DNA from: Candidatus Doudnabacteria bacterium
GTDB lineage: Bacteria > Patescibacteriota > Doudnabacteria > UBA920
Assembly (NCBI GenBank): GCA_038203095.1
Contig: JBBREH010000003.1
Location: 1 to 52,385 of the forward strand
Direction: 5' to 3'
Length of the DNA: 52,385 nucleotides
Shown here: positions 1 through 52,385 of the stretch, piece after piece
How positions within the stretch are numbered: position 1 is the stretch's first letter
Layout of the letters: every line of letters starts with the position of its first letter
The notes under the pieces: generated by a model
The model's database searches: none
Seen by the model: only the letters and a program-made list of their open reading frames with translations
What the model was told of the DNA's origin: nothing
Made by a program: the position numbers and the translations under genes

Positions 1-2
1 AT

Positions 3-116
3 ACCACGAATTCCCTAGACGGCAGTTTTGGTCAGTTAAAGAAATTACTAAATGTCCACAACGGATTGAAACAAGAACGCCGATGGAAACTAATACAGGA
101 AATCTTACGAAAGTAG
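3..116 (+). mobile_element. 3' end of a probable IS transposase (IS256/Mutator-like), truncated by the window edge
   Basis: Frame 3 reads (N)TTNSLDGSFGQLKKLLNVHNGLKQERRWKLIQEILRK*, resembling the TTNxLDG...HxGL C-terminal tail of such transposases; only 38 codons visible. Confidence 0.5.
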
Positions 117-137
117 CCTCACGAATTTACCATTAAA

Positions 138-172
138 CCAAAAACTCCGATCCAAATGGATCGGAGTTTTGT
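138..172. terminator. Bidirectional intrinsic terminator
   Basis: Hairpin aaaactccgatcc-aaat-ggatcggagtttt between convergent genes. Confidence 0.75.
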
Positions 173-204
173 TTGGCTAACAGCTAATTACTATTACATA
201 TAAG

Positions 205-2670
205 CTAAATTATTGTTGCGCTTGCTACCTTATCGCCTTCATCTAAACGCATCACGCGCACACCTTGTGTCGCCCGTCCAAGTGTAGAGACGTCATTTAG
301 CGGGGTACGAATGGTTTGGCCCATTTTGGAGATTATTACCAGGTCGTGTTCTTCGGCGTTGTTTAAAATGTACATCGCCACAATTTTGCCGGTTTTGGGT
401 GTGACTTTTAAAGTTTTAATACCGCTACCACCCCGGTTTTGAACTTTGTAGTATTGGCCTTCGGTTTTTTTACCCAGACCATTTTCCGTAATCACCAAAA
501 CTTCCAAAGCTTTAATATCCACACTTTTACGGATAATATCCATGCTAATTATTTTGTCTTCCTTTTTCAGCCGCATTCCGGTAACTCCGCTGGCGTTCCT
601 GCCCATTGGGCGCACATCTTTTTCGCTAAATCTTATTGCTTGGCCATTTTCCGTGGAAAGCATTACCTGGTCTTCCCCGCCGGAGGTTTCCACCCATTTT
701 AGCTCGTCATCGCCTTTTAAATTTATAGCAATCATTCCGCTCTTGCGGACTTTGGTGAATTCTTCGCGCGCAACTTTTTTAATTAAGCCTTTTTTTGTCG
801 ACATAACTAAGAATTTGGCGGCGTCTTTTTTTGAAAAGGTCAACACGGCTTGCGCGGTTTCGTTGTTTTGAAGCTGAAGAAAGTTTACCAAGGCTTGGCC
901 TTTGGAAGTGCGCGAGCCTTCCGGCAGTTCGTAAACTTTGGTTTGAAACACCCGGCCTTTATTGGTAAAAAATAAAATATCGTCATGGGTGTTGCTGGAT
1001 ATCATTTTGTCAACGACATCCTCCTCTTTAAGACTTTGGCCAATAACGCCCTTGCCACCACGCGCCTGGGCTTTGTAAGTGTCGGGCGCCAGACGTTTTA
1101 CGTAGCCGCTTTTGGTGACGGTAATTATTACATCCCCTTCAGGAATTAAATCCTCAGCACTAAAAGTGCCAATAGCGTTTTTTACTACAACAGTTCTGCG
1201 TTCGTCGCCAAATTTTTCTTTAAGTTCAATAACTTCCTTTTTAATTATAGAAAGGATTTTTTTTGCAGATTGTAAAATACCTTCCAACTCTTCTATTAAA
1301 ATTTTCTTTTCTTTTAATTCGTCGTCAATTTTTTTGCGTTCCAGACCGGCTAAAGTTTGCAAACGCATTTCCAAAATCGCATCGGTCTGGATGTCAGTCA
1401 GTTTAAACTTCTTCATTAAATTGACTTTGGCCTCTTCTTTGGTGGGCGATTTTCGGATAATAGCAATAACTTCGTCTATGTGATCCAGCGCCTTCTTTAA
1501 GCCTTCTAAAATGTGAGCGCGTTCTTTGGCTTTTTTAAGTTCAAAAGCTGTGCGGCGCTTAACCACAATTTGTCGGTGCTCTAAAAATTTTTCCAAAACA
1601 GTTTTTAAATTTAAAACATGGGGTTCAATGCCACCCACCAAAGCCAGCATGTTTAAATGAAAAGTCTCTTGTAGTTGAGTGTAGGAGAAAAGTTGGTTTA
1701 AGATTTTGTTTGGCAAGCCGTCTTTTTTTATGTCGACGACAATCCGTACGCCGTCTTTGTCGCTCTCGTCGCGCACGTCTTTAATGCCTTCAATTTTTTT
1801 CTCGCTAACTAAAGCCGCAATTTTTTCCAGTAAGGTAGCTTTGTTAACGCGGTAAGGAATTTCGTGAATTAAAATTTGAAAAGCACCACTCTTGGTTTCC
1901 GTAATTTCGGTTTTACCACGCATGACAATACCTCCTTTGCCTGTGGCATAGGCGTTTTTTATGGCGGCTATATCGTAAATGGTTCCGCCGGTCGGGAAGT
2001 CGGGACCTTTAACAAATTCCATTAAGTCTTCCGTTGTGGCTTCAGGGTCGTCAATTAATTTAACAATCGCGTCGCAAATTTCACTTAAATTGTGTGGAGG
2101 AATATCCGTAGCCATACCCACGGCAATACCCAGGGTGCCGTTGAGTAACAGGTTGGGTACTTTACCGGGCAACACCACCGGCTCTTTCCTGGTGGCATCG
2201 TAGTTGTCGCGCCAATCCACGGTTTCTTTATCAAGGTCGGTTAAAAGTTCTTCTGCCAAGGCCGACATACGTGCTTCGGTATATCTCATGGCCGCGGCGC
2301 CATCGCCGTCCATTGAGCCAAAGTTTCCCTGACCATCAATGAGCGGATAGCGCATCGCAAATAGTTGCGCCATATGCACCATGGCGTCGTACACTGAGGC
2401 GTCGCCGTGCGGGTGGTATTTGCCCAGCACATCACCCACAACGGCCGCTGACTTGCGGAATTTGACGTTGTGGCGCAGACCCAGTTCGTGCATGACATAC
2501 AAAATGCGGCGGTGAACCGGTTTCAGTCCGTCTCTAACGTCGGGCAGGGCGCGGGAAATAATTACGCTCATAGCGTAATCTAAATACGACTCCTGCATTT
2601 CCGTGGTAATTTCACGGGATTTGATAGTGCCAATGTCGGTAGATAATTCTGCTTTAGAATCTTTGGGCAT
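205..2670 (-). CDS. gyrA: DNA gyrase subunit A
   Basis: [29 protein letters not shown] active site, GyrA-box QARGGKG and C-terminal beta-pinwheel repeats (GRxAxGV). Confidence 0.97.
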
Positions 2671-2833
2671 GAGTTATAAAAGTTTTTTAATTGAGAATAA
2701 TACTTTCTGAGTTTTTTCGATCCAAATTGATAATCGAAAATTATTTGCATTTACGTCGGGTGTCAAATGTTGAGTCAGTAGATTCGTGATCGATAAAAAA
2801 ATTTCTTCAGAAAAATTTTTTAAACGTGTAATT

Positions 2834-3100
2834 TTAGTGAATGTTTAATTTGTTGGGGATGGTAACGCCTTGTTTGTTAAGATCTTCTTGGTAACTTTGC
2901 TGTTCGGAATTAAATTTTTTATGCATGTTCGCAAAAATATTGGTTAGGCTGCCGTAGCGGTTGTTGATTTTGACGGAAATAATCCAAATTAAAATCAGTG
3001 CAATGGTAATTAAACCAGCCAGAGTCCAGATTATCTTAAGTTTCACCGCTTGGGGTTTTTGTCTGATGTTGTCTATAAAGTTCATAAAATTTTCTACCAA
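2834..3100 (-). CDS. Small single-pass membrane protein, hypothetical
   Basis: 88 aa, one hydrophobic segment IIWTLAGLITIALILIWIISV, co-oriented with neighbours. Confidence 0.6.
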   Translation of the reverse strand: MVENFMNFIDNIRQKPQAVKLKIIWTLAGLITIALILIWIISVKINNRYGSLTNIFANMHKKFNSEQQSYQEDLNKQGVTIPNKLNIH

Positions 3101-3160
3101 ATACTAAAAATATGAAATTACTCTATCAAAGTTTTAGTAATCTTTAGTATTTAGTAGAGG

Positions 3161-3787
3161 CTACCTCAATGGCTCCAAGATAACTAGCTTTGTCCCCTCT
3201 TCCTGTAATTCCTTTTTTTTGATGGTAAGTTTTTCCATTTCTTCCTTTTTACCACCCATTTCTTTAGTAAATTTTTCCAAACTGTCCAAATCTAAAATTA
3301 AATCTGACATCTTGTAATGGGAAGGGATAACAATCTTCGGTTCAATTTCATTGACCGCTTTGCTTGCCACAGAGGCTGACATTACAGTATTGCCACCAAC
3401 GGGTAAAATTAAAATGTCTATATCTCCCAAGCTTTCCAGTTCATCTTCCTTCATATTAAACTCTTTAATATGGGTAAGGTTTAAAATTTTAATATCCTCA
3501 CTTTCAATTAAAAAAACGGTTACGTAGGCGCCTTCTTGTTTTAATGGCACGCCTGTAACAGTAACGCCTTTAACATCGTATTCGCCGGGATCAGTAATGT
3601 CAAAATGCTCGCCGGAAATTCCGGACATGGCCGAGTAGAGCGTTTTGTCTTTTTGAGCCAAAATTAACACATCGGCTACTCCGCGAGGCGGTGTTAGGCC
3701 GCTGTCCTTATGGAAAGGGTCGGTTATAATTGTGGCTTCTTTGGTGGTGATTTTAAAGGAAGATAAACCGAAATATTGAATTTGCAT
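3161..3787 (-). CDS. Metallo-beta-lactamase-fold protein (Lactamase_B_3-like), metal motifs degenerate
   Basis: MQIQYFGLSSFKI, IITDPF, PGEYDVKGV, DILILPVGG, IVIPSHY. Confidence 0.8.
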   Translation of the reverse strand: MQIQYFGLSSFKITTKEATIITDPFHKDSGLTPPRGVADVLILAQKDKTLYSAMSGISGEHFDITDPGEYDVKGVTVTGVPLKQEGAYVTVFLIESEDIKILNLTHIKEFNMKEDELESLGDIDILILPVGGNTVMSASVASKAVNEIEPKIVIPSHYKMSDLILDLDSLEKFTKEMGGKKEEMEKLTIKKKELQEEGTKLVILEPLR

Positions 3788-3892
3788 ATAAACAAATTAT
3801 AGCGGATTTTAATCAAAAAGGGAAGCCGTTTTAGGCAAAAATCAATTATAAATTGCCAATTAAATAAGCCATTTTCTATTTCTAACTAGGTC

Positions 3893-3921
3893 TTGCCAAA
3901 AGCTCTAAAATCAGCTATGAT
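3893..3921 (+). promoter_or_regulatory. sigma70-type promoter of rpsA
   Basis: TTGCCA-N17-TATGAT about 180 nt upstream of the ATG. Confidence 0.55.
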
Positions 3922-4099
3922 TTTAATGCTTATTTGCGTATGTGTTGCGGAATGAATTTTAATTTTTAATCCCAAATAAGCCTTGAGATTGCAACACTTT
4001 TAACAATTAACCAATGGAATACGTATCTTAAAATTGATTCAACGATTAAGGTCGTTGATTTTTTATTAAATCGTTATTTGGTTACGGAAAAATAATTTT

Positions 4100-5299
4100 A
4101 TGTCAGAAGAAGCAAAACAGGTAGCTATCCCGCCCGCAGCGGCCAGCGCTCAAACCATGAGCGATTTGGTTAACAGCGGCATTGAAATAAAAGTGCTAAA
4201 AGTTGGTGATATGGTAGAAGGCACGCTTATTAGCGTGGGCAAAAACGAAGTTTACGTGGATTTAGAAGGTTATGGTGTAGGTGTTGTTCGTGGCCGTGAG
4301 CTTTACGACGACCAGGCCACTTTGGCCGCGCTTAAGCCAGGTGACAAAATTTTTGTCTCTGTAGTGGAAGGCGAAAACAAAGAAGGCATTGTGGAATTGT
4401 CATTAAGGCAGGCCGGACAAGAACGTGTTTGGCAGACCTTAAAAGAAAAATTAGAAAGCAAAGAAGTTGTCCGCACCAAAATTTTGGAAGCCAACAAAGG
4501 TGGGCTTATGGTGGAAATCAACAACGTTATGGGATTTTTGCCAGTTTCCCAATTGTCGCTTGAGCACTATCCTCGCGTGGAAGATGGTGACAAAAACCGT
4601 ATTTTGGGAGTGCTTCAAAGCTATATTGGCACCTTATTTGATGTGCAAATTATTACTGCCGATTCTGCCGAAGAAAAACTGATTGTCAGCGAGAAAGCCG
4701 TGTTTGAAAAAGAAATGGAAAATCGTATGGGCGCGCTCAAAATTGGTTTGGTGGTGGAAGGTACAATTACCGGCGTAGTGGACTTTGGCGCGTTCGTTAA
4801 GTTCGGTGAGTTGGAAGGCTTAGTCCATATTAGTGAGCTGGCCTGGCAGAGAATTGAAAACCCTAAAGATATTGTAAAAGTCGGGCAAAAAGTTACGGCC
4901 AAGGTAATTTCTATAGACAAAGGCCGTGTATCATTGTCTATCAAGCAATTACAGGAAGATCCCTGGTTGGAAGCGGTAAAGAAGTACCAAATTGGCCAAA
5001 CAGTAAAAGGTAAGATCGCCAAAATTATGCCTTTTGGCGTGTTTGTGGAGCTGGATAAAGATATTCAAGGATTGGCCCATGTAATGGAACTTTCTCATGA
5101 AACCATAAAAAACGCGGACGAAGTTGTAAAGCCTGGTGAAGAAAAAGAATTTAAAATTATTTCCATTGAACCGGCCGACCACCGTTTGGGTTTGTCGCTT
5201 AAAGCCATGACCGAAGCTCCAAAAAAGGTAGCTCCGGAAGCTAAGCCTGCCGAAGAAGCCAAGCCGGAAGAAGTTAAAAAAGATGAAGTCGCGCAGTAA
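4100..5299 (+). CDS. rpsA: 30S ribosomal protein S1 (four S1 domains)
   Basis: Repeated S1 motifs (VEGTITGVVDFGAFV, EGLVHISEL, GLAHVMEL). Confidence 0.92.
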   Translation: MSEEAKQVAIPPAAASAQTMSDLVNSGIEIKVLKVGDMVEGTLISVGKNEVYVDLEGYGVGVVRGRELYDDQATLAALKPGDKIFVSVVEGENKEGIVELSLRQAGQERVWQTLKEKLESKEVVRTKILEANKGGLMVEINNVMGFLPVSQLSLEHYPRVEDGDKNRILGVLQSYIGTLFDVQIITADSAEEKLIVSEKAVFEKEMENRMGALKIGLVVEGTITGVVDFGAFVKFGELEGLVHISELAWQRIENPKDIVKVGQKVTAKVISIDKGRVSLSIKQLQEDPWLEAVKKYQIGQTVKGKIAKIMPFGVFVELDKDIQGLAHVMELSHETIKNADEVVKPGEEKEFKIISIEPADHRLGLSLKAMTEAPKKVAPEAKPAEEAKPEEVKKDEVAQ

Positions 5300-5310
5300 T
5301 ATAGTTTTAT

Positions 5311-5350
5311 AAAAAACTCCTTCGCCTTGAACTAAGGCGAAGGAGTTTTT
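5311..5350. terminator. Bidirectional intrinsic terminator
   Basis: aaaaactccttcgcctt-gaact-aaggcgaaggagttttt. Confidence 0.85.
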
Positions 5351-5405
5351 AATTTTCCCTCTTGCCCCTATTGTAGCAAATTTCCGGATATCTGCTAATA
5401 AGTTA

Positions 5406-6164
5406 TTATCCTTCTCCCGGCTTGCCTTCCGAGGACTTCTCCCAAAGCAGTTGGTGGAAGACCGTCATCGTCTGCATAAATTCCTGGCTTTCAATGAGTA
5501 TGCCAAAACTCTCATGTTTAGTGCTAAACAATCCAACCTCACCAGTATCATAAATTCCTATCGCCATGGGTATAGTAATGCCTTTAGGAGCAAATCTTAA
5601 TTGCCGCAGGTATTTTGTGCCCTGGGCTGAATATGGATATGCCACGTCTTTGTCGCGGAAACGGATGGTTTTAATAAACACGCCTTTTTGAATTCTTTGC
5701 CGGTCAATCTCGCCCATAAATTTAGGCCCGCCAATCATATCCAAAATATCCCTACCGGTCCAAATATATAAAGCCTGCCTTTGGCAACGCAATTCTTCCC
5801 GCACTATGTTTTTCACCTGTTCCGGTCTCTCAAAATATTCAATTTTTGGTTTTTTAATCGAAGCATTAAACAGTCCCATAAATTCCGGCAACAACTCTTG
5901 TACCGCTTCCAGGTTTTGTTTTTGTAAATCCAGCAGGCGGGATGGGGGCAGGGCTTTATAATACATACGATTGCGGATTTTAGCCTGTGAAATTAATCCC
6001 TTGTTGACTAGTTGGCCGATAAAATTGTATACGGAAGTTCTTTTAACTTGGGCTTTGTCGGCAATCGGTTTAATTGTGCTTAAGCCCAATTCTAAAATAG
6101 CCATATAGGTTTTGGCTTCTTTCTCGTTTAAACCCAAATTGTTTAAAAATTCTTCTTTTTCCAT
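5406..6164 (-). CDS. TrmB-family transcriptional regulator (paralog 1)
   Basis: LGLNEKEAKTYMAILELG...RTSVYNFIGQLVNKGLI wHTH plus PKIEYFE C-terminal domain. Confidence 0.85.
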   Translation of the reverse strand: MEKEEFLNNLGLNEKEAKTYMAILELGLSTIKPIADKAQVKRTSVYNFIGQLVNKGLISQAKIRNRMYYKALPPSRLLDLQKQNLEAVQELLPEFMGLFNASIKKPKIEYFERPEQVKNIVREELRCQRQALYIWTGRDILDMIGGPKFMGEIDRQRIQKGVFIKTIRFRDKDVAYPYSAQGTKYLRQLRFAPKGITIPMAIGIYDTGEVGLFSTKHESFGILIESQEFMQTMTVFHQLLWEKSSEGKPGEG

Positions 6165-6172
6165 ATAATTAG

Positions 6173-6228
6173 CGTCTAAAATATAGACGATTTAACTATA
6201 TTTTATGCGTTTGTTCAATATTAGTCAA
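6173..6228 (-). promoter_or_regulatory. Promoter and palindromic operator of TrmB paralog 1
   Basis: TTGACT(6228-6223)-N17-TAAAAT(6205-6200); palindrome cgtcta-aaata-tagacg 6173-6189. Confidence 0.6.
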
Positions 6229-6332
6229 TATTTTGAACGTATTTAAGTTTGCCCTGTAGTCAAAATTTTTAAATTAAGTTATGATATTTTGTCCATGATG
6301 GACAAATTTTGAAAGAGGAAAAGAGGAAAGGT

Positions 6333-6698
6333 ATGAAAAAATCTGATCGAGATGCTGAATTACTGTGGTGGTTTGTTTTACTGATAGCTATTCGACATAA
6401 ATATTCGGAAGAAGATATCAGAGAAGCGTGGCTGAGTCTGAGTCCTAGAAGGGCCAAGGTTTTGGGGCCGCGGCTGGGACTAGGAGGGCCCGAGGCGATT
6501 GAGTGCTGTGCGGGAGTGTCGTGCCATCTCATTCGGTCAACTCAAAACCGAGCGATTAACGACCTTGTCCGCTTGTTACAACAACGAGACGAGGGGGGCT
6601 CGTCGTTGTCTGAAATCAGAGAATTGGTGAGTAGGACCTTAAACAAAATAAATCAGGTTGATCCCAAAGCCATTCGCTCCCTTATTCGGCACCTCTAG
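6333..6698 (+). CDS. Hypothetical protein with sigma70 region-4-like HTH
   Basis: SD GAGGAAAGG before ATG 6333; LSPRRAKVLGPRLGL...GVSCHLIRSTQNRAINDL resembles the sigma region 4 pattern. Confidence 0.55.
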   Translation: MKKSDRDAELLWWFVLLIAIRHKYSEEDIREAWLSLSPRRAKVLGPRLGLGGPEAIECCAGVSCHLIRSTQNRAINDLVRLLQQRDEGGSSLSEIRELVSRTLNKINQVDPKAIRSLIRHL

Positions 6699-6857
6699 GG
6701 AAAGTAAACCCCTAACCGACAGTGTGATCTTAAGAGCCGCCGATTAGTTTCACAACGAAAAGCGGCTTTTTTATTTAACGAAAAAACTGTCCCAGGGAAA
6801 CCCAAGGACAGTCTATTCTTGCCAATCTTTTAATTCTTTTAAATCTTGTCAATCTAC

Positions 6858-8243
6858 CTACCATCCAAACATCTTCCCCACTTCTTCGGAAGATTCACGT
6901 TTGCGCGCGATTTTAATTTCTCCGTTTTGGGCAATTAATTTTGCCGGGGAAGACAAAAGACAATGATGCGAAGCTAAGGAGTCTTGGTAAGCTCCAGTGT
7001 CTAGCAGGGCTATATAAAGCTCGTCACAATCTTCCAGGCGAGGTAGTAAAATGTATCCCCCGCCATTAGTATATTTGTCATCGCTGTCGCATGAGGATCC
7101 GGCTAACCAAACTTTTTGAAGTTTGCGGGTATTCATATTGTTTACCGGAATAACGTGCCATTTCTGATGAATTGCCCATGTGTCTATAAGGTCATTCATA
7201 AAACTGCCGTCAATGACATACCATTTGTTGTTGCCTTTATTGTCAACGGTCTTTTCGGCCAAAATTTTATAAATTGTGATTTGTGCGGGCGCCGCCACAT
7301 ACCTACCCCATTCAACAATTAAATTTGGATGCCTAATGCCCAAACGGTCGCATTGAATTTTAGCGGCTTTTACTATTTGGCTAATTAAGCTTTTCGCTGA
7401 ATATACCGACTGTTTTTTTTCATAAGGCACAGCCGCTCCCCCTCCAATGTCAAGGGTATCAAGGCCCGGATTTTTTGCTTTGAGTTGAGCGTAAATTTCC
7501 AAGGCCCGTTTTAACGGAGTTACCAATCCGTTAACATTTTCAATTTGGCTGGAAATATGATAATGCAGAACTGAAAGATTTCTAATTTTGCCCAGTTTTA
7601 ACAATTCACTTTCAGTAAATCCGTAGCGGTTATATTTTTTATCCCAGTGGCTTTTTATTTTAACATCCAAATTTACCCTAACCCCTACCTCACCTTTAAA
7701 CTTACTCATTCTTTCCAGTTCAACATAATCTTCAATTATAGGCACTACGCTTAATCCTTTAGCTTTAAGCTCCTCAATTAGTTCAATATATTTGGGAGTT
7801 TTTGGTCCGTTGCATATAACCCGTATTTTGGCGTTAAACTTGTCCTGTTCTATCATTCTTTTTACCAAAAACAGTTCGTTGGCGGAGGCTACATCCAGGT
7901 TGGCGCCTTCCGCGATGGCAGGAAGGACGAATTCTTTGTTCTGATTGACCTTCATCGCGTAATGGTAGTAAAATTTGCCTTTATAGCCTAAAACTTTTAT
8001 GTATGCGTTGAAAGTTTCAATTAAATCGCGGACTCGGTTTTCAATAATGGTTGGGAAAACAATTTCGGTGGAAGTGCCATATTTTTTAACTATATCAAAA
8101 ATATTGTATTGATAGTTGCCTTCACGGACAATTAATTCGCCGTCGGGCCCAATATCAAAATTTTGGGTGTTAAACTCTTCCATGCCCAAACGCCAGAATT
8201 TGCGGAAGCCGTTTTTCTTTTTTGATGCCGATTTGGTTGTCAT
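6858..8243 (-). CDS. Fold-type III PLP-dependent basic amino acid decarboxylase, arginine-decarboxylase-like
   Basis: YAMKVN (PLP Lys), HYHISSQI, DIGGG, EWGRY, CDSDD, GAYQ motifs. Confidence 0.8.
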   Translation of the reverse strand: MTTKSASKKKNGFRKFWRLGMEEFNTQNFDIGPDGELIVREGNYQYNIFDIVKKYGTSTEIVFPTIIENRVRDLIETFNAYIKVLGYKGKFYYHYAMKVNQNKEFVLPAIAEGANLDVASANELFLVKRMIEQDKFNAKIRVICNGPKTPKYIELIEELKAKGLSVVPIIEDYVELERMSKFKGEVGVRVNLDVKIKSHWDKKYNRYGFTESELLKLGKIRNLSVLHYHISSQIENVNGLVTPLKRALEIYAQLKAKNPGLDTLDIGGGAAVPYEKKQSVYSAKSLISQIVKAAKIQCDRLGIRHPNLIVEWGRYVAAPAQITIYKILAEKTVDNKGNNKWYVIDGSFMNDLIDTWAIHQKWHVIPVNNMNTRKLQKVWLAGSSCDSDDKYTNGGGYILLPRLEDCDELYIALLDTGAYQDSLASHHCLLSSPAKLIAQNGEIKIARKRESSEEVGKMFGW

Positions 8244-8537
8244 TATTTTAGGTTAATTGATAAAGTTTTAACCGTTTATATTATCGTTAATTATGCTTTT
8301 TGTCAACGCTCTCAAGAATGCCTGCATACCAAATAAAAAAACAAATTCTATTGAATTTGTTTACGCTGAATTAAGCCATTGAATTGACTATTTTGATTTT
8401 GTGCGAAGAAGTTTGAGTTTTGTCTTTTGTCCAACTCCCAAATAGATTAATTAAAATAAATTTACACCCAAGCAAATAGTTTGTCAAATCTTGATTTTGT
8501 CATGAATTTCAAGTAAAATATAAAGGCTATTTTATAT

Positions 8538-8614
8538 GGCGCAGTGGTGAAGTAGTCTAACACTGCGGTCTGCAAAACCGCTATTCGTGGGTGCAAATCC
8601 CACCTGCGCCTCCA
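8538..8614 (+). tRNA. tRNA-Cys(GCA)
   Basis: Cloverleaf; anticodon arm gcggt-ctGCAaa-accgc; CCA end; promoter TTGATT-N17-TAAAAT upstream. Confidence 0.93.
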
Positions 8615-8748
8615 CTTCTTCGCTAAGCTACTAAGTGCAAGCAGGCATTAGTAAAAGTCGAGATAGCATATTATAAAAACATAAAGTATAACGTGAAGAA
8701 GTTCCCGACTAAGCTTTGGTGAAGTCGGACAGGTCTCAAATTACACAA

Positions 8749-8835
8749 GCCGGTGTGGCGGAACTGGCATACGCTACTGACTTAAGATCAGTCGCCCGTA
8801 AGGGATTGTGGGTTCAACTCCCACCACCGGCACCA
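8749..8835 (+). tRNA. tRNA-Leu(TAA)
   Basis: Anticodon arm actga-ctTAAga-tcagt, long variable arm, CCA end; no intron. Confidence 0.95.
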
Positions 8836-8919
8836 CTTTATAGCCCGCTTTAGGCTAACTATAAAGTGCAGGCTTTAAATATAAAAAATTCCTCCCTTTT
8901 AGGGGAGGAATTTTTGTAA

Positions 8920-9621
8920 TTAGTTTGCAACTTCGGAAAAGGTTCCAATAGTGCTGGCAATTTGGGATTGCTGCAAGGCCAGGCCCTGCCTTTCAATTTC
9001 GGCATTCAGGCTTAATTCCATCAACTCATCGTATTTTCTTTGAGCGCCAGAGACCCAAGCAAGACTCCCGGGTTGGACGTAAACACCTCTCATTTTTTTG
9101 AAAGTATCAAACTTTTCCTTATACATTGGCTTTTCTAACAAGTCGGTTAAGTCGGTAAACCAATCTAGCTTTGTGGCATATTTGCGCCAGGTTGGAGTGC
9201 CTGGTGCGCCGCCTATACCGCTACAGTTATTATTAGCACAGTATTTGCCCATATGGCTTTCAACGTAGCTAATGGCCAAGGCTCTTTGCCATTGAGGCAA
9301 CTTAACCATTTCCGGTGCGTATTCCCCTAAAGGTGAATTGTTATCAGCCAAGTATTGTTTAAGCTTGATAACTAGCGGATCATTTTCCGCCAACGTGTCT
9401 ATAGTTAATATATTTTGGTTGTTATTTAATTTTGGGGTTAGAACCTCTAAATTAGGGTTCTCGACTTTGATTTCAAAAACTTGGTTCTGCGTACCTGAAG
9501 TCTTTAACTCGGCAGCTAGCGCGTGAGCCGGTACAAGTACCGGCAAAAGCGAGATTAAGGCCAATATGCCGAAATGAGAGCCTTTATCTATAGAAGACTT
9601 AAGGGTAGTAAGAGCTTTCAT
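8920..9621 (-). CDS. Secreted protein with a lysozyme-like / GH73 glucosaminidase-like domain
   Basis: Signal-like N-terminus (ILALISLLPVLVPAHALA); ISYVESHMGK...NNNCSGIG pattern; SD AAGGAG. Confidence 0.55.
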   Translation of the reverse strand: MKALTTLKSSIDKGSHFGILALISLLPVLVPAHALAAELKTSGTQNQVFEIKVENPNLEVLTPKLNNNQNILTIDTLAENDPLVIKLKQYLADNNSPLGEYAPEMVKLPQWQRALAISYVESHMGKYCANNNCSGIGGAPGTPTWRKYATKLDWFTDLTDLLEKPMYKEKFDTFKKMRGVYVQPGSLAWVSGAQRKYDELMELSLNAEIERQGLALQQSQIASTIGTFSEVAN

Positions 9622-9880
9622 CTTTTAAATCAAACTCCTTTCTTCCCCTGTTCCGAATGAAGACGGAATAGTTTGGTTGTTAATGTTTCGACTGTTTGGA
9701 CCAGCACCGCTATTGGATGCTTCAGTCGTCTGATTTGGCTTATTGAAGCCATTTCAGGATAAAGGGCTAGGCCAACGCTTGGTTGGCTCCCCGACTTAAA
9801 TGTCGGGGTTAGCACAAAATAAAAAAGTGCTAAACCGCACTTTGTAATACCATTATACTCCCTTTTGACTCTTTTTTCAA
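9622..9880 (-). promoter_or_regulatory. Promoter plus long structured 5' leader
   Basis: TTGAAA(9880-9875)-N17-TATAAT(9857-9852) followed by about six hairpins before the SD. Confidence 0.5.
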
Positions 9881-10012
9881 GCCCTTTTTGTCATTTTATG
9901 GCTTATTTATAACCAAAAATATTTCTTTAGCTTTATTATAGGCTAAAAAAAGTGTTTTGTTTATGAGGGATTTTTTTGTAAGTTGTGGGAATTTTAACTC
10001 AACAACCAAACA

Positions 10013-10042
10013 AAAAACACCATCTGATGATGATGTTTTTTG
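10013..10042. terminator. Hairpin terminator inferred to be the displaced terminator of tRNA-Gly
   Basis: caaaaaacacatc-tgat-gatgatgttttttg directly abutting TGGAG at 10043. Confidence 0.55.
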
Positions 10043-10099
10043 TGGAGAGGGATAATGACTGGTGATAGAATCTATTGGCAGCCTGCAACGGAAAAGTTT

Positions 10100-10512
10100 T
10101 TAATTGAACCCTGTTGCTGGAGACGGCCAATCTAAATTAGCAAGGGGTTTGCCCCTACCCATTTTGGCTAAAAATCCTCGTAGCTCTTTCTTTTTGTCGG
10201 AAGTCCGAGTCGTGATTGTAAAATACTCAATTCGGATCCGAAATAACGGAGAACCCCAGAATTTGAGGTTAGGCCTAAGAAGTCTTTGGGATGGGTGTTT
10301 ATGGCACCTTGCAACCATTTAGTGGTCAGGTTAAACTTGGGATTTATCATTAGTTCTGCCTGAACCAAAGCTTCTATTTTTTCTAAAAGGAATCTTCCCC
10401 TTTCCGCAGATTCCTTATCTCCTTTCAGTAATATTTGCTCTGTCTCTGCTCCTGATGTCGCCCTAGCAACTTTTTAGAACAAATTAAAGGGGTGTTTACG
10501 ACCTTCTCCCAT
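10100..10512 (-). pseudogene. Possible degraded ORF (in-frame TAA at codon 13, possible frameshift near 10170)
   Basis: ATG 10512 is in frame with ORF 10168-10368 except for TAA at 10476-10474; lies 40 nt downstream of a duplicated promoter. Confidence 0.35.
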
Positions 10513-10551
10513 ATTGTAAAATAATTAATATTTTTTAGATTAATTATATAA

Positions 10552-10589
10552 TACCACCTTTTACCCCCGCCTGCCATCCACTATTGTTT
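10552..10589 (-). repeat. 38-bp direct repeat copy 1 (promoter-like)
   Basis: 37/38 identical to 11168-11205. Confidence 0.85.
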
Positions 10590-10773
10590 GGTTCTAGCGT
10601 CATCTCTTTAAGAGTCAAAAAAATACCTCAAAATAATGAGGTATTTTTGTAACTGTTAACGCTCCTTAGTATGGGACGTTAGAACCTATCTTATGGAAAA
10701 TATTGAACAGAGTGTTATTCCTAACCTAAGTCTAGAAGCTGTTAAGCTGGCATAGCACAGCGGTAGATTTGGC

Positions 10774-11133
10774 TTATTCTTTACTCCCGTCGCTATTTAT
10801 CCACTCCCCGTTAACTTTTTGTCCTTCTGTATTACTTTGGTCTGCTTCCCAGATGTCTCGAAATCGATACTCCTTGTCACCGTCTATGAGGCCTAATTCT
10901 TCCACTTCTTGAACGACTGCTTTAATAGGATGCTCAGATTTAAATTCTTTTACGCTAGTTTGTATATAATGTTGCGCTTTCTGTATCGCTTCTTCAGGGG
11001 TTATGATATACATAGTATCAACATCCATTATATTTCCAGTGCCTTCTACATTATAAGCGTCCCATTGATAATAATGCGTGGGTTTTTCTTTACTTTCCCT
11101 GCCTTCATCTATTGCAGTGATTCTTTCTGCCAT
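10774..11133 (-). CDS. Hypothetical acidic protein (element cargo)
   Basis: 119 aa ORF with its own promoter repeat and terminator hairpin aaaaatacctca..tgaggtattttt at ~10619-10648. Confidence 0.65.
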   Translation of the reverse strand: MAERITAIDEGRESKEKPTHYYQWDAYNVEGTGNIMDVDTMYIITPEEAIQKAQHYIQTSVKEFKSEHPIKAVVQEVEELGLIDGDKEYRFRDIWEADQSNTEGQKVNGEWINSDGSKE

Positions 11134-11167
11134 ATGTTTAAAGTTAATTATTTTATTGCCTTTATTC

Positions 11168-11205
11168 TACCACCTTTTACCCCAGCCTGCCATCCACTAT
11201 TGTTT
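11168..11205 (-). repeat. 38-bp direct repeat copy 2 (promoter-like)
   Basis: 37/38 identical to 10552-10589. Confidence 0.85.
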
Positions 11206-11623
11206 TAGAGAAAACACGGGGTCAAATCTGGACATTGGACATTTAGTTTTTTGACTTTGATGGCTTAGTGCTCTTTAATTTAAGGGGAAATTTTTGCCTT
11301 GCCTTTATCCAAAGAAAAAAGCTCCACCATCCGCCAACTGGCGGAGTGAAACATTTTTCTTTGGAGCGGTTTAAGGGACGATTATAGAACTATGGATTGG
11401 GTGGAGGTGGTGGCAGGTTATGGGTATGTGGCAAAACAGTTGGATAAATTTTTGGTGAGAGCGTAAATATTTACGATTGTTTTTACAAGGCGGGGGTGGG
11501 GTGCTTTTAAGCAGAATTTTTGGTATTAAGATTTTAGGGTCTATATGAGTTAGACCCGTTTTTTAACTTTTATCTTTAAAACTGTTAAACTATGTAAAGC
11601 AAAGTAAATTTTGGAATAAAACA

Positions 11624-12781
11624 ATGAACGAAGTAAGCGAACTTTTAAACACGCATTTTCAAGCATTTAAAGATGAAGCCAGTCCGTATGATTTTTTTCC
11701 GAAATTGGCGGATTATGTTAGATATGTGATTGAAACAGATAAGTTTGCGCCTATACTGGCCGAATTGCGAAAACAACAATCAGAGCAATATCAAAAACTT
11801 GATGATTATTACGATAAGGCAGTTAAGGAATTGGGTGCTTCAAAAGAAAAATTAGTTGAAATTGTAAATAAAAATAATTTGTCTTCGCCAAGTATTACAG
11901 AGGCATTAAAAACAATTGAGGCTCTTAAAAACGGCACAATGCACGTTTCAAACCCACCAAAGGAATTAAGTGATTGTCTTTTTGCCATAGCAAAAAGCAT
12001 TGGCCAGCAGGGCAAGATAGATTTGCTAAAAATTTTTAATAACCCCAAGCCCATTTTCCATAATATTTATGGCGACTTTATTTTTTCTACCACCTTAACG
12101 GATTTTAATAACCACCACGAAATGGTTAAGGAATTGTGGGATATGGAGCAATGGGGAGCGTTATCGCATTTGACCGTATTAGAAGCGGCAATCAGCTTTT
12201 ATGAGCCAATGGAAAATTTACTAATATTACTGCCGAAAGATGGTAAACCTCATTGGCAAAAAGTAGAAGAAGGGGCTGAAAAAATTGGATTGGTTATGGA
12301 GTGGCGAGAAATAAAGAATGAAGCCCAAAATTACCCTCATCAACAAGGGTCAAATAATCATTTTTCGTCAATATTTGCAAAGATAGAAAGTTTTAAGCAA
12401 TGGGCAACAAGACTTCATAATTTCCTATTAAAGGAAGTCGTAAAGCAAAGCAATTTGCCGGACAAAAAATCAAAGGGCAAGATTAAATTATTTTTTTCTG
12501 CCGATGATGGCTTATACAGAGAGAAAAATAATAAAAAAATTAGTTACCCAATTAGAGGCAAAAGGGCAAAGCTGGTAAAATTTTTGAAGAATGGCAAAAT
12601 TAAAGGCAGTGAGCTGGTTTTACAATTAGACCAGCCATTATATTTAGTAAGCAAGGAAATAGAGGAAATTAACACGAATTTTAAAGCCAAATTAGAGTTG
12701 GCTGATGGTTTAATAATTCGCCTAGAAACGGGCGGTTACAAGCTGGATAATACTAAATTTTTAATCCAGTTTTTAGATTAA
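11624..12781 (+). CDS. Hypothetical protein with possible C-terminal winged-helix domain
   Basis: 385 aa ORF; C-terminal RAKLVKFL...VSKEIEEINTNF...ETGGYKL pattern. Confidence 0.7.
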   Translation: MNEVSELLNTHFQAFKDEASPYDFFPKLADYVRYVIETDKFAPILAELRKQQSEQYQKLDDYYDKAVKELGASKEKLVEIVNKNNLSSPSITEALKTIEALKNGTMHVSNPPKELSDCLFAIAKSIGQQGKIDLLKIFNNPKPIFHNIYGDFIFSTTLTDFNNHHEMVKELWDMEQWGALSHLTVLEAAISFYEPMENLLILLPKDGKPHWQKVEEGAEKIGLVMEWREIKNEAQNYPHQQGSNNHFSSIFAKIESFKQWATRLHNFLLKEVVKQSNLPDKKSKGKIKLFFSADDGLYREKNNKKISYPIRGKRAKLVKFLKNGKIKGSELVLQLDQPLYLVSKEIEEINTNFKAKLELADGLIIRLETGGYKLDNTKFLIQFLD

Positions 12782-12935
12782 GGTAGTTTATACTGTTGGT
12801 TGACTTTTAGTTGTTGTTAATAACTTTTTGCATAGCGGCTGTATTAAGCCGTTTTTTGTTTGCTCGCAGTCAACTATTGGGCAATTACAAGTATTTGCCA
12901 ATTTTTTTAAACTTACTTTGTAAGTGGATTTTTTT

Positions 12936-13118
12936 ATGCCCGAATTATCAGAACTGGAGCAAAAAGGTCTGGTTGAAGCCTTTGGGCTAAAGCCAGAGGA
13001 AGTTGCGGACGCAGGATATAACTTGCTTGGTTTTTTTAGTGTCTTATATAAAATTGACCAAAGGCTAAAAAAAGAAGCTCAAGCAAAAGCGGCTGGTGAG
13101 GGGGTTGGTCGTGATTGA
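12936..13118 (+). CDS. Small hypothetical protein coupled to the rep-like gene
   Basis: 60 aa from ATG 12936; stop overlaps the next start. Confidence 0.6.
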   Translation: MPELSELEQKGLVEAFGLKPEEVADAGYNLLGFFSVLYKIDQRLKKEAQAKAAGEGVGRD

Positions 13119-14250
13119 TAGCGCAACCATAATACTTGAGGCAAGCCAATTTAAGGTTTTAGATTATGAGTGTTTTGATGGCAGGGAAAACAAGCAGATA
13201 AATGGCAAGTTTTCTGTAACCACAACTTTTTGTCAAAAGTTTGCGGAAGCCGAGAAAAAGCAGGGCAATTACTTTCCTAGAATTTCTTTGCCAAACAATA
13301 CAGTTAAACGGCCAGATGGCAAAAAAGAGCAGGTAAAAACTTTAGAAATCCAAGCCTCTTTGCCAAAATCTAGGCACGGCACTAATTTATGGGAAGCTGA
13401 TAGCACAGACTTAGAGCCTATTTATTTTCAATGGGTAAACGATTTGGCAAAAATCCATATACAAACTACTACCAACGCCTTGAGCAAGGCGGTATTAAAA
13501 AGGATTGATTTTTCTAAAGTGGTTAGGTTGCCGGATAGTTTAGGTGAAGCGAGGGCGGTATTAAAACTTTTAGCCAATTTTAACTACAAGCCTCATTCAG
13601 ATTTTGCGATTAAACAATTTAATGATAATTCAGAGGGTATGGCCTTAAAGTTTTGGAATACCACGCAGGGATATGTGATTTATGATAAGTTGGGCGAGGT
13701 TATCGCCAATGGCCATACCAAAGCAGAGCAGGGTTTAATTCAAGCATTTAAAGAGGGCAAGCTAAAAAGAAATGTTATAAAATTTGAATTATCTTTGCAA
13801 AGAAAGCCAAGCCTTGAGGCCGTGCTAAGGCGGATTATTAAGACCAAGAGCAAAAATTTTACCTTAAGCGATGTAATGGCCACTAAGGATATAAGCAAAG
13901 CCATTTTATCTGAAACTTTTAACAAGGTTTATGGCCATATCACAATGGCCATTGTTTCCTTAAGCCAGATGAAAGAAAATGAGCTAGAGCAGTATTTATT
14001 GAGTAAAAATTTAGGGTTTAACCGGCACGCTTTACTATCTTATTTGGTGAATATGACTACTAAAATTGGTGTTGCCGCTATGTGGGGACAGATGGAGGAA
14101 AGAATGGGAGGCAGTAGTTATGACAGGTATAAAAAAGAGGTGTCATTGATAATTACAGAATTGGGCGAAATTCCTAATACTTTGCCTAATTTGATACAGT
14201 ATTTGAGATATCAACACCAGAAATTTGAGATTTATAGGCCGGTATGCTAA
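13111..14250 (+). CDS. Putative rolling-circle replication initiator (Rep_trans / phage CRI-like)
   Basis: (V)IDSATI start, YFPRISL, IQASLPK, KRIDF, VIYDK, IKFELSL motifs in the order typical of this family. Confidence 0.55.
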   Translation: MIDSATIILEASQFKVLDYECFDGRENKQINGKFSVTTTFCQKFAEAEKKQGNYFPRISLPNNTVKRPDGKKEQVKTLEIQASLPKSRHGTNLWEADSTDLEPIYFQWVNDLAKIHIQTTTNALSKAVLKRIDFSKVVRLPDSLGEARAVLKLLANFNYKPHSDFAIKQFNDNSEGMALKFWNTTQGYVIYDKLGEVIANGHTKAEQGLIQAFKEGKLKRNVIKFELSLQRKPSLEAVLRRIIKTKSKNFTLSDVMATKDISKAILSETFNKVYGHITMAIVSLSQMKENELEQYLLSKNLGFNRHALLSYLVNMTTKIGVAAMWGQMEERMGGSSYDRYKKEVSLIITELGEIPNTLPNLIQYLRYQHQKFEIYRPVC

Positions 14251-14396
14251 TATGAAGTTGTAAAGCATTGTCAAATGACTTTTTATCCTAACCCAGCATT
14301 ACCCCAATATCACTACTATTTTTTATAATCGGCAAAAGGTTAAAAATATATATTTTAAACTAACGCCAAATACTGGCGATTAAAGAAAGGATTAGT

Positions 14397-14546
14397 ATGC
14401 AAAAACTTATAAAAATTACCTTAAGCGAATATTCGGACGGCGGAAATATGTTAATACAAAAAGAAAATAAAGATGGTTGGAAACTTATAAGTTTTAACAT
14501 TAGGGACTACTCCAATGAGGCATATTTAATTTTTGAAAAAGCCTAA
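14397..14546 (+). CDS. Small 49-aa protein (not in ORF track), loosely DUF4177-like
   Basis: SD GAAAGGA; MQKLIKITLSEYSDGGNMLIQKENKDGWKLISFNIRDYSNEAYLIFEKA*. Confidence 0.45.
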   Translation: MQKLIKITLSEYSDGGNMLIQKENKDGWKLISFNIRDYSNEAYLIFEKA

Positions 14547-14550
14547 ACTT

Positions 14551-14736
14551 ATGAAACAAAAAGAATTTTATTTGGTTGAGGAACTGGCAAATCGCCTTAG
14601 GGTTTCCAATATGACCATCTACCGCTACATTAAGGCAGGCAAAATATCAGCTCATAAAATCGGCAAGGAATTTAGAATTACAGACAAAGAGTTTGATAAA
14701 TTTTTAGATAAAGTTAAAACAAAACAAACTGTATGA
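14551..14736 (+). CDS. Excisionase-family (HTH_17/MerR-like) DNA-binding protein
   Basis: FYLVEELANRLRVSNMTIYRYIKAGKISAHKIGKEFRI. Confidence 0.85.
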   Translation: MKQKEFYLVEELANRLRVSNMTIYRYIKAGKISAHKIGKEFRITDKEFDKFLDKVKTKQTV

Positions 14737-16718
14737 AAGAAATAACAGCGGAAACAAAAAAAATTGATTTGCACGAAACCGTTTCTTTATTGGGCGTTTC
14801 AACGGCAACTGTTAGAAACTGGATTAGACACAATTATTTGACCCCCCAAGAAGATAAGGCATTGCTTTTTGATTATGCCCAAGTCAAAGAGCTACAAGAT
14901 AATATAGCAACTGGCAAAGTAGACAGGTTGAATAAAAGAGCAAACAAAAGGAACTCCCAAAATACTTTTATACCAGAGGAATATGCCGATAATTTAGAAG
15001 TTATCAGCATTGTAGAAAAAATTATTAGTGATTTTAACTCCCAATCATACCAATTAAAACCCACATTATTTACAGTAATTCTTAATCTGTTTAAGGTTAA
15101 AAAATTAGTTGATTATTCAAATTGTTTGAATAGTTTTGATATAAAAAATCCGGTAATAAAAAATGAGTTGGATTGGTGGAAAAAAAATTTAGATGGAGAA
15201 TATGATTTTGAAAAGTATGCAGGTTTGTTAAATATGCCCTTGCCCCCAGTAAGTGATATTTTAGGACTTATTTATCAATCTTTAGCGGCAGAGGGCGACA
15301 AAGCCCAAGCAGGCTCTTACTATACCCCAAAAGCTGTTGTTGACGAAATTATTTCAGATTATGTAAGCCCTCAGTCAGTTATTCTTGACCCTTGTTGCGG
15401 GACAGGGCAATTTTTACTTTCGGCTTCAGAAGTCATTGAAAACCCAGCAAACATTTGGGGTTTTGATATTGATGAGCTTGCAGTTAGAATAGCGAGGGCA
15501 AATCTTTTATTAAAATTTAATACTACCAGCTTTGTGCCAAATGTGTATAGGAAAAATACTTTGACTGAATTAGTTGAGGGCAGTTTATTTTCCGAAATAA
15601 ATACACCAAAATTTGATGTTGTCGCCACTAATCCACCTTGGGGTGTTCATTTGTCAAAAATGGATACAGTCCAGTTACAATCCTTATTTCCTCTAATAAC
15701 CTCTAACGAAACATTTTCTTATTTTATTAAAAGGGGCATTAATTTTTTGAAAGATGGAGGAACTCTTGCTTATATATTGCCGGAAGCTATATTAAATATA
15801 AAAACCCACAAAGATATTAGGGCAATAATTTTAAGGGATACGCATATCAAAAGAATAAAGCATTTAAGCCGTATTTTTAAGAATGTTTTTAGTCCTGTAA
15901 TAAGACTGGATGTTGTAAAAGCAAAACCGCAAGGCCTTGAAGAATTAATTGCTGAAAAAGAAAATTCTAAACATAATGTCAAACAATCAAGATTAGCTGA
16001 AAATCAAGATTTTTTGTTTGATGTATTTAATAATAACGATGATGTAGGTATTTTTGATAAAGTCTACAAACACGCCCACACTACCCTAAAAGATAATGCG
16101 GATTGGGCTTTGGGAATCGTAACAGGAAATAATGCCAAATTTTTATTAAAACAAATTGGGATAGGTGCAGAACCAATTTTAACCGGCAAGGATATTAAGC
16201 GATTTATAACAGCTAACCCAATAAATTTTATAAAGTTTGAGCCTGATAAGTTTCAACAAGTTGCCCCAGATTATAAGTATCGTGCTAAAGAAAAACTTGT
16301 ATATAAGTTTATTTCCAAGTATTTGGTATTTTCTTATGACGACAAACAAACTTTAACATTGAATAGCGCAAATATACTCATACCAAAAATACAAAATTAT
16401 CCTATTAAAACAATACTGGCATTATTTAACTCATCTCTTTACCAGTTTTTATATCAAAAAAAATTTGGTGCTATAAAAATCTTAAGAAATGATTTAGAGC
16501 AACTGCCACTCCCTATTATTACCGAAGCTAAACATTTAGAAATTAAGAACCTGATTGATAAGCTGTTAAAAAGAGATGCGGAAGAGCCGGAAAGGCAGTT
16601 GCCTTATGATGAGTTAGATAAAATTATAATGGACATATTTAAGCTGAACGAACTGGAGCAAGGGCATATTAGAAAGAGTGTAAAATTGTCAGAGAAATCA
16701 TTAAATATCACTAAGTAA
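14733..16718 (+). CDS. N6-adenine DNA methyltransferase (TaqI/Eco57I-like gamma class) with N-terminal HTH
   Basis: GSYYTP, ILDPCCGTGQFL (motif I), NPPW (motif IV), TaqI_C-like C-terminus; N-terminal LLGVSTATVRNWIR HTH. Confidence 0.85.
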   Translation: MKEITAETKKIDLHETVSLLGVSTATVRNWIRHNYLTPQEDKALLFDYAQVKELQDNIATGKVDRLNKRANKRNSQNTFIPEEYADNLEVISIVEKIISDFNSQSYQLKPTLFTVILNLFKVKKLVDYSNCLNSFDIKNPVIKNELDWWKKNLDGEYDFEKYAGLLNMPLPPVSDILGLIYQSLAAEGDKAQAGSYYTPKAVVDEIISDYVSPQSVILDPCCGTGQFLLSASEVIENPANIWGFDIDELAVRIARANLLLKFNTTSFVPNVYRKNTLTELVEGSLFSEINTPKFDVVATNPPWGVHLSKMDTVQLQSLFPLITSNETFSYFIKRGINFLKDGGTLAYILPEAILNIKTHKDIRAIILRDTHIKRIKHLSRIFKNVFSPVIRLDVVKAKPQGLEELIAEKENSKHNVKQSRLAENQDFLFDVFNNNDDVGIFDKVYKHAHTTLKDNADWALGIVTGNNAKFLLKQIGIGAEPILTGKDIKRFITANPINFIKFEPDKFQQVAPDYKYRAKEKLVYKFISKYLVFSYDDKQTLTLNSANILIPKIQNYPIKTILALFNSSLYQFLYQKKFGAIKILRNDLEQLPLPIITEAKHLEIKNLIDKLLKRDAEEPERQLPYDELDKIIMDIFKLNELEQGHIRKSVKLSEKSLNITK

Positions 16719-16719
16719 T

Positions 16720-17460
16720 ATGGACTACCTAAAAGAAAAGCTAAATAAGTTGATTGACGAGTTGTCGGCTGATAAGAAAGAAATTATAAGAACGAGGTTG
16801 TCAAACCTTGTTTCGGTTTACCCATTTAATGAGTATGAGTATATTATTTCCTCATTGATGGGATTTGGAAAAATTACTTTAGATGATTATTACGAAATTA
16901 GAGATGAGTATATCGCCCGAAATATGTATCTTTATATTTTTGAAATTGGCTCGCCAAGAGGTTTTGGTGAACAGTGGGCGCAAGGACACTTAAAAGGGTT
17001 AGTGCCAGACCTTATAAAACCTACAAAAAAGGTAGAAAAAAATTATAAAGGTGATTATGATTTGATACTCCCAAAGGATAATAGATTAATTCGTATTGAG
17101 GTTAAGGCTTCAAGAGCAGTAAATAGCGACAGCCTCGAACCACTTTTTGTTAAAGCACTTTCATTTGAGAGCAAGCATCCATTTTGGATGAATTTTCAAC
17201 AAATAAAACCAGCTCATTGTGATGTTTTTGTTTGGGTAGCTGTTTGGCGAGATATAATCAAGTATTGGGTATTATCTTCAAAAGAAGTTGAAAGTAATAA
17301 GTATTATTCAAAGGGTCAGCATAGAGGTAATGTTGGCGAGGGGCAACTACATATCAGAGAAGATAATATAAAAGATTTTCAAATTTACGAAGTAAAATCT
17401 GATGAATTAAAAGAAGCAATCATCAGAGCATACGAAAGGCAGAAAGGTAGCAAAAAATGA
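16720..17460 (+). CDS. Putative type II restriction endonuclease (PD-(D/E)xK)
   Basis: YDLIL...IRIEVKASR and NFQQIKP motifs; directly after the MTase. Confidence 0.65.
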   Translation: MDYLKEKLNKLIDELSADKKEIIRTRLSNLVSVYPFNEYEYIISSLMGFGKITLDDYYEIRDEYIARNMYLYIFEIGSPRGFGEQWAQGHLKGLVPDLIKPTKKVEKNYKGDYDLILPKDNRLIRIEVKASRAVNSDSLEPLFVKALSFESKHPFWMNFQQIKPAHCDVFVWVAVWRDIIKYWVLSSKEVESNKYYSKGQHRGNVGEGQLHIREDNIKDFQIYEVKSDELKEAIIRAYERQKGSKK

Positions 17461-18956
17461 AAACCGTAATTTATTTAAGGGTGTCATCCAAAAAACAGGA
17501 GCAAGAGGGCTTTTCAATCCCCGCCCAAAGGAAGTTACTTTTGGATTTTGCCAGAGCCAAAGGCTTTAAGGTTGTTAAAGAGTTTGAGGATGATGAAACG
17601 GCCAAAAGCGCAGGCCGTGAGCATTTTGGCTTGATGGTTGATTATATAAAAGCCAATAAAGATGTTGAAGCGGTTTTGGTAGAAAAGACAGACCGCTTAT
17701 ATCGCAACTTTAGAGATTATGTAACGATTGACGAACTTGGAATTTCGGTATTTTTGGTTAAGGAAAATGAGGTATTGGGTAAAAATTCATCTTCACACCA
17801 AAAATTTATACACGGCATAAAAGTTTTAATGGCCAAAAATTATATTGATAACCTTAGAGAGGAAAGTGGCAAAGGCCATTTACAAAAAGCGGAAAGCGGT
17901 ATTTATGCAGGCAGTCGCTTGCCATTAGGTTATAAATTTGGCAAGGATGGCGATAAAATTGTGCCTGTAATTGACGAGGCAAACAAAGACTTACCGCTAA
18001 AAATGTTTGAGTATTATGCTACCGGACTTTATTCTTTGAAAAGCCTTATTAAGCGGATTGTAGATGAGGGGCTTGTGCGGCCGGAGCTAATGCCTAAAAT
18101 TTCAAGGCTAACTAAAATGACTAAAAGCACGGCTCACCGGACTTTAAGAAACCCATTTTATTATGGCGATTTTTACTGGAAAGGCACACTCTACCACGGC
18201 ACACAAAAGCGGCTAATAGAAAAAGATTTGTGGAATAAGGTGCAGGAATTGCTTAACCAGACAGACGGCAAGAATGAGCCTAAGCCTAAATATGGCACTA
18301 AGCCGTTTGCTTTTAAGGGCTTACTGATTTGTGGCGAATGTAGTCGCACTGTAACGGCGGAAAAGGTAGTTAAGAAATCTGGCCTAGAATTTGTTTATTA
18401 CCATTGCACAAAATTTGGCACTAAATGCACACAAAAGGCCGTAAACGAAACGCTGTTAGACGAGCATATAATAAGCTCGCTTGAGGGCTTAGAAATGCCA
18501 CAGGACGCTGTTGATTATGTAGCCGAGGGACTTAAGCAGTCTTTGTATTTGAAGCGTAACACAGAGGATAAAACAAGGGAACAGTTAGAGGCTGAAAAAA
18601 ATAAATTACAAAACCGCCTTAGTGTTTTGTATGAGGATAAACTGGACAGGGTTATTAGCGATGAATTTTATAACCAAAAGTTTAACGAGTATTCGGAAAA
18701 GATAAAAGCCTTAGACACGCTTATAAGCAAATACACTTATGCGGACATTGATTATTACCAATTTGGCGTAAAAACTTTAGAACTCGCTAAAACTGCCGCA
18801 ATACTGTATAAAAACGCACTACCGGATGAAAAGCGAGAACTGCTTAACTTTTTACTTCAGAACTCCACATTAAAATCACAAACACCCCAATTTACTTACG
18901 GAAAACCCTTTGACAGGGTGCGTCAAAGGGCGTTAAGTTCCGATTGGAGCGGCTAA
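17457..18956 (+). CDS. Large serine recombinase (integrase)
   Basis: YLRVSS catalytic Ser, EKTDRLYRN, recombinase domain (RNPFYYG), Zn-ribbon (CGEC...YYHC), coiled coil. Confidence 0.93.
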   Translation: MKTVIYLRVSSKKQEQEGFSIPAQRKLLLDFARAKGFKVVKEFEDDETAKSAGREHFGLMVDYIKANKDVEAVLVEKTDRLYRNFRDYVTIDELGISVFLVKENEVLGKNSSSHQKFIHGIKVLMAKNYIDNLREESGKGHLQKAESGIYAGSRLPLGYKFGKDGDKIVPVIDEANKDLPLKMFEYYATGLYSLKSLIKRIVDEGLVRPELMPKISRLTKMTKSTAHRTLRNPFYYGDFYWKGTLYHGTQKRLIEKDLWNKVQELLNQTDGKNEPKPKYGTKPFAFKGLLICGECSRTVTAEKVVKKSGLEFVYYHCTKFGTKCTQKAVNETLLDEHIISSLEGLEMPQDAVDYVAEGLKQSLYLKRNTEDKTREQLEAEKNKLQNRLSVLYEDKLDRVISDEFYNQKFNEYSEKIKALDTLISKYTYADIDYYQFGVKTLELAKTAAILYKNALPDEKRELLNFLLQNSTLKSQTPQFTYGKPFDRVRQRALSSDWSG

Positions 18957-19018
18957 GGGGAATCGAACCCCTGTCCATACCTTGGCAAGGTATTGTTCTA
19001 CCATTGAACCATAGCCGC
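18945..19018 (-). tRNA. tRNA-Gly(GCC)
   Basis: Anticodon arm atacc-ttGCCaa-ggtat; CCA end overlaps the recombinase 3' end. Confidence 0.95.
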
Positions 19019-19072
19019 AGACTAAAATTATATTAGATTTTTTATTGGGCACGAAGGTTATCGTGCCCAATA

Positions 19073-19370
19073 TGGTGCCGGGCCCCAGAGTCGAACTGGG
19101 CACGCCTGCCTCTTCCAAGGCAAAGTTGGACTATATCATCATCCCGCGTTTTCACGAGGGAGCTGGGCGCTGTTGTAGGATTATTGTTGGAACTCACCTA
19201 CTAGTCTCTACGCCTTTTCCGGGAGCTTATTGTCCGCCGGAACTTGGTTCGGGATTGTTCCTGCCATAGGCGGGAGTTTCCCCCGAGTTCACCCAGTTTT
19301 TCTCAATCCGCCTTACGGCGAATGGCCCCAAAGATTTTAGGGCAGCGCTCTACCGATGAGCTAGCCCGGC
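19073..19370 (-). tRNA. tRNA-Phe(GAA), split (exons 19370-19339 and 19115-19073)
   Basis: Spliced 75-nt product has acceptor GCCGGGC/GCCCGGC, anticodon arm CTGCC-CTGAAGA-GGCAG, T-loop TTCGACT and CCA. Confidence 0.9.
19116..19338 (-). ncRNA. Group I self-splicing intron (IC3-like), 223 nt, no ORF
   Basis: P1 GCCCU/GGGGC with U.G at the 5' splice site, P10 UCUUU/GAAGA, P/Q-like GAACUCGGGGGAAAC and AAUCCCGAACCAAG, R UAGAGACUA, S GAUAUAGUCC, terminal G. Confidence 0.9.
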
Positions 19371-19501
19371 ATAAATTTTTACTGTCCTACTTCGTCAAGG
19401 CTTCGTAGGGCACTTCTTCGCGATATTATTGTGCGGTCAGCATCTTTAGATAAATTGGTTCTGTCCTTGGATGCTTGTACTTCGTAGCCTTTGCGAAGAA
19501 G

Positions 19502-19576
19502 TGGTGGGCAATGTAGGGATTGAACCTACGGCCTACCCGGTGTAAACGGGTCGCTCTACCACTGAGCTAATTGCCC
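19502..19576 (-). tRNA. tRNA-Val(TAC)
   Basis: Anticodon arm acccg-ttTACac-cgggt; CCA end. Confidence 0.95.
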
Positions 19577-19729
19577 AAAGTTTATCTAGGCTCCTTTCAG
19601 AATGCCCCGTTCGCCTGCGGGGATGAATAGAACTATGATCTTCCTGCGGGGATGAATATCCTCGTAGGAAGGCGCCTGGATTTATTTTTGCCGTAAGCCC
19701 AACTATTTAAGAACTGCTTGAGTAATATA

Positions 19730-20086
19730 TCAAAAAAGTGCTTTTTTGGCAAGACTCTCGCTCAGAGCCGCGAAGGCGTTAATATCATCATTTTCGGAGG
19801 TTTTGCATTTGGTTTCCTGGCCGCAAGTTTGGCATTGGTGAAGAATGTGGTATTTGCCCTTTTGTAGCTCTAAACCGACAGGTTCCATTAGTCCACCGCA
19901 GTCATTGTTGCGGTCGCCGGGGAAGTTATCGACGTGCTTGCTCCATAAGCATTTTGGACAATGGTTGGTATAACCGTTGCCTTTGACTTTTGTCTTGCAG
20001 TGGCCGCATACAAAATTTTCGATTTTCTTTTGGAAAGTTTTTCCGGCGGAGCCGGATCCCGCTCCGCGGGACACATTCTTTTTCAT
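19730..20086 (-). CDS. RNHCP-domain protein
   Basis: FVCGHC...YTNHCPKCLWSKHVD..PGDR...CGGLMEP. Confidence 0.85.
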   Translation of the reverse strand: MKKNVSRGAGSGSAGKTFQKKIENFVCGHCKTKVKGNGYTNHCPKCLWSKHVDNFPGDRNNDCGGLMEPVGLELQKGKYHILHQCQTCGQETKCKTSENDDINAFAALSESLAKKALF

Positions 20087-20180
20087 AGAATAAATATTAG
20101 CACAATCCTAAAATTTTTGTTATCATAGAGGCGTAGTCGGATTCTATTTTTGTTCAATCTTGTTATTTTGTAATAATCTT

Positions 20181-21065
20181 ATGCCCCAAGCGGTTCACTT
20201 AGTTTCCCCCAATTTTAAAGACATTTTTGAGCCAAATATTGAAATTGGCAAGTTTCCCGACGGCGACAGCCATGTGCGGATTTTGCCAATTGCCGAATGC
20301 AAAAATGCTGATGTAGTGGTTTTTCATCGCCTTTATCCAAAGCAGAACACCCATTTGGTGACTCTGCTTTTAATTTTGGATTCTTTAAAAGAGGTAGGCG
20401 TAAAAAGTGTTACGGTTGTTTCTCCGTACTTGCCTTATGCCCGGCAGGATAAAAAAAAGCTCAACGGCGAAGTAGCCAGCGCGTTTGCAGTATGTAATTT
20501 ATTGGCACGCGCCGGCTGCGGCAAGCTTTTAGTTTGTGATTGCCATTTTTTAAACCAAGAGGGAGTGGCTAAATTTGGAGAACTAAATATAGAGAATATC
20601 TCTATGGGTAAAGATTTGGTTGCCTATGCGCAAAAAAATGCTTTTAATGGAGAGGGATGTGAGGTGATTTCTCCGGATATGGGCGCGAATTATTTAGTTA
20701 AAGATCACGGCGGAAAATCTTTTAATAAAGTTCGCAAAGATTACGACAAAAACAAAATCCATTACCGAGAAGTCGGGCAAATGGACGGTGAGTTTGACGT
20801 GGCCGGGAAAAATGTTTTGCTTTTAGACGATATGATATCCACCGGCGGGACAATGCTTCGCGCTTTGGAAAAGCTCACCGTGGCCGGCGCGAAAAAAGTT
20901 TGTTGTGCCACAACGCACGGTCTATTTTTATACAACTGCCTGGATAAAATGCGCAAATACACCGACTGCATTTTTTCCACCGACACAATTGTTAACCCGC
21001 AGGCGGAGGTTTCTATTAAGCAAAAATTGGTAGACTTGACTGAGAATAATTTAAAATTATTTTAA
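20181..21065 (+). CDS. prs: Ribose-phosphate pyrophosphokinase
   Basis: KFPDGD, YLPYARQDK, ISPDMGA, LLDDMISTGGT; ATG 20181 preferred over TTG 20160. Confidence 0.88.
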   Translation: MPQAVHLVSPNFKDIFEPNIEIGKFPDGDSHVRILPIAECKNADVVVFHRLYPKQNTHLVTLLLILDSLKEVGVKSVTVVSPYLPYARQDKKKLNGEVASAFAVCNLLARAGCGKLLVCDCHFLNQEGVAKFGELNIENISMGKDLVAYAQKNAFNGEGCEVISPDMGANYLVKDHGGKSFNKVRKDYDKNKIHYREVGQMDGEFDVAGKNVLLLDDMISTGGTMLRALEKLTVAGAKKVCCATTHGLFLYNCLDKMRKYTDCIFSTDTIVNPQAEVSIKQKLVDLTENNLKLF

Positions 21066-21163
21066 CCCCGTTAGAAGTTTGATTTAAAACTTCGCGGGCA
21101 TAGGTATTAGTTTTAATTAATAACTAATTAAAATTATAAATATATGGGGACTTTTAACGGGGT
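21065..21163. repeat. 99-bp MITE-like unit with 14-bp terminal inverted repeats
   Basis: accccgttagaagt (21065-21078) / acttttaacggggt (21150-21163), 13/14 match. Confidence 0.55.
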
Positions 21164-21794
21164 GTCAAAAGTTTTAGATCTGCTTAAGCAAACTGGCGCC
21201 GTTTTATCAAACGGCCATTTTGTCGGCACTTCGGGCAAGCATTTTGGAACCTACGTTAATAAAGACGCGCTTTACCCCCATACAGCCCAGACTTCGGAAA
21301 TTTGTAAAATGATGGCGGACAAAGTAAAGGAATTAGAAGTTGATGTTGTGGTCGGTCCGGCTTTGGGCGGAATAATTTTGTCTCAGTGGGTGGCTTATCA
21401 CCTTTCGCAAATTAAAAATAAAGAAATTTTGGGCGTTTATACAGAAAAAGATGCTGATAAAAACCAGGTATTTACTCGAGGTTATAATAAATTAGTTGCC
21501 GGCAAAAAAGTTTTGGTTGTAGAAGATTTAACCACAACCGGCGGTAGCGCGAAAAAAGTTGTAGAATCAGCGCGCGCAGCGGGAGCAGAAGTGGTTGCAG
21601 TCGTTGTAATGGTTAATAAAAATCCAAAAGAAGTTACTGCCGATTTTTTTAGCGCTCCATTCTATTTTTTGGACATTTTAGAAGTGCCGGTTTACAGCCA
21701 AGCCGATTGCCCACTATGCAAATTAGGAGTGCCAATAAACATAACTGTGGGCCACGGTAAAAAGTTTTTAGAAGAACAAGCTAAACTGCATTAA
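21144..21794 (+). CDS. pyrE: Orotate phosphoribosyltransferase
   Basis: GHFVGTSGKH, VVGPALGG, VLVVEDLTTTGGS; operon context. Confidence 0.85.
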   Translation: MGTFNGVSKVLDLLKQTGAVLSNGHFVGTSGKHFGTYVNKDALYPHTAQTSEICKMMADKVKELEVDVVVGPALGGIILSQWVAYHLSQIKNKEILGVYTEKDADKNQVFTRGYNKLVAGKKVLVVEDLTTTGGSAKKVVESARAAGAEVVAVVVMVNKNPKEVTADFFSAPFYFLDILEVPVYSQADCPLCKLGVPINITVGHGKKFLEEQAKLH

Positions 21795-21811
21795 GTCATT
21801 GCCATGAACTA

Positions 21812-22657
21812 ATGCACTGGAGATATTTTATGATCATTAATAAATATGATTTGCGTGCCAAAAAAGTCAATTCTTTAGTTTGCGTTGGGCTGGACAGCGA
21901 GTTTGAAAAATTACCCGCGCAGTTTAAAGAAAAAGAAAATCCGCAGTTTGAATTTAATAAGTGGATTATTGACCAAACAGCGGAATTTGCCGCGGCATAT
22001 AAGCCTAACGCGGCTTTTTATGAGGCTAGGGGCGAGCAGGGTTGGCGCGAACTTAAATTGACGATTGAGTACCTTAAGCAAAACTTTTCTGATATTTTTA
22101 CAATTTTAGACGCCAAGCGCGCGGACATTGGTAATACAAACAACGGCTATGTTAAGGCAATATTTGATGAAATGGGTTTTGACGCAATTACATTACATCC
22201 TTATTTAGGCAAGGAAGCTCTGAAGCCTTTTTTAGATAGAGTGGACAAAACCTCCATTATTTTATGCAGGACTTCTAACCCCGGCGCCGGAGAGTTGCAG
22301 GATCTTTGTGTGTCCTTCCCTCCCTTTGATGGGGAGGGTGAGGGAGGGGTGGAACCCGTTTGGCAAGTTGTGGCTAAAAAAGTTTTCACTAGCTGGAATA
22401 TGAACCGGAATTGTATGTTAGTAGTTGGCGCCACTTATCCTGAAGAAATGAAAATAGTTCGCTCTTTGGTTGAAGACATGACTTTGCTCATTCCCGGGGT
22501 AGGCGCGCAGGGTGGCGATGTAAAAGCCGTAGTGGAAGCCGGCAAAAATTCTCAAAGCTTGGGTATGATTATAAATTCCTCCCGCGGAATAATTTTTGCG
22601 GAAAATCCCGACCGAGAAGCAAAAAAGTTGCGGGATGAAATAAATAAATATAGATAA
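21812..22657 (+). CDS. pyrF: Orotidine-5'-phosphate decarboxylase
   Basis: CVGLD, YKPN, LDAKRADIGNT, CRTSNPG, VGATYP, LIPGVGAQGG, NSSRGI. Confidence 0.95.
   Translation: MHWRYFMIINKYDLRAKKVNSLVCVGLDSEFEKLPAQFKEKENPQFEFNKWIIDQTAEFAAAYKPNAAFYEARGEQGWRELKLTIEYLKQNFSDIFTILDAKRADIGNTNNGYVKAIFDEMGFDAITLHPYLGKEALKPFLDRVDKTSIILCRTSNPGAGELQDLCVSFPPFDGEGEGGVEPVWQVVAKKVFTSWNMNRNCMLVVGATYPEEMKIVRSLVEDMTLLIPGVGAQGGDVKAVVEAGKNSQSLGMIINSSRGIIFAENPDREAKKLRDEINKYR
22310..22351. repeat. Palindromic repeat inserted in frame in pyrF
   Basis: Core matches the reverse complement of 32717-32759 at 33/36 nt. Confidence 0.75.
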
Positions 22658-23739
22658 TGTACAAACTCATCCGTCCGCTACTATTTGAATTTGACAGCGA
22701 AGCTATACACCAAAAAATGTTAGCTTTGGGTGGTTTTATGCAAAATTCTTTTTTGCAAAAACCGGTGGAGTGGATGTATAAATATGAAAATCTAAGCTTG
22801 GAGCAAAAAGTTTTTGGAATTGAGTTTAAAAATCCGGTTGGTCTTGCCGCAGGGTTTGACAAGGACGGAAAAATTTTAGATTTTTTGCCCGCGATTGGCT
22901 TCGGTCATATTGAGATGGGTAATATTACTGCTTTGCCCCGCCCCGGCAACCCGAAGCCCAGGCTATTTAGACTACCGGAAGACAGTGCCTTAATTAATAG
23001 ACTCGGACTAAATAACCAGGGAGCAGATGCGATTGCTAAGCGCTTGGGTGGTAGAAAATTTAAGTTGCCAGTGGGTATTAATATTGCCAAGACTCACGAC
23101 CTAAATATATTAGGAGACAAAGCCGTGGAAGATTTTTTGTATACTTTTAAAAAACTCTATCCGCTTTTTGATTATACGACTTTAAATATCAGTTGCCCTA
23201 ACACTACCGAAGGAAAAACTTTTGAAGAACCGGAAGCTTTAAAAGTTTTGCTAGACGAAATTAAAAAAACACCGGAAGTTCAAAATAATTACCGACCAAT
23301 TTTAGTTAAAATTTCACCGGATGTAAATTTTGAACAGCTTGATATGATTTTGGAAATTTGCGAAGCGCACAAAATTGATGGTTACGTTTTAACCAATACA
23401 GCAAAGTTTAGAGATAATCTGATTACAAAAAGGGAAATTTTAGAAAAAATGGGTAAGGGCGGAGTATCTGGCAGGCCTTTGCGTCAAAAGGCTATAGAGT
23501 TGGTCAGGCATGCTTATAAAAATTTAAAACGTCCTTGTATAATTGGCCTTGGCGGAATAGACTCGGCAGAAGCGGCTTACGAGCGAATTAAAGCCGGGGC
23601 GTCATTAATTCAAATTTATACCGGCCTTATTTACGAAGGCCCGGGCTTGGTAAAAAAAATAAATAAAGGATTGGTAGAATTGCTTAAGCGCGATGGGTTT
23701 AAAAACATTAGCGAGGCGGCGGGAGTGGAAGCGAAATAA
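22657..23739 (+). CDS. pyrD: Dihydroorotate dehydrogenase (quinone, class 2)
   Basis: NPVGLAAGFDK, NRLGLNN, NISCPNT, VKISPD, GGVSG, QIYTGLIYEGP. Confidence 0.95.
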   Translation: MYKLIRPLLFEFDSEAIHQKMLALGGFMQNSFLQKPVEWMYKYENLSLEQKVFGIEFKNPVGLAAGFDKDGKILDFLPAIGFGHIEMGNITALPRPGNPKPRLFRLPEDSALINRLGLNNQGADAIAKRLGGRKFKLPVGINIAKTHDLNILGDKAVEDFLYTFKKLYPLFDYTTLNISCPNTTEGKTFEEPEALKVLLDEIKKTPEVQNNYRPILVKISPDVNFEQLDMILEICEAHKIDGYVLTNTAKFRDNLITKREILEKMGKGGVSGRPLRQKAIELVRHAYKNLKRPCIIGLGGIDSAEAAYERIKAGASLIQIYTGLIYEGPGLVKKINKGLVELLKRDGFKNISEAAGVEAK

Positions 23740-23925
23740 AAATGAAAAAATAATCGGACACATTTTGACGGCCGTAAAAATGTGTCCGATTATTAGATGA
23801 TCCGTAAATTTAACAGCCCATAAATGGGCTAACTACAGCGTATTCCAAAATTATCAGTCAGAAACGAATGGGGTTGAAGACTGGCAGTGTTTAAGGTATA
23901 ATTGTGAAGTTGAATTGATTTTTTT

Positions 23926-24012
23926 GCCCAGGTGGCGGAATTGGTATACGCACTACCTTGAGGTGGTAGCGGGAGCAATCCCGTGCAGGTTCAAATCCTG
24001 TCCTGGGCACCA
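23926..24012 (+). tRNA. tRNA-Leu(GAG)
   Basis: Anticodon arm ctacc-ttGAGgt-ggtag, long variable arm, CCA. Confidence 0.95.
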
Positions 24013-24072
24013 TTCGACTTATCCCACAAAGCGGGATTCACTCGTGGCCTTTGGCCATCTAGTATTTAAAAT

Positions 24073-24380
24073 ATGGAAAATCGTCCCAAATTTGAAAGCC
24101 CGGAGTTTGATAAATTTTTAGAAAATACGAAATCCACCGAATCCGAACTAGTGTTACCCAAAATATTTTAACCATTATTATTACTTCTTTGGGTTTAATG
24201 GCAGCTTTGGCTTGGGATGAAGCTCTAAAGCATTTATTTCAAAATTTACTTGGTGGCGCTGGCTCACTGGCCGAACAGCTTTCTTACGCCGTGATTATTA
24301 CCGTAATTGCGGCGGCGGTCTCGGTTTACGTGAGTAAGTTTTATAAGCGTGGTGAAGAAAAAGAAATTAATAAAAAATAA
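24073..24380 (+). pseudogene. Small membrane protein (DUF5654-like) with a frameshift in a T5 run at 24115-24119
   Basis: ATG 24073 frame joins the ALAWDEALK frame by a -1 shift, giving MENRPKFESPEFDKFFRKYEIHRIRTSV... Confidence 0.55.
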
Positions 24381-24382
24381 CA

Positions 24383-24964
24383 ATGCTTAACATTCCGGTA
24401 ATACTAGGTTCGGTACGCGCAGGCAGGAAAAGTGAAGCGCCGGCAAAGTTTATTATGGAGAGGATTAAGGCTTTGGGACACGAGTCCGAGTTGGTGGACT
24501 TTAAGGAATTGCCTTTGCCGTTTTTTGACAGTGAGCTTTTGCCGGTACAGCTTAAAGGCAAATATCCGCATCCCAATATTCAAAAGTGGAGCGGGATTGC
24601 TTATAAAGCCGACGCGTTTGTTATAGTTACCCCCGAATACAATCACAGTTATTCTGCAGTGCTAAAAAATGCACTAGACTGGCTGTATTTAGAATTTGAC
24701 CACAAGCCGGTAGGTTTGGTGGGTACTTCCAGCGGAATTTTAGGCGGCGCCAGAGCAATAGAGCAATTGCGCCCGGTGATAGAAAATTTTTCCATGTATG
24801 CCATTCGTGAGACCGTGGTCTTTGGTAGCGTGCAAAAAGTTTTTAACGATGATGATAAATTGATTGACGATTCTTTTAATAAAAAAGTAGACGGTCTGCT
24901 TGCCAGTTTAATCCAGTCTGCGGAAATTATGAGGGCTTTTCCACGGGCAAAAATGCCGGAGTAG
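24383..24964 (+). CDS. NADPH-dependent FMN reductase family
   Basis: ILGSVRAGR, ADAFVIVTPEYNHS, LKNALD, GGARA. Confidence 0.9.
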   Translation: MLNIPVILGSVRAGRKSEAPAKFIMERIKALGHESELVDFKELPLPFFDSELLPVQLKGKYPHPNIQKWSGIAYKADAFVIVTPEYNHSYSAVLKNALDWLYLEFDHKPVGLVGTSSGILGGARAIEQLRPVIENFSMYAIRETVVFGSVQKVFNDDDKLIDDSFNKKVDGLLASLIQSAEIMRAFPRAKMPE

Positions 24965-25231
24965 ACTTGAAATAGATTCCCTCATCTAACCGCGGATGAA
25001 GTCTGGGGTAGTTGAGTGGCCAAAAAACCATCAAAATTCGACGGTTTTTTGTTTGTCATCCCCAAGTAGCATTCGAGGGGTTCCTTAGCAAAGGTCAATT
25101 CAGTTGCCGTTTAAGGTGCTCCTTGCTGAATTACTGAATCGCTGATGACATCCAGCTCGGAATACATATTTGAAAAACCCGGATCACCCGGGTTTTAGTA
25201 TTTTTAGTATTAATTCGTATTTAGTAGAAGT

Positions 25232-26182
25232 TTACACCACGCGCCACTTTCCCGTCTCGTCCTTCTCCAGTTTTCCGGCTACTGAAAAGCCGGAGGCAAG
25301 TTTGTGTCCGCCGCCGCCAAAAATGTGGGCAATTTTGGAAACATCAACATTTTTAAAAGTTTCGCTTCTTAGGCTGCCTTTTATTATGTTGCCGTCTTGT
25401 CTTAAAAACATGGCAAACTTGGCTTCCGGCAAAGTGTTTAAGGTTTCTACCAGACCTTCAAACGCGGCCTGCGGTAAACTTTTGAATTCTTCCAAATCTT
25501 TTTCCGTCATTACAGAATAAATAATTTTGTGTTTGGCATCGTAGTAGGAATTTTCAATAGCCTTCCCCCAGGCTTTTAAAATTTGCGGGCTTTTACTTTT
25601 ATAAGCCTGCTTAACAATTTTATTTACATGCGCGCCTTTGCGGAGTAGCTCGGCTGCTACGGCAAAAGTGGAGCTTTGGGTGTTGCTATGCATAAAGGAG
25701 CCGGTATCGGTAATAATGCCGGTTAGCAGACAGGTCGCGACTTCTTTAGTTATTGACCAGTCGCAAAAAATAAAAAAATCGTAAATTAGTTCGGCGACCG
25801 AGGATTTTTTATGATCCACCACATTCACATGGCCAAAGGCGGTATTATCCGGGTGGTGGTCAATGTTTAAAATTTGAGATTTGAGATTTGAGATTTTAAG
25901 ATTTCCGGTTCTGTCCAAGGAAGAACAGCCAAAAGTAATAGTAAGGTCAAAACTTTCTTCCAAAATCTCATCTTTAATTTTATAGGCATTTGGCAGAAAG
26001 GATAAATTTGGTGGCACACCTTTTTTAATAGCGTAAGTTATTTTTTTTCCCATTTTTTCTAGCTGAAGCCCCATTGCCAAAAGCGCTCCGCCATCGTCCC
26101 CGTCCATGCGTTCATGCATGGTGAGGAGGATGTTTTGGGAGTTTTCAATTAAGGTTTTGGCTTGCTGGAATTGTTGATGCAT
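25232..26182 (-). CDS. DHH/DHHA1 phosphoesterase (NrnA-like)
   Basis: HERMDGD, IDHH, GIITDTGSF, GGGH. Confidence 0.9.
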   Translation of the reverse strand: MHQQFQQAKTLIENSQNILLTMHERMDGDDGGALLAMGLQLEKMGKKITYAIKKGVPPNLSFLPNAYKIKDEILEESFDLTITFGCSSLDRTGNLKISNLKSQILNIDHHPDNTAFGHVNVVDHKKSSVAELIYDFFIFCDWSITKEVATCLLTGIITDTGSFMHSNTQSSTFAVAAELLRKGAHVNKIVKQAYKSKSPQILKAWGKAIENSYYDAKHKIIYSVMTEKDLEEFKSLPQAAFEGLVETLNTLPEAKFAMFLRQDGNIIKGSLRSETFKNVDVSKIAHIFGGGGHKLASGFSVAGKLEKDETGKWRVV

Positions 26183-26292
26183 TGTATCGGTTTTAAGTTA
26201 TGGAAACTAGTACAGTGGTAAGGGATGAGTTGTATGGGTCAAAGCCCTATCACTTGCGATTTATTTCCATACTGGCTTCCACTCCTCACAAC

Positions 26293-26718
26293 TTACGACT
26301 CTTCGTTATGGACTTCTTTGAGCAACTCATCTATATGCTGTACATACCTCGGGCTAGTGTCCAAGTGAAAACTGATTTTAGGAATTATTTTAGTATGGAA
26401 GTTTTTATTCAGTTCTCCCTGAACGTCATAAATATTTTTTGCTAAAAAGTCCAAAATTTTTTTATCCGGCGCCAAGGTCGGCTGGACTCTTTTGTCGCTT
26501 TGAGGCAATGCCTGCTGTTCTAGCCTGTTTAAATTATTGGGAAAGAAAATAGATATCCAAACCTTTGCCCATTTCATATCTTTGCTGGTATCAACTTTAG
26601 TTATGGTTACCAGCCCCTTTTGCCAATCCAAATACTCATGCAAAACCGGTCCCAGCTCGTGCTGAATTAGAGAGTTAACTTTAGCAATGCGATTGGTGTC
26701 TTTTTTTATGGGTTTCAT
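26293..26718 (-). CDS. rbfA: Ribosome-binding factor A (with internal insertion)
   Basis: RIAKVNSLIQHEL, VTITKVDTSKDMKWAKVWIS, IIPKISFHLD. Confidence 0.88.
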   Translation of the reverse strand: MKPIKKDTNRIAKVNSLIQHELGPVLHEYLDWQKGLVTITKVDTSKDMKWAKVWISIFFPNNLNRLEQQALPQSDKRVQPTLAPDKKILDFLAKNIYDVQGELNKNFHTKIIPKISFHLDTSPRYVQHIDELLKEVHNEES

Positions 26719-26873
26719 AAAGCTACAAAATTACGAATTTATACAAACCTACGAAAAACTACAAAAGTATAGCGCGTCGATTTAACTGGTATGTTAAGGA
26801 TGACATATGGAATCTAGTTTATTTTTTAGATGACTTGATATTGTATCTTAATTTTCAACTTTTGGCAATGCTG

Positions 26874-27647
26874 CTATTTTAGGTTCCCCCACATTTGTTT
26901 AAACCACATAACAAAGGTTTGGACGACGGCAAAATTTTCTATAATTATTCCGGAAGGGTTATCTTTCATATCCAAGTACGCAATTTTATTTTGCCAACAA
27001 AGCGTGTCCGTCGAAAATTCGCCAAATTCTTTGAGCCAAATTTTCTTGAACATATTTTTTTGAGTTTGGCTTTTTTCGAGAAATTTTGGGAGCAAAGGCG
27101 TGTCGCTAATGATGCAGAATTTTTTCATAAGCGTATCAAAGTAAATATGTCGATTCTCTTCTATCCAGCCTGGTAGCACTGCTTCCATGCGATCAGCCGA
27201 AAACACAACGTAAAATTGGTAAGGTATTTTTAGTTTTTCTAAATCTTTTTTAATTTCCGCATTAATACTTTTTATGCCTTCCACGCCTTCAAAGAATCTA
27301 ACTTTGGTTTTTTGTGGCAAACCACTGCATAGTGCTTTAAACTCCCCTTCGGATTTTTCCAATTCTTTTTCCAAGGCTTGCAAGTCACGTTGCCTGCGTC
27401 CCACGTAGGCCAAAAGTCCGCCATAATCCAGTGCCTGAATTTTTTTAACTCCCCGCTCTTCAACTTCTGCCAGCAAACCTTTTTGTTTTAATTGCTGGAC
27501 TAGCTCATAAACGTAAGTCCTGGCAATGCCAGCCTCATGCGCCACTCGACTAATCGGCGAAAGACCAGCCTTTACCGCGCCTAAAAAGACCCTGGCTTCA
27601 TTTTCCGTAAGTCCCAAATCTTTTAAGATTTCTTCCACGCTTTTCAT
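26874..27647 (-). CDS. TrmB-family transcriptional regulator (paralog 2)
   Basis: LGLTENEARVF...RTYVYELVQQLKQKGL, KVRFFEGVEGIK. Confidence 0.85.
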   Translation of the reverse strand: MKSVEEILKDLGLTENEARVFLGAVKAGLSPISRVAHEAGIARTYVYELVQQLKQKGLLAEVEERGVKKIQALDYGGLLAYVGRRQRDLQALEKELEKSEGEFKALCSGLPQKTKVRFFEGVEGIKSINAEIKKDLEKLKIPYQFYVVFSADRMEAVLPGWIEENRHIYFDTLMKKFCIISDTPLLPKFLEKSQTQKNMFKKIWLKEFGEFSTDTLCWQNKIAYLDMKDNPSGIIIENFAVVQTFVMWFKQMWGNLK

Positions 27648-27652
27648 ATGTT

Positions 27653-27705
27653 CGTAAGTTTTCTGCTGACATAAATAGTATAAAATAGTTAGAATATTAC
27701 GTCAA
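27653..27705 (-). promoter_or_regulatory. Promoter and imperfect palindrome of TrmB paralog 2
   Basis: TTGACG(27705-27700)-N17-TATACT(27682-27677), then TGTCAG-N7-CTTACG. Confidence 0.55.
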
Positions 27706-27849
27706 TATTGAATAATATTGTCATAATTGCATTGACATTATGATAATATTTTGGTATTCTATCGAGTTAAAATAAATTCACCCTTTGTTTTGACTCCATA
27801 TAAATCCTAACCGGTAACGGGAGGTTTGGAAAAGCTCTGAGGAGGGCAT

Positions 27850-28056
27850 ATGACTTTTACAATCACAATCGCATGGTCAACCGTATGGCTGGCAGCAGTT
27901 GCTGTCGCAATCGCTTGCTTTTTTTACGGTTTTATCCGACCTGATATCCTTGGATATAGAACACGATTAACTGATTGGATGTGTTTTGGCGGAATGGCTT
28001 TTGTGTTTGGATCAGCCATGGTGTTACTTTTGTTTGGAAAGACACTAGGCCTCTGA
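27850..28056 (+). CDS. Small two-helix membrane protein, hypothetical
   Basis: SD GGAGG, 68 aa with two hydrophobic segments, GC hairpin plus T-tract downstream. Confidence 0.6.
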   Translation: MTFTITIAWSTVWLAAVAVAIACFFYGFIRPDILGYRTRLTDWMCFGGMAFVFGSAMVLLLFGKTLGL

Positions 28057-28257
28057 ACAAATGGGCAAGAATACGCACCGTGTCCACGTTCTTCTTGCCC
28101 GCCAACTATCTTGGCCGCGGGAGAGATACTCGCGGCCGGATTTTTTAAAATTTTTTTTTGCCAACCGGCGAAATGGTTTTGGTTATGCCGGAAAGAAAGG
28201 TGGAAAATGGGAGTAAATTGGTTTGATAATGTAGCAGGCTGTATATACAATAAAAAT

Positions 28258-28569
28258 ATGCTAATATTTGAATTGCCTAAACCAATTGAATTTGAATGGG
28301 ATATGGGGAATCAAATAAAAAGTTATTTAAAGCATAATATTGCCACTACGGAAGCCGAGCAGGCATTTTTCTCGCGTCATTTAATGAAAAAGGACGAAAT
28401 TCACAGCATAACCGAAGAGTGCTACCATCTTTTAGGGTCAACAGATGAAGGCCGAACGTTGCTTATAAGTTTTACAATTAGAGGCAGAAAAATTAGAGTA
28501 ATTTCCGCAAGACCCGCGGATAAACAAGAAAGGAAAATTTATGCAGAAGAAATTAAAAAAAATCCCTAA
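28258..28569 (+). CDS. BrnT-family toxin (DUF497)
   Basis: FEWDMGN...KHNI...EAEQAF...LLISFTIRG.KIRVISARPA. Confidence 0.88.
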   Translation: MLIFELPKPIEFEWDMGNQIKSYLKHNIATTEAEQAFFSRHLMKKDEIHSITEECYHLLGSTDEGRTLLISFTIRGRKIRVISARPADKQERKIYAEEIKKNP

Positions 28570-28861
28570 ATTTAAAACCGAAGACGAAGAAAGGAAATTT
28601 TGGGACACTCATAGCTCGGTTGGTTATATTGACTGGTCAAAACCCGGACAGGCAGTATTCCCAAATCTTAGAATGACTTCTCGTCCAATTTCTATTCGAT
28701 TGTCTGAAAGCATTATCACAAAAGTGAAATTGAAGGCTAACCGTCTGAACGTCCCATACCAGTCTTTAATTAAGCAGTACATAGCCGCCGGTTTGGACTG
28801 GCAACCAGATATAGTAAAAGAAACGGGAAAGAATTCGTATGGAAAAAATCGTAAGAGTTAA
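28541..28861 (+). CDS. BrnA/CopG-type antitoxin
   Basis: IPKFKTEDEERKFWDTH...ISIRL...VPYQSLIKQYI; overlaps the toxin gene. Confidence 0.85.
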   Translation: MQKKLKKIPKFKTEDEERKFWDTHSSVGYIDWSKPGQAVFPNLRMTSRPISIRLSESIITKVKLKANRLNVPYQSLIKQYIAAGLDWQPDIVKETGKNSYGKNRKS

Positions 28862-28904
28862 AATAAAAAACCCTGCCAAAATGGCAGGGTTTTAAAATTA
28901 TAGT

Positions 28905-30836
28905 TTAGCTTTTCACCAAAGTTTTTTGCTTAATTTTTTCTTCAAAGCTTTCTAGGACGTCGCCTGCCATAACTTTGACCGATGTTTTTAGTTTGATACC
29001 GAATTCTTCGCCTATACCAATAAAACGTGCGGCGACTTTGCTTTGCTGGAGTTGTTCAATGGTCGCTCGGCCCAAGTCTACGCCGTCCCGCCACACGGTA
29101 ATTTGGCTTTGCTTTTTAAGTTCACCTTCTTCTACTTTACCGCCAACTATCATTTCGCCTTTTTCCGTTCTAAAAATCGCCAAGACCTTGGCCTTGCCTA
29201 AGGGGATTTTTTCTAGTTCCGGCGTAAACATTTTAATTACGGCAGAGGTAATATCCTCTATTAGTTCATAAATAACTTCGTAGGAGTCTATTACAACTTT
29301 TTTTTGCTTTGCTAAGTTTATGGCTTTGGGGTTAACTTTGCTGTGAAAACCAATAACAACCGCTCGTGAGCTGGATGCCAATAAAACGTCGCTTTCATTA
29401 ATTTCCCCTACGCCTTCGCCGACAATGTTAATTTTAACTTCATCATTTTTTAATTTGGCAATGCTTTGTTTAATGGCTTCGAGTGAGCCGGCTACGTCGG
29501 TTTTTAAAATTAAATTCAAGCTCTTGTTTTTCATATCGCCCACAATGGCCTGCTTGCTGGAAAGTTTTTGGCTATGGTTTTTGCGTTGAATGGTAACAGC
29601 AATTTCTTTGGCTTGGTCCAATGTTTCAGTGGTCTGTAAAATATCGCCGGCTTGCGGAACTTCGGAAAGCCCGGAAATTTGTGCCGGCGTGGAAGGGCCT
29701 GCTTCTTTTAATTTTTTTCCGGTTTCGTCTTCTAAGCTACGAATACGGCCAAAAGCAGCGCCCGCCGCAATGACATCACCGACTTTTAGCGTGCCATTTT
29801 GTACAATAACCGTGGCTGTGGCGCCTTTGCCTTGTGTAACTTTGCTTTCAATAATTGTCCCAATAGTTTTGCCGGCAGGATTGGCGCGGAAATTTTCAAT
29901 TTCCGCGGTCAGCAGGATCATTTCCAGCAAGTTATCTATACCAATATTTTGCTTGGCGGAAATTTCTACGGCAATAGTTTTGCCGCCCCACTCTTCAGTC
30001 AGCACGCCCTGGCCGGCTAGTTCCTGTTTTACTTTTATAATGTTCGCTTCCGGCTTGTCTACTTTGTTAATAGCCACAATCATTGGTGTGTTAGCAAATT
30101 TGGCGCGGTTAATGACTTCCAAAGTTTGGGGTTTAATGCCATCGTCTGCCGCCACCACCAAAACAATAATATCTGTAATATTAGCTCCCCTTGCGCGCAT
30201 TTCGCTAAAGGCTTCGTGGCCGGGCGTGTCCAAAAAAGTAATCATTTTACCATTTTTTTTGATATGATAGGCGCCAATATGCTGGGTAATACCGCCGCTT
30301 TCGCCTTCAACCACTTTGGCTTTACGGATAGTATCGAGCAAAGTAGTTTTGCCATGGTCAACGTGACCCATAATTGCCACAATAGGAGCGCGTGTTTTTA
30401 AATTTTCTTCCTTTTCCGCTTTTAAAATTTCATTTAAAAAACCCAAACCAAATTCTTTAACAGTCTGGTCGGCTTCCACCTCAACCTCAAAACCCAATTC
30501 CTGAGCCACAATTGAGGCTGTGTCAAAATCTACTTCTTCATTAATGGTGGCCATAACCCCGCTTTGAATGAGGACGGTAATAACTTTTGTAACAGGTAAA
30601 TTTAACAGCGTCGCAAAATCCCGGACTTTAATAAAGCCTGGCAATTTAACTTTTTTTATTTCCTTGGGTCCGGTGGCAACTTTGACCGGCTGGCCATAAG
30701 CCTCAATAAGTTTTCTGGCCACGTAGTTGTCTACCTTATTGGCCTTGGGCGAAATAAAATAACCCTTATCCTTAGCGCGGGAGCGGACATCCTGGATGGA
30801 AATATTCAATTGTGACGCAAGGGAAGAAAGGTTCAT
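28905..30836 (-). CDS. infB: Translation initiation factor IF-2
   Basis: [22 protein letters not shown] GTPase motifs, KTDVAGS. Confidence 0.97.
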
Positions 30837-30955
30837 ATAGATCGCGGATATGTAGATGGGAACAGATTACACAGATGTAAAACCTAATAATTTATCAGTT
30901 TTTTTAGTTTAACTTATTAACAGTATCAGAAAAAGGCAATAAAAGCAAGGTGTTT

Positions 30956-31693
30956 TTAGGCCTTTTCCCAGATGAAATTAAACAAGGATCTCATGGTTGT
31001 GGCAATTTCTTTACTGCGGATAATAAGCCCAATGGGTTGGCTGTCTTTCCGGTAAAGCGCGAACGAGACATTGTCACCATAAATAAAACAGTCTAACGGT
31101 ACTGGAAATACATTTTTTGGAATATGCTTAACCTCCCTTAAAAAAGCTGGATCAGTTTTTAAGTTCCATATCCCAACTTGGCCGGAGCCACTAATTAGCA
31201 TTTTTACAGGAATACGATATTTAATCCTATATGGTATATAGTACTGTTCTATATATTTTTCAATTTCAGGTTGAATTTTTTCAATACCAACTAATTCAAT
31301 AATTGGTTGTCTTTCTCGCAGATTATCAAAATAAATTTTTTTTATTCCGTCCAAGCCCTCATAAAAAAATATTTTAGGCTTACTTGATGCTGTGCTTAAA
31401 AGAAGCCTGAGCTGTGGGACCAGTTGTTCAATTTGAGCTAAGTCCGACTGTTTTTTGTCTAAAAAAAGTTGTGGATCTTCAGCCACCAAATAACGCCGCT
31501 TGCCAATTACCGTTTGTGTCAACAGTCCTTGTTCCAATAGTCGAGGCAGACATTCGTAAAGAGTGGGTCTTTTTACACTAGCCTTTTCAGCTAAATGCTT
31601 TGGCAAACTTTTGCCAAGCTCCAAAGCTGCTAAATACAGCTTGGTTTCTGTTTTAGAAAGGCCAAAATTGCCCAATAAATTTTGAATAATCAT
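30956..31693 (-). CDS. TrmB-family transcriptional regulator (paralog 3)
   Basis: FGLSKTETKLY...KRPTLYECLPRLLEQGL, PKIFFYEGLDGIK. Confidence 0.85.
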   Translation of the reverse strand: MIIQNLLGNFGLSKTETKLYLAALELGKSLPKHLAEKASVKRPTLYECLPRLLEQGLLTQTVIGKRRYLVAEDPQLFLDKKQSDLAQIEQLVPQLRLLLSTASSKPKIFFYEGLDGIKKIYFDNLRERQPIIELVGIEKIQPEIEKYIEQYYIPYRIKYRIPVKMLISGSGQVGIWNLKTDPAFLREVKHIPKNVFPVPLDCFIYGDNVSFALYRKDSQPIGLIIRSKEIATTMRSLFNFIWEKA

Positions 31694-31695
31694 AA

Positions 31696-31748
31696 AGTGT
31701 TGAAATATATGACACTTATATTATATAGTTATTGCTTATATTTGTCAA
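31696..31748 (-). promoter_or_regulatory. Promoter and palindrome of TrmB paralog 3
   Basis: TTGACA(31748-31743)-N17-TATAAT(31725-31720), then AGTGTCA-N7-CAACACT. Confidence 0.65.
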
Positions 31749-31813
31749 ATAGATTATAGTAATCAGTTAGAATTTTGCAAGAAATTCTGACAGTTCCAAA
31801 AGGAGGGACTGAA

Positions 31814-32095
31814 ATGAAAAAAGTTAGACAGGCCGCAGAAGGTTAGAAGTTGTTTTTTGGCCGCCTTCTTGGAGGAGAACCCACTGACAGCATTGTGACC
31901 CGCGAACATTTCGCGCGTCAGATATTCCTGTTAGAAAGCAGAAAATCTGAGGTTGTTGTGCCAATAGGAGCCCTCCTTCGGGTTGGTATGAGGACGGGAA
32001 CTCTCAAGGAGGGCTTCAGGCTCGACTTGGGGGGCGGACATTTTTATCATCTGCGACGACACGATCGTGTCGTAGTTGTCGCGCTACCTGGATAA
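31814..32095 (+). pseudogene. Small ORF interrupted by an in-frame TAG at codon 11
   Basis: AGGAGG SD, ATG 31814, TAG 31844-31846, frame then open to TAA 32095, followed by a terminator. Confidence 0.45.
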
Positions 32096-32167
32096 TGGGT
32101 GCAAAAAACCCCGCCCTTCGGAAGCGAAGCGGCGGGGTTATTTTTTTGATTTGGGGCATTTATAATT

Positions 32168-32605
32168 TTATGACTGTACTGCGTGGCGGAGACCGGCTCT
32201 GTCTTCCAGGCGTTTTACCCGGCGTTCCAGTTGTTTAACTTCAAAATGGGGAGCCAGGCTGTCTAGCCTTAATTTAATGTCTTCTTGTCTATGATCAAAC
32301 GTAATTACGCTTTCTTTTAAACTGGAAATGTCATTTGCCGTTTGTTCAAAACCATTGGCGACCATTCTGGCTAAAGATTCATTGTCTTCCTTGGCTTCCT
32401 TAAAACCTTTGTCCATTTTGCTGTCTAGTCCATCAATCTTGACATCAAGACCGCTAAATTTACCACCAAGACCTATTATCTTCCCATTCATGCCAACAAT
32501 TTTGTAATCAATTCCTTTAAAACTAGATTCCATTAAAGAAGCTAAAGTATCTATTTTTGTAGACAGGGTGTCTAAGGTCGCTTTTTTATTTTTTTGTTTG
32601 AGCAT
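32168..32605 (-). CDS. Coiled-coil hypothetical protein with heptad repeats
   Basis: (GM/GL)xGK(I/F)xG-type 7-aa repeats; C-terminal KQLERRVKRLE. Confidence 0.7.
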   Translation of the reverse strand: MLKQKNKKATLDTLSTKIDTLASLMESSFKGIDYKIVGMNGKIIGLGGKFSGLDVKIDGLDSKMDKGFKEAKEDNESLARMVANGFEQTANDISSLKESVITFDHRQEDIKLRLDSLAPHFEVKQLERRVKRLEDRAGLRHAVQS

Positions 32606-32716
32606 AGGTTTGTATATTAATTCAAGAATAACCAGCCGTCAAATGGCAAGTTTGTAATTATTTATCATTTTCCAAATCATGATGTATAGACATCACATCC
32701 TCAATTAGCACTACAT

Positions 32717-32759
32717 CACCCCTCCCTAGCCCTCCCCATCAAGGGGAGGGAATAAGCAC
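32717..32759. repeat. Intergenic copy of the pyrF palindromic repeat
   Basis: cacccctccctagccctccccatcaaggggagggaataagcac. Confidence 0.75.
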
Positions 32760-32894
32760 TAGTTCGGTTTCTCACTGTGATATCTATAATTACCTAATAT
32801 ATCAGGCCATAAGGCTCGATAAACTTGTCCCATGCCTGACAGGGGATCGAGCAACTACAGGGGTCATTGGAAAATGGTGAATTATTACCCAAGA

Positions 32895-33968
32895 TTACTC
32901 CGTGACCGCGCCCTCTTCTGGGATTTCGTCTATTCTGGGTGGCAAAGCTTCGCCGCTTTTGACTTTTTCGCGCACGGCTTTGTCCAGCTCTTTTAAGACT
33001 TTGGGGTTATCGCGCAAAAATTGTTTGGAGGCTTCTTTGCCCACGCCTAGCTTTACGTCCCCAAAAGTATGGGTATTACCCGCCTTTTCGATTACTCCGT
33101 AAAGTACCCCAGTGTCCAGCATATCTCCGGCAACGGATATTCCTTCGTTGTACATAATGTCGAACTCAGCCACCTTAAATGGCGGGGCAACTTTATTTTT
33201 GACAATTTTGGCTTTGGTGCGGTTGCCAATAATTTTGTCACCATTTTTTATTTGGGCGTTGCGGCGGACTTCAATTCGGACACTGGCGTAAAACTTTAAA
33301 GCGTTCCCGCCGGTCGTGGTTTCGGGGTTGCCGAACATTACACCAATCTTCATTCTAATTTGGTTTATAAAAATTACCGTGGTGCTAGTTTTGCTAATAA
33401 TCGCCGTCAATTTACGTAAGGCCTGGCTCATAAGCCGAGCCTGCAGGCCCATATGGCTGTCGCCCATCTCACCCTCTATTTCATTGCGGGGAGTAAGCGC
33501 TGCTACGGAATCAATCACAATTAAATCGAGACCATTGGAACGTACTAAAGTTTCACAAATATCCAAAGCTTGCTCACCGTTGTCCGGCTGTGAAATTAGT
33601 AGATCTTCCAGTTTAACGCCAATCCGTTTGGCATATTCAGGATCCAGAGCGTGTTCGGCGTCTATAAATGCTGCTAGTCCGCCCTTTTTTTGCACCTCGG
33701 CAATCATATGCAAAGTTAGTGTGGTTTTGCCAGAGCTTTCCGGACCATAAATTTCTATGACTCTGCCTTTCGGTATGCCGCCAATGCCTAAGGCTAAATC
33801 TAAACTAATGCTGCCGGTGGGTGTGGAAGCTACGTCCATAGTTTTGGAGTCAGAGAGCTTCATAATACTTCCGGCTCCGAACTTGTCCTGGATTTGATCC
33901 ATAGCACTGGTGACGGCCTTCCACTTGCCAGTATCTATTGCCACGGATTTTGGTGTTGATTTTGTCAT
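32895..33968 (-). CDS. recA: Recombinase A
   Basis: [37 protein letters not shown]. Confidence 0.98.
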
Positions 33969-33976
33969 CTTAGTTG

Positions 33977-34057
33977 AAAGATTAAAGATTAAAGATTAAA
34001 GATTAAAGATTAAAGATTAAAGATTAAAGATTAAAGATTAAAGATTAAAGATTAAAG
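33977..34057. repeat. Perfect tandem array (AAAGATT)11 plus AAAG
   Basis: Counted directly; begins 9 nt upstream of the recA ATG. Confidence 0.95.
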
Positions 34058-34186
34058 CCATATCGATGGCCGGAATCTTTAATCTACTAACTATAATAGT
34101 ATACTATCGTTCACCTAACGTCAAATGTTAACAATCCCTTATAAATAAAAGCAAAAAGTCTTTCCTGATTAAAGATATACACAGTT

Positions 34187-35140
34187 TTAATTGGATGGGC
34201 TCTCGGCGGCTTTGCTGTAAAAAGGCAGATTGTTTAACTGTTCGTGAGGTTTCCCTAAGCTGCCGATGTTTTGACCATTCAAATTCACTTTGGTTGCGCC
34301 TGCGTCGGAAGTGGAGAGGACGATTTTTTGTTTAGCTGTGAAGGTTTTGCTGTCGCCTGCGGCGAACTGCAAAGTTTGTTGGATGCCATCATCAATTGTC
34401 AGGCTTAAAACCACTGTAGCGCTAAAGTCAATTTTTAAGTTCAGTTGTTTGCTATCCTCCGGTAATTGACTAGCTCCGGTAATCCGCAATAGCTTGCTGA
34501 CAGTTTTTCCAAATCGATTTTTTGCTAAAATGGTAATTTCTTTTGCCCCGGGAGTAAGCCCCAACTGCGTTTGAAAATTACCCTTTTGGTCAACAAAAAT
34601 CACTTGATCATTAACAGTGATAATAATACCCGGATCAGTGACGCCTTGGACGTTTACGGCCGACCCCGCAATTACACTATTATTTTCTGGTTCCATGATT
34701 TGTAGAGACGGGGCTTTATTTATGGACCAGACTTGCCAAATAATATACAGCAAGCTCATTGTTATGAATGTCAGGATAAAAAAAATACTTAATAACTTTG
34801 GAGTAATGACTATTTTTTTAAAATATTTTTTGCCCCATCGTGCTCCGGCCGTGCCCGATTCATGCTCTAAATGTTTTTGGATACCTTTCTCTTTTTTGTA
34901 TTGATTGGCTAGCTCTTTGGGACCAATTAAGTAAAGTTCGGCCAGCTGTTTTAAAAAACCTAATACATAAACATCTGCGGGGAGTCTCTTAAAATTGCCG
35001 GATTCCAGGTTTTCAATAAAGCTTGTTTTAATGCCGGTTTTTTTACTGACTTCAGATATGGAAAAATTTAAATTCTTCCTGGCCGCGGATAAATATTCAC
35101 TCAAAGTTTCAATTTGAATTTTTTTCTGTTCAAATAACAT
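34187..35140 (-). CDS. RodZ-like protein (XRE HTH, TM helix, Ig-like and DUF4115-like domains)
   Basis: LSAARKNL...IENLESGNFKRLPADVYVLGFLK, TM helix, DAGATKVNLNG. Confidence 0.75.
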   Translation of the reverse strand: MLFEQKKIQIETLSEYLSAARKNLNFSISEVSKKTGIKTSFIENLESGNFKRLPADVYVLGFLKQLAELYLIGPKELANQYKKEKGIQKHLEHESGTAGARWGKKYFKKIVITPKLLSIFFILTFITMSLLYIIWQVWSINKAPSLQIMEPENNSVIAGSAVNVQGVTDPGIIITVNDQVIFVDQKGNFQTQLGLTPGAKEITILAKNRFGKTVSKLLRITGASQLPEDSKQLNLKIDFSATVVLSLTIDDGIQQTLQFAAGDSKTFTAKQKIVLSTSDAGATKVNLNGQNIGSLGKPHEQLNNLPFYSKAAESPSN

Positions 35141-35253
35141 AGGAGAATTTCCCCACCTGCGCTTGCTCTAGCCATAAGCCAAAAGCGGGCCGACAGTGTC
35201 TAATTATCAATTTCCAAATTCAGGATTAAATTTTGGGAATTGGATATTGGTAA

Positions 35254-37500
35254 TTAATTATTATTCTCCTCTTCTATCCCGTACTCCGCCTTCTCCTCCG
35301 GCGGCACCACACCATAGACTTCGCGTGGTTTAGCACCATCGCCCGGACCAATAATACCGCGAGCTTCCATAATGTCTAAAAGACGCGCAGCTCGGGCGTA
35401 GCCGACTCTTAGCCTGCGCTGAAGTAAAGAAGCAGAGGCTTTACCTGCGCGTTTAACTTCTTCTGTGGCCTCTTCCAGCAGCGGATCATTGTCACCTTCC
35501 CCGCCTTCGCTTTCAAAGCCCGGAATGCCCAAATTGCGTTTAGGTCTTTCCAAAATTTCTTCGTTATAAATAACCGCACCGGTTTGAGCCTTAAAGAAAT
35601 CCACGACTTTTTTAACTTCTTTTTCTCCTATATATGCACCCTGGATGCGTTTGGGCTTGTTGTACTCGGCCGAAGTGAAAAGCATGTCGCCGTTGCCTAA
35701 AAGTTTTTCTGCCCCACTTGAATCTAAGATTGTTCGGCTGTCTATTTGTGATGCTACCGAAAAAGCAATTCTGGAGGTGATATTAGCTTTGATTAGCCCG
35801 GTAATGATATCCACACTTGGACGCTGAGTGGCAAGAACAAGGTGAATTCCAACGGCGCGAGCCATTTGTGCTAATCGGACAATGGCCGCTTCTACGTCTG
35901 CCTGCGAGGTTGCCATGAGGTCAGCCAGTTCATCAACTAAAATTACAATGTACGGCATAGCTAATCCCGATACTTCATTATATTCAACAATATTGCGCTT
36001 GCCGACTTCCGAAAGTAATTTATAACGTCTCTCCATTTCTGCTACCGCCCACTTAAGCGCGTTTATGGCTTTTTCATTTTCTACAATCACCGGCGTAAGC
36101 AAATGAGGAATGCCGTTATAAGGGGTCATTTCCACTCGTTTTGGGTCAATGACAATAAATTTTACATCCTGAGGTGTATTACGATACAAGAGACCTATAA
36201 ACAGACTATTAATAGACACACTTTTGCCGGTGCCAGTAGCCCCGGCAATTAACAGGTGTGGCATTTTGGCCAAGTCTACCACCATAGGATGCCCAGCCAC
36301 GTCACGGCCTAAAGCTAGAGCGAGTTTGGATTTATGGTCTACAAAATCTTTGGTCTGCATAACTTCTCTCAGCCTTACTATGGCCGTAGACTTGTTAGGA
36401 ACTTCAATACCTACTAAAGCTTTGCCAGGAATAGGTAGCTCCATACGAATACTATGCGCGGCCAAAGACAAGGCTAAATCATTTTGAAGAGCGGCAATTT
36501 GTGACAGTTTGACGCCGACATTCGGGCGCAAAGTATATTGGGTAACTGTTGGCCCGACGTTGACCTCTCCCATTTCCACTTCTACACCAAAATCCGCCAA
36601 TGTTTTTTTAATAATGGCCACATTAACTTCAATATTACCGCTATCTACTGATGATTCGTTGTCGTCCAATAAATCAAACTGCGGCAGTTTCCAATCCTTT
36701 CGGTCTTCCACGGTCATGGCCTCTATTTGCAACCCCGGCGCTTTGCCCGCTGTAATAACTTTTGATGTTTTAATGATTTGGTTTTGAGTTTCTTCGCCCT
36801 GTTCTTTAAGCTTTTTGTTTTTATCCAAAACTTTTTCTTCTACAAAACCTTCTTTGCTCATGGCATTTATTTTCAGAACAGCGGGAGCTGTTTTGTCGGT
36901 CGAAGTTTTGGCGAGGGTGGAGTCTTCTTCCAAATCTTCCTCGTCCCACGCTTTCCAGAACGCCTTGAGCGGCACGTCAAAGGCAATTAGGATGGCAATG
37001 ACAATCAGGGCAAATAAAATTACACTTCCTGCCCAAAAGCCCAACAAGCCAAAGGCAGGTTGGGCAAACAGCGCGCCTAGGAATCCTCCCCCGCGGCCTT
37101 CGGCCGCCAAATCAAAAGCGTTAACTTGGTTTTTTAAATAAAAAATATGAATCAATCCGTCCACACTGCCGGTAAATAAAAATGCGCCTAGGTATGTCCG
37201 CCAGTAATAGCTACGTCCTTTGTCTTCTGAATCCAAATTTTGTTTATAAAGGGAAATTGCGATGGCGGCAAAAATTAGAGGCACTAAATAAGCCAGTACG
37301 CCAAAGAGCCAAGACAATCCTTTAAATAGTTGCTCGCCCAAACTTCCGGCCAGTCCGGCTAGGCTTAAAGCAGAGACGAGCGCCAAAACTGCGAACGCCA
37401 CCACAGCAATCCCCCTCTTGGTTTCCGGCGCCAAATTTAATTTTGGTTTACTAGCTTTTCTCTCCCGCGACTCTTTTTCTATTTTCTTTTTTCTGCTCAT
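35254..37500 (-). CDS. ftsK: DNA translocase FtsK/SpoIIIE
   Basis: N-terminal TMs, HLLIAGATGTGKS, IDPKRVE, LATQRPS, GAEKLLGNGDML, gamma domain GYARAAR. Confidence 0.95.
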   Translation of the reverse strand: MSRKKKIEKESRERKASKPKLNLAPETKRGIAVVAFAVLALVSALSLAGLAGSLGEQLFKGLSWLFGVLAYLVPLIFAAIAISLYKQNLDSEDKGRSYYWRTYLGAFLFTGSVDGLIHIFYLKNQVNAFDLAAEGRGGGFLGALFAQPAFGLLGFWAGSVILFALIVIAILIAFDVPLKAFWKAWDEEDLEEDSTLAKTSTDKTAPAVLKINAMSKEGFVEEKVLDKNKKLKEQGEETQNQIIKTSKVITAGKAPGLQIEAMTVEDRKDWKLPQFDLLDDNESSVDSGNIEVNVAIIKKTLADFGVEVEMGEVNVGPTVTQYTLRPNVGVKLSQIAALQNDLALSLAAHSIRMELPIPGKALVGIEVPNKSTAIVRLREVMQTKDFVDHKSKLALALGRDVAGHPMVVDLAKMPHLLIAGATGTGKSVSINSLFIGLLYRNTPQDVKFIVIDPKRVEMTPYNGIPHLLTPVIVENEKAINALKWAVAEMERRYKLLSEVGKRNIVEYNEVSGLAMPYIVILVDELADLMATSQADVEAAIVRLAQMARAVGIHLVLATQRPSVDIITGLIKANITSRIAFSVASQIDSRTILDSSGAEKLLGNGDMLFTSAEYNKPKRIQGAYIGEKEVKKVVDFFKAQTGAVIYNEEILERPKRNLGIPGFESEGGEGDNDPLLEEATEEVKRAGKASASLLQRRLRVGYARAARLLDIMEARGIIGPGDGAKPREVYGVVPPEEKAEYGIEEENNN

Positions 37501-37754
37501 ATAATGTGTTTCAAATTTTACCCTGAGTGTAGTTACGTATGACGTAACGAAGTCGAAGGGTGGAGTTAGTTGTTAGTTTGTAGTGCAGGCAAGTAGTCTG
37601 CGGTCAAGTCAAAGTTATGGTTTGATGTGAAATTTGGAGCAGGTAGTGGTTGGGGCAAACAGTGGACGATGATATTTCACGCATACCTATTTTAGCAGTT
37701 TTTCTCCGCTCTGTCAGGGTAATCTTTTGTATGCGTCCGTCTTGTCCCAAGATC

Positions 37755-37792
37755 CCCATGTAGTGAAGGGTCTAGGCCCTTCACTACATGGG
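37755..37792. repeat. GTAG-type REP-like palindrome
   Basis: cccatgtagtgaaggg-N6-cccttcactacatggg, perfect 16-bp arms. Confidence 0.7.
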
Positions 37793-37824
37793 CAAACGAT
37801 AATCATTTGGATAAAGGTGAATGT

Positions 37825-38583
37825 TTATAAGCTTTTCCAAATCAATTGATGCATAACCATTACCACTTCCGCTACTTGTTTGCTAGTAATTACCGTGGCA
37901 AAAGGCTTGGCTTCAAAGCTGACAATGGCGATTTTATCTTGATAAATAAACAAGCCGGAATGAGCGTTAATGGTCTGGGGTAGAATTTTCATTTCCCGCC
38001 ATAAAGTTTTGGCTTTTTTCCAATTGCTTCCAAGATTTAAAACCCCGGAATCTGTAATAAGGTAAATCTTAGGTCGATTTTCACTGTCTCTTAAAGACCA
38101 GGCTTCTTTTAAAACATCAAACCTGCCTACTCCAGCAATTTTTTCTAAAATTTGTGTGCTTGAACCAAAAAAAGACCAAGACGACGGGCAGGCGGCAATT
38201 TCAAGCGCTACATTTTTTATGCCCTCTATGCCGGAATAAAATACTACTTTTGGTTCTTCATTATGCTGTTTTGGCAACTGTGCCAAACCGGGCAATATAT
38301 TTTCTAAAATTAATTCTGCGTTAATTACCTGCCGCCGCATCTTCTTAGTTAGCTTTTCTAATTTTTGTGGCCTCCCCGCTTCAAATAGTCTTTTTTTGTT
38401 AGTATAGATTTCCGATATAATTCCGGCCTTAATCAAACCTTCTAAAGCTAAATACACCGTTGGTCTTTTGACTTGAGTCTTTTCAGCTAATTGAGATGCT
38501 GAGGACGGCCCTAAACTCAAAGCCGCCAAGTAAACCCTAGCCTCATGCCCCGAAAGCCCTAATTTTTGTAGTTCCTCTTCCAT
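37825..38583 (-). CDS. TrmB-family transcriptional regulator (paralog 4)
   Basis: LGLSGHEARVYLAAL...KRPTVYLALEGLIKAG, PKVVFYSGIEGIK. Confidence 0.85.
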   Translation of the reverse strand: MEEELQKLGLSGHEARVYLAALSLGPSSASQLAEKTQVKRPTVYLALEGLIKAGIISEIYTNKKRLFEAGRPQKLEKLTKKMRRQVINAELILENILPGLAQLPKQHNEEPKVVFYSGIEGIKNVALEIAACPSSWSFFGSSTQILEKIAGVGRFDVLKEAWSLRDSENRPKIYLITDSGVLNLGSNWKKAKTLWREMKILPQTINAHSGLFIYQDKIAIVSFEAKPFATVITSKQVAEVVMVMHQLIWKSL

Positions 38584-38586
38584 ACT

Positions 38587-38639
38587 TTGTCATAATTATC
38601 TGACAACATAATTATAGAATAAATGACCCATAAACTCAA
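38587..38639 (-). promoter_or_regulatory. Promoter and palindrome of TrmB paralog 4
   Basis: TTGAGT(38639-38634)-N17-TATAAT(38616-38611), then TTGTCA-N8-TGACAA. Confidence 0.65.
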
Positions 38640-38724
38640 GCAATAATATTATTTTGTTATAAAAAATCATAAAAAATTGATCCTTAATTGAAATAGATAA
38701 ATAATTAAGGAATGTTAAAATTTT

Positions 38725-39978
38725 ATGAATAAACGAATTATCTTTTTTTGGAGTCTATACGATTTTGCCAACTCAATTGCAGTGGTGGCTTTCTATTTAT
38801 ATTTTTCCCAATGGCTTGTAGTTGATATGGGGGTAAGTGATTTTTGGTATAACATAATTTTCGTTGGGGCGACCGTGCTGTTACTGTTTACTGCCCCGGT
38901 TGCCGGAGCAATAGCGGACAAACAATTCGTAAGGATGTGGTTTTTGCGTGTCTCTACAGTTTTATTTTTTATGTCAGCTCTAGCCGCAGCGCTCTTAGCT
39001 GTTTTAGGGACTCAGGCTGCTACAATCGCACTACTTGCCGGCATAGCTTATATGATTGCTAATTACTTTTATCAGTTTTCTCTGACTTTTTATAATTCGC
39101 TCCTTACTGACATTGCGCCTTCAGGGTGGCAAGGTTTTATTTCGGGTGTTGGCCAGTCTTCAAACTGGCTTGGTCAGATTGTCGGAATTTTAATTTGCCT
39201 TCCGTTTGTAAACGGAATAGTCCATTGGTTTGGCCATTCCGGCCGAACGGCCGCTCTGCTTCCGGCCACGTTGATATTTTTTATTTTGTCCTTGCCACTG
39301 CTCATTGGCTTCAAAGACCAACCTAAAATAAAGAGCAGAATTATTGGCTCAGGCGAATATAAAAATCTTTTTCGCAATCTTGTAAGGCTTTGTAAAGCTC
39401 CCGGAGTTGGTAGATATTTGTTAAGCTTTTTCTTGTTTAACGATGCGATTCTTACCCTACAGAATAACTTTTCCATTTTATTAAATCAACTGTATCATAT
39501 CAGTGATACCAAGAAATCTCTTTTACTGCTTGCTATTTTAGTAACAGCGGCGCTAGGTGCTTTTATTTCCGGCTTTGTGGCAGACAGGCTGGGTCTTAAA
39601 AAAACGCTTCTGATTATAGTCGGATTTTGGATAGCAATTTTCCCAAGCATAGGCCTGGCGCCTTCATTTGTGGTGCTGGCTGCCGCGACAATTCTTATGG
39701 GGTTCTTTTACGGCTCAACGTGGACCGTCAGTCGAGCCGTCATGGTTTGTCTGGCACCGGCTAATGAGCTAAACCGGACCTTTAGCTACTACAGCCTTGC
39801 TGAACGCTTTTCTACATTTTTAGGTCCGCTCGTCTGGGGTCTTATAACCACAGGCTTGTTGCAGTATGGTTCCATCCGTTACCGCATTTCCATCATAAGC
39901 ATGACTTTATTTATTATTGCCGGCTTTATAGTGCTTAGAAAAATTCCCGATATGCCGCGGGACAAAAAGCTGTTATGA
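38725..39978 (+). CDS. MFS transporter (UMF1/Atg22-like)
   Basis: WSLYDFANS, GAIADK, FYNSLL, about 12 hydrophobic segments. Confidence 0.85.
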   Translation: MNKRIIFFWSLYDFANSIAVVAFYLYFSQWLVVDMGVSDFWYNIIFVGATVLLLFTAPVAGAIADKQFVRMWFLRVSTVLFFMSALAAALLAVLGTQAATIALLAGIAYMIANYFYQFSLTFYNSLLTDIAPSGWQGFISGVGQSSNWLGQIVGILICLPFVNGIVHWFGHSGRTAALLPATLIFFILSLPLLIGFKDQPKIKSRIIGSGEYKNLFRNLVRLCKAPGVGRYLLSFFLFNDAILTLQNNFSILLNQLYHISDTKKSLLLLAILVTAALGAFISGFVADRLGLKKTLLIIVGFWIAIFPSIGLAPSFVVLAAATILMGFFYGSTWTVSRAVMVCLAPANELNRTFSYYSLAERFSTFLGPLVWGLITTGLLQYGSIRYRISIISMTLFIIAGFIVLRKIPDMPRDKKLL

Positions 39979-40112
39979 ATTTAAAACAAATCTTCAAGGA
40001 CATTTTAAAGGCCGCAGCCTTTCCATATTATATTGATCACCACTTTATAGAGGAAGAGAAAGATTCCGCGGATGCGAAAGAAAGTAAAACCATCAAAAGA
40101 CAACATTCCTAA
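39975..40112 (+). CDS. Possible 45-aa peptide coupled to the MFS gene (not in ORF track)
   Basis: ATGA overlap with the MFS stop; precedes the terminator hairpin. Confidence 0.35.
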   Translation: MNLKQIFKDILKAAAFPYYIDHHFIEEEKDSADAKESKTIKRQHS

Positions 40113-40193
40113 CTGACATAATAAAACCCCGCTCCTTGACGGAGCGGAATTTTATTATATCACATTCACTTATCTCTTAGTGGCATTCTCTAA

Positions 40194-40760
40194 CTACATT
40201 CCCTTTACCTTAACCTTCTTTGTCTTAGCCTTTGCGGCCTTAGGAATAATTACTGTTAGGATGCCGTCTTTTAGGTCGGCTTCAATTTCTTCGCTGTCGA
40301 TGTCTACCGGAATTATTACGGAGCGGGAAAAATTTCCCCAGTAGCATTCCTGGTAAAAGTAATCGTCTTGAGCAATATTTTCTTCTTTTCTGCGAGCGCC
40401 TTTAATGGTAACCATATCGTTGGCTACGGTAATATCTATGTCTTCTGGGCGTACGCCAGCAATGGTAGATTTGATAATTACATTATCTTTTGTCTGATAC
40501 ATGTCTATATTTAGTTGGCCTTCAAAGTCGTTCATCCATTCCTCGTTACCTTCTTTTGTGATCGATTTTACGACTGGTTCCACAACCTCTTCCTCAATTT
40601 CAATTTCTTCCACAATCTCGTCCGGAGCCAATTCCTCCGCTTCCATTTCTTCTTCCTCCGCTTCCGGCGTGTATGAAACAGCTACCGGTTGCGGCGCTTC
40701 ATCAGTCACATTTCCTCCCATAATTTTCCCAAAAAATGATGTTTTCTCTTTCTTAGCCAT
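40194..40760 (-). CDS. Hsp20/alpha-crystallin family protein with acidic N-terminus
   Basis: LNIDMYQT...AGVRPEDIDI...QECYWGNFSRS...LKDGILT. Confidence 0.9.
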   Translation of the reverse strand: MAKKEKTSFFGKIMGGNVTDEAPQPVAVSYTPEAEEEEMEAEELAPDEIVEEIEIEEEVVEPVVKSITKEGNEEWMNDFEGQLNIDMYQTKDNVIIKSTIAGVRPEDIDITVANDMVTIKGARRKEENIAQDDYFYQECYWGNFSRSVIIPVDIDSEEIEADLKDGILTVIIPKAAKAKTKKVKVKGM

Positions 40761-40855
40761 ATATGTAAGTTTAATTGTGCCTGCCTGTTAGTATGCAGGT
40801 AGCTGTATGATAAACAATATAAGCAAAAGCGTCAAATGGCTTTGTTTGTTGAAGT

Positions 40856-41941
40856 TTATGTGTGAAGCAGTCCAAAAACTACTTTAGCGATTTGGGGTTT
40901 AATTGGTGCGATATTGTCCAGATTAGGGTTCAATTTCAACGAGGTTTTAAAATTTTTGCTCAATATTTCGTTGTTAATTTGGAGTTGTAAATTTTTTTCA
41001 GCCTGTAAAACAAATTTTTTAGAAAGTAGATATTTTAAGTTAAATTTTTCCTGTCCGGGCAGAGTATGGGTTATGATCATTGGCAGATTATACTGTAGGC
41101 CTTCGGCTATACTAAGTCCACCGGGTTTAGTTAAAAATAGGTCGGCGATGGCGTAGAGTTTTTGCATTGGCTGATAATAGCCTAATACTTTTACATTGGT
41201 ATCGGCAAAGTTTTTTGTTAGAGCGTCAAACAACTTTTTATTTTTGCCACACACGACTATTATTTTAATATGAATATTGTCCGACAGGGTTTTTAACAGC
41301 TCTTCATCAACCCCGGTACCTAAAGAGCCGCTGGAAACCAATACTATTTTTTGTTCGGGCGGTATTTCCAGGTTTTCCTTAACCGATGAAATGCTAATTT
41401 CAATTTTGGGTTTTAAAGTTATTCCACAAACAAATATTTTAGAAAGAGGTATGCCAAGGATGACCATCTGCTCCTTTTGTTCTTCTGTGTTTACCAAATA
41501 AAAATCCGCCTGGTCATATAACCAAAATTTATGCAAATGAAAATCGCTAAAAGCAACGCCAAACTTACCCGTGTACAATTGTTTATGTTTTAAATAGGCG
41601 ACCACGGCCGAGGCTGTGGTTTGTGTGGTAATAATCATGTCAGGCCGGAACTCTTTTATTAGAGAGTTAACAGCACCGAAATTGAAACCGGCTATAAAAA
41701 TCCTAAAAGGATAAACTAGGTAATATCCAAAATCATAAAGCCATTGCCAAAGAAAGGGTATGTATTTGTTAATTAGCTGGTGTAAGCTAACAATAATATG
41801 TTCAAACTTTCCAGTTTGGACTTGTCCAATATCGGCCAACTTAACTTTCGCCCCCGCCTCGCTTAAATAAAAGCCGATGTTCTCGGCAATGCTTTTGTGG
41901 CCCAGGCCAACGGAGGTGTAAAGGACGAGAATTTTTTTCAT
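40856..41941 (-). CDS. GT28 / MGDG-synthase-like glycosyltransferase
   Basis: SVGLGH, SDFHLH, CGKN, TKPGGLS, PGQE. Confidence 0.85.
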   Translation of the reverse strand: MKKILVLYTSVGLGHKSIAENIGFYLSEAGAKVKLADIGQVQTGKFEHIIVSLHQLINKYIPFLWQWLYDFGYYLVYPFRIFIAGFNFGAVNSLIKEFRPDMIITTQTTASAVVAYLKHKQLYTGKFGVAFSDFHLHKFWLYDQADFYLVNTEEQKEQMVILGIPLSKIFVCGITLKPKIEISISSVKENLEIPPEQKIVLVSSGSLGTGVDEELLKTLSDNIHIKIIVVCGKNKKLFDALTKNFADTNVKVLGYYQPMQKLYAIADLFLTKPGGLSIAEGLQYNLPMIITHTLPGQEKFNLKYLLSKKFVLQAEKNLQLQINNEILSKNFKTSLKLNPNLDNIAPIKPQIAKVVFGLLHT

Positions 41942-41942
41942 A

Positions 41943-42563
41943 TTATTGTAAAATTTTTGCCACTACTCTGCACGGGGCGGCTTCGGCTTGGAATTTGGCG
42001 GGTAGAGCAATTACCTCAAAAGTTTGATTGCCAACGAGTTGGCCAAGATTAGTAAGGTTTTCAATAATCAGGATATCAGCCGAAAGTAAAATTTTGTGTG
42101 TGGGATATGGCGCGCGGTCGGGGCTAGGCGTGTCCATGCCGATTATGGAAATTCCGATGTCGGCCAGCTTTTTCGCAAAGGCCCCACTAATTTCCGGGTA
42201 GTTTAAATAGTAGCCTTCTTCTTCGAACTCCGTTGCCCAATCAAAATAAACTAAAACAATATCACCCTTTTTAATGTCAGCCTTTTCCAGTAAATCCACA
42301 TCGGCTGATGGTTTTCCGCGTGTGTCAATAATTACTCCCCTGCCAAAAAATTTTTCCGTCGGATATTCGTGTAAATACTTGCCGCCCAAAAGCATGTGTG
42401 CCGGCGCGTCGATATGTGTGCCCACGTGCATCCCGGTTTTTAGGTCATAATGTAAAACTCCGTCTTTAGCCACGTCTGAAACTTTTACCAGCTCTGCTGT
42501 CGGGTCGCCCGGAAACACAGGCATATTGCTGTTAAAAGTGTGAGTGAGATCAATGTATTTCAT
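41943..42563 (-). CDS. Cyclase / kynurenine formamidase-like metal hydrolase
   Basis: MPVFPGDP, HVGTHIDAP, GMDTPSPD, IIENL. Confidence 0.88.
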   Translation of the reverse strand: MKYIDLTHTFNSNMPVFPGDPTAELVKVSDVAKDGVLHYDLKTGMHVGTHIDAPAHMLLGGKYLHEYPTEKFFGRGVIIDTRGKPSADVDLLEKADIKKGDIVLVYFDWATEFEEEGYYLNYPEISGAFAKKLADIGISIIGMDTPSPDRAPYPTHKILLSADILIIENLTNLGQLVGNQTFEVIALPAKFQAEAAPCRVVAKILQ

Positions 42564-43876
42564 AGTAATAACAAAGCCTGTTTAAGTTGTTCATAATTTA
42601 CCGCAATTTTAATGGCTTGCTTCTTTTTTTTCATAGCGCCTTGTAGTTGTTTGGGTAAAGGAATTTTTTTGTTAATCACCGGCTCAACTATCTCCTTAAA
42701 TTTGGCAGGATGTGCGGTGGAGAGAACTATTATTGGGTAACGGTCTTTGTCTGTTAATTGATATTGTAATGCTGCTTTTACTCCTACGGCAGTGTGGGGG
42801 TCTAAAATATAGCCATTCTTTTTATAAATTTGCCTGATGATATGTTTCGTGTCAGTGTCACTTATACTAATACCAATAATATCTTTTGTCATCTGCCGAT
42901 GGCTTTTGTGGTATATTTCCAGAATTCTGGCAAAATTGCTGGGGTTGCCTACGTCCATTGCGTTGGAAATAGTTTTTTTGGATTTTTTTGGCTCAAATTT
43001 TCCACTTTGTAAATATTTGGGCACAATGTTATTGCTGTTGGTTGCGGCAATAAATTTATGAATGGGCAGACCCATTTTTTTAGCCATTAATCCGGCAAAT
43101 AAATTGCCGAAGTTGCCGCTGGGAACAGCAAGTATTGGCGACCGGTTGTCGCCTTGTTTTTTAAGTTGTGCGTATGCCCAGAAATAATAAAACGATTGCG
43201 GCAAAAGTCGGCCAAAATTAATCGAGTTGGCGGAAGAAAATCGGATCTGGCGATTTAAATCAGCGTCACCTAAGACTTGTTTGGCCAGTTTTTGGCAATC
43301 ATCAAAACTGCCTTTAACCTCAATGGCTGTAATGTTATGGCCGTAAGTGGTGAGTTGTTTTTCCTGCAAGGGGCTGACTTTGCCGCTCGGGAATAAAATA
43401 AAAACTTTTATATTTGGTACTTTAAAAAAGCCGCTGGCGACTGCGCTGCCGGTGTCGCCGGAGGTGGCAACAATAATGTTTAACGGATTTTTATGGGCCT
43501 TTAAAAAATAGCTTAAAGACCTTGAAAGGAACCGCGCGCCAAAATCTTTAAACGCCATAGTGGGACCGTGGAAAAGCTCCAATAGGTATAAATTGTGATT
43601 CAATTTCTTTAGAGGCACAGGAAAAGTAAAAACGTCGTTGATAATGTTTTGTAACTGTTTTTCCGGAATGTCGGCGCTGTACTTTTTTGCCACAGAGAGC
43701 GCCAGCTGATTAAAATTTAATTTGTCAATATTTTTAAAAAACGCCGGCGGTAGAGACGGCCAGCTGTCCGGCATAAACAGGCCTCTATCGGGAGCCAGGC
43801 CTAAACACAGAGCATCCGACAAGCTAAAATTTTTGGATTTTTTATTAGTGCTATGAAATCGCATATTTAAGATCAA
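42560..43876 (-). CDS. thrC: Threonine synthase
   Basis: LFHGPTMAFKDFG, ATSGDTG, SANSINFGR, VPSGNFG, DPHTA, TAHPAKF. Confidence 0.95.
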   Translation of the reverse strand: MILNMRFHSTNKKSKNFSLSDALCLGLAPDRGLFMPDSWPSLPPAFFKNIDKLNFNQLALSVAKKYSADIPEKQLQNIINDVFTFPVPLKKLNHNLYLLELFHGPTMAFKDFGARFLSRSLSYFLKAHKNPLNIIVATSGDTGSAVASGFFKVPNIKVFILFPSGKVSPLQEKQLTTYGHNITAIEVKGSFDDCQKLAKQVLGDADLNRQIRFSSANSINFGRLLPQSFYYFWAYAQLKKQGDNRSPILAVPSGNFGNLFAGLMAKKMGLPIHKFIAATNSNNIVPKYLQSGKFEPKKSKKTISNAMDVGNPSNFARILEIYHKSHRQMTKDIIGISISDTDTKHIIRQIYKKNGYILDPHTAVGVKAALQYQLTDKDRYPIIVLSTAHPAKFKEIVEPVINKKIPLPKQLQGAMKKKKQAIKIAVNYEQLKQALLLL

Positions 43877-44381
43877 GACCTTTATAGATTAAACCATCAA
43901 TAACTTTTTTTGCCATTTCTTCCTTGCTTTGGTCGCCGGAGTTAAAAGTATAGTTGGCAAATTTTTCGTATAATACCGCCCTTTCTTCCATTAACTTTTT
44001 TAAGCCTTTTTCTTTAAGCCCAACAATCCCATTTTTGTAGAGCCTCTCCCCCATGCGTTTTTCAATAGTTTCAGGAACGGTTTTTAAATAAACAACCGTA
44101 GAATTTTGTTTGATTTTGTCCATGGCCAGGGGCGAATAAATCATACTGCCCGGCGGAGCAAAAACTAAACTTTCAAAATTAAGTTCTAAGGTTAACTTTT
44201 GTTCCAAAGCGGTAAGCGCATCTTCGCCGTTTTGCTTCATATAGTCGTCATGATGCATCCTTGTGGTTTTCATAATCAGTTTATCCAAATCCACAAATTT
44301 CCAGTTAAGCATTTCAGCAACCACTTTACCCACTGCCGATTTTCCTGCTCCTGCCATGCCAATAAATGTAATTCCGCGCAT
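43851..44381 (-). CDS. Shikimate-kinase-fold kinase, possibly a homoserine kinase
   Basis: P-loop GMAGAGKS, DLD, RxxLY; GGG replaced by PPGS; overlaps thrC. Confidence 0.7.
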   Translation of the reverse strand: MRGITFIGMAGAGKSAVGKVVAEMLNWKFVDLDKLIMKTTRMHHDDYMKQNGEDALTALEQKLTLELNFESLVFAPPGSMIYSPLAMDKIKQNSTVVYLKTVPETIEKRMGERLYKNGIVGLKEKGLKKLMEERAVLYEKFANYTFNSGDQSKEEMAKKVIDGLIYKGLDLKYAIS

Positions 44382-44385
44382 AAAT

Positions 44386-45711
44386 TTACAAATTAAGCGA
44401 ATTAACTATTTTATCAAACTTTTTATTGGAAAGTAGTTTTTTTGATAAAATTATTTGTCTTAAGGTTTGGCCACTGAGTACAGTTTCCTTAACGAGTTGG
44501 CTGACCGCGTCGTAGCCCAAAAGCGGGCTAAGCAAAGTTGCATAGGCCGTGGAATTTTCCAGCAGTTCGCGGCAGCGTTTTTTGTTGGCTTTAATGCCGG
44601 CTATACACCGGGTGGAAAATTGTAGTAGAAGTTCATCTGTCAATTTTAATGATTCAATTAAGCGGTCGGTAAGAATTGGTAGCATAACGTTTAATTCCAT
44701 TTGTGCTCCTTCGGCCGCGTGTTCAATGGTAAGATTGTTGCCGGAAACTAAAAAGTATAACTGGCTAACGGCTTCGCTTAGTACAGGATTTACTTTGCCC
44801 GGCATTATGGATGAGCCGGCCTGGAGTTCGGGCAATGCTATTTCTCCAATGCCGCCCCTGGGGCCGGCGCTTAGCCAGCGAATGTCATTGGAAATTTTAG
44901 ACAGATCAACGCAAAAAGCAGTTAAGCTTTGGGATAGAAATAACAGGTCTGTGCTGCTGCTGGTTTGTGCCATTAAGTTTTTAGCTGGTCTGACAGGTAG
45001 TTTGGTGACCTTTTGCAGCTCAGGGTAAAGTTTTTTTATATATTTCGGCGAAGCATTTACCGAGTTGCCAACGGCAGTACCTCCTAAATTTAAATCGCAA
45101 AGCGCTTCAACCGCATGGGCAATTCTGTCTTGTCCACGGGTAATATAAGCAGAGTAAGCAGTAAACTGCGAGCCTAAAGTAATTGGCACAGCATCTTGCA
45201 TATGCGTGCGGCCAAGTTTGTGAATGTCTTTAAATTCTTTTGCCTTTTTATCTAATGTAGATTTTAAAATATTTATGGTTAGCAATAATTTTTTTGTTTG
45301 GCGAATGGCGACAATTTTTAAAGCCGAGGGCATTACATCGTTTGTCGATGCCGACATATTTACGTGGTCGTTGGGGTGCACTATTAGTTTTTTGCTGGTT
45401 GATGATAATATTTCCGTAGCCCGATTAGCAACTACCTCATTTACGTTCATATGGTTAGACGTTCCGGCTCCGCCCTGAAACGCAGGCAGAATAAATTCGC
45501 CGTCTAATTTCCCCGTCAATATTTCATCACACGCCATTACTATGGCGCGTTTCCTTGGCTCGTCCAATTCCCCCGCCGCGGCATGAGCCAGGGCCGAAGC
45601 TTTCTTAATTTCCGCAATGGCATAAATAAACTCCTTTGGAGTTTTTCTAAAATCAAAAGGAAAATTTTTAATTGCTTTTTCGGTTTGTGCGCCCGAGTAT
45701 TTTTGAGGCAT
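44386..45711 (-). CDS. Aspartate ammonia-lyase / class II fumarase family
   Basis: FQGGAGTSNHMNVNEV, STND, GRTHMQDA, GSSIMPGKVNP. Confidence 0.9.
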   Translation of the reverse strand: MPQKYSGAQTEKAIKNFPFDFRKTPKEFIYAIAEIKKASALAHAAAGELDEPRKRAIVMACDEILTGKLDGEFILPAFQGGAGTSNHMNVNEVVANRATEILSSTSKKLIVHPNDHVNMSASTNDVMPSALKIVAIRQTKKLLLTINILKSTLDKKAKEFKDIHKLGRTHMQDAVPITLGSQFTAYSAYITRGQDRIAHAVEALCDLNLGGTAVGNSVNASPKYIKKLYPELQKVTKLPVRPAKNLMAQTSSSTDLLFLSQSLTAFCVDLSKISNDIRWLSAGPRGGIGEIALPELQAGSSIMPGKVNPVLSEAVSQLYFLVSGNNLTIEHAAEGAQMELNVMLPILTDRLIESLKLTDELLLQFSTRCIAGIKANKKRCRELLENSTAYATLLSPLLGYDAVSQLVKETVLSGQTLRQIILSKKLLSNKKFDKIVNSLNL

Positions 45712-45715
45712 AAAA

Positions 45716-46072
45716 TTAATCCCTGCTTAGCATTAATATTCTTTTTTCAAACCCACTGTTTTTTTTGCGTTTTTCATTTTGTATGACCGCGATGTCTTCT
45801 ATGCTCCAGCCTTTAAGTTTTAAAATTGCGTAAATTATTTCAAAAATATCAGCCAGCTCTTCTTGAGTGTTGCCAACTTTAATGGAATGCCGTAATTCGT
45901 GAGCTTCTTCAATTAATTTTTGTAACAGATATTTTAAGAACTCATTGTCCGATGTTAATACGCGGGTTGGCACAATTTGGTTGTTTTGGTCTTTTATTAT
46001 TTGCGGAATATTATCCCGAACTAATTTTGGATATTCAGACTCGATGGGGAGATTGGTGGGCTTAAAATCCAT
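45716..46072 (-). CDS. MazG-like NTP pyrophosphohydrolase (phosphoribosyl-ATP pyrophosphohydrolase-like)
   Basis: KLVRDNIP, KLIEEAHE, EELADIFE. Confidence 0.85.
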   Translation of the reverse strand: MDFKPTNLPIESEYPKLVRDNIPQIIKDQNNQIVPTRVLTSDNEFLKYLLQKLIEEAHELRHSIKVGNTQEELADIFEIIYAILKLKGWSIEDIAVIQNEKRKKNSGFEKRILMLSRD

Positions 46073-46135
46073 AAAAGGAAGGAATTTAATTCTATCCTAT
46101 TATAATGCTTTTTGTTATAATATGTAAGATCCTCC

Positions 46136-46225
46136 GGAGAGGTCGCATAGTGGTCTAGTGCGCTGGTTTCGAAAACCAGTAACCTCGTAAGGGGTTCGAG
46201 GGTTCGACTCCCTCCCTCTCCGCCA
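46136..46225 (+). tRNA. tRNA-Ser(CGA)
   Basis: Anticodon arm ctggt-ttCGAaa-accag, long variable arm, CCA. Confidence 0.95.
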
Positions 46226-46265
46226 CAAAAAATCCACGCAGTCCGCGTGGATTTTTTATGTAATT

Positions 46266-46955
46266 TTAGATCAAATTTTGGCAAAAGCTTAGGCGATGGA
46301 TGGGGCTTAGACCGTTTTTGATTATCGCGGTACGATGGATGAGGGTGGCGTAGCCTTTGTGCCTGGTTAGTTCGTAGTTTGGGTACTGTTTGTCAAACTT
46401 CCGCATTAGCCCGTCGCGGTAGACTTTGGCGATAATAGATGCCGCGGCAATAGATAGGACTTTGTTGTCGCCGCCAATGATGGGTTCTTGCATTATTGAC
46501 AACCCGGGAATTTTGAATTTACCATCTACCGCAAGAAAAAGTTTGTCATTTTTTGTGGTGTAGTGCAGGCCCTCGACCTGCGTTTTTGCCGATGGCAGCC
46601 CGTGGGGCTGCACTACATCTGCCATCAGAGCTTCCCCCGCCTTCCGCATAGCCAGTAAACTTGCGTTATGAATATTTACAGCATCAATGTCTTGTGATGA
46701 AACTTCCGCAATGCTCCACAAGAAATATTTTTTAATAATTGTAGACAGTTGTTCGCGCTTGCTTGCTGTTAAAAGTTTGCTGTCTTTAACCTCTTTTAGA
46801 TTTGAGATTACAGATTTAAGATTAATGAATTCAGGTTTAAGAGTTACCGCCGCTGCCACAACCGGCCCGGCCAAGCATCCCCTGCCCACTTCATCGCAAC
46901 CGATTATATAAGAGTAGCCTTGTTTGATCTTTTGGTTTTCGTATTTAAAATTCAT
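46266..46955 (-). CDS. rnhB: Ribonuclease HII (with repeat-derived insertion)
   Basis: GCDEVGRGCLAGPV, DSKLL, VDG, GDNKVLSIAAASIIAKV, HKGYAT, HRLSF. Confidence 0.95.
   Translation of the reverse strand: MNFKYENQKIKQGYSYIIGCDEVGRGCLAGPVVAAAVTLKPEFINLKSVISNLKEVKDSKLLTASKREQLSTIIKKYFLWSIAEVSSQDIDAVNIHNASLLAMRKAGEALMADVVQPHGLPSAKTQVEGLHYTTKNDKLFLAVDGKFKIPGLSIMQEPIIGGDNKVLSIAAASIIAKVYRDGLMRKFDKQYPNYELTRHKGYATLIHRTAIIKNGLSPIHRLSFCQNLI
46559..46617. repeat. REPIN-like doublet inside rnhB
   Basis: tgtagtgcag...ctgcactaca termini with two internal hairpins. Confidence 0.8.
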
Positions 46956-47027
46956 TGTTCAATATCAAACAGTAATTTTTAATTGTGGTTTCACCGCCGA
47001 GACTGAACAAAAACAATGGAACACAAA

Positions 47028-47282
47028 TTAGCCGTATTTTAGCTTTAAGCCAATCATAGAAAGATTCATAATTAAAGTTAATGAACTCATTATGACAAGC
47101 GCGTAACTTCCCAAAGTAAATCCATACCAGACCCAAAGGCCTTGGCCAATAAGATTAATAATGCTCCACGAAATTGCTATGTCTTTTGTGGATTTGGTTT
47201 TCCAAGACTTTATAATTTGGGGCAAAACAGATATGGTTACAAACAGCCCAGCTACAAAACCAATAATTTCATTTGTTTGCAT
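47028..47282 (-). CDS. SemiSWEET / PQ-loop family transporter
   Basis: LPQIIKSWKTKSTKDI, LWVWYG, three TMs. Confidence 0.88.
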   Translation of the reverse strand: MQTNEIIGFVAGLFVTISVLPQIIKSWKTKSTKDIAISWSIINLIGQGLWVWYGFTLGSYALVIMSSLTLIMNLSMIGLKLKYG

Positions 47283-47386
47283 AAGATTTTTTTAAATTTG
47301 GTATGATATTTTATAAATAAATAACAGATTTCTCACTCGGATGCACCTTTCGAAATAGGACTTAATTTGCTATGCAAAATTTATTT

Positions 47387-48562
47387 TTAAAGTTTCCCTG
47401 ATCCGAGTTTTCCTCCACTTAACTGTTTTAGCACGCTGGACTCAAAGGTAAAATTAATTTGTCTTTTGCTCTCGTATTTTTCCCGGGCAAATTTTATTAG
47501 CTCGGTTAACAGCTCGCCAAGCTCAAGTCCCGAAGCCTTCCATAAATGATGATATAAAGTGCCTGGCAAAGGGTTGACCTCATTGGCAAAAAATTCTTTA
47601 GTTTGTTTGTTGTATAAAAAATCTACCCGGGCAATGCCGCAACAGCCTAAAGCCTTGTATACTTGTTTGGCTGTTTCTTGAATGGCCTTTGTTGTAGTTT
47701 CATCAAGTCGCGCCGGGATAACTAAGTTATTGGTGGCCTTGCCGGTTTGCGCTCCACCATCGCTAATATATTTGTCGTCAAAATCGAATAAGTCATTTTT
47801 AAATACCGATTCCTGCAAGACCGAAGCGCGGAGGTCTTGGTTGCCGATAATGCAGCAGGTGACGTCCATTAAATTTTCCACCGCCTCTTCTATAATTACC
47901 TTGTCGTCATAATGCAAAGCAACTTCTATTTTTTGAACCAACTCCTTTTCGTTCTTTGCTTTTCCTATGCCAATAGACGAACCCAAGTGCACCGGTTTAA
48001 CAAACACCGGCATTTGCAAACTTTTGATTTTGGTTATGGCATAGGTGGAATTTTCGTCCCATTCCTGTTTGTTAAACACAATAAACTTTGTGGTAGGAAT
48101 GCCGGCATATTGCATAACAATTTTTGTCAGCGCTTTGTCCATTGCCACTGCGGAGGCAGGCACATTACAGCCGACATAGGGAATGCCCAGCATTTCAAAC
48201 ATTCCCTGAATAGTGCCGTCTTCGCCATAGGTACCGTGGAGCGCAGGGAAAGCAAGGTCAATTGCAATTGTTTTACCAATAAAGCCTTTGCGCCGAAAAA
48301 CCATTTTGCCTATTGATTCTTCCAAATCCAAATAGTATTCGTAAAACTTTTTTTCATCTTCAACTTTTTTATTTGGATCGGTAAATAATTTTAAATTGCC
48401 CAAGTCCTCCCCCAGCATCCACTTGCCGGTTTTGGTAATGTAAACCGGCGTAACTTGGTAGCCCAAGCCCTTAAGCCCGCCAATTATAAGTTGGGCGGTA
48501 ATTATGGAAATGTCATGCTCAGTGGAACCCGAGCCAAAAAATACGCCAATGTTTTTAGTCAT
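47387..48562 (-). CDS. ddl: D-alanine--D-alanine ligase
   Basis: GSGSTEHDIS, LHGTYGEDG, MDK, GSSIG, EVNPLPG. Confidence 0.93.
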   Translation of the reverse strand: MTKNIGVFFGSGSTEHDISIITAQLIIGGLKGLGYQVTPVYITKTGKWMLGEDLGNLKLFTDPNKKVEDEKKFYEYYLDLEESIGKMVFRRKGFIGKTIAIDLAFPALHGTYGEDGTIQGMFEMLGIPYVGCNVPASAVAMDKALTKIVMQYAGIPTTKFIVFNKQEWDENSTYAITKIKSLQMPVFVKPVHLGSSIGIGKAKNEKELVQKIEVALHYDDKVIIEEAVENLMDVTCCIIGNQDLRASVLQESVFKNDLFDFDDKYISDGGAQTGKATNNLVIPARLDETTTKAIQETAKQVYKALGCCGIARVDFLYNKQTKEFFANEVNPLPGTLYHHLWKASGLELGELLTELIKFAREKYESKRQINFTFESSVLKQLSGGKLGSGKL

Positions 48563-48573
48563 AATTATACTTG

Positions 48574-48628
48574 TGTAGCGTGCCGATTCATTGGCGTTTT
48601 AGGATGGCCCATAAATGGGCACGCTACA
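48574..48628. repeat. REPIN-like doublet between alr and ddl
   Basis: tgtagcgtgcc...ggcacgctaca 11-bp terminal inverted repeat. Confidence 0.75.
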
Positions 48629-48629
48629 T

Positions 48630-49778
48630 TTAGATTACATTTCTTCTTAAATGCTGGGGAATATGAACTAGTATTTCATATGGAATACAGTCACAAAGTT
48701 TGGCAACGTTTTCTACGGAATTTCTTCCGTCTTTATCGGAGCTAATTATCACCGTTTCGTCTTCCAGCTTAGCATCGGTAATATTTGAAACATCAATACT
48801 GCTTATATTCATACTAACACGTCCCACGAGCGGGCAAAAGACGTCGCCAACTTTAAAAAACCCTTTGCTTGAAAGTCGTCTGTCCACGCCTTCATTATAC
48901 CCCACGGGCACTGTGGCTACCACCATATCTTTTTGGGCGGTAAAAGTAATGCCATAGCCGACTTTTTCTCCGGCGGGGATAGTTTTTAGGGAGCTAATAA
49001 CCGAGACCATTTCTAAAGCAGGCTTTAAATTAAGTTTGGCAAAAGGCGAAGGGTTAATGCCGTAAAGACCAAGCCCTGTGCGACCAACGTTGGCGTCAAA
49101 TTGGCTGCTGTAATGACTGCCAGCGGTGTTGGAAGTATGAAGATATTTAATGTCAGGAAAATGTTTTTTAAACTCCGTGGCCGCCCTGTTCCATTTTTGG
49201 ATTTGGCTTTGGGTAAAATCAGCTGTCTCGCCGTCCGCATCGGCATAATGAGTACATAATCCTTCTAAAATAAAGTTAGGGTTTTGCTTGATTAGCTTTA
49301 TAGCTTGCTCTACTTGTTCTGTTAATATCCCCTGCCTATGCATACCAGTGTCTATTTTTAAATGAAAAAATCTTGGCTGGTTTAATTTATGAACAAGATT
49401 TTTTAGTTGTTCTAAATCAATAATGCCATAACTCACATTGTTTAATTTGTTTGAAATAATTTCACATGTTCTTACATAGCCCAAAATCAGAATTTTTGAT
49501 TTAATTTGATTTTGTTTTAAAACCAAAGCTTCGTAAAAAGAGTCCACCATAAAAAATGGCAAATTTTGGATATCCAAAATTTTTGCCACTTCCACTAAGC
49601 CGTGGCCATAAGCGTTACTTTTCAATACCGGTGCGAATTTTAATTTAGGATAAGTTTTTTGAAATTCATTCAAATTATGCAAAATTGCATCTTTAAAAAC
49701 CCGTACTTCTATAAGCGGTTCGTACTTTACCCGCGGCGCTGTTATTTTGCTAATGATTTTTTTTAAAATATTTCCCAT
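48630..49778 (-). CDS. alr: Alanine racemase
   Basis: VLKSNAYGHG, KIDTGMHRQG, VGYNEG, VGRVSMN, IPYE. Confidence 0.95.
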   Translation of the reverse strand: MGNILKKIISKITAPRVKYEPLIEVRVFKDAILHNLNEFQKTYPKLKFAPVLKSNAYGHGLVEVAKILDIQNLPFFMVDSFYEALVLKQNQIKSKILILGYVRTCEIISNKLNNVSYGIIDLEQLKNLVHKLNQPRFFHLKIDTGMHRQGILTEQVEQAIKLIKQNPNFILEGLCTHYADADGETADFTQSQIQKWNRAATEFKKHFPDIKYLHTSNTAGSHYSSQFDANVGRTGLGLYGINPSPFAKLNLKPALEMVSVISSLKTIPAGEKVGYGITFTAQKDMVVATVPVGYNEGVDRRLSSKGFFKVGDVFCPLVGRVSMNISSIDVSNITDAKLEDETVIISSDKDGRNSVENVAKLCDCIPYEILVHIPQHLRRNVI

Positions 49779-49816
49779 TCTTGTCAATCCTTTAATTCTT
49801 GATCAATCTTGTCAAT

Positions 49817-51274
49817 CTACAAATAATTGTCTCCCCAATCATTCTGAAACAAAATTACATCACCGGGTTTTAAAATATTTTTTAATGCGGCGTGGGCTTC
49901 TGGGGCGGAATTAAACCAAAAAATAGTGGGTAGTGGGTAGTGGGTAGTGGGTAGTCCGGATTTAATTCCTTCTTCAATGTACCCCGTTACACTATTTTTA
50001 ATTAGTATTGCCACATCCGCCACTCCCGCCAATTGTTTTCCAATTTCTCGATGAATCTCCGCCGCCGCTTTGCCGGTTTCTACCAATCCGGGCGTAATAT
50101 AAATTTTACGGCGGTTGGAAAATCGTGACAGGACTTTAATCGCCTCCCTAACGCCGTCCGGGTTGCCGTTGTAGCTGTCGTCTATCACCAAAACGTCTCC
50201 CGGGGATTTTATTGGCTGCAGGCGATGCTCAACCGGTTTAATATTTTTAATGCCCGCGATGATTTCCTGCGGGCTCATCCCCAAACCAAGGCCGATTTTT
50301 ATTGAGGCATCAGCATCTCCAAGCGCATACTCTCCCAACAAATGAAGTTTTGCATCATTCGCACCTTCAACAAAAAAATCCCAGCATAAATTAGTTGTGT
50401 TAAACTTTTCACTTTTCACTTTACACTTTTCACTGTTAGAATTTTTTGTAAAAAATTCTAACTTGTGATCCGGCCAAACAAACTTTTTATAATTAGCCAT
50501 TATATTTTTATCATCGGCATTTAAAACAATTGTCGCGCCGGCCTTAGACACGGACACAGCTTCAAAAATGGTGACGATAATACTGTCCAGGGTTTTCATT
50601 CTTTCCAAATGGGCCTCATTAATACCTGTTATTACGCTAATATCCGGCCTCGCAATATTACAAATATCCTTAATATCCCCCCTGTAATGCTCCCCCATTT
50701 CCACAATCATAATTTGCGTTGAGGCATTGAGTTTTTTTAAAACCCATCTCGCAATCCCCACCGGCGTATTCACGCTTTCCGGTGTTGCCATGGTATTAAA
50801 TTTAGCTGATAACACCGCGGCCAAAACATCTTTTATTGTAGTCTTACCATAACTACCGGCAATTCCCACAATTTTTAATTTTTTAAATTTGTTAATTTTT
50901 AAATTTGCCTGAAAAATAATAACTGATTTAACTATAAAATCTATTGGCCAGAGCGTAATCCAAGCCAGAGTATATAGTATGGGGTATAAAGTATTTAGTA
51001 TGAGAAAAGCCAAAATACTTAATACTAAATACTCAATACTAAATACTAAAAGTCCGGCGGTTAAAAAATAAAAAAATAAAAAACAAAATAATATATGCAA
51101 AAAGACAGCCATTGCCAATAGTAATCCGGCTTTTAGTGTCCAGACTAAATTTTTTCTTTGTTCTTTCGGCAAAAACCAACCGCGCTTAATTAGCAATTTC
51201 CAAAATCGTCCAAGTTCATAGTTCTCTAGCTGGAGGAGATAAAGGTGATATTTTATTGTTTTGAATGGGTTCAT
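49817..51274 (-). CDS. murF: UDP-N-acetylmuramoyl-tripeptide--D-Ala-D-Ala ligase with N-terminal membrane anchor
   Basis: GIAGSYGKTT, NTPVG, EMG, IDDSYNGNP, LFQND; ATG 51274 preferred. Confidence 0.9.
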   Translation of the reverse strand: MNPFKTIKYHLYLLQLENYELGRFWKLLIKRGWFLPKEQRKNLVWTLKAGLLLAMAVFLHILFCFLFFYFLTAGLLVFSIEYLVLSILAFLILNTLYPILYTLAWITLWPIDFIVKSVIIFQANLKINKFKKLKIVGIAGSYGKTTIKDVLAAVLSAKFNTMATPESVNTPVGIARWVLKKLNASTQIMIVEMGEHYRGDIKDICNIARPDISVITGINEAHLERMKTLDSIIVTIFEAVSVSKAGATIVLNADDKNIMANYKKFVWPDHKLEFFTKNSNSEKCKVKSEKFNTTNLCWDFFVEGANDAKLHLLGEYALGDADASIKIGLGLGMSPQEIIAGIKNIKPVEHRLQPIKSPGDVLVIDDSYNGNPDGVREAIKVLSRFSNRRKIYITPGLVETGKAAAEIHREIGKQLAGVADVAILIKNSVTGYIEEGIKSGLPTTHYPLPTIFWFNSAPEAHAALKNILKPGDVILFQNDWGDNYL

Positions 51275-51340
51275 AAATTTTTTTGTGAGGGCTGCCATCA
51301 GCAACTCGAATGCCCCAAATATGGAGGCCAATGGCCTCCG

Positions 51341-52099
51341 CTACAGGCCGATAAAACTTGATAAGGCGTTTATAAATTCCTCTGGCTTATCTAAAAAACT
51401 AAAATGCCCGGCGTTAGCAAGAATTTGAAATTGAGAATTGGAAATTAGAGATTGCATTTTTTTTCCAAACTCAACCGGCGTGTCTTGGTCATTTTCTCCG
51501 GTTATAATTAGGGTTGGGCAAGTTATTTTTTTCATGTCGGTCGATAAATCCTCGCTTGTAATATTTATAAAAGTTTGCTGTAATTGCGGTGTAGCAAGAT
51601 AATCTTCCGCGCCAATGTGTTTATAAATTTTCTTTCTTAGCTCCTGCATAAATTTAGGTTTAAAAAAAGGTTTTGCAATTTTTGCAGCAACCCCAAACAC
51701 ATTTTTTTTTGCTGATGAAATAGCAAATCCCGCGCTGTCTACTAAAACCAATTTGCTTATAATTTCCGGATGTTGCGACGCCAACTTAATCCCCACTCGT
51801 CCCCCAAATGAATGCCCGACTAAAACTACATTTTTTAACTCCAATTTTTTTATAAAATCGGCCACCACATCAGCATAATCCCCTATCGTCATCGGTCGTG
51901 TCGGAACTTGCGACGCGCCAAAACCCGGCAAGTCCAATGCATAACTTTCTACTTTTAACTTCAAACTTTTAACTACAGCCTGCCAAACCTCTTTACTTGA
52001 CCGCCATCCATGCAAAAAAACCAAAGTCTTTCCTTGCTCTGCGCACGGCTTATTTATATAGCTAAGTAATAGATTTTTTGCAATTAACTGTTCAGTCAT
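51341..52099 (-). CDS. Alpha/beta hydrolase
   Basis: FLHGW, DLPGFG, GHSFGG nucleophile elbow, GENDQDTP, AGHF. Confidence 0.9.
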   Translation of the reverse strand: MTEQLIAKNLLLSYINKPCAEQGKTLVFLHGWRSSKEVWQAVVKSLKLKVESYALDLPGFGASQVPTRPMTIGDYADVVADFIKKLELKNVVLVGHSFGGRVGIKLASQHPEIISKLVLVDSAGFAISSAKKNVFGVAAKIAKPFFKPKFMQELRKKIYKHIGAEDYLATPQLQQTFINITSEDLSTDMKKITCPTLIITGENDQDTPVEFGKKMQSLISNSQFQILANAGHFSFLDKPEEFINALSSFIGL

Positions 52100-52174
52100 A
52101 AAGGTATAATATCATTGCTTAAGTTATTTTAACAGTATATAATGTATAGGATTTTCTGATTGATTATTGTTGAC

Positions 52175-52248
52175 CGGGCTGGAGTATGTCGGTCGTACGC
52201 ACGCTTCGGGTGCGTGTAGACTGGGTTCAATTCCCAGCAGCCCGACCA
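52175..52248 (+). tRNA. tRNA-Pro(CGG)
   Basis: Acceptor CGGGCTG/CAGCCCG, anticodon arm cacgc-ttCGGgt-gcgtg, CCA. Confidence 0.93.
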
Positions 52249-52385
52249 AGAGTAATTATTCAACTGACCCATAAAAAACATCCCGCCAAAAGCGGGATGT
52301 TTTTTGGTGGTGTTTGTTTGAAAAAGTCAGAACCCATTTCGAGCAGAACCCCTAGCTTCGCACGCTCCGCGTGCGTGGTGGCTTG

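Follow-up and report, generated by a model that had tools for sequence, protein, structure and literature searches.

The window, that is, the whole stretch of DNA analysed here, comprises 52,385 nt of contig JBBREH010000003.1 from a Candidatus Doudnabacteria bacterium. A large serine recombinase (LSR) gene on the plus strand was found to run into an intact tRNA-Gly(GCC) gene on the minus strand, at the motif TGGAG (18945-18949), as a first-pass annotation of this DNA had described. The open reading frame spans 17457-18956, and its final 12 nt, of which the last three are the TAA stop, overlap the tRNA gene. That annotation also recognised a mobile element inserted by an LSR, for which the tRNA 3′ (CCA/acceptor) end was the target, with an exchange point within or beside this TGGAG, and our analysis agrees on both points. 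The features of the locus, from left to right, are as follows.

10009-10042, minus strand: outer tRNA-type terminator hairpin (term0), with a 15-pair stem and a U tail (-18.2 kcal/mol, z -5.2)
10043-10135, plus strand: probable older attL scar, consisting of TGGAG, a degenerate P′-like arm and a degenerate tail-like frame (WRGIMTGDRIYWQPATEKFLIEPCCWRRPI*)
10048-11307, no strand assigned: spacer of 1.26 kb, outside the intact element
11308-11361, minus strand: displaced native terminator of tRNA-Gly (term1), the B arm of attL (-34.8 kcal/mol, z -6.6)
11361-11369, plus strand: attL core TTGGAGCGG, identical to 18944-18952
11362-11400, plus strand: P′ arm, which also encodes tail residues 1-13 (among 7 elements, only 4 of the 39 nt vary)
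11362-11466, plus strand: tail reading frame WSGLRDDYRTMDWVEVVAGYGYVAKQLDKFLVRA*, in frame with the integrase at attR
11624-12781, plus strand: cargo protein of 385 aa with no Pfam, PHROGs, PADLOC or NCBIfam match
13096-14250, plus strand: candidate rolling-circle replication initiator (Pfam Phage_CRI, 2.9e-05, a weak match of 24.3 bits against a cutoff of 21.7)
14533-14736, plus strand: HTH_17/excisionase-family DNA-binding protein (Pfam HTH_17, 2.3e-12; TIGR01764 'excise', 5e-14; PHROG excisionase families)
14733-16718, plus strand: type II N6-adenine DNA methyltransferase with an N-terminal HTH (PADLOC MTase_II, 1.3e-125; Pfam N6_Mtase, Eco57I and TaqI_C)
16720-17460, plus strand: type II restriction endonuclease (PADLOC REase_II, 3.7e-74)
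17457-18956, plus strand: LSR in its short, integrated form (499 aa; Pfam Resolvase, Recombinase and Zn_ribbon_recom; PHROG 95)
18900-18930, minus strand: predicted replacement terminator of the tRNA, located inside the integrase ORF (11-pair stem CCCTTTGAC...GTCAAAGGG followed by UUUUCC; z -3.8)
18944-18952, plus strand: attR core TTGGAGCGG, with the likely exchange point inside
18945-19018, minus strand: intact tRNA-Gly(GCC), the target gene (ARAGORN; Rfam tRNA, 72.7 bits)

The methyltransferase and endonuclease genes abut and are predicted to form a type II restriction-modification (R-M) pair. This pair and the 385-aa protein, which is missing from the related elements L004, L108 and L110, would constitute the cargo, and the candidate rolling-circle Rep, the excisionase-family HTH protein and the recombinase would make up the core. 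A Phage_CRI gene of equal size is present in L110, and a 377-aa gene occupies the same position in L108; the Rep candidate obtained no PHROG or NCBIfam support, and no Zot-like or coat gene was recognised in the element. L004 (80% nt identity), L108 and L110 have conserved the HTH_17 gene ahead of their integrase genes, and its product is a candidate directionality factor or regulator. Within the recombinase, the Resolvase (PF00239, 8e-20), Recombinase (PF07508, 5.9e-10) and Zn_ribbon_recom (PF13408, 7.5e-08) domains were assigned to residues 4-148, 181-268 and 286-341, respectively, and the PHROG 95 integrase family was matched at 1.4e-68. In an alignment of 83 sequences its catalytic R-V-S (YLRVSS) coincided with the invariant R9, V10 and S11, and cysteines C282, C285 and C303 (L094 numbering) were invariant, C311 nearly so. 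The sole recombinase of the element belongs to the serine family, and not to the tyrosine family of Islander and Mx8/SSV integrations.

Junctions and extent of the element

The 9-mer TTGGAGCGG occurs twice in the whole window, at 11361-11369 and 18944-18952. At the latter (attR), the 3′ end of the recombinase gene would have been joined to the tRNA, and at the former (attL), the original tRNA terminator (11308-11361) would have been joined to the conserved left arm of the element; strand exchange would have occurred inside the 8-9 bp (T)TGGAGCGG common to both junctions, which includes the TGGAG of 18945-18949. In the relatives, attL and attR are identical over 8 nt (L004), 10 nt (L108) or 4 nt (GCGG in L005). 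The earlier remark that there is no long att duplication is only roughly true: the two junctions of the window do share 9 identical bp and a degenerate resemblance over 17 nt. The intact tRNA-Gly stands at one end (18945-19018), and a displaced fragment, TGGAGCGG with a degenerate continuation, is found at the other (11362-11378), which is the arrangement that marks Islander-type insertions. The G+C content was 0.30-0.36 within the element and ~0.40-0.44 outside.

The same left end was identified in nine related elements (the window, L004, L108, L112/L113, L115, L116, L117, L005 and L006) and in one variant contig of run X4, all of which have TGG..GCGG.YTAAGGGACGATT(A/T)TAGAAC plus the tail ORF in common; in the tRNA-Gly elements this left end reads TGG(A/G)GCGG.YTAAGGGACGATTATAGAAC. 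The host terminator preceding it is a different, unrelated one in each of these elements. This indicates that the left end of the element is 11362 and not 10048, where the first-pass annotation had placed it behind another terminator, and that the size is ~7.6 kb and not 8.9 kb. From this placement the junction expected at an empty site would be terminator(11308-11361)|TGGAGCGGCTAAGG. A natural empty site in the Saccharibacteria MAG L001 reads ...GTGAAGCATTTTTCTT|TGGAGCGGCTAAGGGG, which equals window positions 11346-11361 (one mismatch) joined to 18945 onward, and the last 14 nt of its terminator side and all of the compared tRNA are identical to the reconstructed attB. Term1 is identical to the L001 site across 22 nt (CCAAAGAAAAAAGCTCCACCAT) and agrees at 14/15 positions of GTGAA.CATTTTTCTT. 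Empty sites occur in both L001 and L003. The sequence comparison establishes both junctions, and we consider it likely that the locus as a whole holds an element of ~7.6 kb (11362-18952) placed in the 3′ end of tRNA-Gly(GCC) by its own LSR, with a recombinase gene split across the exchange point, an antisense replacement terminator and an R-M cargo, the site at 10043 probably being an older scar.

Excision and circle junctions, which the first-pass annotation had proposed as a check, were not recovered: when window stretches were checked for joints and loose ends in assembled contigs (which drop rare variants) of the three runs that contain the element, neither an attB nor an attP junction from the same strain appeared. 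A P-arm pattern scan of metagenomes also gave no match, and a search for an inverted second copy of attP at this locus found none. The absence of excision products from these contigs is what would be expected of a fixed, immobile relic that has passed vertically, together with the tRNA-Gly locus, through this host group. Also in keeping with it, the same tRNA-Gly of L004, another species with ~70% flank identity, is occupied by a related element, and a gene homologous to the left-flank gene of the window is preserved to the left there. Such a relic is nevertheless unlikely, as the cargo is wholly different among the window, L004, L108 and L110, the left flanks differ (IF2-RbfA-DHH in L108; others in Doudnabacteria), the sites of L001 and L003 are empty, and neither the integrase ORF nor either att arm nor the tail frame is disrupted. 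We infer that the ~7.6-kb element may still be mobile at present.

The outer TGGAG site and the spacer

A strong U-tailed minus-strand hairpin (10009-10042) followed directly by TGGAG (10043-10047) does exist at the left, as the first-pass annotation had noticed. If this hairpin were the original terminator and TGGAG a 5-bp core, the locus would be a single 8.9-kb element (10048-18949), and 11362 would mark a relic carried along inside it. The position of TGGAG behind a tRNA-type terminator agrees with this reading, as does the 30-codon open frame that joining at 10043 would also yield. Furthermore, a 221-nt contig of run X4 (...AAAACACCAACTAAAGTTGATGTTTTTTGT|TGGAGCGGC...) joins a terminator homologous to term0, with ~27/31 hairpin positions alike in a hand alignment, straight to an uninterrupted tRNA-Gly. 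However, this contig originates from another strain: its hairpin loop differs, it has one T more, and only ~35 nt align. The attB predicted at 10043 was found only as this near match, and in no species-representative genome when 0 or 1 extra base was allowed. To the right of 10047 there is only a degenerate match, undetected by the tail HMM, to a left arm that is near-invariant in 7 elements, and an internal relic would not account for the B-type arm at 11308-11361, which is identical to the empty site. An 8.9-kb element is accordingly very improbable.

The proximity of TGGAG to the hairpin could also be a coincidence, in which case the hairpin would simply serve as the terminator of the spacer's minus-strand genes, and 10048-11307 would belong to the ordinary chromosome. 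The window contains 69 copies of TGGAG, 43 of them on the plus strand and 26 on the complement, so that the motif alone is weak evidence, and the hairpin is placed as expected for a terminator of the minus-strand ORFs at 10425-11133. Its homology to the hairpin directly after tRNA-Gly in the X4 contig argues against chance, and so does ATAGAA, which lies at the exact family offset from TGG (+23 to +28 from its T); we regard coincidence as unlikely. We lean slightly toward a scar left by the earlier insertion of a related element. In a position-by-position hand comparison, 19 of the first 29 positions of the scar match the family P′ arm, and the tail HMM gave no significant match to the scar frame. 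A simple tandem-insertion history leaves one feature unexplained, namely that a native-type terminator (11308-11361), and not the 3′ end of an old integrase, stands between the scar and attL. The locus suggests that boundary calls of the type "terminator plus short core" can miss by one whole earlier insertion.

The spacer contains an orphan ORF of 119 aa (10774-11133, minus strand) and a 61-nt direct repeat (10529-10589 / 11145-11205). It showed no Pfam, PHROG or PADLOC match, and no DNA or translated match to the fetched loci apart from the 22 nt that the adjoining terminator shares with L001. No relative of the 119-aa protein was detected among 5.8 billion proteins.

A recombinase gene probably divided by its attachment site

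The 499-aa form of the recombinase terminates with the residues WSG and a stop codon, for which the antisense strand of the tRNA acceptor stem provides the codons. The tail frame at attL continues this gene in phase and encodes 31 residues after WSG (coding 11371-11463, stop 11464-11466). In a free circle the recombinase would therefore be a 530-aa protein with a conserved 31-residue tail, and in the chromosome a 499-aa protein ending with WSG. The integrase frame runs on into the tail in all cases checked (the window, L004, L108 and L005), and in the tRNA-Gly elements a single-base difference from the tRNA is what abolishes the TAA stop. For the element of the window itself, we infer from these frames that the integrase ORF spans attP and is altered by integration.

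The tail is conserved in 9 elements, with tail-HMM E-values of 1e-18 to 1e-25 and the stop at codon 35 in 6/9. From codon 14 onward the variable sites were distributed as 16/10/20 over the three codon positions, and pairwise comparison gave 152 synonymous versus 182 non-synonymous codon differences (45% synonymous); the three variants at +9/+10 (GGT TTA, GGT CTA and GGC TTA) are all synonymous. The kept stop position, the most variable third positions, the proportion of synonymous differences and the synonymous +9/+10 variants together indicate that the tail is coding. Only ~21 codons inform on selection at the protein level, because the first 13 tail codons are constrained as DNA for being an att arm.

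This constraint on the first 39 nt would also suit a stretch that is not integrase at all, but only a long DNA recognition arm, a promoter, an origin or a small gene of its own, the integrase being always short. In line with such a stretch, the short form retains all Pfam domains, and no long-form protein exists among the six closest database relatives, all of 472-501 aa. It is hardly compatible with the continuous frame and the one-base difference that removes TAA, with the conserved stop and codon-like substitutions past the arm, or with the lack of a start codon ahead of the frame at attL, and we consider it highly unlikely that the stretch is anything other than the integrase tail. Contiguous long ORFs were moreover observed in free-form contigs and in the L029 tandem, in which the tail of the next element follows a truncated older integrase as an in-frame fusion. 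In the IMG/VR pairs L094/L095, L102/L093 and L097/L090, near-identical integrase 3′ coding regions diverge at ~...CTGG (exactly in L094/L095), beyond which one member of each pair has a long tail and its partner a tRNA. These free and integrated forms are thus evident in sequence, in relatives that are only 38-40% identical. L079 was considered as an unsplit genomic copy and set aside for its internal stop.

Large serine recombinases perform a 2-bp staggered exchange at a central dinucleotide, and integrate without a cofactor but employ a separate directionality factor for excision. The P′ and B′ arms of the present sites each carry an inner RD-type motif, (A)GGGA, at +14 to +17, and the outer motif is TAGAAC at +24 to +29 in P′ versus TCGAAC at +19 to +24 in the tRNA, which is an outward shift of 5 bp. 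The same P′/B′ geometry was seen in L005 and L033. It resembles that of LI integrase, for which the inner motif is shared and the ZD motif lies 5 bp further out in attP than in attB (PMC3783163). The P arm exhibited no clear ZD motif mirroring that of P′, and the centre of the site is hence not fixed. A dyad pairing of AGTTC/GAACT suggests a centre near +10, whereas the shared identity and the synonymous +9/+10 variation put the exchange at or before +8. The exchange dinucleotide presumably lies within the bracket of shared identity, which is TTGGAGCGG in the window and GCGG in L005.

The first-pass annotation stated that the element separates the tRNA from its terminator. This holds physically for 11308-11361, but the element appears to supply a substitute: a hairpin and U tract antisense to the 3′ end of the recombinase gene, 13 nt past the tRNA, would stand in for the displaced terminator. 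An embedded hairpin was positive in 11/12 close relatives, mostly at 11-14 nt past the tRNA, and in 17/60 distant ones, and its stems vary in sequence with compensatory changes, for example, GAC/GTC to GAT/ATC. Its use as a terminator is predicted from these patterns, and would imply a tight fit between the element and the gene it targets.

Serine integrases are the tools chiefly employed to insert large DNA into genomes, and how their direction is controlled is an active structural question. The tail may have a role in this control. The natural long form L094, which is ~37-38% identical to the window protein, was modelled with AlphaFold2, and the model contains a long coiled coil (helices 336-383 and 389-440) and a low-confidence linker (486-488) just past the L094/L095 divergence point, followed by two helices (491-503 and 505-516). 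We tentatively speculate, with considerable doubt, that the exchange of tails is a state switch. The circle-only 530-aa form with its two-helix module would be needed for, or restricted to, attP × attB, and the 499-aa form, with or without the HTH_17 protein, would perform or be blocked from attL × attR; directionality would then be set partly by DNA rearrangement, and tRNA genes would be near-universal landing sites of this LSR clade. Such elements would provide a natural experiment in which one enzyme has two forms set by its integration state. A C-terminal degradation tag was also considered, as several distant tails end with -AA or -VA, and was dropped because the nine close tails end with RA, KA, HR, KV, PF, KA, GR, MR and IT.

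Targeting of tRNA genes in the family and comparison with known systems

In species-representative genomes 558 relatives of the integrase were confirmed by tblastn. In 64 of the 80 relatives fetched, a convergent tRNA lies no more than 200 nt from where the integrase match ends, and the targeted tRNAs cover nine amino-acid specificities. The ORF reads into the tRNA in 63 of these 64, with the CCA complement forming an in-frame Trp codon in 53, and 7 of the 16 relatives without a convergent tRNA end at a contig edge. Targeting of tRNA genes is hence family-wide, and the design in which a predicted ORF runs into the tRNA is common to hundreds of relatives. GenBank phages contained no close relative of the recombinase, the best match having 29% identity.

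The recombinase is similar to phage-type LSRs (Listeria A118/LI, phiC31, Bxb1 and SPbeta SprA) in its resolvase, recombinase and zinc-ribbon domains, its short att sites and perhaps a long coiled coil, as seen in the model of its relative L094. Unlike these, it targets a tRNA 3′ end, its ORF would cross attP with the last 31 residues exchanged, and its 3′ coding region holds a putative antisense terminator for the tRNA. Mycobacteriophages BPs, Brujita and others reportedly show integration-dependent immunity, in which attP lies in the repressor gene and integration by a tyrosine integrase shortens and changes the product. The logic of an attP inside a gene whose product is changed by integration is the same, but there the repressor is split and here the serine recombinase itself. 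Myxococcus phage Mx8 is said to integrate at a tRNA-Asp gene. Closer in design, the Mx8 IntP/IntX and fusellovirus SSV-type tyrosine integrases have been cited as extending across attP (PMC4383910). These share the tRNA target and an attP inside the integrase gene, which integration alters (Mx8) or splits (SSV); they differ in tyrosine recombination via a Holliday junction and in a longer identity segment. Islander-type tRNA islands, which also carry tyrosine integrases, have insertion at the 3′ part of a tRNA that the element restores, a displaced fragment at the far end and, probably, stacked insertions in common with the present locus, but the displaced fragment here has only 8-9 identical bp and the integrase is of the serine family.

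An older statement holds that tRNA genes are used by tyrosine integrases only (PMC4383910), which the present clade of tRNA-targeting LSRs contradicts. LSRs have also been reported at tRNA genes in 27/937 Prochlorococcus tycheposons (bioRxiv 10.1101/2020.12.28.424599) and in the Paracoccus phage vB_PamS_Pami6, an LSR phage at tRNA-Met (PMC6536676); the portions of these two accounts considered here describe an LSR at a tRNA gene as in the window, and do not describe an ORF across attP, a tail or an embedded terminator. In the literature searched we found no description of an attP-spanning, tail-swapping gene design for serine integrases. The clade offers integrases whose attB is already present in many organisms. 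For annotation, odd integrase ends such as ...WLPGxDSNQ can be recognised as a tRNA read backwards.

Extent of the element at tRNA-Gly

The region 10013–18956 holds a real integrative element. A tRNA-Gly(gcc) gene was located on the minus strand at 18945–19018 (ARAGORN; Rfam score 72.7 bits). The plus-strand ORF at 17457–18956 contains Resolvase, Recombinase, and Zn_ribbon_recom domains, marking it as a large serine recombinase, and matches the PHROG 95 integrase at 1.4e-68. The final four integrase codons, TGG AGC GGC TAA, are inside tRNA-Gly, leading to the protein C-terminus ...SSDWSG. The right end was correctly placed by the first-pass annotation, as the ORF enters the tRNA gene with TGGAG at 18945–18949. 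The G+C content is 0.30–0.36 from about 11000 to 17500 and 0.40–0.44 in the flanks. The following genes were assigned.

Genes of the element
11624–12781, 385-aa protein, no family match
13096–14250, 384-aa protein, weak match to Phage_CRI (rolling-circle initiator)
14533–14736, HTH_17 protein of the excisionase family
14733–16718, type II methyltransferase (PADLOC MTase_II, 1.3e-125)
16720–17460, type II endonuclease (PADLOC REase_II, 3.7e-74)
17457–18956, plus strand, recombinase with large serine recombinase domains

The first ~65 residues of the methyltransferase (14733–14930) resemble a MerR/excisionase-like HTH (PHROG 66 and 2474 matches, residues 9–65). Because the separate HTH_17 gene directly precedes it, two related HTH modules are consecutive in the element.

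The same annotation had started an 8.9-kb element behind a second TGGAG at 10043–10047. This TGGAG pair is real, and its left copy directly follows a strong U-tailed minus-strand hairpin, but the true left end was found 1.3 kb further inside. A second junction of the same kind consists of a terminator hairpin at 11308–11361 (−34.8 kcal/mol, z −6.6) followed by TTGGAGCGG TTTAAGGGACGATTATAGAAC, and the 9-mer TTGGAGCGG occurs in the window only at 11361–11369 and 18944–18952. Species-representative genomes matching the tRNA exactly were two Saccharibacteria MAGs (L001 and L003) plus a third MAG, each with an A-run/hairpin/T-run terminator directly behind the tRNA. The hairpin at 11308–11361 is homologous to the natural terminator of the L001 empty site (22 identical nt, a loop insertion, and then a 14/15 match), so that joining 11361 to 18945 recreates the L001 site. 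The closest recombinase relative, with 82% identity, is on another Saccharibacteria MAG (L004) and likewise ends in tRNA-Gly. Outside the recombinase and HTH_17 genes, it shares with the window a single 99-bp patch of 85% identity (L004 5527–5625, window 11355–11453). The same left end was observed behind a different terminator beside IF2-RbfA-DHH genes (L108), behind yet another flank in a variant contig of metagenome run X4, in two JGI metagenome contigs, two Doudnabacteria MAGs, and one Patescibacteria MAG, and in two tRNA-Asp elements (L005 and L006). In every element compared, the sequence left of TGG is unrelated and that to its right is conserved, indicating that the element starts at the family-conserved position 11362 and spans about 7.6 kb. 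Excision would accordingly be predicted to give the circle (attP) junction ...GTTCCGATTGGAGCGGTTTAAGGGACG... and the restored empty-site (attB) junction ...CATTTTTCTTTGGAGCGGCTAAGGGG... A 533-nt X4 contig matching window 11353–11401 is a third variant of the left junction (attL); its host terminator (...GCACAGACAAGCTGATGT) is a different one, and its tail is likewise variant (..WAEVLGDYGYT..). Its presence in the same sediment study indicates that several related elements coexist in the community.

An integrase gene spanning attP

The frame that starts at 11362 continues that of the integrase at the right junction (attR) and reads WSGLRDDYRTMDWVEVVAGYGYVAKQLDKFLVRA up to a stop codon. This tail is kept in all nine elements, with the stop at codon 35 in six, and its HMM gave E-values of 1e-18 to 1e-25. 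A one-base difference from the tRNA (CGG-T-CTAAGG) removes an in-frame TAA, and the three variants at this spot, GGT TTA, GGT CTA, and GGC TTA, are all synonymous. From codon 14 onward, the three codon positions have 16, 10, and 20 variable sites, respectively; pairwise codon differences in the tail comprise 152 synonymous versus 182 non-synonymous ones. Both states are directly visible in distant relatives. Two IMG/VR contigs share near-identical integrase 3′ coding regions up to ...AATCTGG, beyond which L094 has a 38-residue tail and L095 a tRNA; L102/L093 versus L097/L090 exhibit the same split, with a few more shared bases past CTGG. An attP-like joint in L029 places an older truncated integrase in frame with the tail of the next element. 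Judged from its reading frame, the window's own element would encode a 530-aa long form in the excised circle and a 499-aa short form when integrated. The six closest database proteins include no long form, all six being short, and no circle of the window's element was seen in the available contigs. A further integrase relative, on a Lacipirellulaceae contig (L079 7747–9372), has an ORF that runs over a TGG into a tail (..VWLKFIKSYRTF..) with no tRNA nearby; this copy is unsplit and attP-like in a genome contig, and its gene has an internal stop.

Relatives of the recombinase were confirmed by tblastn in species-representative genomes (558 in total), including Patescibacteria, Omnitrophota, Acidobacteriota, Planctomycetota, Alpha- and Gammaproteobacteria, and other groups. 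Target tRNAs were counted in 80 loci fetched out of these 558. A convergent tRNA lies ≤200 nt from the end of the integrase match in 64 of the 80, the ORF enters the tRNA in 63, and the complement of CCA forms an in-frame Trp codon in 53; 7 of the remaining 16 loci stop at a contig edge. The targets were Asn (25), Gln (20), Asp (6), Glu (4), Ser (3), Pro (3), Gly (1), His (1), and Cys (1). Unusual C-termini such as ...WLPGxDSNQ correspond to a backward reading of the T arm of the tRNA. The element is a member of a large clade of serine integrases that target tRNA genes and, on integrating, cut their own gene; this clade has been little described.

The first 39 nt after TGG have 4 variable sites among 7 elements and are near-invariant as DNA, and hence double as P′ arm and coding sequence. 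The motif (A)GGGA is located at +14 to +17 in both P′ and the tRNA arm B′, and T(A/C)GAAC is at +24 to +29 in P′ and +19 to +24 in B′. This offset equals the 5-bp displacement of the ZD motif in attP relative to attB that has been described for LI integrase (PMC3783163), and L005 and another fetched locus, L033, exhibit it as well. Identity shared by attL and attR amounts to 9 nt in the window, 8 in L004, 10 in L108, and 4 in L005, which confines the exchange to the acceptor-stem portion of TGGAGCGG, a sequence that contains the TGGAG noted earlier.

An older paper holds that tRNA genes are used by tyrosine integrases only, and reports that those of Mx8 and SSV “extend across attP” (PMC4383910). 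Large serine recombinases at tRNA genes are mentioned in passing in later work, for 27 of 937 Prochlorococcus elements (bioRxiv 10.1101/2020.12.28.424599) and for a single Paracoccus phage at tRNA-Met (PMC6536676). A literature search covering few subscription journals found no account of a serine integrase gene that extends across the attP of its element, nor of the tail or the embedded terminator.

Probable replacement terminator, tail structure, and mobility

The first-pass annotation had the insertion cutting tRNA-Gly off from its terminator. The gene is indeed separated from the old one, but the element brings a new predicted terminator. On the tRNA strand, an 11-pair hairpin begins 13 nt past the CCA end, with UUUUCC behind it (18900–18930; z −3.8). 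The same arrangement was detected in 11 of 12 close and 17 of 60 distant relatives, among which the stems vary in sequence with compensatory changes. In the integrase protein, the stem corresponds to the conserved segment ...KPFD...QRA..., and this antisense hairpin in the integrase 3′ end would act as the replacement terminator for tRNA-Gly.

The natural long form L094 was modeled with AlphaFold2 using an 83-sequence alignment (mean pLDDT 86.5). In the model, a long coiled coil accompanies the expected domains; residues 486–488, immediately past the divergence point of the free and integrated forms, make up a low-confidence linker, and helices 491–503 and 505–516 come next. On account of this linker and two-helix layout, the tail looks like a small add-on module rather than a part of the core fold, and the short form is probably still an active enzyme.

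Three runs of one sediment study contain the element, namely X1 (probably the source sample), X2, and X4; they were examined as assembled contigs only. Both attR and attL appear in these contigs with the window's arrangement, and for this strain neither excision nor circle joints were seen. The element retains its integrase ORF, its two att arms, and its tail frame undamaged, and the cargo is wholly different among close relatives; recent mobility is therefore likely for the family.

The outer site at 10043 and a group I intron beyond tRNA-Gly

The hairpin at the 10043 site is homologous to one located directly after an uninterrupted tRNA-Gly on a 221-nt X4 contig, which gives the 10043-to-18944 joint. 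An additional T, a different loop, and an alignment of only about 35 nt indicate that this contig derives from another strain. To the right of TGGAG at 10043, a position-by-position comparison with the left arm of the family gave 19 matches over the first 29 positions, and ATAGAA is at the same offset; the tail HMM did not detect the site. For the 1.26-kb spacer 10048–11307, no relatives were found by DNA or translated comparison with the fetched loci or by a protein search of its 119-aa ORF. The 10043 site is most likely, at slightly better than even confidence, a scar left when a related element inserted earlier. A simple tandem history does not account for the native-type terminator that, in place of integrase-gene remains, lies between the scar and the present attL.

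Stacked insertions were observed in relatives, namely a second tRNA-Gly fragment in L004 and, among distant relatives, two tail copies in L012 and a truncated older integrase in L029. The L004 fragment (5317–5345) is a piece of the tRNA-Gly 3′ end with 20 identical nt and its own terminator, situated 216 nt upstream of attL. Behind this fragment, a G+C-rich stretch of about 150 nt (5345–5500) has GTTCGATTCCCC on the opposite strand, and L004 5100–5550 gave no Rfam family at its gathering score. The L012 copies (LPLYD[TA]FRNWLMTGEAE...) lie at 3598 and 5490 on an Omnitrophota contig, 1.9 kb apart. L029 2951–3930, on a Pyrinomonadaceae contig, is an N-terminally truncated integrase fused in frame to the following tail. 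Within the spacer of the window, a 61-nt direct repeat (10529–10589 and 11145–11205, 82% identical) covers the 5′ ends and upstream regions of the minus-strand orphan ORFs 10425–10577 and 10774–11133, which suggests a duplicated promoter or leader.

Beyond the element, the interval 19064–19420 between tRNA-Gly and tRNA-Val contains a group I intron on the minus strand at 19106–19348 (Rfam RF00028, 67.3 bits, E 1.3e-15), located within an apparent tRNA-Phe(GAA). The tRNA-Phe is uninterrupted at the matching place in L003 and L004. A low-depth X1 contig that skips 19116–19338 (223 nt) may represent an intron-less variant.

Follow-up and report, generated by a model that had tools for sequence, protein, structure and literature searches.

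The locus considered here raises the question of how a gene for tRNA-Phe can serve its purpose when its anticodon loop is interrupted by 223 nt, and whether such an interruption is new. The initial annotation of the window (viz. the whole stretch of 52,385 nt that was analysed) described it as a tRNA-Phe(GAA) gene with a group I intron inserted after U33 and yielding a 75-nt product. Our analysis confirms that the gene is real and that it is split between U33 and G34, and we consider it highly probable that the insertion represents a true group I intron without an ORF and belongs to the Phe.2Ug class, which occupies this position of tRNA-Phe(GAA) in Patescibacteria and would be spliced by group I chemistry.

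The split gene and the structure of its intron

The split gene lies at 19073..19370 on the minus strand, as do all features described below unless stated otherwise, and it specifies a precursor of 298 nt. When ARAGORN is run with introns allowed (-i), the gene is reported as tRNA-Phe(gaa) i(33,223). The 5' exon (19339..19370, 32 nt; GCCGGGCUAGCUCAUCGGUAGAGCGCUGCCCU when read from 19370 to 19339, terminating in ...CUGCCCU) corresponds to tRNA nucleotides 1-33 with position 17 absent, and it contributes the acceptor, the D arm, the 5' strand of the anticodon stem, C32 and, as its last nucleotide, U33. The intron (19116..19338) begins with AAAAUCUUUGGGGCC and ends with GAUAUAGUCCAACUUUGCCUUG (...GCCUUG), the final G at 19116 being omega-G, and it is followed by a 3' exon of 43 nt (19073..19115; GAAGAGGCAGGCGUGCCCAGUUCGACUCUGGGGCCCGGCACCA when read from 19115 to 19073), which opens with GAAGAGGCAG, carries the anticodon G34 A35 A36 followed by G37 and A38, and closes with ...CCA. 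The two exons, when joined, form a 75-nt tRNA-Phe cloverleaf with the anticodon GAA, the discriminator A73 and an encoded CCA, and no alternative exon/intron boundaries give the same product with a U before the 5' site and a G before the 3' site. Both the ARAGORN -i result and the joined exons are thus in agreement with the anatomy originally proposed. The usual bacterial residue at position 37 of tRNA-Phe is A37; the present gene has G37 A38 (19111-19112), and these residues pair with the tail region of the intron.

The split gene is absent from the output of default ARAGORN and of the Rfam tRNA model, both of which detect the flanking tRNA-Gly and tRNA-Val genes, and the expectation that standard tRNA scanners would overlook it is therefore borne out. 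Default tRNA finders make genomes of Patescibacteria seem to be without a tRNA for Phe, and the use of ARAGORN -i or tFind is needed to recover it. The search with a group I intron model that had been proposed as a check gave a match to RF00028 (Rfam) at 19348-19106, which scores 67.3 bits where the gathering cut-off is 50 (E = 5e-15 over the whole window) and covers the full length of the model (positions 1-253). The structural hallmarks of group I introns are seen in the insertion, viz. a U.G wobble closing P1 (U33.G), omega-G as the last nucleotide, P10, and a core of P3, P4, P6, P7 and P8 in which P3 and P7 form a pseudoknot.

The individual helices can be placed as follows. P1 (19325..19343; MFE -9.0 kcal/mol) is formed by exon GCCCU and intron AAA with UUUGGGGC, the 5' splice site being marked by the U33.G pair. 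Within the guide, the 5' portion UCUUU (19330..19334) has exon G34-A38 (GAAGA, 19111-19115) as its P10 partner, and this pairing excludes the extension of P1, the two being alternative partners of UCUUU. P2 (19307..19322) is capped by the GNRA tetraloop GUAA. The strands of P3 are CUGGGUG (19290..19296) and CGCCCAG (19163..19169), and the P4-P5-P6/P6a domain occupies 19213..19286. The 5' strand of P7, the G-binding helix, reads G-A(bulge)-GACUA (19202..19208) and has UAGUCC (19128..19133) as its 3' strand, the latter preceded by J8/7 (19134-19141). A P7.1-like hairpin of 27 nt (GUAGG/CCUAC, 19175..19201), with a conserved loop of 17 nt (UGAGUUCCAACAAUAAU), is inserted between P7 and P3', and the P8 hairpin is found at 19142..19161. 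A P9 inside the intron is absent, as only 12 nt separate P7' from omega-G, and the P9 columns of RF00028 fall on the intron tail and the 3' exon. Inside the intron there is likewise no endonuclease-like ORF, the only mechanical ORFs being of at most 74 codons and overlapping the structured RNA. The unconstrained MFE of the 298-nt precursor is -116 kcal/mol, as compared to -99.6 +/- 5.3 for shuffled sequences (z = -3.1). This fold contains the acceptor, D and T arms of the tRNA together with P1, P2, P3, P4, P5, P6, P8 and a hairpin in the intron tail, and P7.1 appears in the centroid structure.

The proposed structure was scored over 59 pairs in a MAFFT alignment of 51 distinct members of the family that lack P9. 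In this alignment, 96.6% of the cells are paired, whereas shuffles reach 85.5 +/- 0.4% (0/500 as high), and when the partners are slid by 1-3 columns only 36-54% remain paired. Changes on both sides are seen in 28 pairs, and compensatory changes are abundant in P2 (six of its six pairs, with the G and the last A of the loop invariant), P6a (6/6 pairs covary), P7.1 (4/5 pairs) and P8, the outer pairs of which are 89% paired. P1, P10 and P7, on which the earlier description had relied, are all present and are 97%, 98% and 100% paired, respectively. In P1, a C-G pair is replaced by G-C in 7 sequences and by A-U in 1, with U.G at the splice site in 51/51, and in P10 U.G alternates with C-G. P6 is also paired in 100% of the sequences. 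P3, P4 and P7 are invariant (P3 nearly so) and 100% paired, and hence they give no covariation signal either way. Further, the end of the 5' exon varies over the 107 parsed genes (GCCCU, GGACU, GGCCU, UGCCU, CGACU and others), and the matching guides can be read in the sequences. Because the intron is conserved over about 90 species, these comparisons argue strongly that it is a functional ribozyme rather than a relic.

Relatives of the intron and the setting of the gene

Relatives were sought with core words of 19-20 nt. The word AAAACTGGGTGAACTCGGGG, which spans J2/3-P3-J3/4-P4, matched 38 JGI/ENA metagenome contigs, and the word AAACTGGGTGAAYTCGGGG matched 111 contigs in genomes of GTDB species representatives; the loci were then analysed with ARAGORN -i and a custom parser. 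A complete tRNA-Phe(GAA) gene split at U33/G34 was found in 30 of those from metagenomes and in 87 of those from genomes, with introns of 195-336 nt and with U-1 and omega-G in all of them. No viral contig matched the core word. The other genome loci consist of five truncations at contig ends, about 15 chance matches, two tRNA-Leu(UAA) genes and two copies located in an HNH gene of Uhrbacteria. The approximately 15 matches outside the CPR (Streptomyces, Marinobacter and others) were set aside, as they represent a chance 19-mer in coding DNA with neither a tRNA nor an intron. The record titles of the relatives are overwhelmingly those of Patescibacteria/CPR, and their lineages include Yanofsky-, Doudna-, Andersen-, Magasanik-, Lipton-, Harrison-, Peregrini- and Kuenenbacteria, Microgenomatus and others.

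A dozen or so split-gene loci from MAGs (L044, L048, L063, L069, L097, L100, L101, L116, L120, L131, L134 and L144) carry the label 'uncultured Gammaproteobacteria'. Their exons and introns are nearly identical to those of loci labelled as CPR, e.g. L131 and L089, the latter from a Magasanikiibacteriota MAG, and to judge from these sequences the labels look wrong and are taken here to be unreliable.

The intron of the present locus is 87% identical to its nearest relative (L018) and 83% identical to L050, the median for the family being 73%. Another locus, L139 (Ca. Yanofskybacteria), has an intron of equal length and was considered as a possible second copy of the same genome, and this was rejected as blastn shows no shared DNA. 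In other environmental sequences, viz. contigs of public runs, the first 63 nt of the intron hardly vary. The full stretch is present in a single run, that of the DNA sample. Words of the locus recur in six metatranscriptome runs; of the four that were examined, three carry relatives of the intron, which come from other organisms, and the fourth yielded nothing. Contigs of this kind cannot tell a spliced tRNA from an intronless gene. Freshwater metatranscriptome contigs from two runs (X25 and X26) contain close relatives of the first ~60 nt of the intron (the boundary being at 19336), and in one of them the 5' exon is different (...GGUAGAGCGUGGUGCUCU|AUAGCAC...), which suggests that the host of this variant is a tRNA with an anticodon starting with CU.

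The same core word is also seen in other hosts. In L055 and L142 a tRNA-Leu(UAA) gene is split between U33 and U34 by introns carrying the same 19-nt word. This site differs from the classical position 34/35 and corresponds to the Leu.2Ug class of Williams (bioRxiv 2020, 10.1101/2020.01.27.920355). A further group I intron that is related to the present one and carries the same core word is seen in Ca. Uhrbacteria (L099:3895-4487, also L085 and L030; RF00028 64-70 bits). It has no tRNA host and lies in or beside a protein gene, the copy in L099 starting straight after ...CANCHREVHAGV of an HNH-endonuclease-like ORF of 110 codons.

Within the window the intron stands alone, in a gene flanked by tRNA-Val(UAC) upstream (19502..19576) and tRNA-Gly(GCC) downstream (18945..19018), both found by default ARAGORN and Rfam, and the three tRNAs are probably co-transcribed. 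Upstream of this tRNA-Val/Phe/Gly cluster is a gene for a protein of 118 aa with an RNHCP domain (19730-20086; PF12647, 94 bits) and the motifs CxxC, NHCPxC and CxxC, and a promoter-like site (19752-19724) overlaps the end of its ORF. Homologues of this protein (57-78% identity) are found beside the split tRNA-Phe in only the seven closest loci, two of which are from Ca. Doudnabacteria, and due to this restriction the RNHCP gene was rejected as a partner of the intron and is regarded as ordinary synteny. The distribution of these homologues suggests that the host of the intron is a Doudnabacteria-like organism. Downstream of tRNA-Gly, the plus strand carries a large serine recombinase directly adjacent to it (17457-18956), made up of Resolvase, Recombinase and Zn-ribbon domains, as well as an N6 DNA methylase (14733-16718) whose specificity domain is TaqI-like.

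In 54 of the 107 loci, a conserved gene for a protein of ~225 aa is found beside the split tRNA-Phe, on either side and either strand (e.g. L018:1032-1727, L050, L011 and L131), at a median distance of ~79 nt and mostly within 200 nt. The window holds no copy of it. An N-terminal HTH is the only domain of this protein supported by Pfam, PHROGs and the PDB sequence profile. AlphaFold predicts both the full-length protein and its C-terminal domain with high confidence (pLDDT 90.5 and 91.2), and a Foldseek search of these models against the PDB returned nothing below E = 0.002, with TM values of at most 0.43. A reading of the protein as a LAGLIDADG enzyme found no support, as the profiles show the HTH only and no LAGLIDADG enzyme is among the top 50 Foldseek matches.

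These observations bear on the question of whether the intron is a recent acquisition by horizontal transfer, through endonuclease-assisted homing or reverse splicing, instead of an old feature that the lineage has inherited vertically. Such an origin would be in accordance with the near identity of the first 63 nt of the intron in contigs whose peripheral helices, and in one case exons, are different, with the HTH gene that accompanies half of the loci, and with the presence in the same samples of intronless tRNA-Phe genes with similar exons. However, the subtype of the intron tracks the type of exon, as 66 of the 67 introns without P9 are found with G37A38 exons and 31 of the 40 introns bearing P9 with A37A38 exons. 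The guide sequences co-vary with the exons, the nearest relatives of the intron are those sharing the RNHCP neighbour gene, and the window contains no candidate for an endonuclease. We thus consider a recent transfer to be rather doubtful.

It is also necessary to consider whether the split gene could be a decaying, non-functional copy, the work being done by another tRNA-Phe gene of the same genome that has no intron. A contig from the source sample skips exactly 19116-19338, which could be taken as pointing to such a second gene. However, this contig is better interpreted in another manner, as its depth is only 4 in comparison to 13.2 for the contig of the window, it is less similar in sequence, and the only match of at least 95% in the source sample is the window's own contig; most likely, it represents the intronless gene of another organism. 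Further, both exons of the split gene are intact and fold perfectly, and the core helices are kept across the ~90 species with the compensatory changes in P2, P6a, P7.1 and P8 described above. No uninterrupted tRNA-Phe is found within the window, or in the 778 kb around 107 related loci, in which 279 other tRNAs are present. Based on these results, it is highly improbable that the gene is a decaying copy. If it is the only tRNA-Phe gene, splicing would be needed for all decoding of Phe codons, and these organisms, with their minimal genomes, would depend on catalysis by RNA for a gene which is probably single-copy and essential, a situation already known for the Phe.2Ug class.

Predicted splicing pathway and the absence of P9

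In the pathway predicted from this structure, GCCCU of the 5' exon (tRNA nt 29-33) would pair with the guide GGGGC to form P1, in which the U33.G wobble would mark the 5' splice site, and an exogenous guanosine bound at P7 would attack after U33. The guide UCUUU would then hold G34-A38 as P10, and omega-G (19116) would replace the exogenous G in the G site. The 3'-OH of U33 would next attack after omega-G, leading to the ligation of the exons into the 75-nt tRNA-Phe and the refolding of the anticodon arm. Throughout these steps, the GNRA loop L2 and a contact between L6 and L7.1 may hold the two domains of the core together in place of L9-P5.

The L6-L7.1 contact is proposed on the basis of the distribution of loop sequences. 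In most members, the loop of P7.1 reads UGAG-UCCC-AACAAUAAU, and the apical loop of P6 then opens with GGG. The GGG/CCC combination is found in 78 of the 82 distinct sequences with a single hairpin, and the remaining four compensate, as UUCC is matched by GGA in three of them (the present locus, L018 and L133) and CCUC by GAG in the fourth (L150). On the other hand, the 11 sequences with other structures at this place (several of which have a P7.2 hairpin in addition to P7.1) have no GGG in the first six nucleotides of the loop. The association of GGG with a single hairpin gives a Fisher p = 2e-11, a value which ignores phylogeny. For the present intron, the proposed loop-loop pairing of 3 bp would involve GGA in the apical loop of P6 (19233..19235) and UCC in the loop of P7.1 (19189..19191).

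The second feature is a hairpin across the 3' splice site (19106..19123; MFE -8.8 kcal/mol), in which the intron tail UUUGCCUU pairs with GAGGCAGG of the exon (tRNA nt 37-44) around the loop G(omega)|GAA. In 52 distinct combinations of tail and exon, the best helix has a mean of 6.04 bp, as compared to 5.12 +/- 0.15 for permuted exons (0/2000) and 4.51 for a control using exons of a different stem, and swaps between tail and exon are seen in AUGCUU/GAGCAU, UAUCCUU/GAGGAUG, UUCCUU/GAGGAA and GUGGCUU/GAGCCAU. The permutation test supports the existence of the tail hairpin and says nothing regarding its function. The tail hairpin is in competition with P10 as well as with the anticodon stem of the tRNA, the 5' strand of which is partly used in P1. 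We suggest, tentatively, that in the half of the family lacking P9 the missing P9 and its L9-P5 clamp may be replaced by the L6-L7.1 pairing together with the tail hairpin, whose loop of omega-G and GAA resembles a GNRA tetraloop, and that the hairpin could perhaps act as a switch that withholds omega-G from the G site until the first step of splicing is done.

The absence of P9 is also relevant to whether the intron acts by itself. The Azoarcus intron is stabilised by a tetraloop-receptor clamp between L9 and P5. In the present intron, with its 12 nt between P7' and omega-G, such a clamp cannot form; autonomous activity is due to this not guaranteed, and a real intron that depends in the cell upon a protein helper, such as a chaperone or a maturase-like factor, instead of being truly self-splicing could be envisaged. 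However, the GNRA loop of L2 is conserved, and the covarying L6-L7.1 contact and the stable tail hairpin could stand in for the clamp. Neither an ORF in the intron nor a copy of the HTH neighbour gene in the window is at hand to provide a helper, and group I introns of ~200 nt, such as that of Azoarcus, do self-splice. A requirement for a helper thus appears unlikely to us. As a small, highly conserved ribozyme without P9 and with two candidate contacts in its place, the intron may offer a compact model for studying how the 3' splice site is positioned in group I introns.

Relationship to known introns of tRNA genes

The intron shares with those of Azoarcus tRNA-Ile(CAU) and of cyanobacterial tRNA-Leu(UAA) and tRNA-fMet, which belong to subgroup IC3, its small size, the lack of an ORF and its location in the anticodon loop of a bacterial tRNA. 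It also resembles the IC3 introns in the GNRA loop of P2 and in the very similar core sequences of J3/4-P4 and J8/7-P7. However, it is distinguished from introns of the Azoarcus/Anabaena type by its host tRNA and by the extra 27-nt P7.1 with a covarying stem, and as there is no P9 GNRA hairpin inside the intron the L9-P5 clamp is absent. It thus departs from the definition of subgroup IC3 on two points, viz. that P9 has a GNRA loop and that there is no helix between P7 and P3'. Nor, with no endonuclease ORF inside, does it have the form of a mobile intron that encodes its own homing endonuclease.

The four sites cited in the initial annotation as classical for bacterial tRNA introns, Leu(UAA), fMet, Ile(CAU) and Arg(CCU), agree with the four classical cases of Williams (10.1101/2020.01.27.920355), viz. 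Leu.3Ug, Arg.5Ug, fMet.2Ug and Ile2.5Ug, which that work extends to 21; the intron of tRNA-fMet (fMet.2Ug) is likewise located at 33/34. The seed alignment of the same work also contains Asn.4Ug and Asp.4Ug, in agreement with the introns of tRNA-Asn and tRNA-Asp mentioned in the initial annotation. Further, a preprint of Nakagawa et al. (2025), listed among the references of PMC12641178, refers in its title to a 'novel insertion site' in tRNA genes of Patescibacteria; to judge from this title, it deals with an element of the same kind in the same phylum and would likewise point to a site already described.

The suggestion that the Phe site may be undescribed has to be withdrawn, as Williams lists a class Phe.2Ug with the seed Mba55.Phe.2Ug. 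The present intron resembles this seed in its tRNA-Phe host, the site 33/34, U-1, omega-G, the helices P1-P8, the short tail and a P7.1 hairpin with the loop ...GAGUCCCAACAAUAAU. Additionally, it is 74% identical to the intron of L051 (Parcubacteria GW2011_GWD2_38_12), which by visual comparison matches the seed Mba55. In the published consensus of Phe.2Ug, the tail is drawn as a small P9, and the drawing has neither an L6-L7.1 contact nor a helix between tail and exon; these two features are of modest added value and may go beyond the published catalogue. Because Mba55.Phe.2Ug has the same site and belongs to the same family, the Phe site is already described since 2020, and it is common in Patescibacteria. 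The locus reported here adds to this class one member, a variant new in sequence, whose identity to the copies recovered does not exceed 87%.

Follow-up and report, generated by a model that had tools for sequence, protein, structure and literature searches.

Organisation of the locus

The stretch of DNA analysed here (the window, 52,385 nt of contig JBBREH010000003.1 from a Candidatus Doudnabacteria bacterium, assembly GCA_038203095.1) contains a packed run of six minus-strand genes. In order, these encode a MazG-like protein, an AspA-like lyase, a kinase of the shikimate kinase (SKI) fold, the threonine synthase ThrC, a cyclase-family hydrolase and a glycosyltransferase (GT) (Table 1). The junctions, read from the sequence, are very tight. 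The MazG-like open reading frame (ORF) and the AspA gene are separated by a 4-nt gap, and another 4 nt lie between the AspA stop codon and the ATG of the kinase. This ATG, at 44381, gives the 176-aa protein, which is longer than the form originally called. The thrC gene overlaps the 3' end of the kinase gene by 14 nt if its start is the ATG at 43864; the alignments with homologues begin at the residue encoded by this ATG, the TTG at 43876 being merely the start of the longest ORF. The thrC stop and the cyclase start share an ATGA, and a 1-nt gap separates the cyclase stop from the GT start. The promoter-like site found by consensus scan directly upstream of the MazG-like ORF is a candidate operon promoter, and the AspA-like lyase is probably co-transcribed with the run. 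An earlier note on this DNA had described the aspA-like, kinase, thrC and cyclase genes as closely packed; all four are indeed real minus-strand ORFs with the identities that it gave them. The cyclase gene falls just beyond the range covered by that note (42560–45711).

Table 1. Features of the packed gene run, in order of transcription
Feature	Coordinates	Strand	Size	Remarks
Promoter-like site	46099–46128	-		CTTACA + 18 nt + TATAAT; consensus scan alone
MazG-like ORF, small	45716–46072	-	118 aa	Heads the run; PF03819 match weak, 20.5 bits, under cut-off
AspA-like class II lyase	44386–45711	-	441 aa	NF008909, 512 bits (cut-off 510)
SKI-fold kinase, putative homoserine kinase	43851–44381	-	176 aa	PF01202, 94.7 bits, residues 11–162 (gathering cut-off 22.1)
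Threonine synthase ThrC	42560–43864	-	434 aa from ATG at 43864	TIGR00260 equivalog, 316 bits (cut-off 167.1); stop codon 42560–42562
Cyclase-family (PF04199) metal-dependent hydrolase	41943–42563	-	206 aa	PF04199, 104 bits
MGDG/diglucosyl-diacylglycerol-synthase-like glycosyltransferase (GT)	40856–41941	-	361 aa	Closes the run

Fold, motifs and family of the kinase

The kinase belongs to the Pfam SKI family. Its AF2 model (pLDDT 93.5) retrieves only shikimate kinases as top PDB folds, and its best PDB sequence matches are also shikimate kinases. It retains a P-loop (GMAGAGKS), a DLD motif (D31-L-D33) and the C-terminal Arg (R134). However, T57, within GEDALT, occupies the site of the shikimate-binding Arg of AroK (GExxFR), and P77-G-S79 (PPGS) stands where AroK has GGG; this combination of kept and changed motifs is exactly as the earlier note had read it. 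Furthermore, the lid is K116-N-G118, in which N117-G118 replace the R-P of AroK. With all three of these AroK elements replaced, the protein lacks the shikimate-binding residues expected of a functional AroK. Over 25 family members, these motif residues show little or no variation and are therefore not due to chance. At the divergence of this family, synonymous sites are saturated. The absence of Arg at the AroK R58 site, together with GGS or PGS instead of GGG, is found in 141 of the 148 nearest cluster representatives and is also common to the validated homoserine kinases.

Among NCBIfam models, the top match of the kinase is NF040667 (hom_kin_desulfo), with 114.4 bits, under the curated cut-off of 197 (true members score 225–248 bits), and the best shikimate kinase model gives 92 bits. 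In the reverse test, a hidden Markov model (HMM) of the kinase's own family gives 80–101 bits to the homoserine kinases of Desulfovibrionaceae versus 43–50 bits to their AroKs.

Phylogeny and conserved neighbourhoods

In a careful maximum-likelihood (ML) tree, the family of the kinase, the G161-like and G199-like CPR kinases and five homoserine kinases from Desulfovibrionaceae form one clade (42 rows, ultrafast bootstrap 98, SH-aLRT 98). Neither the AroKs of Desulfovibrio nor any AroK fused to AroA, AroB or AroE falls in this clade. The kinase is thus placed with validated homoserine kinases, apart from bona fide AroKs. The precedent to which the earlier note referred, an AroK-like homoserine kinase in Desulfovibrio, is real: DvMF_0971 from D. 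vulgaris Miyazaki F, the one enzyme of this kind with such proof, complemented a thrB mutant of E. coli (Price et al. 2018, PMC5764234).

Complete thrA-asd-kinase-thrC operons were found at 14 CPR loci, and the kinases that occupy their thrB slot are 38–46% identical to the kinase studied here. In its close family (55–70% identity), ThrC directly follows the kinase in 16 of the approximately 18 loci with enough sequence, and the other neighbours vary. The functional link with threonine synthesis is thus indicated by the overlap of the kinase gene with thrC, by the conservation of this adjacency, by the presence of sister kinases in thr operons and by the failure to find any other homoserine kinase. 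Clade members without ThrC nearby also exist (L055, L060 and L061–L063), and some members belong to genomes, such as G222, where ThrC was not found.

Of 401 sampled genomes of Patescibacteria, 24 have a thrC that scores above cut-off and a single one has a canonical thrB that does so. Many thrC-bearing CPR genomes are devoid of both thrB and a kinase of the homoserine-kinase clade, and cross-tabulation of thrC, thrB and SKI proteins across the phylum gave no clean rule.

ThrC and the other neighbours

ThrC matches E. coli ThrC (1vb3) over its full length with 339 bits and keeps the PLP-lysine motif (HGPTMAFKD), aligned to that of the E. coli enzyme; by its sequence, it is a standard ThrC.

The best PDB match of the AspA-like lyase is the Bacillus aspartase 1j3u (365 bits), fumarases reaching up to 338 bits. 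The earlier note had proposed a threonine route in which AspA links fumarate and aspartate; the inclusion of AspA does not stand, since the genes around the kinase-ThrC pair occur in relatives without it. Indeed, AspA directly adjoins GT in a genome of the same genus (G206), and four other loci (L263, L264, L279 and L310) carry AspA-cyclase-GT, in all cases without the pair. GT is also syntenic in relatives. AspA, cyclase and GT are thus a conserved syntenic backbone, separate from the kinase-ThrC module, and only the kinase and ThrC travel together as a pair.

The cyclase retains the HxGTHxDxPxH motif. As its family (PF04199) includes a ring-lactam hydrolase, isatin hydrolase, the cyclase was considered as a possible source of substrate for the kinase, by hydrolysis of homoserine lactone or N-acyl-homoserine. 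This role now appears remote, the kinase and ThrC accompanying the cyclase in only one of its best 80 loci in public genomes. A literature search turned up no paper for the PDB entry that best matches the cyclase (8hmo).

Pathway genes found and not found in the genome

The genome (1.27 Mb, completeness score 100%, 58 contigs) encodes a single SKI-family protein, the kinase itself. The earlier note had pointed out that no aro genes lie nearby. There are none at the locus and none were found elsewhere in the genome: aroC was not found genome-wide, nor were aroA, aroB and aroE by tblastn with CPR queries. Canonical thrB, which the earlier note had regarded as incompatible with its proposal, was looked for and not found in the genome, nor was any TIGR02535-type protein.

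Neither hom nor asd was found in the genome, tblastn with CPR asd and the CPR hom domain giving nothing. A hidden asd was rejected, the only asd-like match in the genome being GAPDH. The genome does encode an aspartate kinase that stands alone, at the end of a different contig (C23), and that the earlier note had overlooked; the 900 nt that follow it contain no long open frame. In four relatives (G401–G404), hom was not found either. A missing gene could sit in an assembly gap between the 58 contigs. No homoserine transporter was identified either.

Comparison with known systems

The homoserine kinases of the Desulfovibrio type (DvMF_0971, NF040667) share with the kinase the SKI fold, a well-supported clade, the loss of two AroK features (Arg58 and the last Gly of GGG), a genome without canonical thrB and the same presumed reaction. 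They differ by their sequence (28–33% identity, the kinase scoring 114 bits against the NF040667 cut-off of 197) and by their motifs, x-R-G in the lid and GGS instead of K-N-G and PPGS. Furthermore, the Desulfovibrio gene is not beside thr genes and belongs to a complete pathway, whereas the kinase gene studied here overlaps thrC in a genome where hom and asd were not found.

Outside its close family, the kinase has its nearest relatives (38–46% identity) among the CPR kinases of the thrA-asd-kinase-thrC operons (G161/L343-type), for which there is no curated family. Both groups form a joint clade (support 100/98) and have the kinase directly upstream of thrC. However, the operons of these relatives encode the whole route from aspartate to threonine, whereas the lineage studied here keeps the last two genes inside an unrelated AspA-cyclase-GT block.

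The shikimate kinases AroK/AroL (EC 2.7.1.71; PDB 1kag, 4y0a and 2iyq) resemble the kinase by their fold (TM 0.86 to 4y0a), P-loop, DxD motif and C-terminal Arg; they differ by the three elements replaced in the kinase (shikimate-binding Arg, GGG and RP lid) and by their pathway, which was not found in this genome. ThrB (GHMP family, TIGR00191), likewise not found in the genome, catalyses the reaction presumed for the kinase and has the same operon slot ahead of thrC but displays an unrelated fold.

Proposed function and alternatives

Very probably, as the earlier note had proposed, the kinase serves as an alternative homoserine kinase; its phylogenetic grouping with the validated Desulfovibrio enzymes, the sister thr operons and the conserved adjacency with ThrC all support this claim. 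From the observed gene identities, clade, operon contexts and gene absences, we infer both its substrate and the source of the homoserine. The 176-aa protein would be an ATP-dependent L-homoserine kinase built on a shikimate-kinase (NMP-kinase-like) fold. It belongs to a large SKI branch that includes the genetically validated Desulfovibrio enzyme and where the Arg, GGG and RP lid of AroK are replaced. It would produce O-phospho-L-homoserine, which the translationally overlapping ThrC would convert into L-threonine. Of the threonine pathway, the lineage would keep the last two steps alone, as a two-gene module that most likely turns homoserine from outside the cell into threonine. Indeed, as hom and asd were not found, the pair probably salvages homoserine made elsewhere. 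The earlier note had suggested a minimal route starting from imported homoserine; this part agrees with hom and asd not having been found, the outside source being a probable one, and the part of this route assigned to AspA fails. As a whole, the explanation by a SKI-fold homoserine kinase and ThrC acting on outside homoserine is likely to be correct.

Several observations speak against it. The kinase scores well under the NF040667 cut-off, and some members of its clade have no ThrC nearby or belong to genomes that yielded none. With neither hom nor asd found, the module has no internal supply of substrate, and no transporter for homoserine was identified, although a gene may have been missed in an assembly gap. 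Furthermore, the close family departs from the validated enzymes, with PPGS instead of GGS and a K-N-G lid instead of x-R-G, so that a shifted substrate is possible. The pair could act on a related compound such as 4-hydroxythreonine, another 4-hydroxy amino acid, or the phosphorylated product could feed a side reaction of ThrC, the final product not being threonine made from homoserine. PPGS and K-N-G are indeed seen neither in the Desulfovibrio enzymes nor in the sister kinases that belong to complete thr operons, and the close family is present in genomes that yielded no hom. However, ThrC scores far over its equivalog cut-off, aligns with E. coli ThrC over its full length and has an intact PLP motif. 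Moreover, the kinase is nested in a clade whose members occupy complete thr operons, and no genes of an alternative pathway lie nearby. A different substrate is therefore improbable.

Still less probable is a state of decay, in which the pair would be what remains of a thrA-asd-kinase-thrC operon, carry no present flux and be in the course of being lost. Such a decay would be in line with the upstream steps not being found, with the genome of the same genus without the pair and with two other loci, one having the kinase without ThrC (L060) and one having a frame break (L064). However, both genes are intact, their catalytic motifs are invariant in at least 25 diverged family members (55–70% identity) and the translationally coupled layout is retained in many genomes lacking hom, which argues for continued selection. 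Finally, a genuine shikimate kinase, as suggested by automated annotation, by the Pfam SKI match, by the best PDB sequence and fold matches and by the names of relatives, is very improbable: neither the shikimate-binding Arg nor the GGG motif is retained, the protein falls within none of the AroK groups of the ML tree, it is coupled to ThrC, and the genome yielded no other shikimate-pathway gene.

Salvage by the homoserine kinase and ThrC can be taken one step further, although only tentatively. The Patescibacteria concerned are ultra-small and thought to live on host cells. The kinase-ThrC pair might be a self-contained homoserine-salvage cassette, kept, gained or lost as two genes, in probably host-dependent ultra-small bacteria devoid of aspartate-semialdehyde and homoserine dehydrogenases; we rate this somewhat below an even chance. 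The PPGS and K-N-G changes may reflect adaptation to this salvage role.

Significance

This type of enzyme has been known since 2018 from Desulfovibrio, and the kinase is a further member rather than a new kind of enzyme. The odd feature is the genome, in which the steps that make homoserine were not found. All the source names seen for relatives of the kinase are 'shikimate kinase' and NF040667 misses the family; therefore, pathway tools likely report a thrB gap. Recognizing this branch of kinases fills part of that gap in Patescibacteria, and the absence of Arg58, the GGS/PGS motif and the altered lid are residues that separate homoserine-type from shikimate-type enzymes. More largely, a module for the last two steps of threonine synthesis, in genomes that revealed no homoserine synthesis, gives a hint of which metabolites these bacteria obtain from their hosts. 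If the pair is truly a salvage cassette, these bacteria would draw homoserine, not threonine, from their host or surroundings.

Gene organisation of the region

The region carries six minus-strand genes in one tightly packed run, whose junctions were taken directly from the sequence. Gaps of 4 nt separate the MazG-like ORF from the AspA gene and the AspA gene from the kinase gene. The latter overlaps thrC by 14 nt if ATG 43864, where homologue alignments begin, is the ThrC start; thrC ends and the cyclase gene begins within a shared ATGA, and 1 nt separates the cyclase and glycosyltransferase (GT) genes. A promoter-like site (consensus match only) lies upstream of the first gene. A tRNA-Ser gene, divergent from this candidate promoter, is followed by a 13-bp terminator-like hairpin. 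Just beyond the Ddl gene, a stretch of about 55 nt that matches many sites on both strands in the related genomes G206 and G401 looks like a dispersed palindromic repeat.

Features of the region
Feature	Position	Strand	Basis
GT	40856-41941	-	Pfam/NCBIfam
Cyclase-family hydrolase	41943-42563	-	Pfam/NCBIfam
ThrC	42560-43864	-	Pfam/NCBIfam
SKI-fold kinase	43851-44381	-	Pfam/NCBIfam
AspA-like lyase	44386-45711	-	Pfam/NCBIfam
MazG-like ORF	45716-46072	-	Pfam/NCBIfam
tRNA-Ser (anticodon CGA)	46136-46225	+	
Terminator-like hairpin	46227-46257		
Repeat-like stretch	about 48574-48629		

As family conservation begins at ATG 44381, the shorter form of the kinase in the database (cluster P0002, 160 aa, 91% of the ORF) is probably a gene-call error. 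ThrC matches its E. coli counterpart over the full length, keeps the PLP-lysine motif and is a standard ThrC.

Identity of the kinase

The AF2 model of the kinase has high confidence (pLDDT 93.5), and the PDB structures that it matches best are all shikimate kinases. Among NCBIfam models, the top match is the homoserine kinase model NF040667 (114 bits, below its cut-off of 197), the best shikimate kinase model scoring 92. Desulfovibrionaceae genomes obtained with a 16S probe sequence, in which NF040667 members (225-248 bits) and AroK paralogues were located, provided a reference set; an HMM of the window's family gives their homoserine kinases 80-101 bits versus 43-50 bits for their AroKs. The Desulfovibrio precedent for AroK-like homoserine kinases to which the earlier note points is real: DvMF_0971 rescued an E. 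coli thrB mutant (PMC5764234).

In a maximum-likelihood tree of 77 sequences including three NMP-kinase outgroups, a clade with 98/98 support unites the window's family with two other groups from Patescibacteria (CPR), five homoserine kinases of Desulfovibrionaceae and a further 16 sequences. Desulfovibrio AroKs and CPR AroKs fused to AroA, AroB or AroE fall outside it, as does the root according to two of the three outgroups. The same note's reading of the motifs, with altered shikimate-binding positions, holds in the sequence and in the family alignment. AroKs display F-R, GGG and an RPSLTG-type lid, whereas clade members display F/A-L, GGS/PGS/SGS and an x-R-G lid. In a 1.84-billion-protein library clustered at 50% identity, 141 of the 148 closest representatives carry the clade signature and none the full AroK signature.

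The AroK references include the fusions AroA-AroK, AroA-AroK-AroE, AroK-AroB and AroE-AroK (CPR and metagenome loci L012, L020, L024, L028, L017 and L078). In two CPR genomes (G147, G214), an unusual fusion joins a SKI domain that groups with AroKs to a PurN/Fmt-like Formyl_trans_N domain (L022:1423-2604 and L027:1420-2604).

Judged by models, tree and motifs, the window's kinase is predicted to be a new, uncurated branch of the Desulfovibrio kind of homoserine kinase. The two, at 28-33% identity, would be one kind of enzyme; the window's branch has lid and pocket variants of its own and lies in an unusual setting, a pathway that looks truncated. A search of the available literature found no paper on a SKI-fold homoserine kinase in Patescibacteria.

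Kinase and ThrC as the conserved unit

The window's own kinase family (55-70% identity, about 48 clusters) comes from metagenome sources only. Of the approximately 18 loci with enough sequence, 16 have thrC directly after the kinase gene. L055, L059 and L060 are exceptions to this order; the relative L060:2-2983 reads AspA-kinase-cyclase-GT, the kinase being kept without its partner. In a 47%-identity group (L061-L063), the order is instead tig-kinase-clpP-rny.

The same-genus genome G206 carries HSP20-GT-AspA-...-RNase HII-Ddl, with GT directly adjoining AspA; the cyclase, ThrC and the kinase are all absent from this genome. The closest cyclase homologues lie in AspA-cyclase-GT blocks devoid of the pair, which occurs at only one of 80 cyclase loci, and in L035 and L057 the pair is on the other side of AspA. 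Together, these arrangements argue that the conserved unit is the kinase plus ThrC, inserted in a syntenic backbone. AspA and the cyclase are ruled out as members, since the backbone occurs without the pair and the pair shifts side of AspA; the proposed link of AspA to the threonine route is likewise not supported. Proteins 47-69% identical to the cyclase-family hydrolase occur across many CPR lineages and in other phyla; in the PDB, the hydrolase best matches uncharacterised 'metal-dependent hydrolases' (8hmo, 1r61).

Distribution in Patescibacteria

Among 401 sampled Patescibacteria genomes, 24 carry thrC and one a canonical thrB over cut-off. The unpublished genome G154 enters this tally as one of those with thrC and underlies no conclusion here. 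The clade kinase and thrC occur together in four genomes of different families (the window's own genome G000 together with G161, G199 and G273), and some clade kinases are found in genomes where thrC was not. Neither type of kinase is present in many of the genomes with thrC, and the CPR gap in homoserine kinase is thus closed only in part.

In the Saccharibacteria MAG G161, a kinase with 46% identity to the window's is flanked by ThrC and a fused aspartate kinase-homoserine dehydrogenase (thrA); in G199, ThrC directly follows a more distant kinase of the same clade. A public-genome scan with an alignment of the G161 group revealed complete thrA-asd-kinase-thrC operons at 14 CPR loci, whose kinases share 38-46% identity with the window's. 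Unlike these, the G161 locus (L033, G161:C4) lacks asd between thrA and the kinase, and asd was not detected anywhere in this genome, scored 100% complete.

A probably truncated threonine pathway

The genome carrying the window as its contig C3 (1.27 Mb, 58 contigs) has a completeness score of 100%, and the kinase is its only SKI-family gene. Neither chorismate synthase nor, by tblastn with CPR queries, AroA, AroB or AroE was found in it. The search of these contigs for the canonical, GHMP-type ThrB, whose presence would refute the homoserine kinase reading of the earlier note, found none, nor any TIGR02535-type candidate. Homoserine dehydrogenase and aspartate-semialdehyde dehydrogenase were not found either, the sole weak asd match being GAPDH. 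A stand-alone aspartate kinase is present (G000:C23:19330-20649, locus L042:6331-7653; TIGR00657, 229 bits versus a cut-off of 209), and the approximately 900 nt between it and the contig end contain no long open frame.

Four public genomes with the same module (G401-G404) yielded no match to hom and none to aspartate kinase over cut-off, and asd in G404 only; hom was thus not found in any of five genomes, all fragmented assemblies. The sister group, by contrast, has a full thr operon. The simplest interpretation would be that, in this lineage, only the last two steps of the pathway were retained and turn externally supplied homoserine into threonine.
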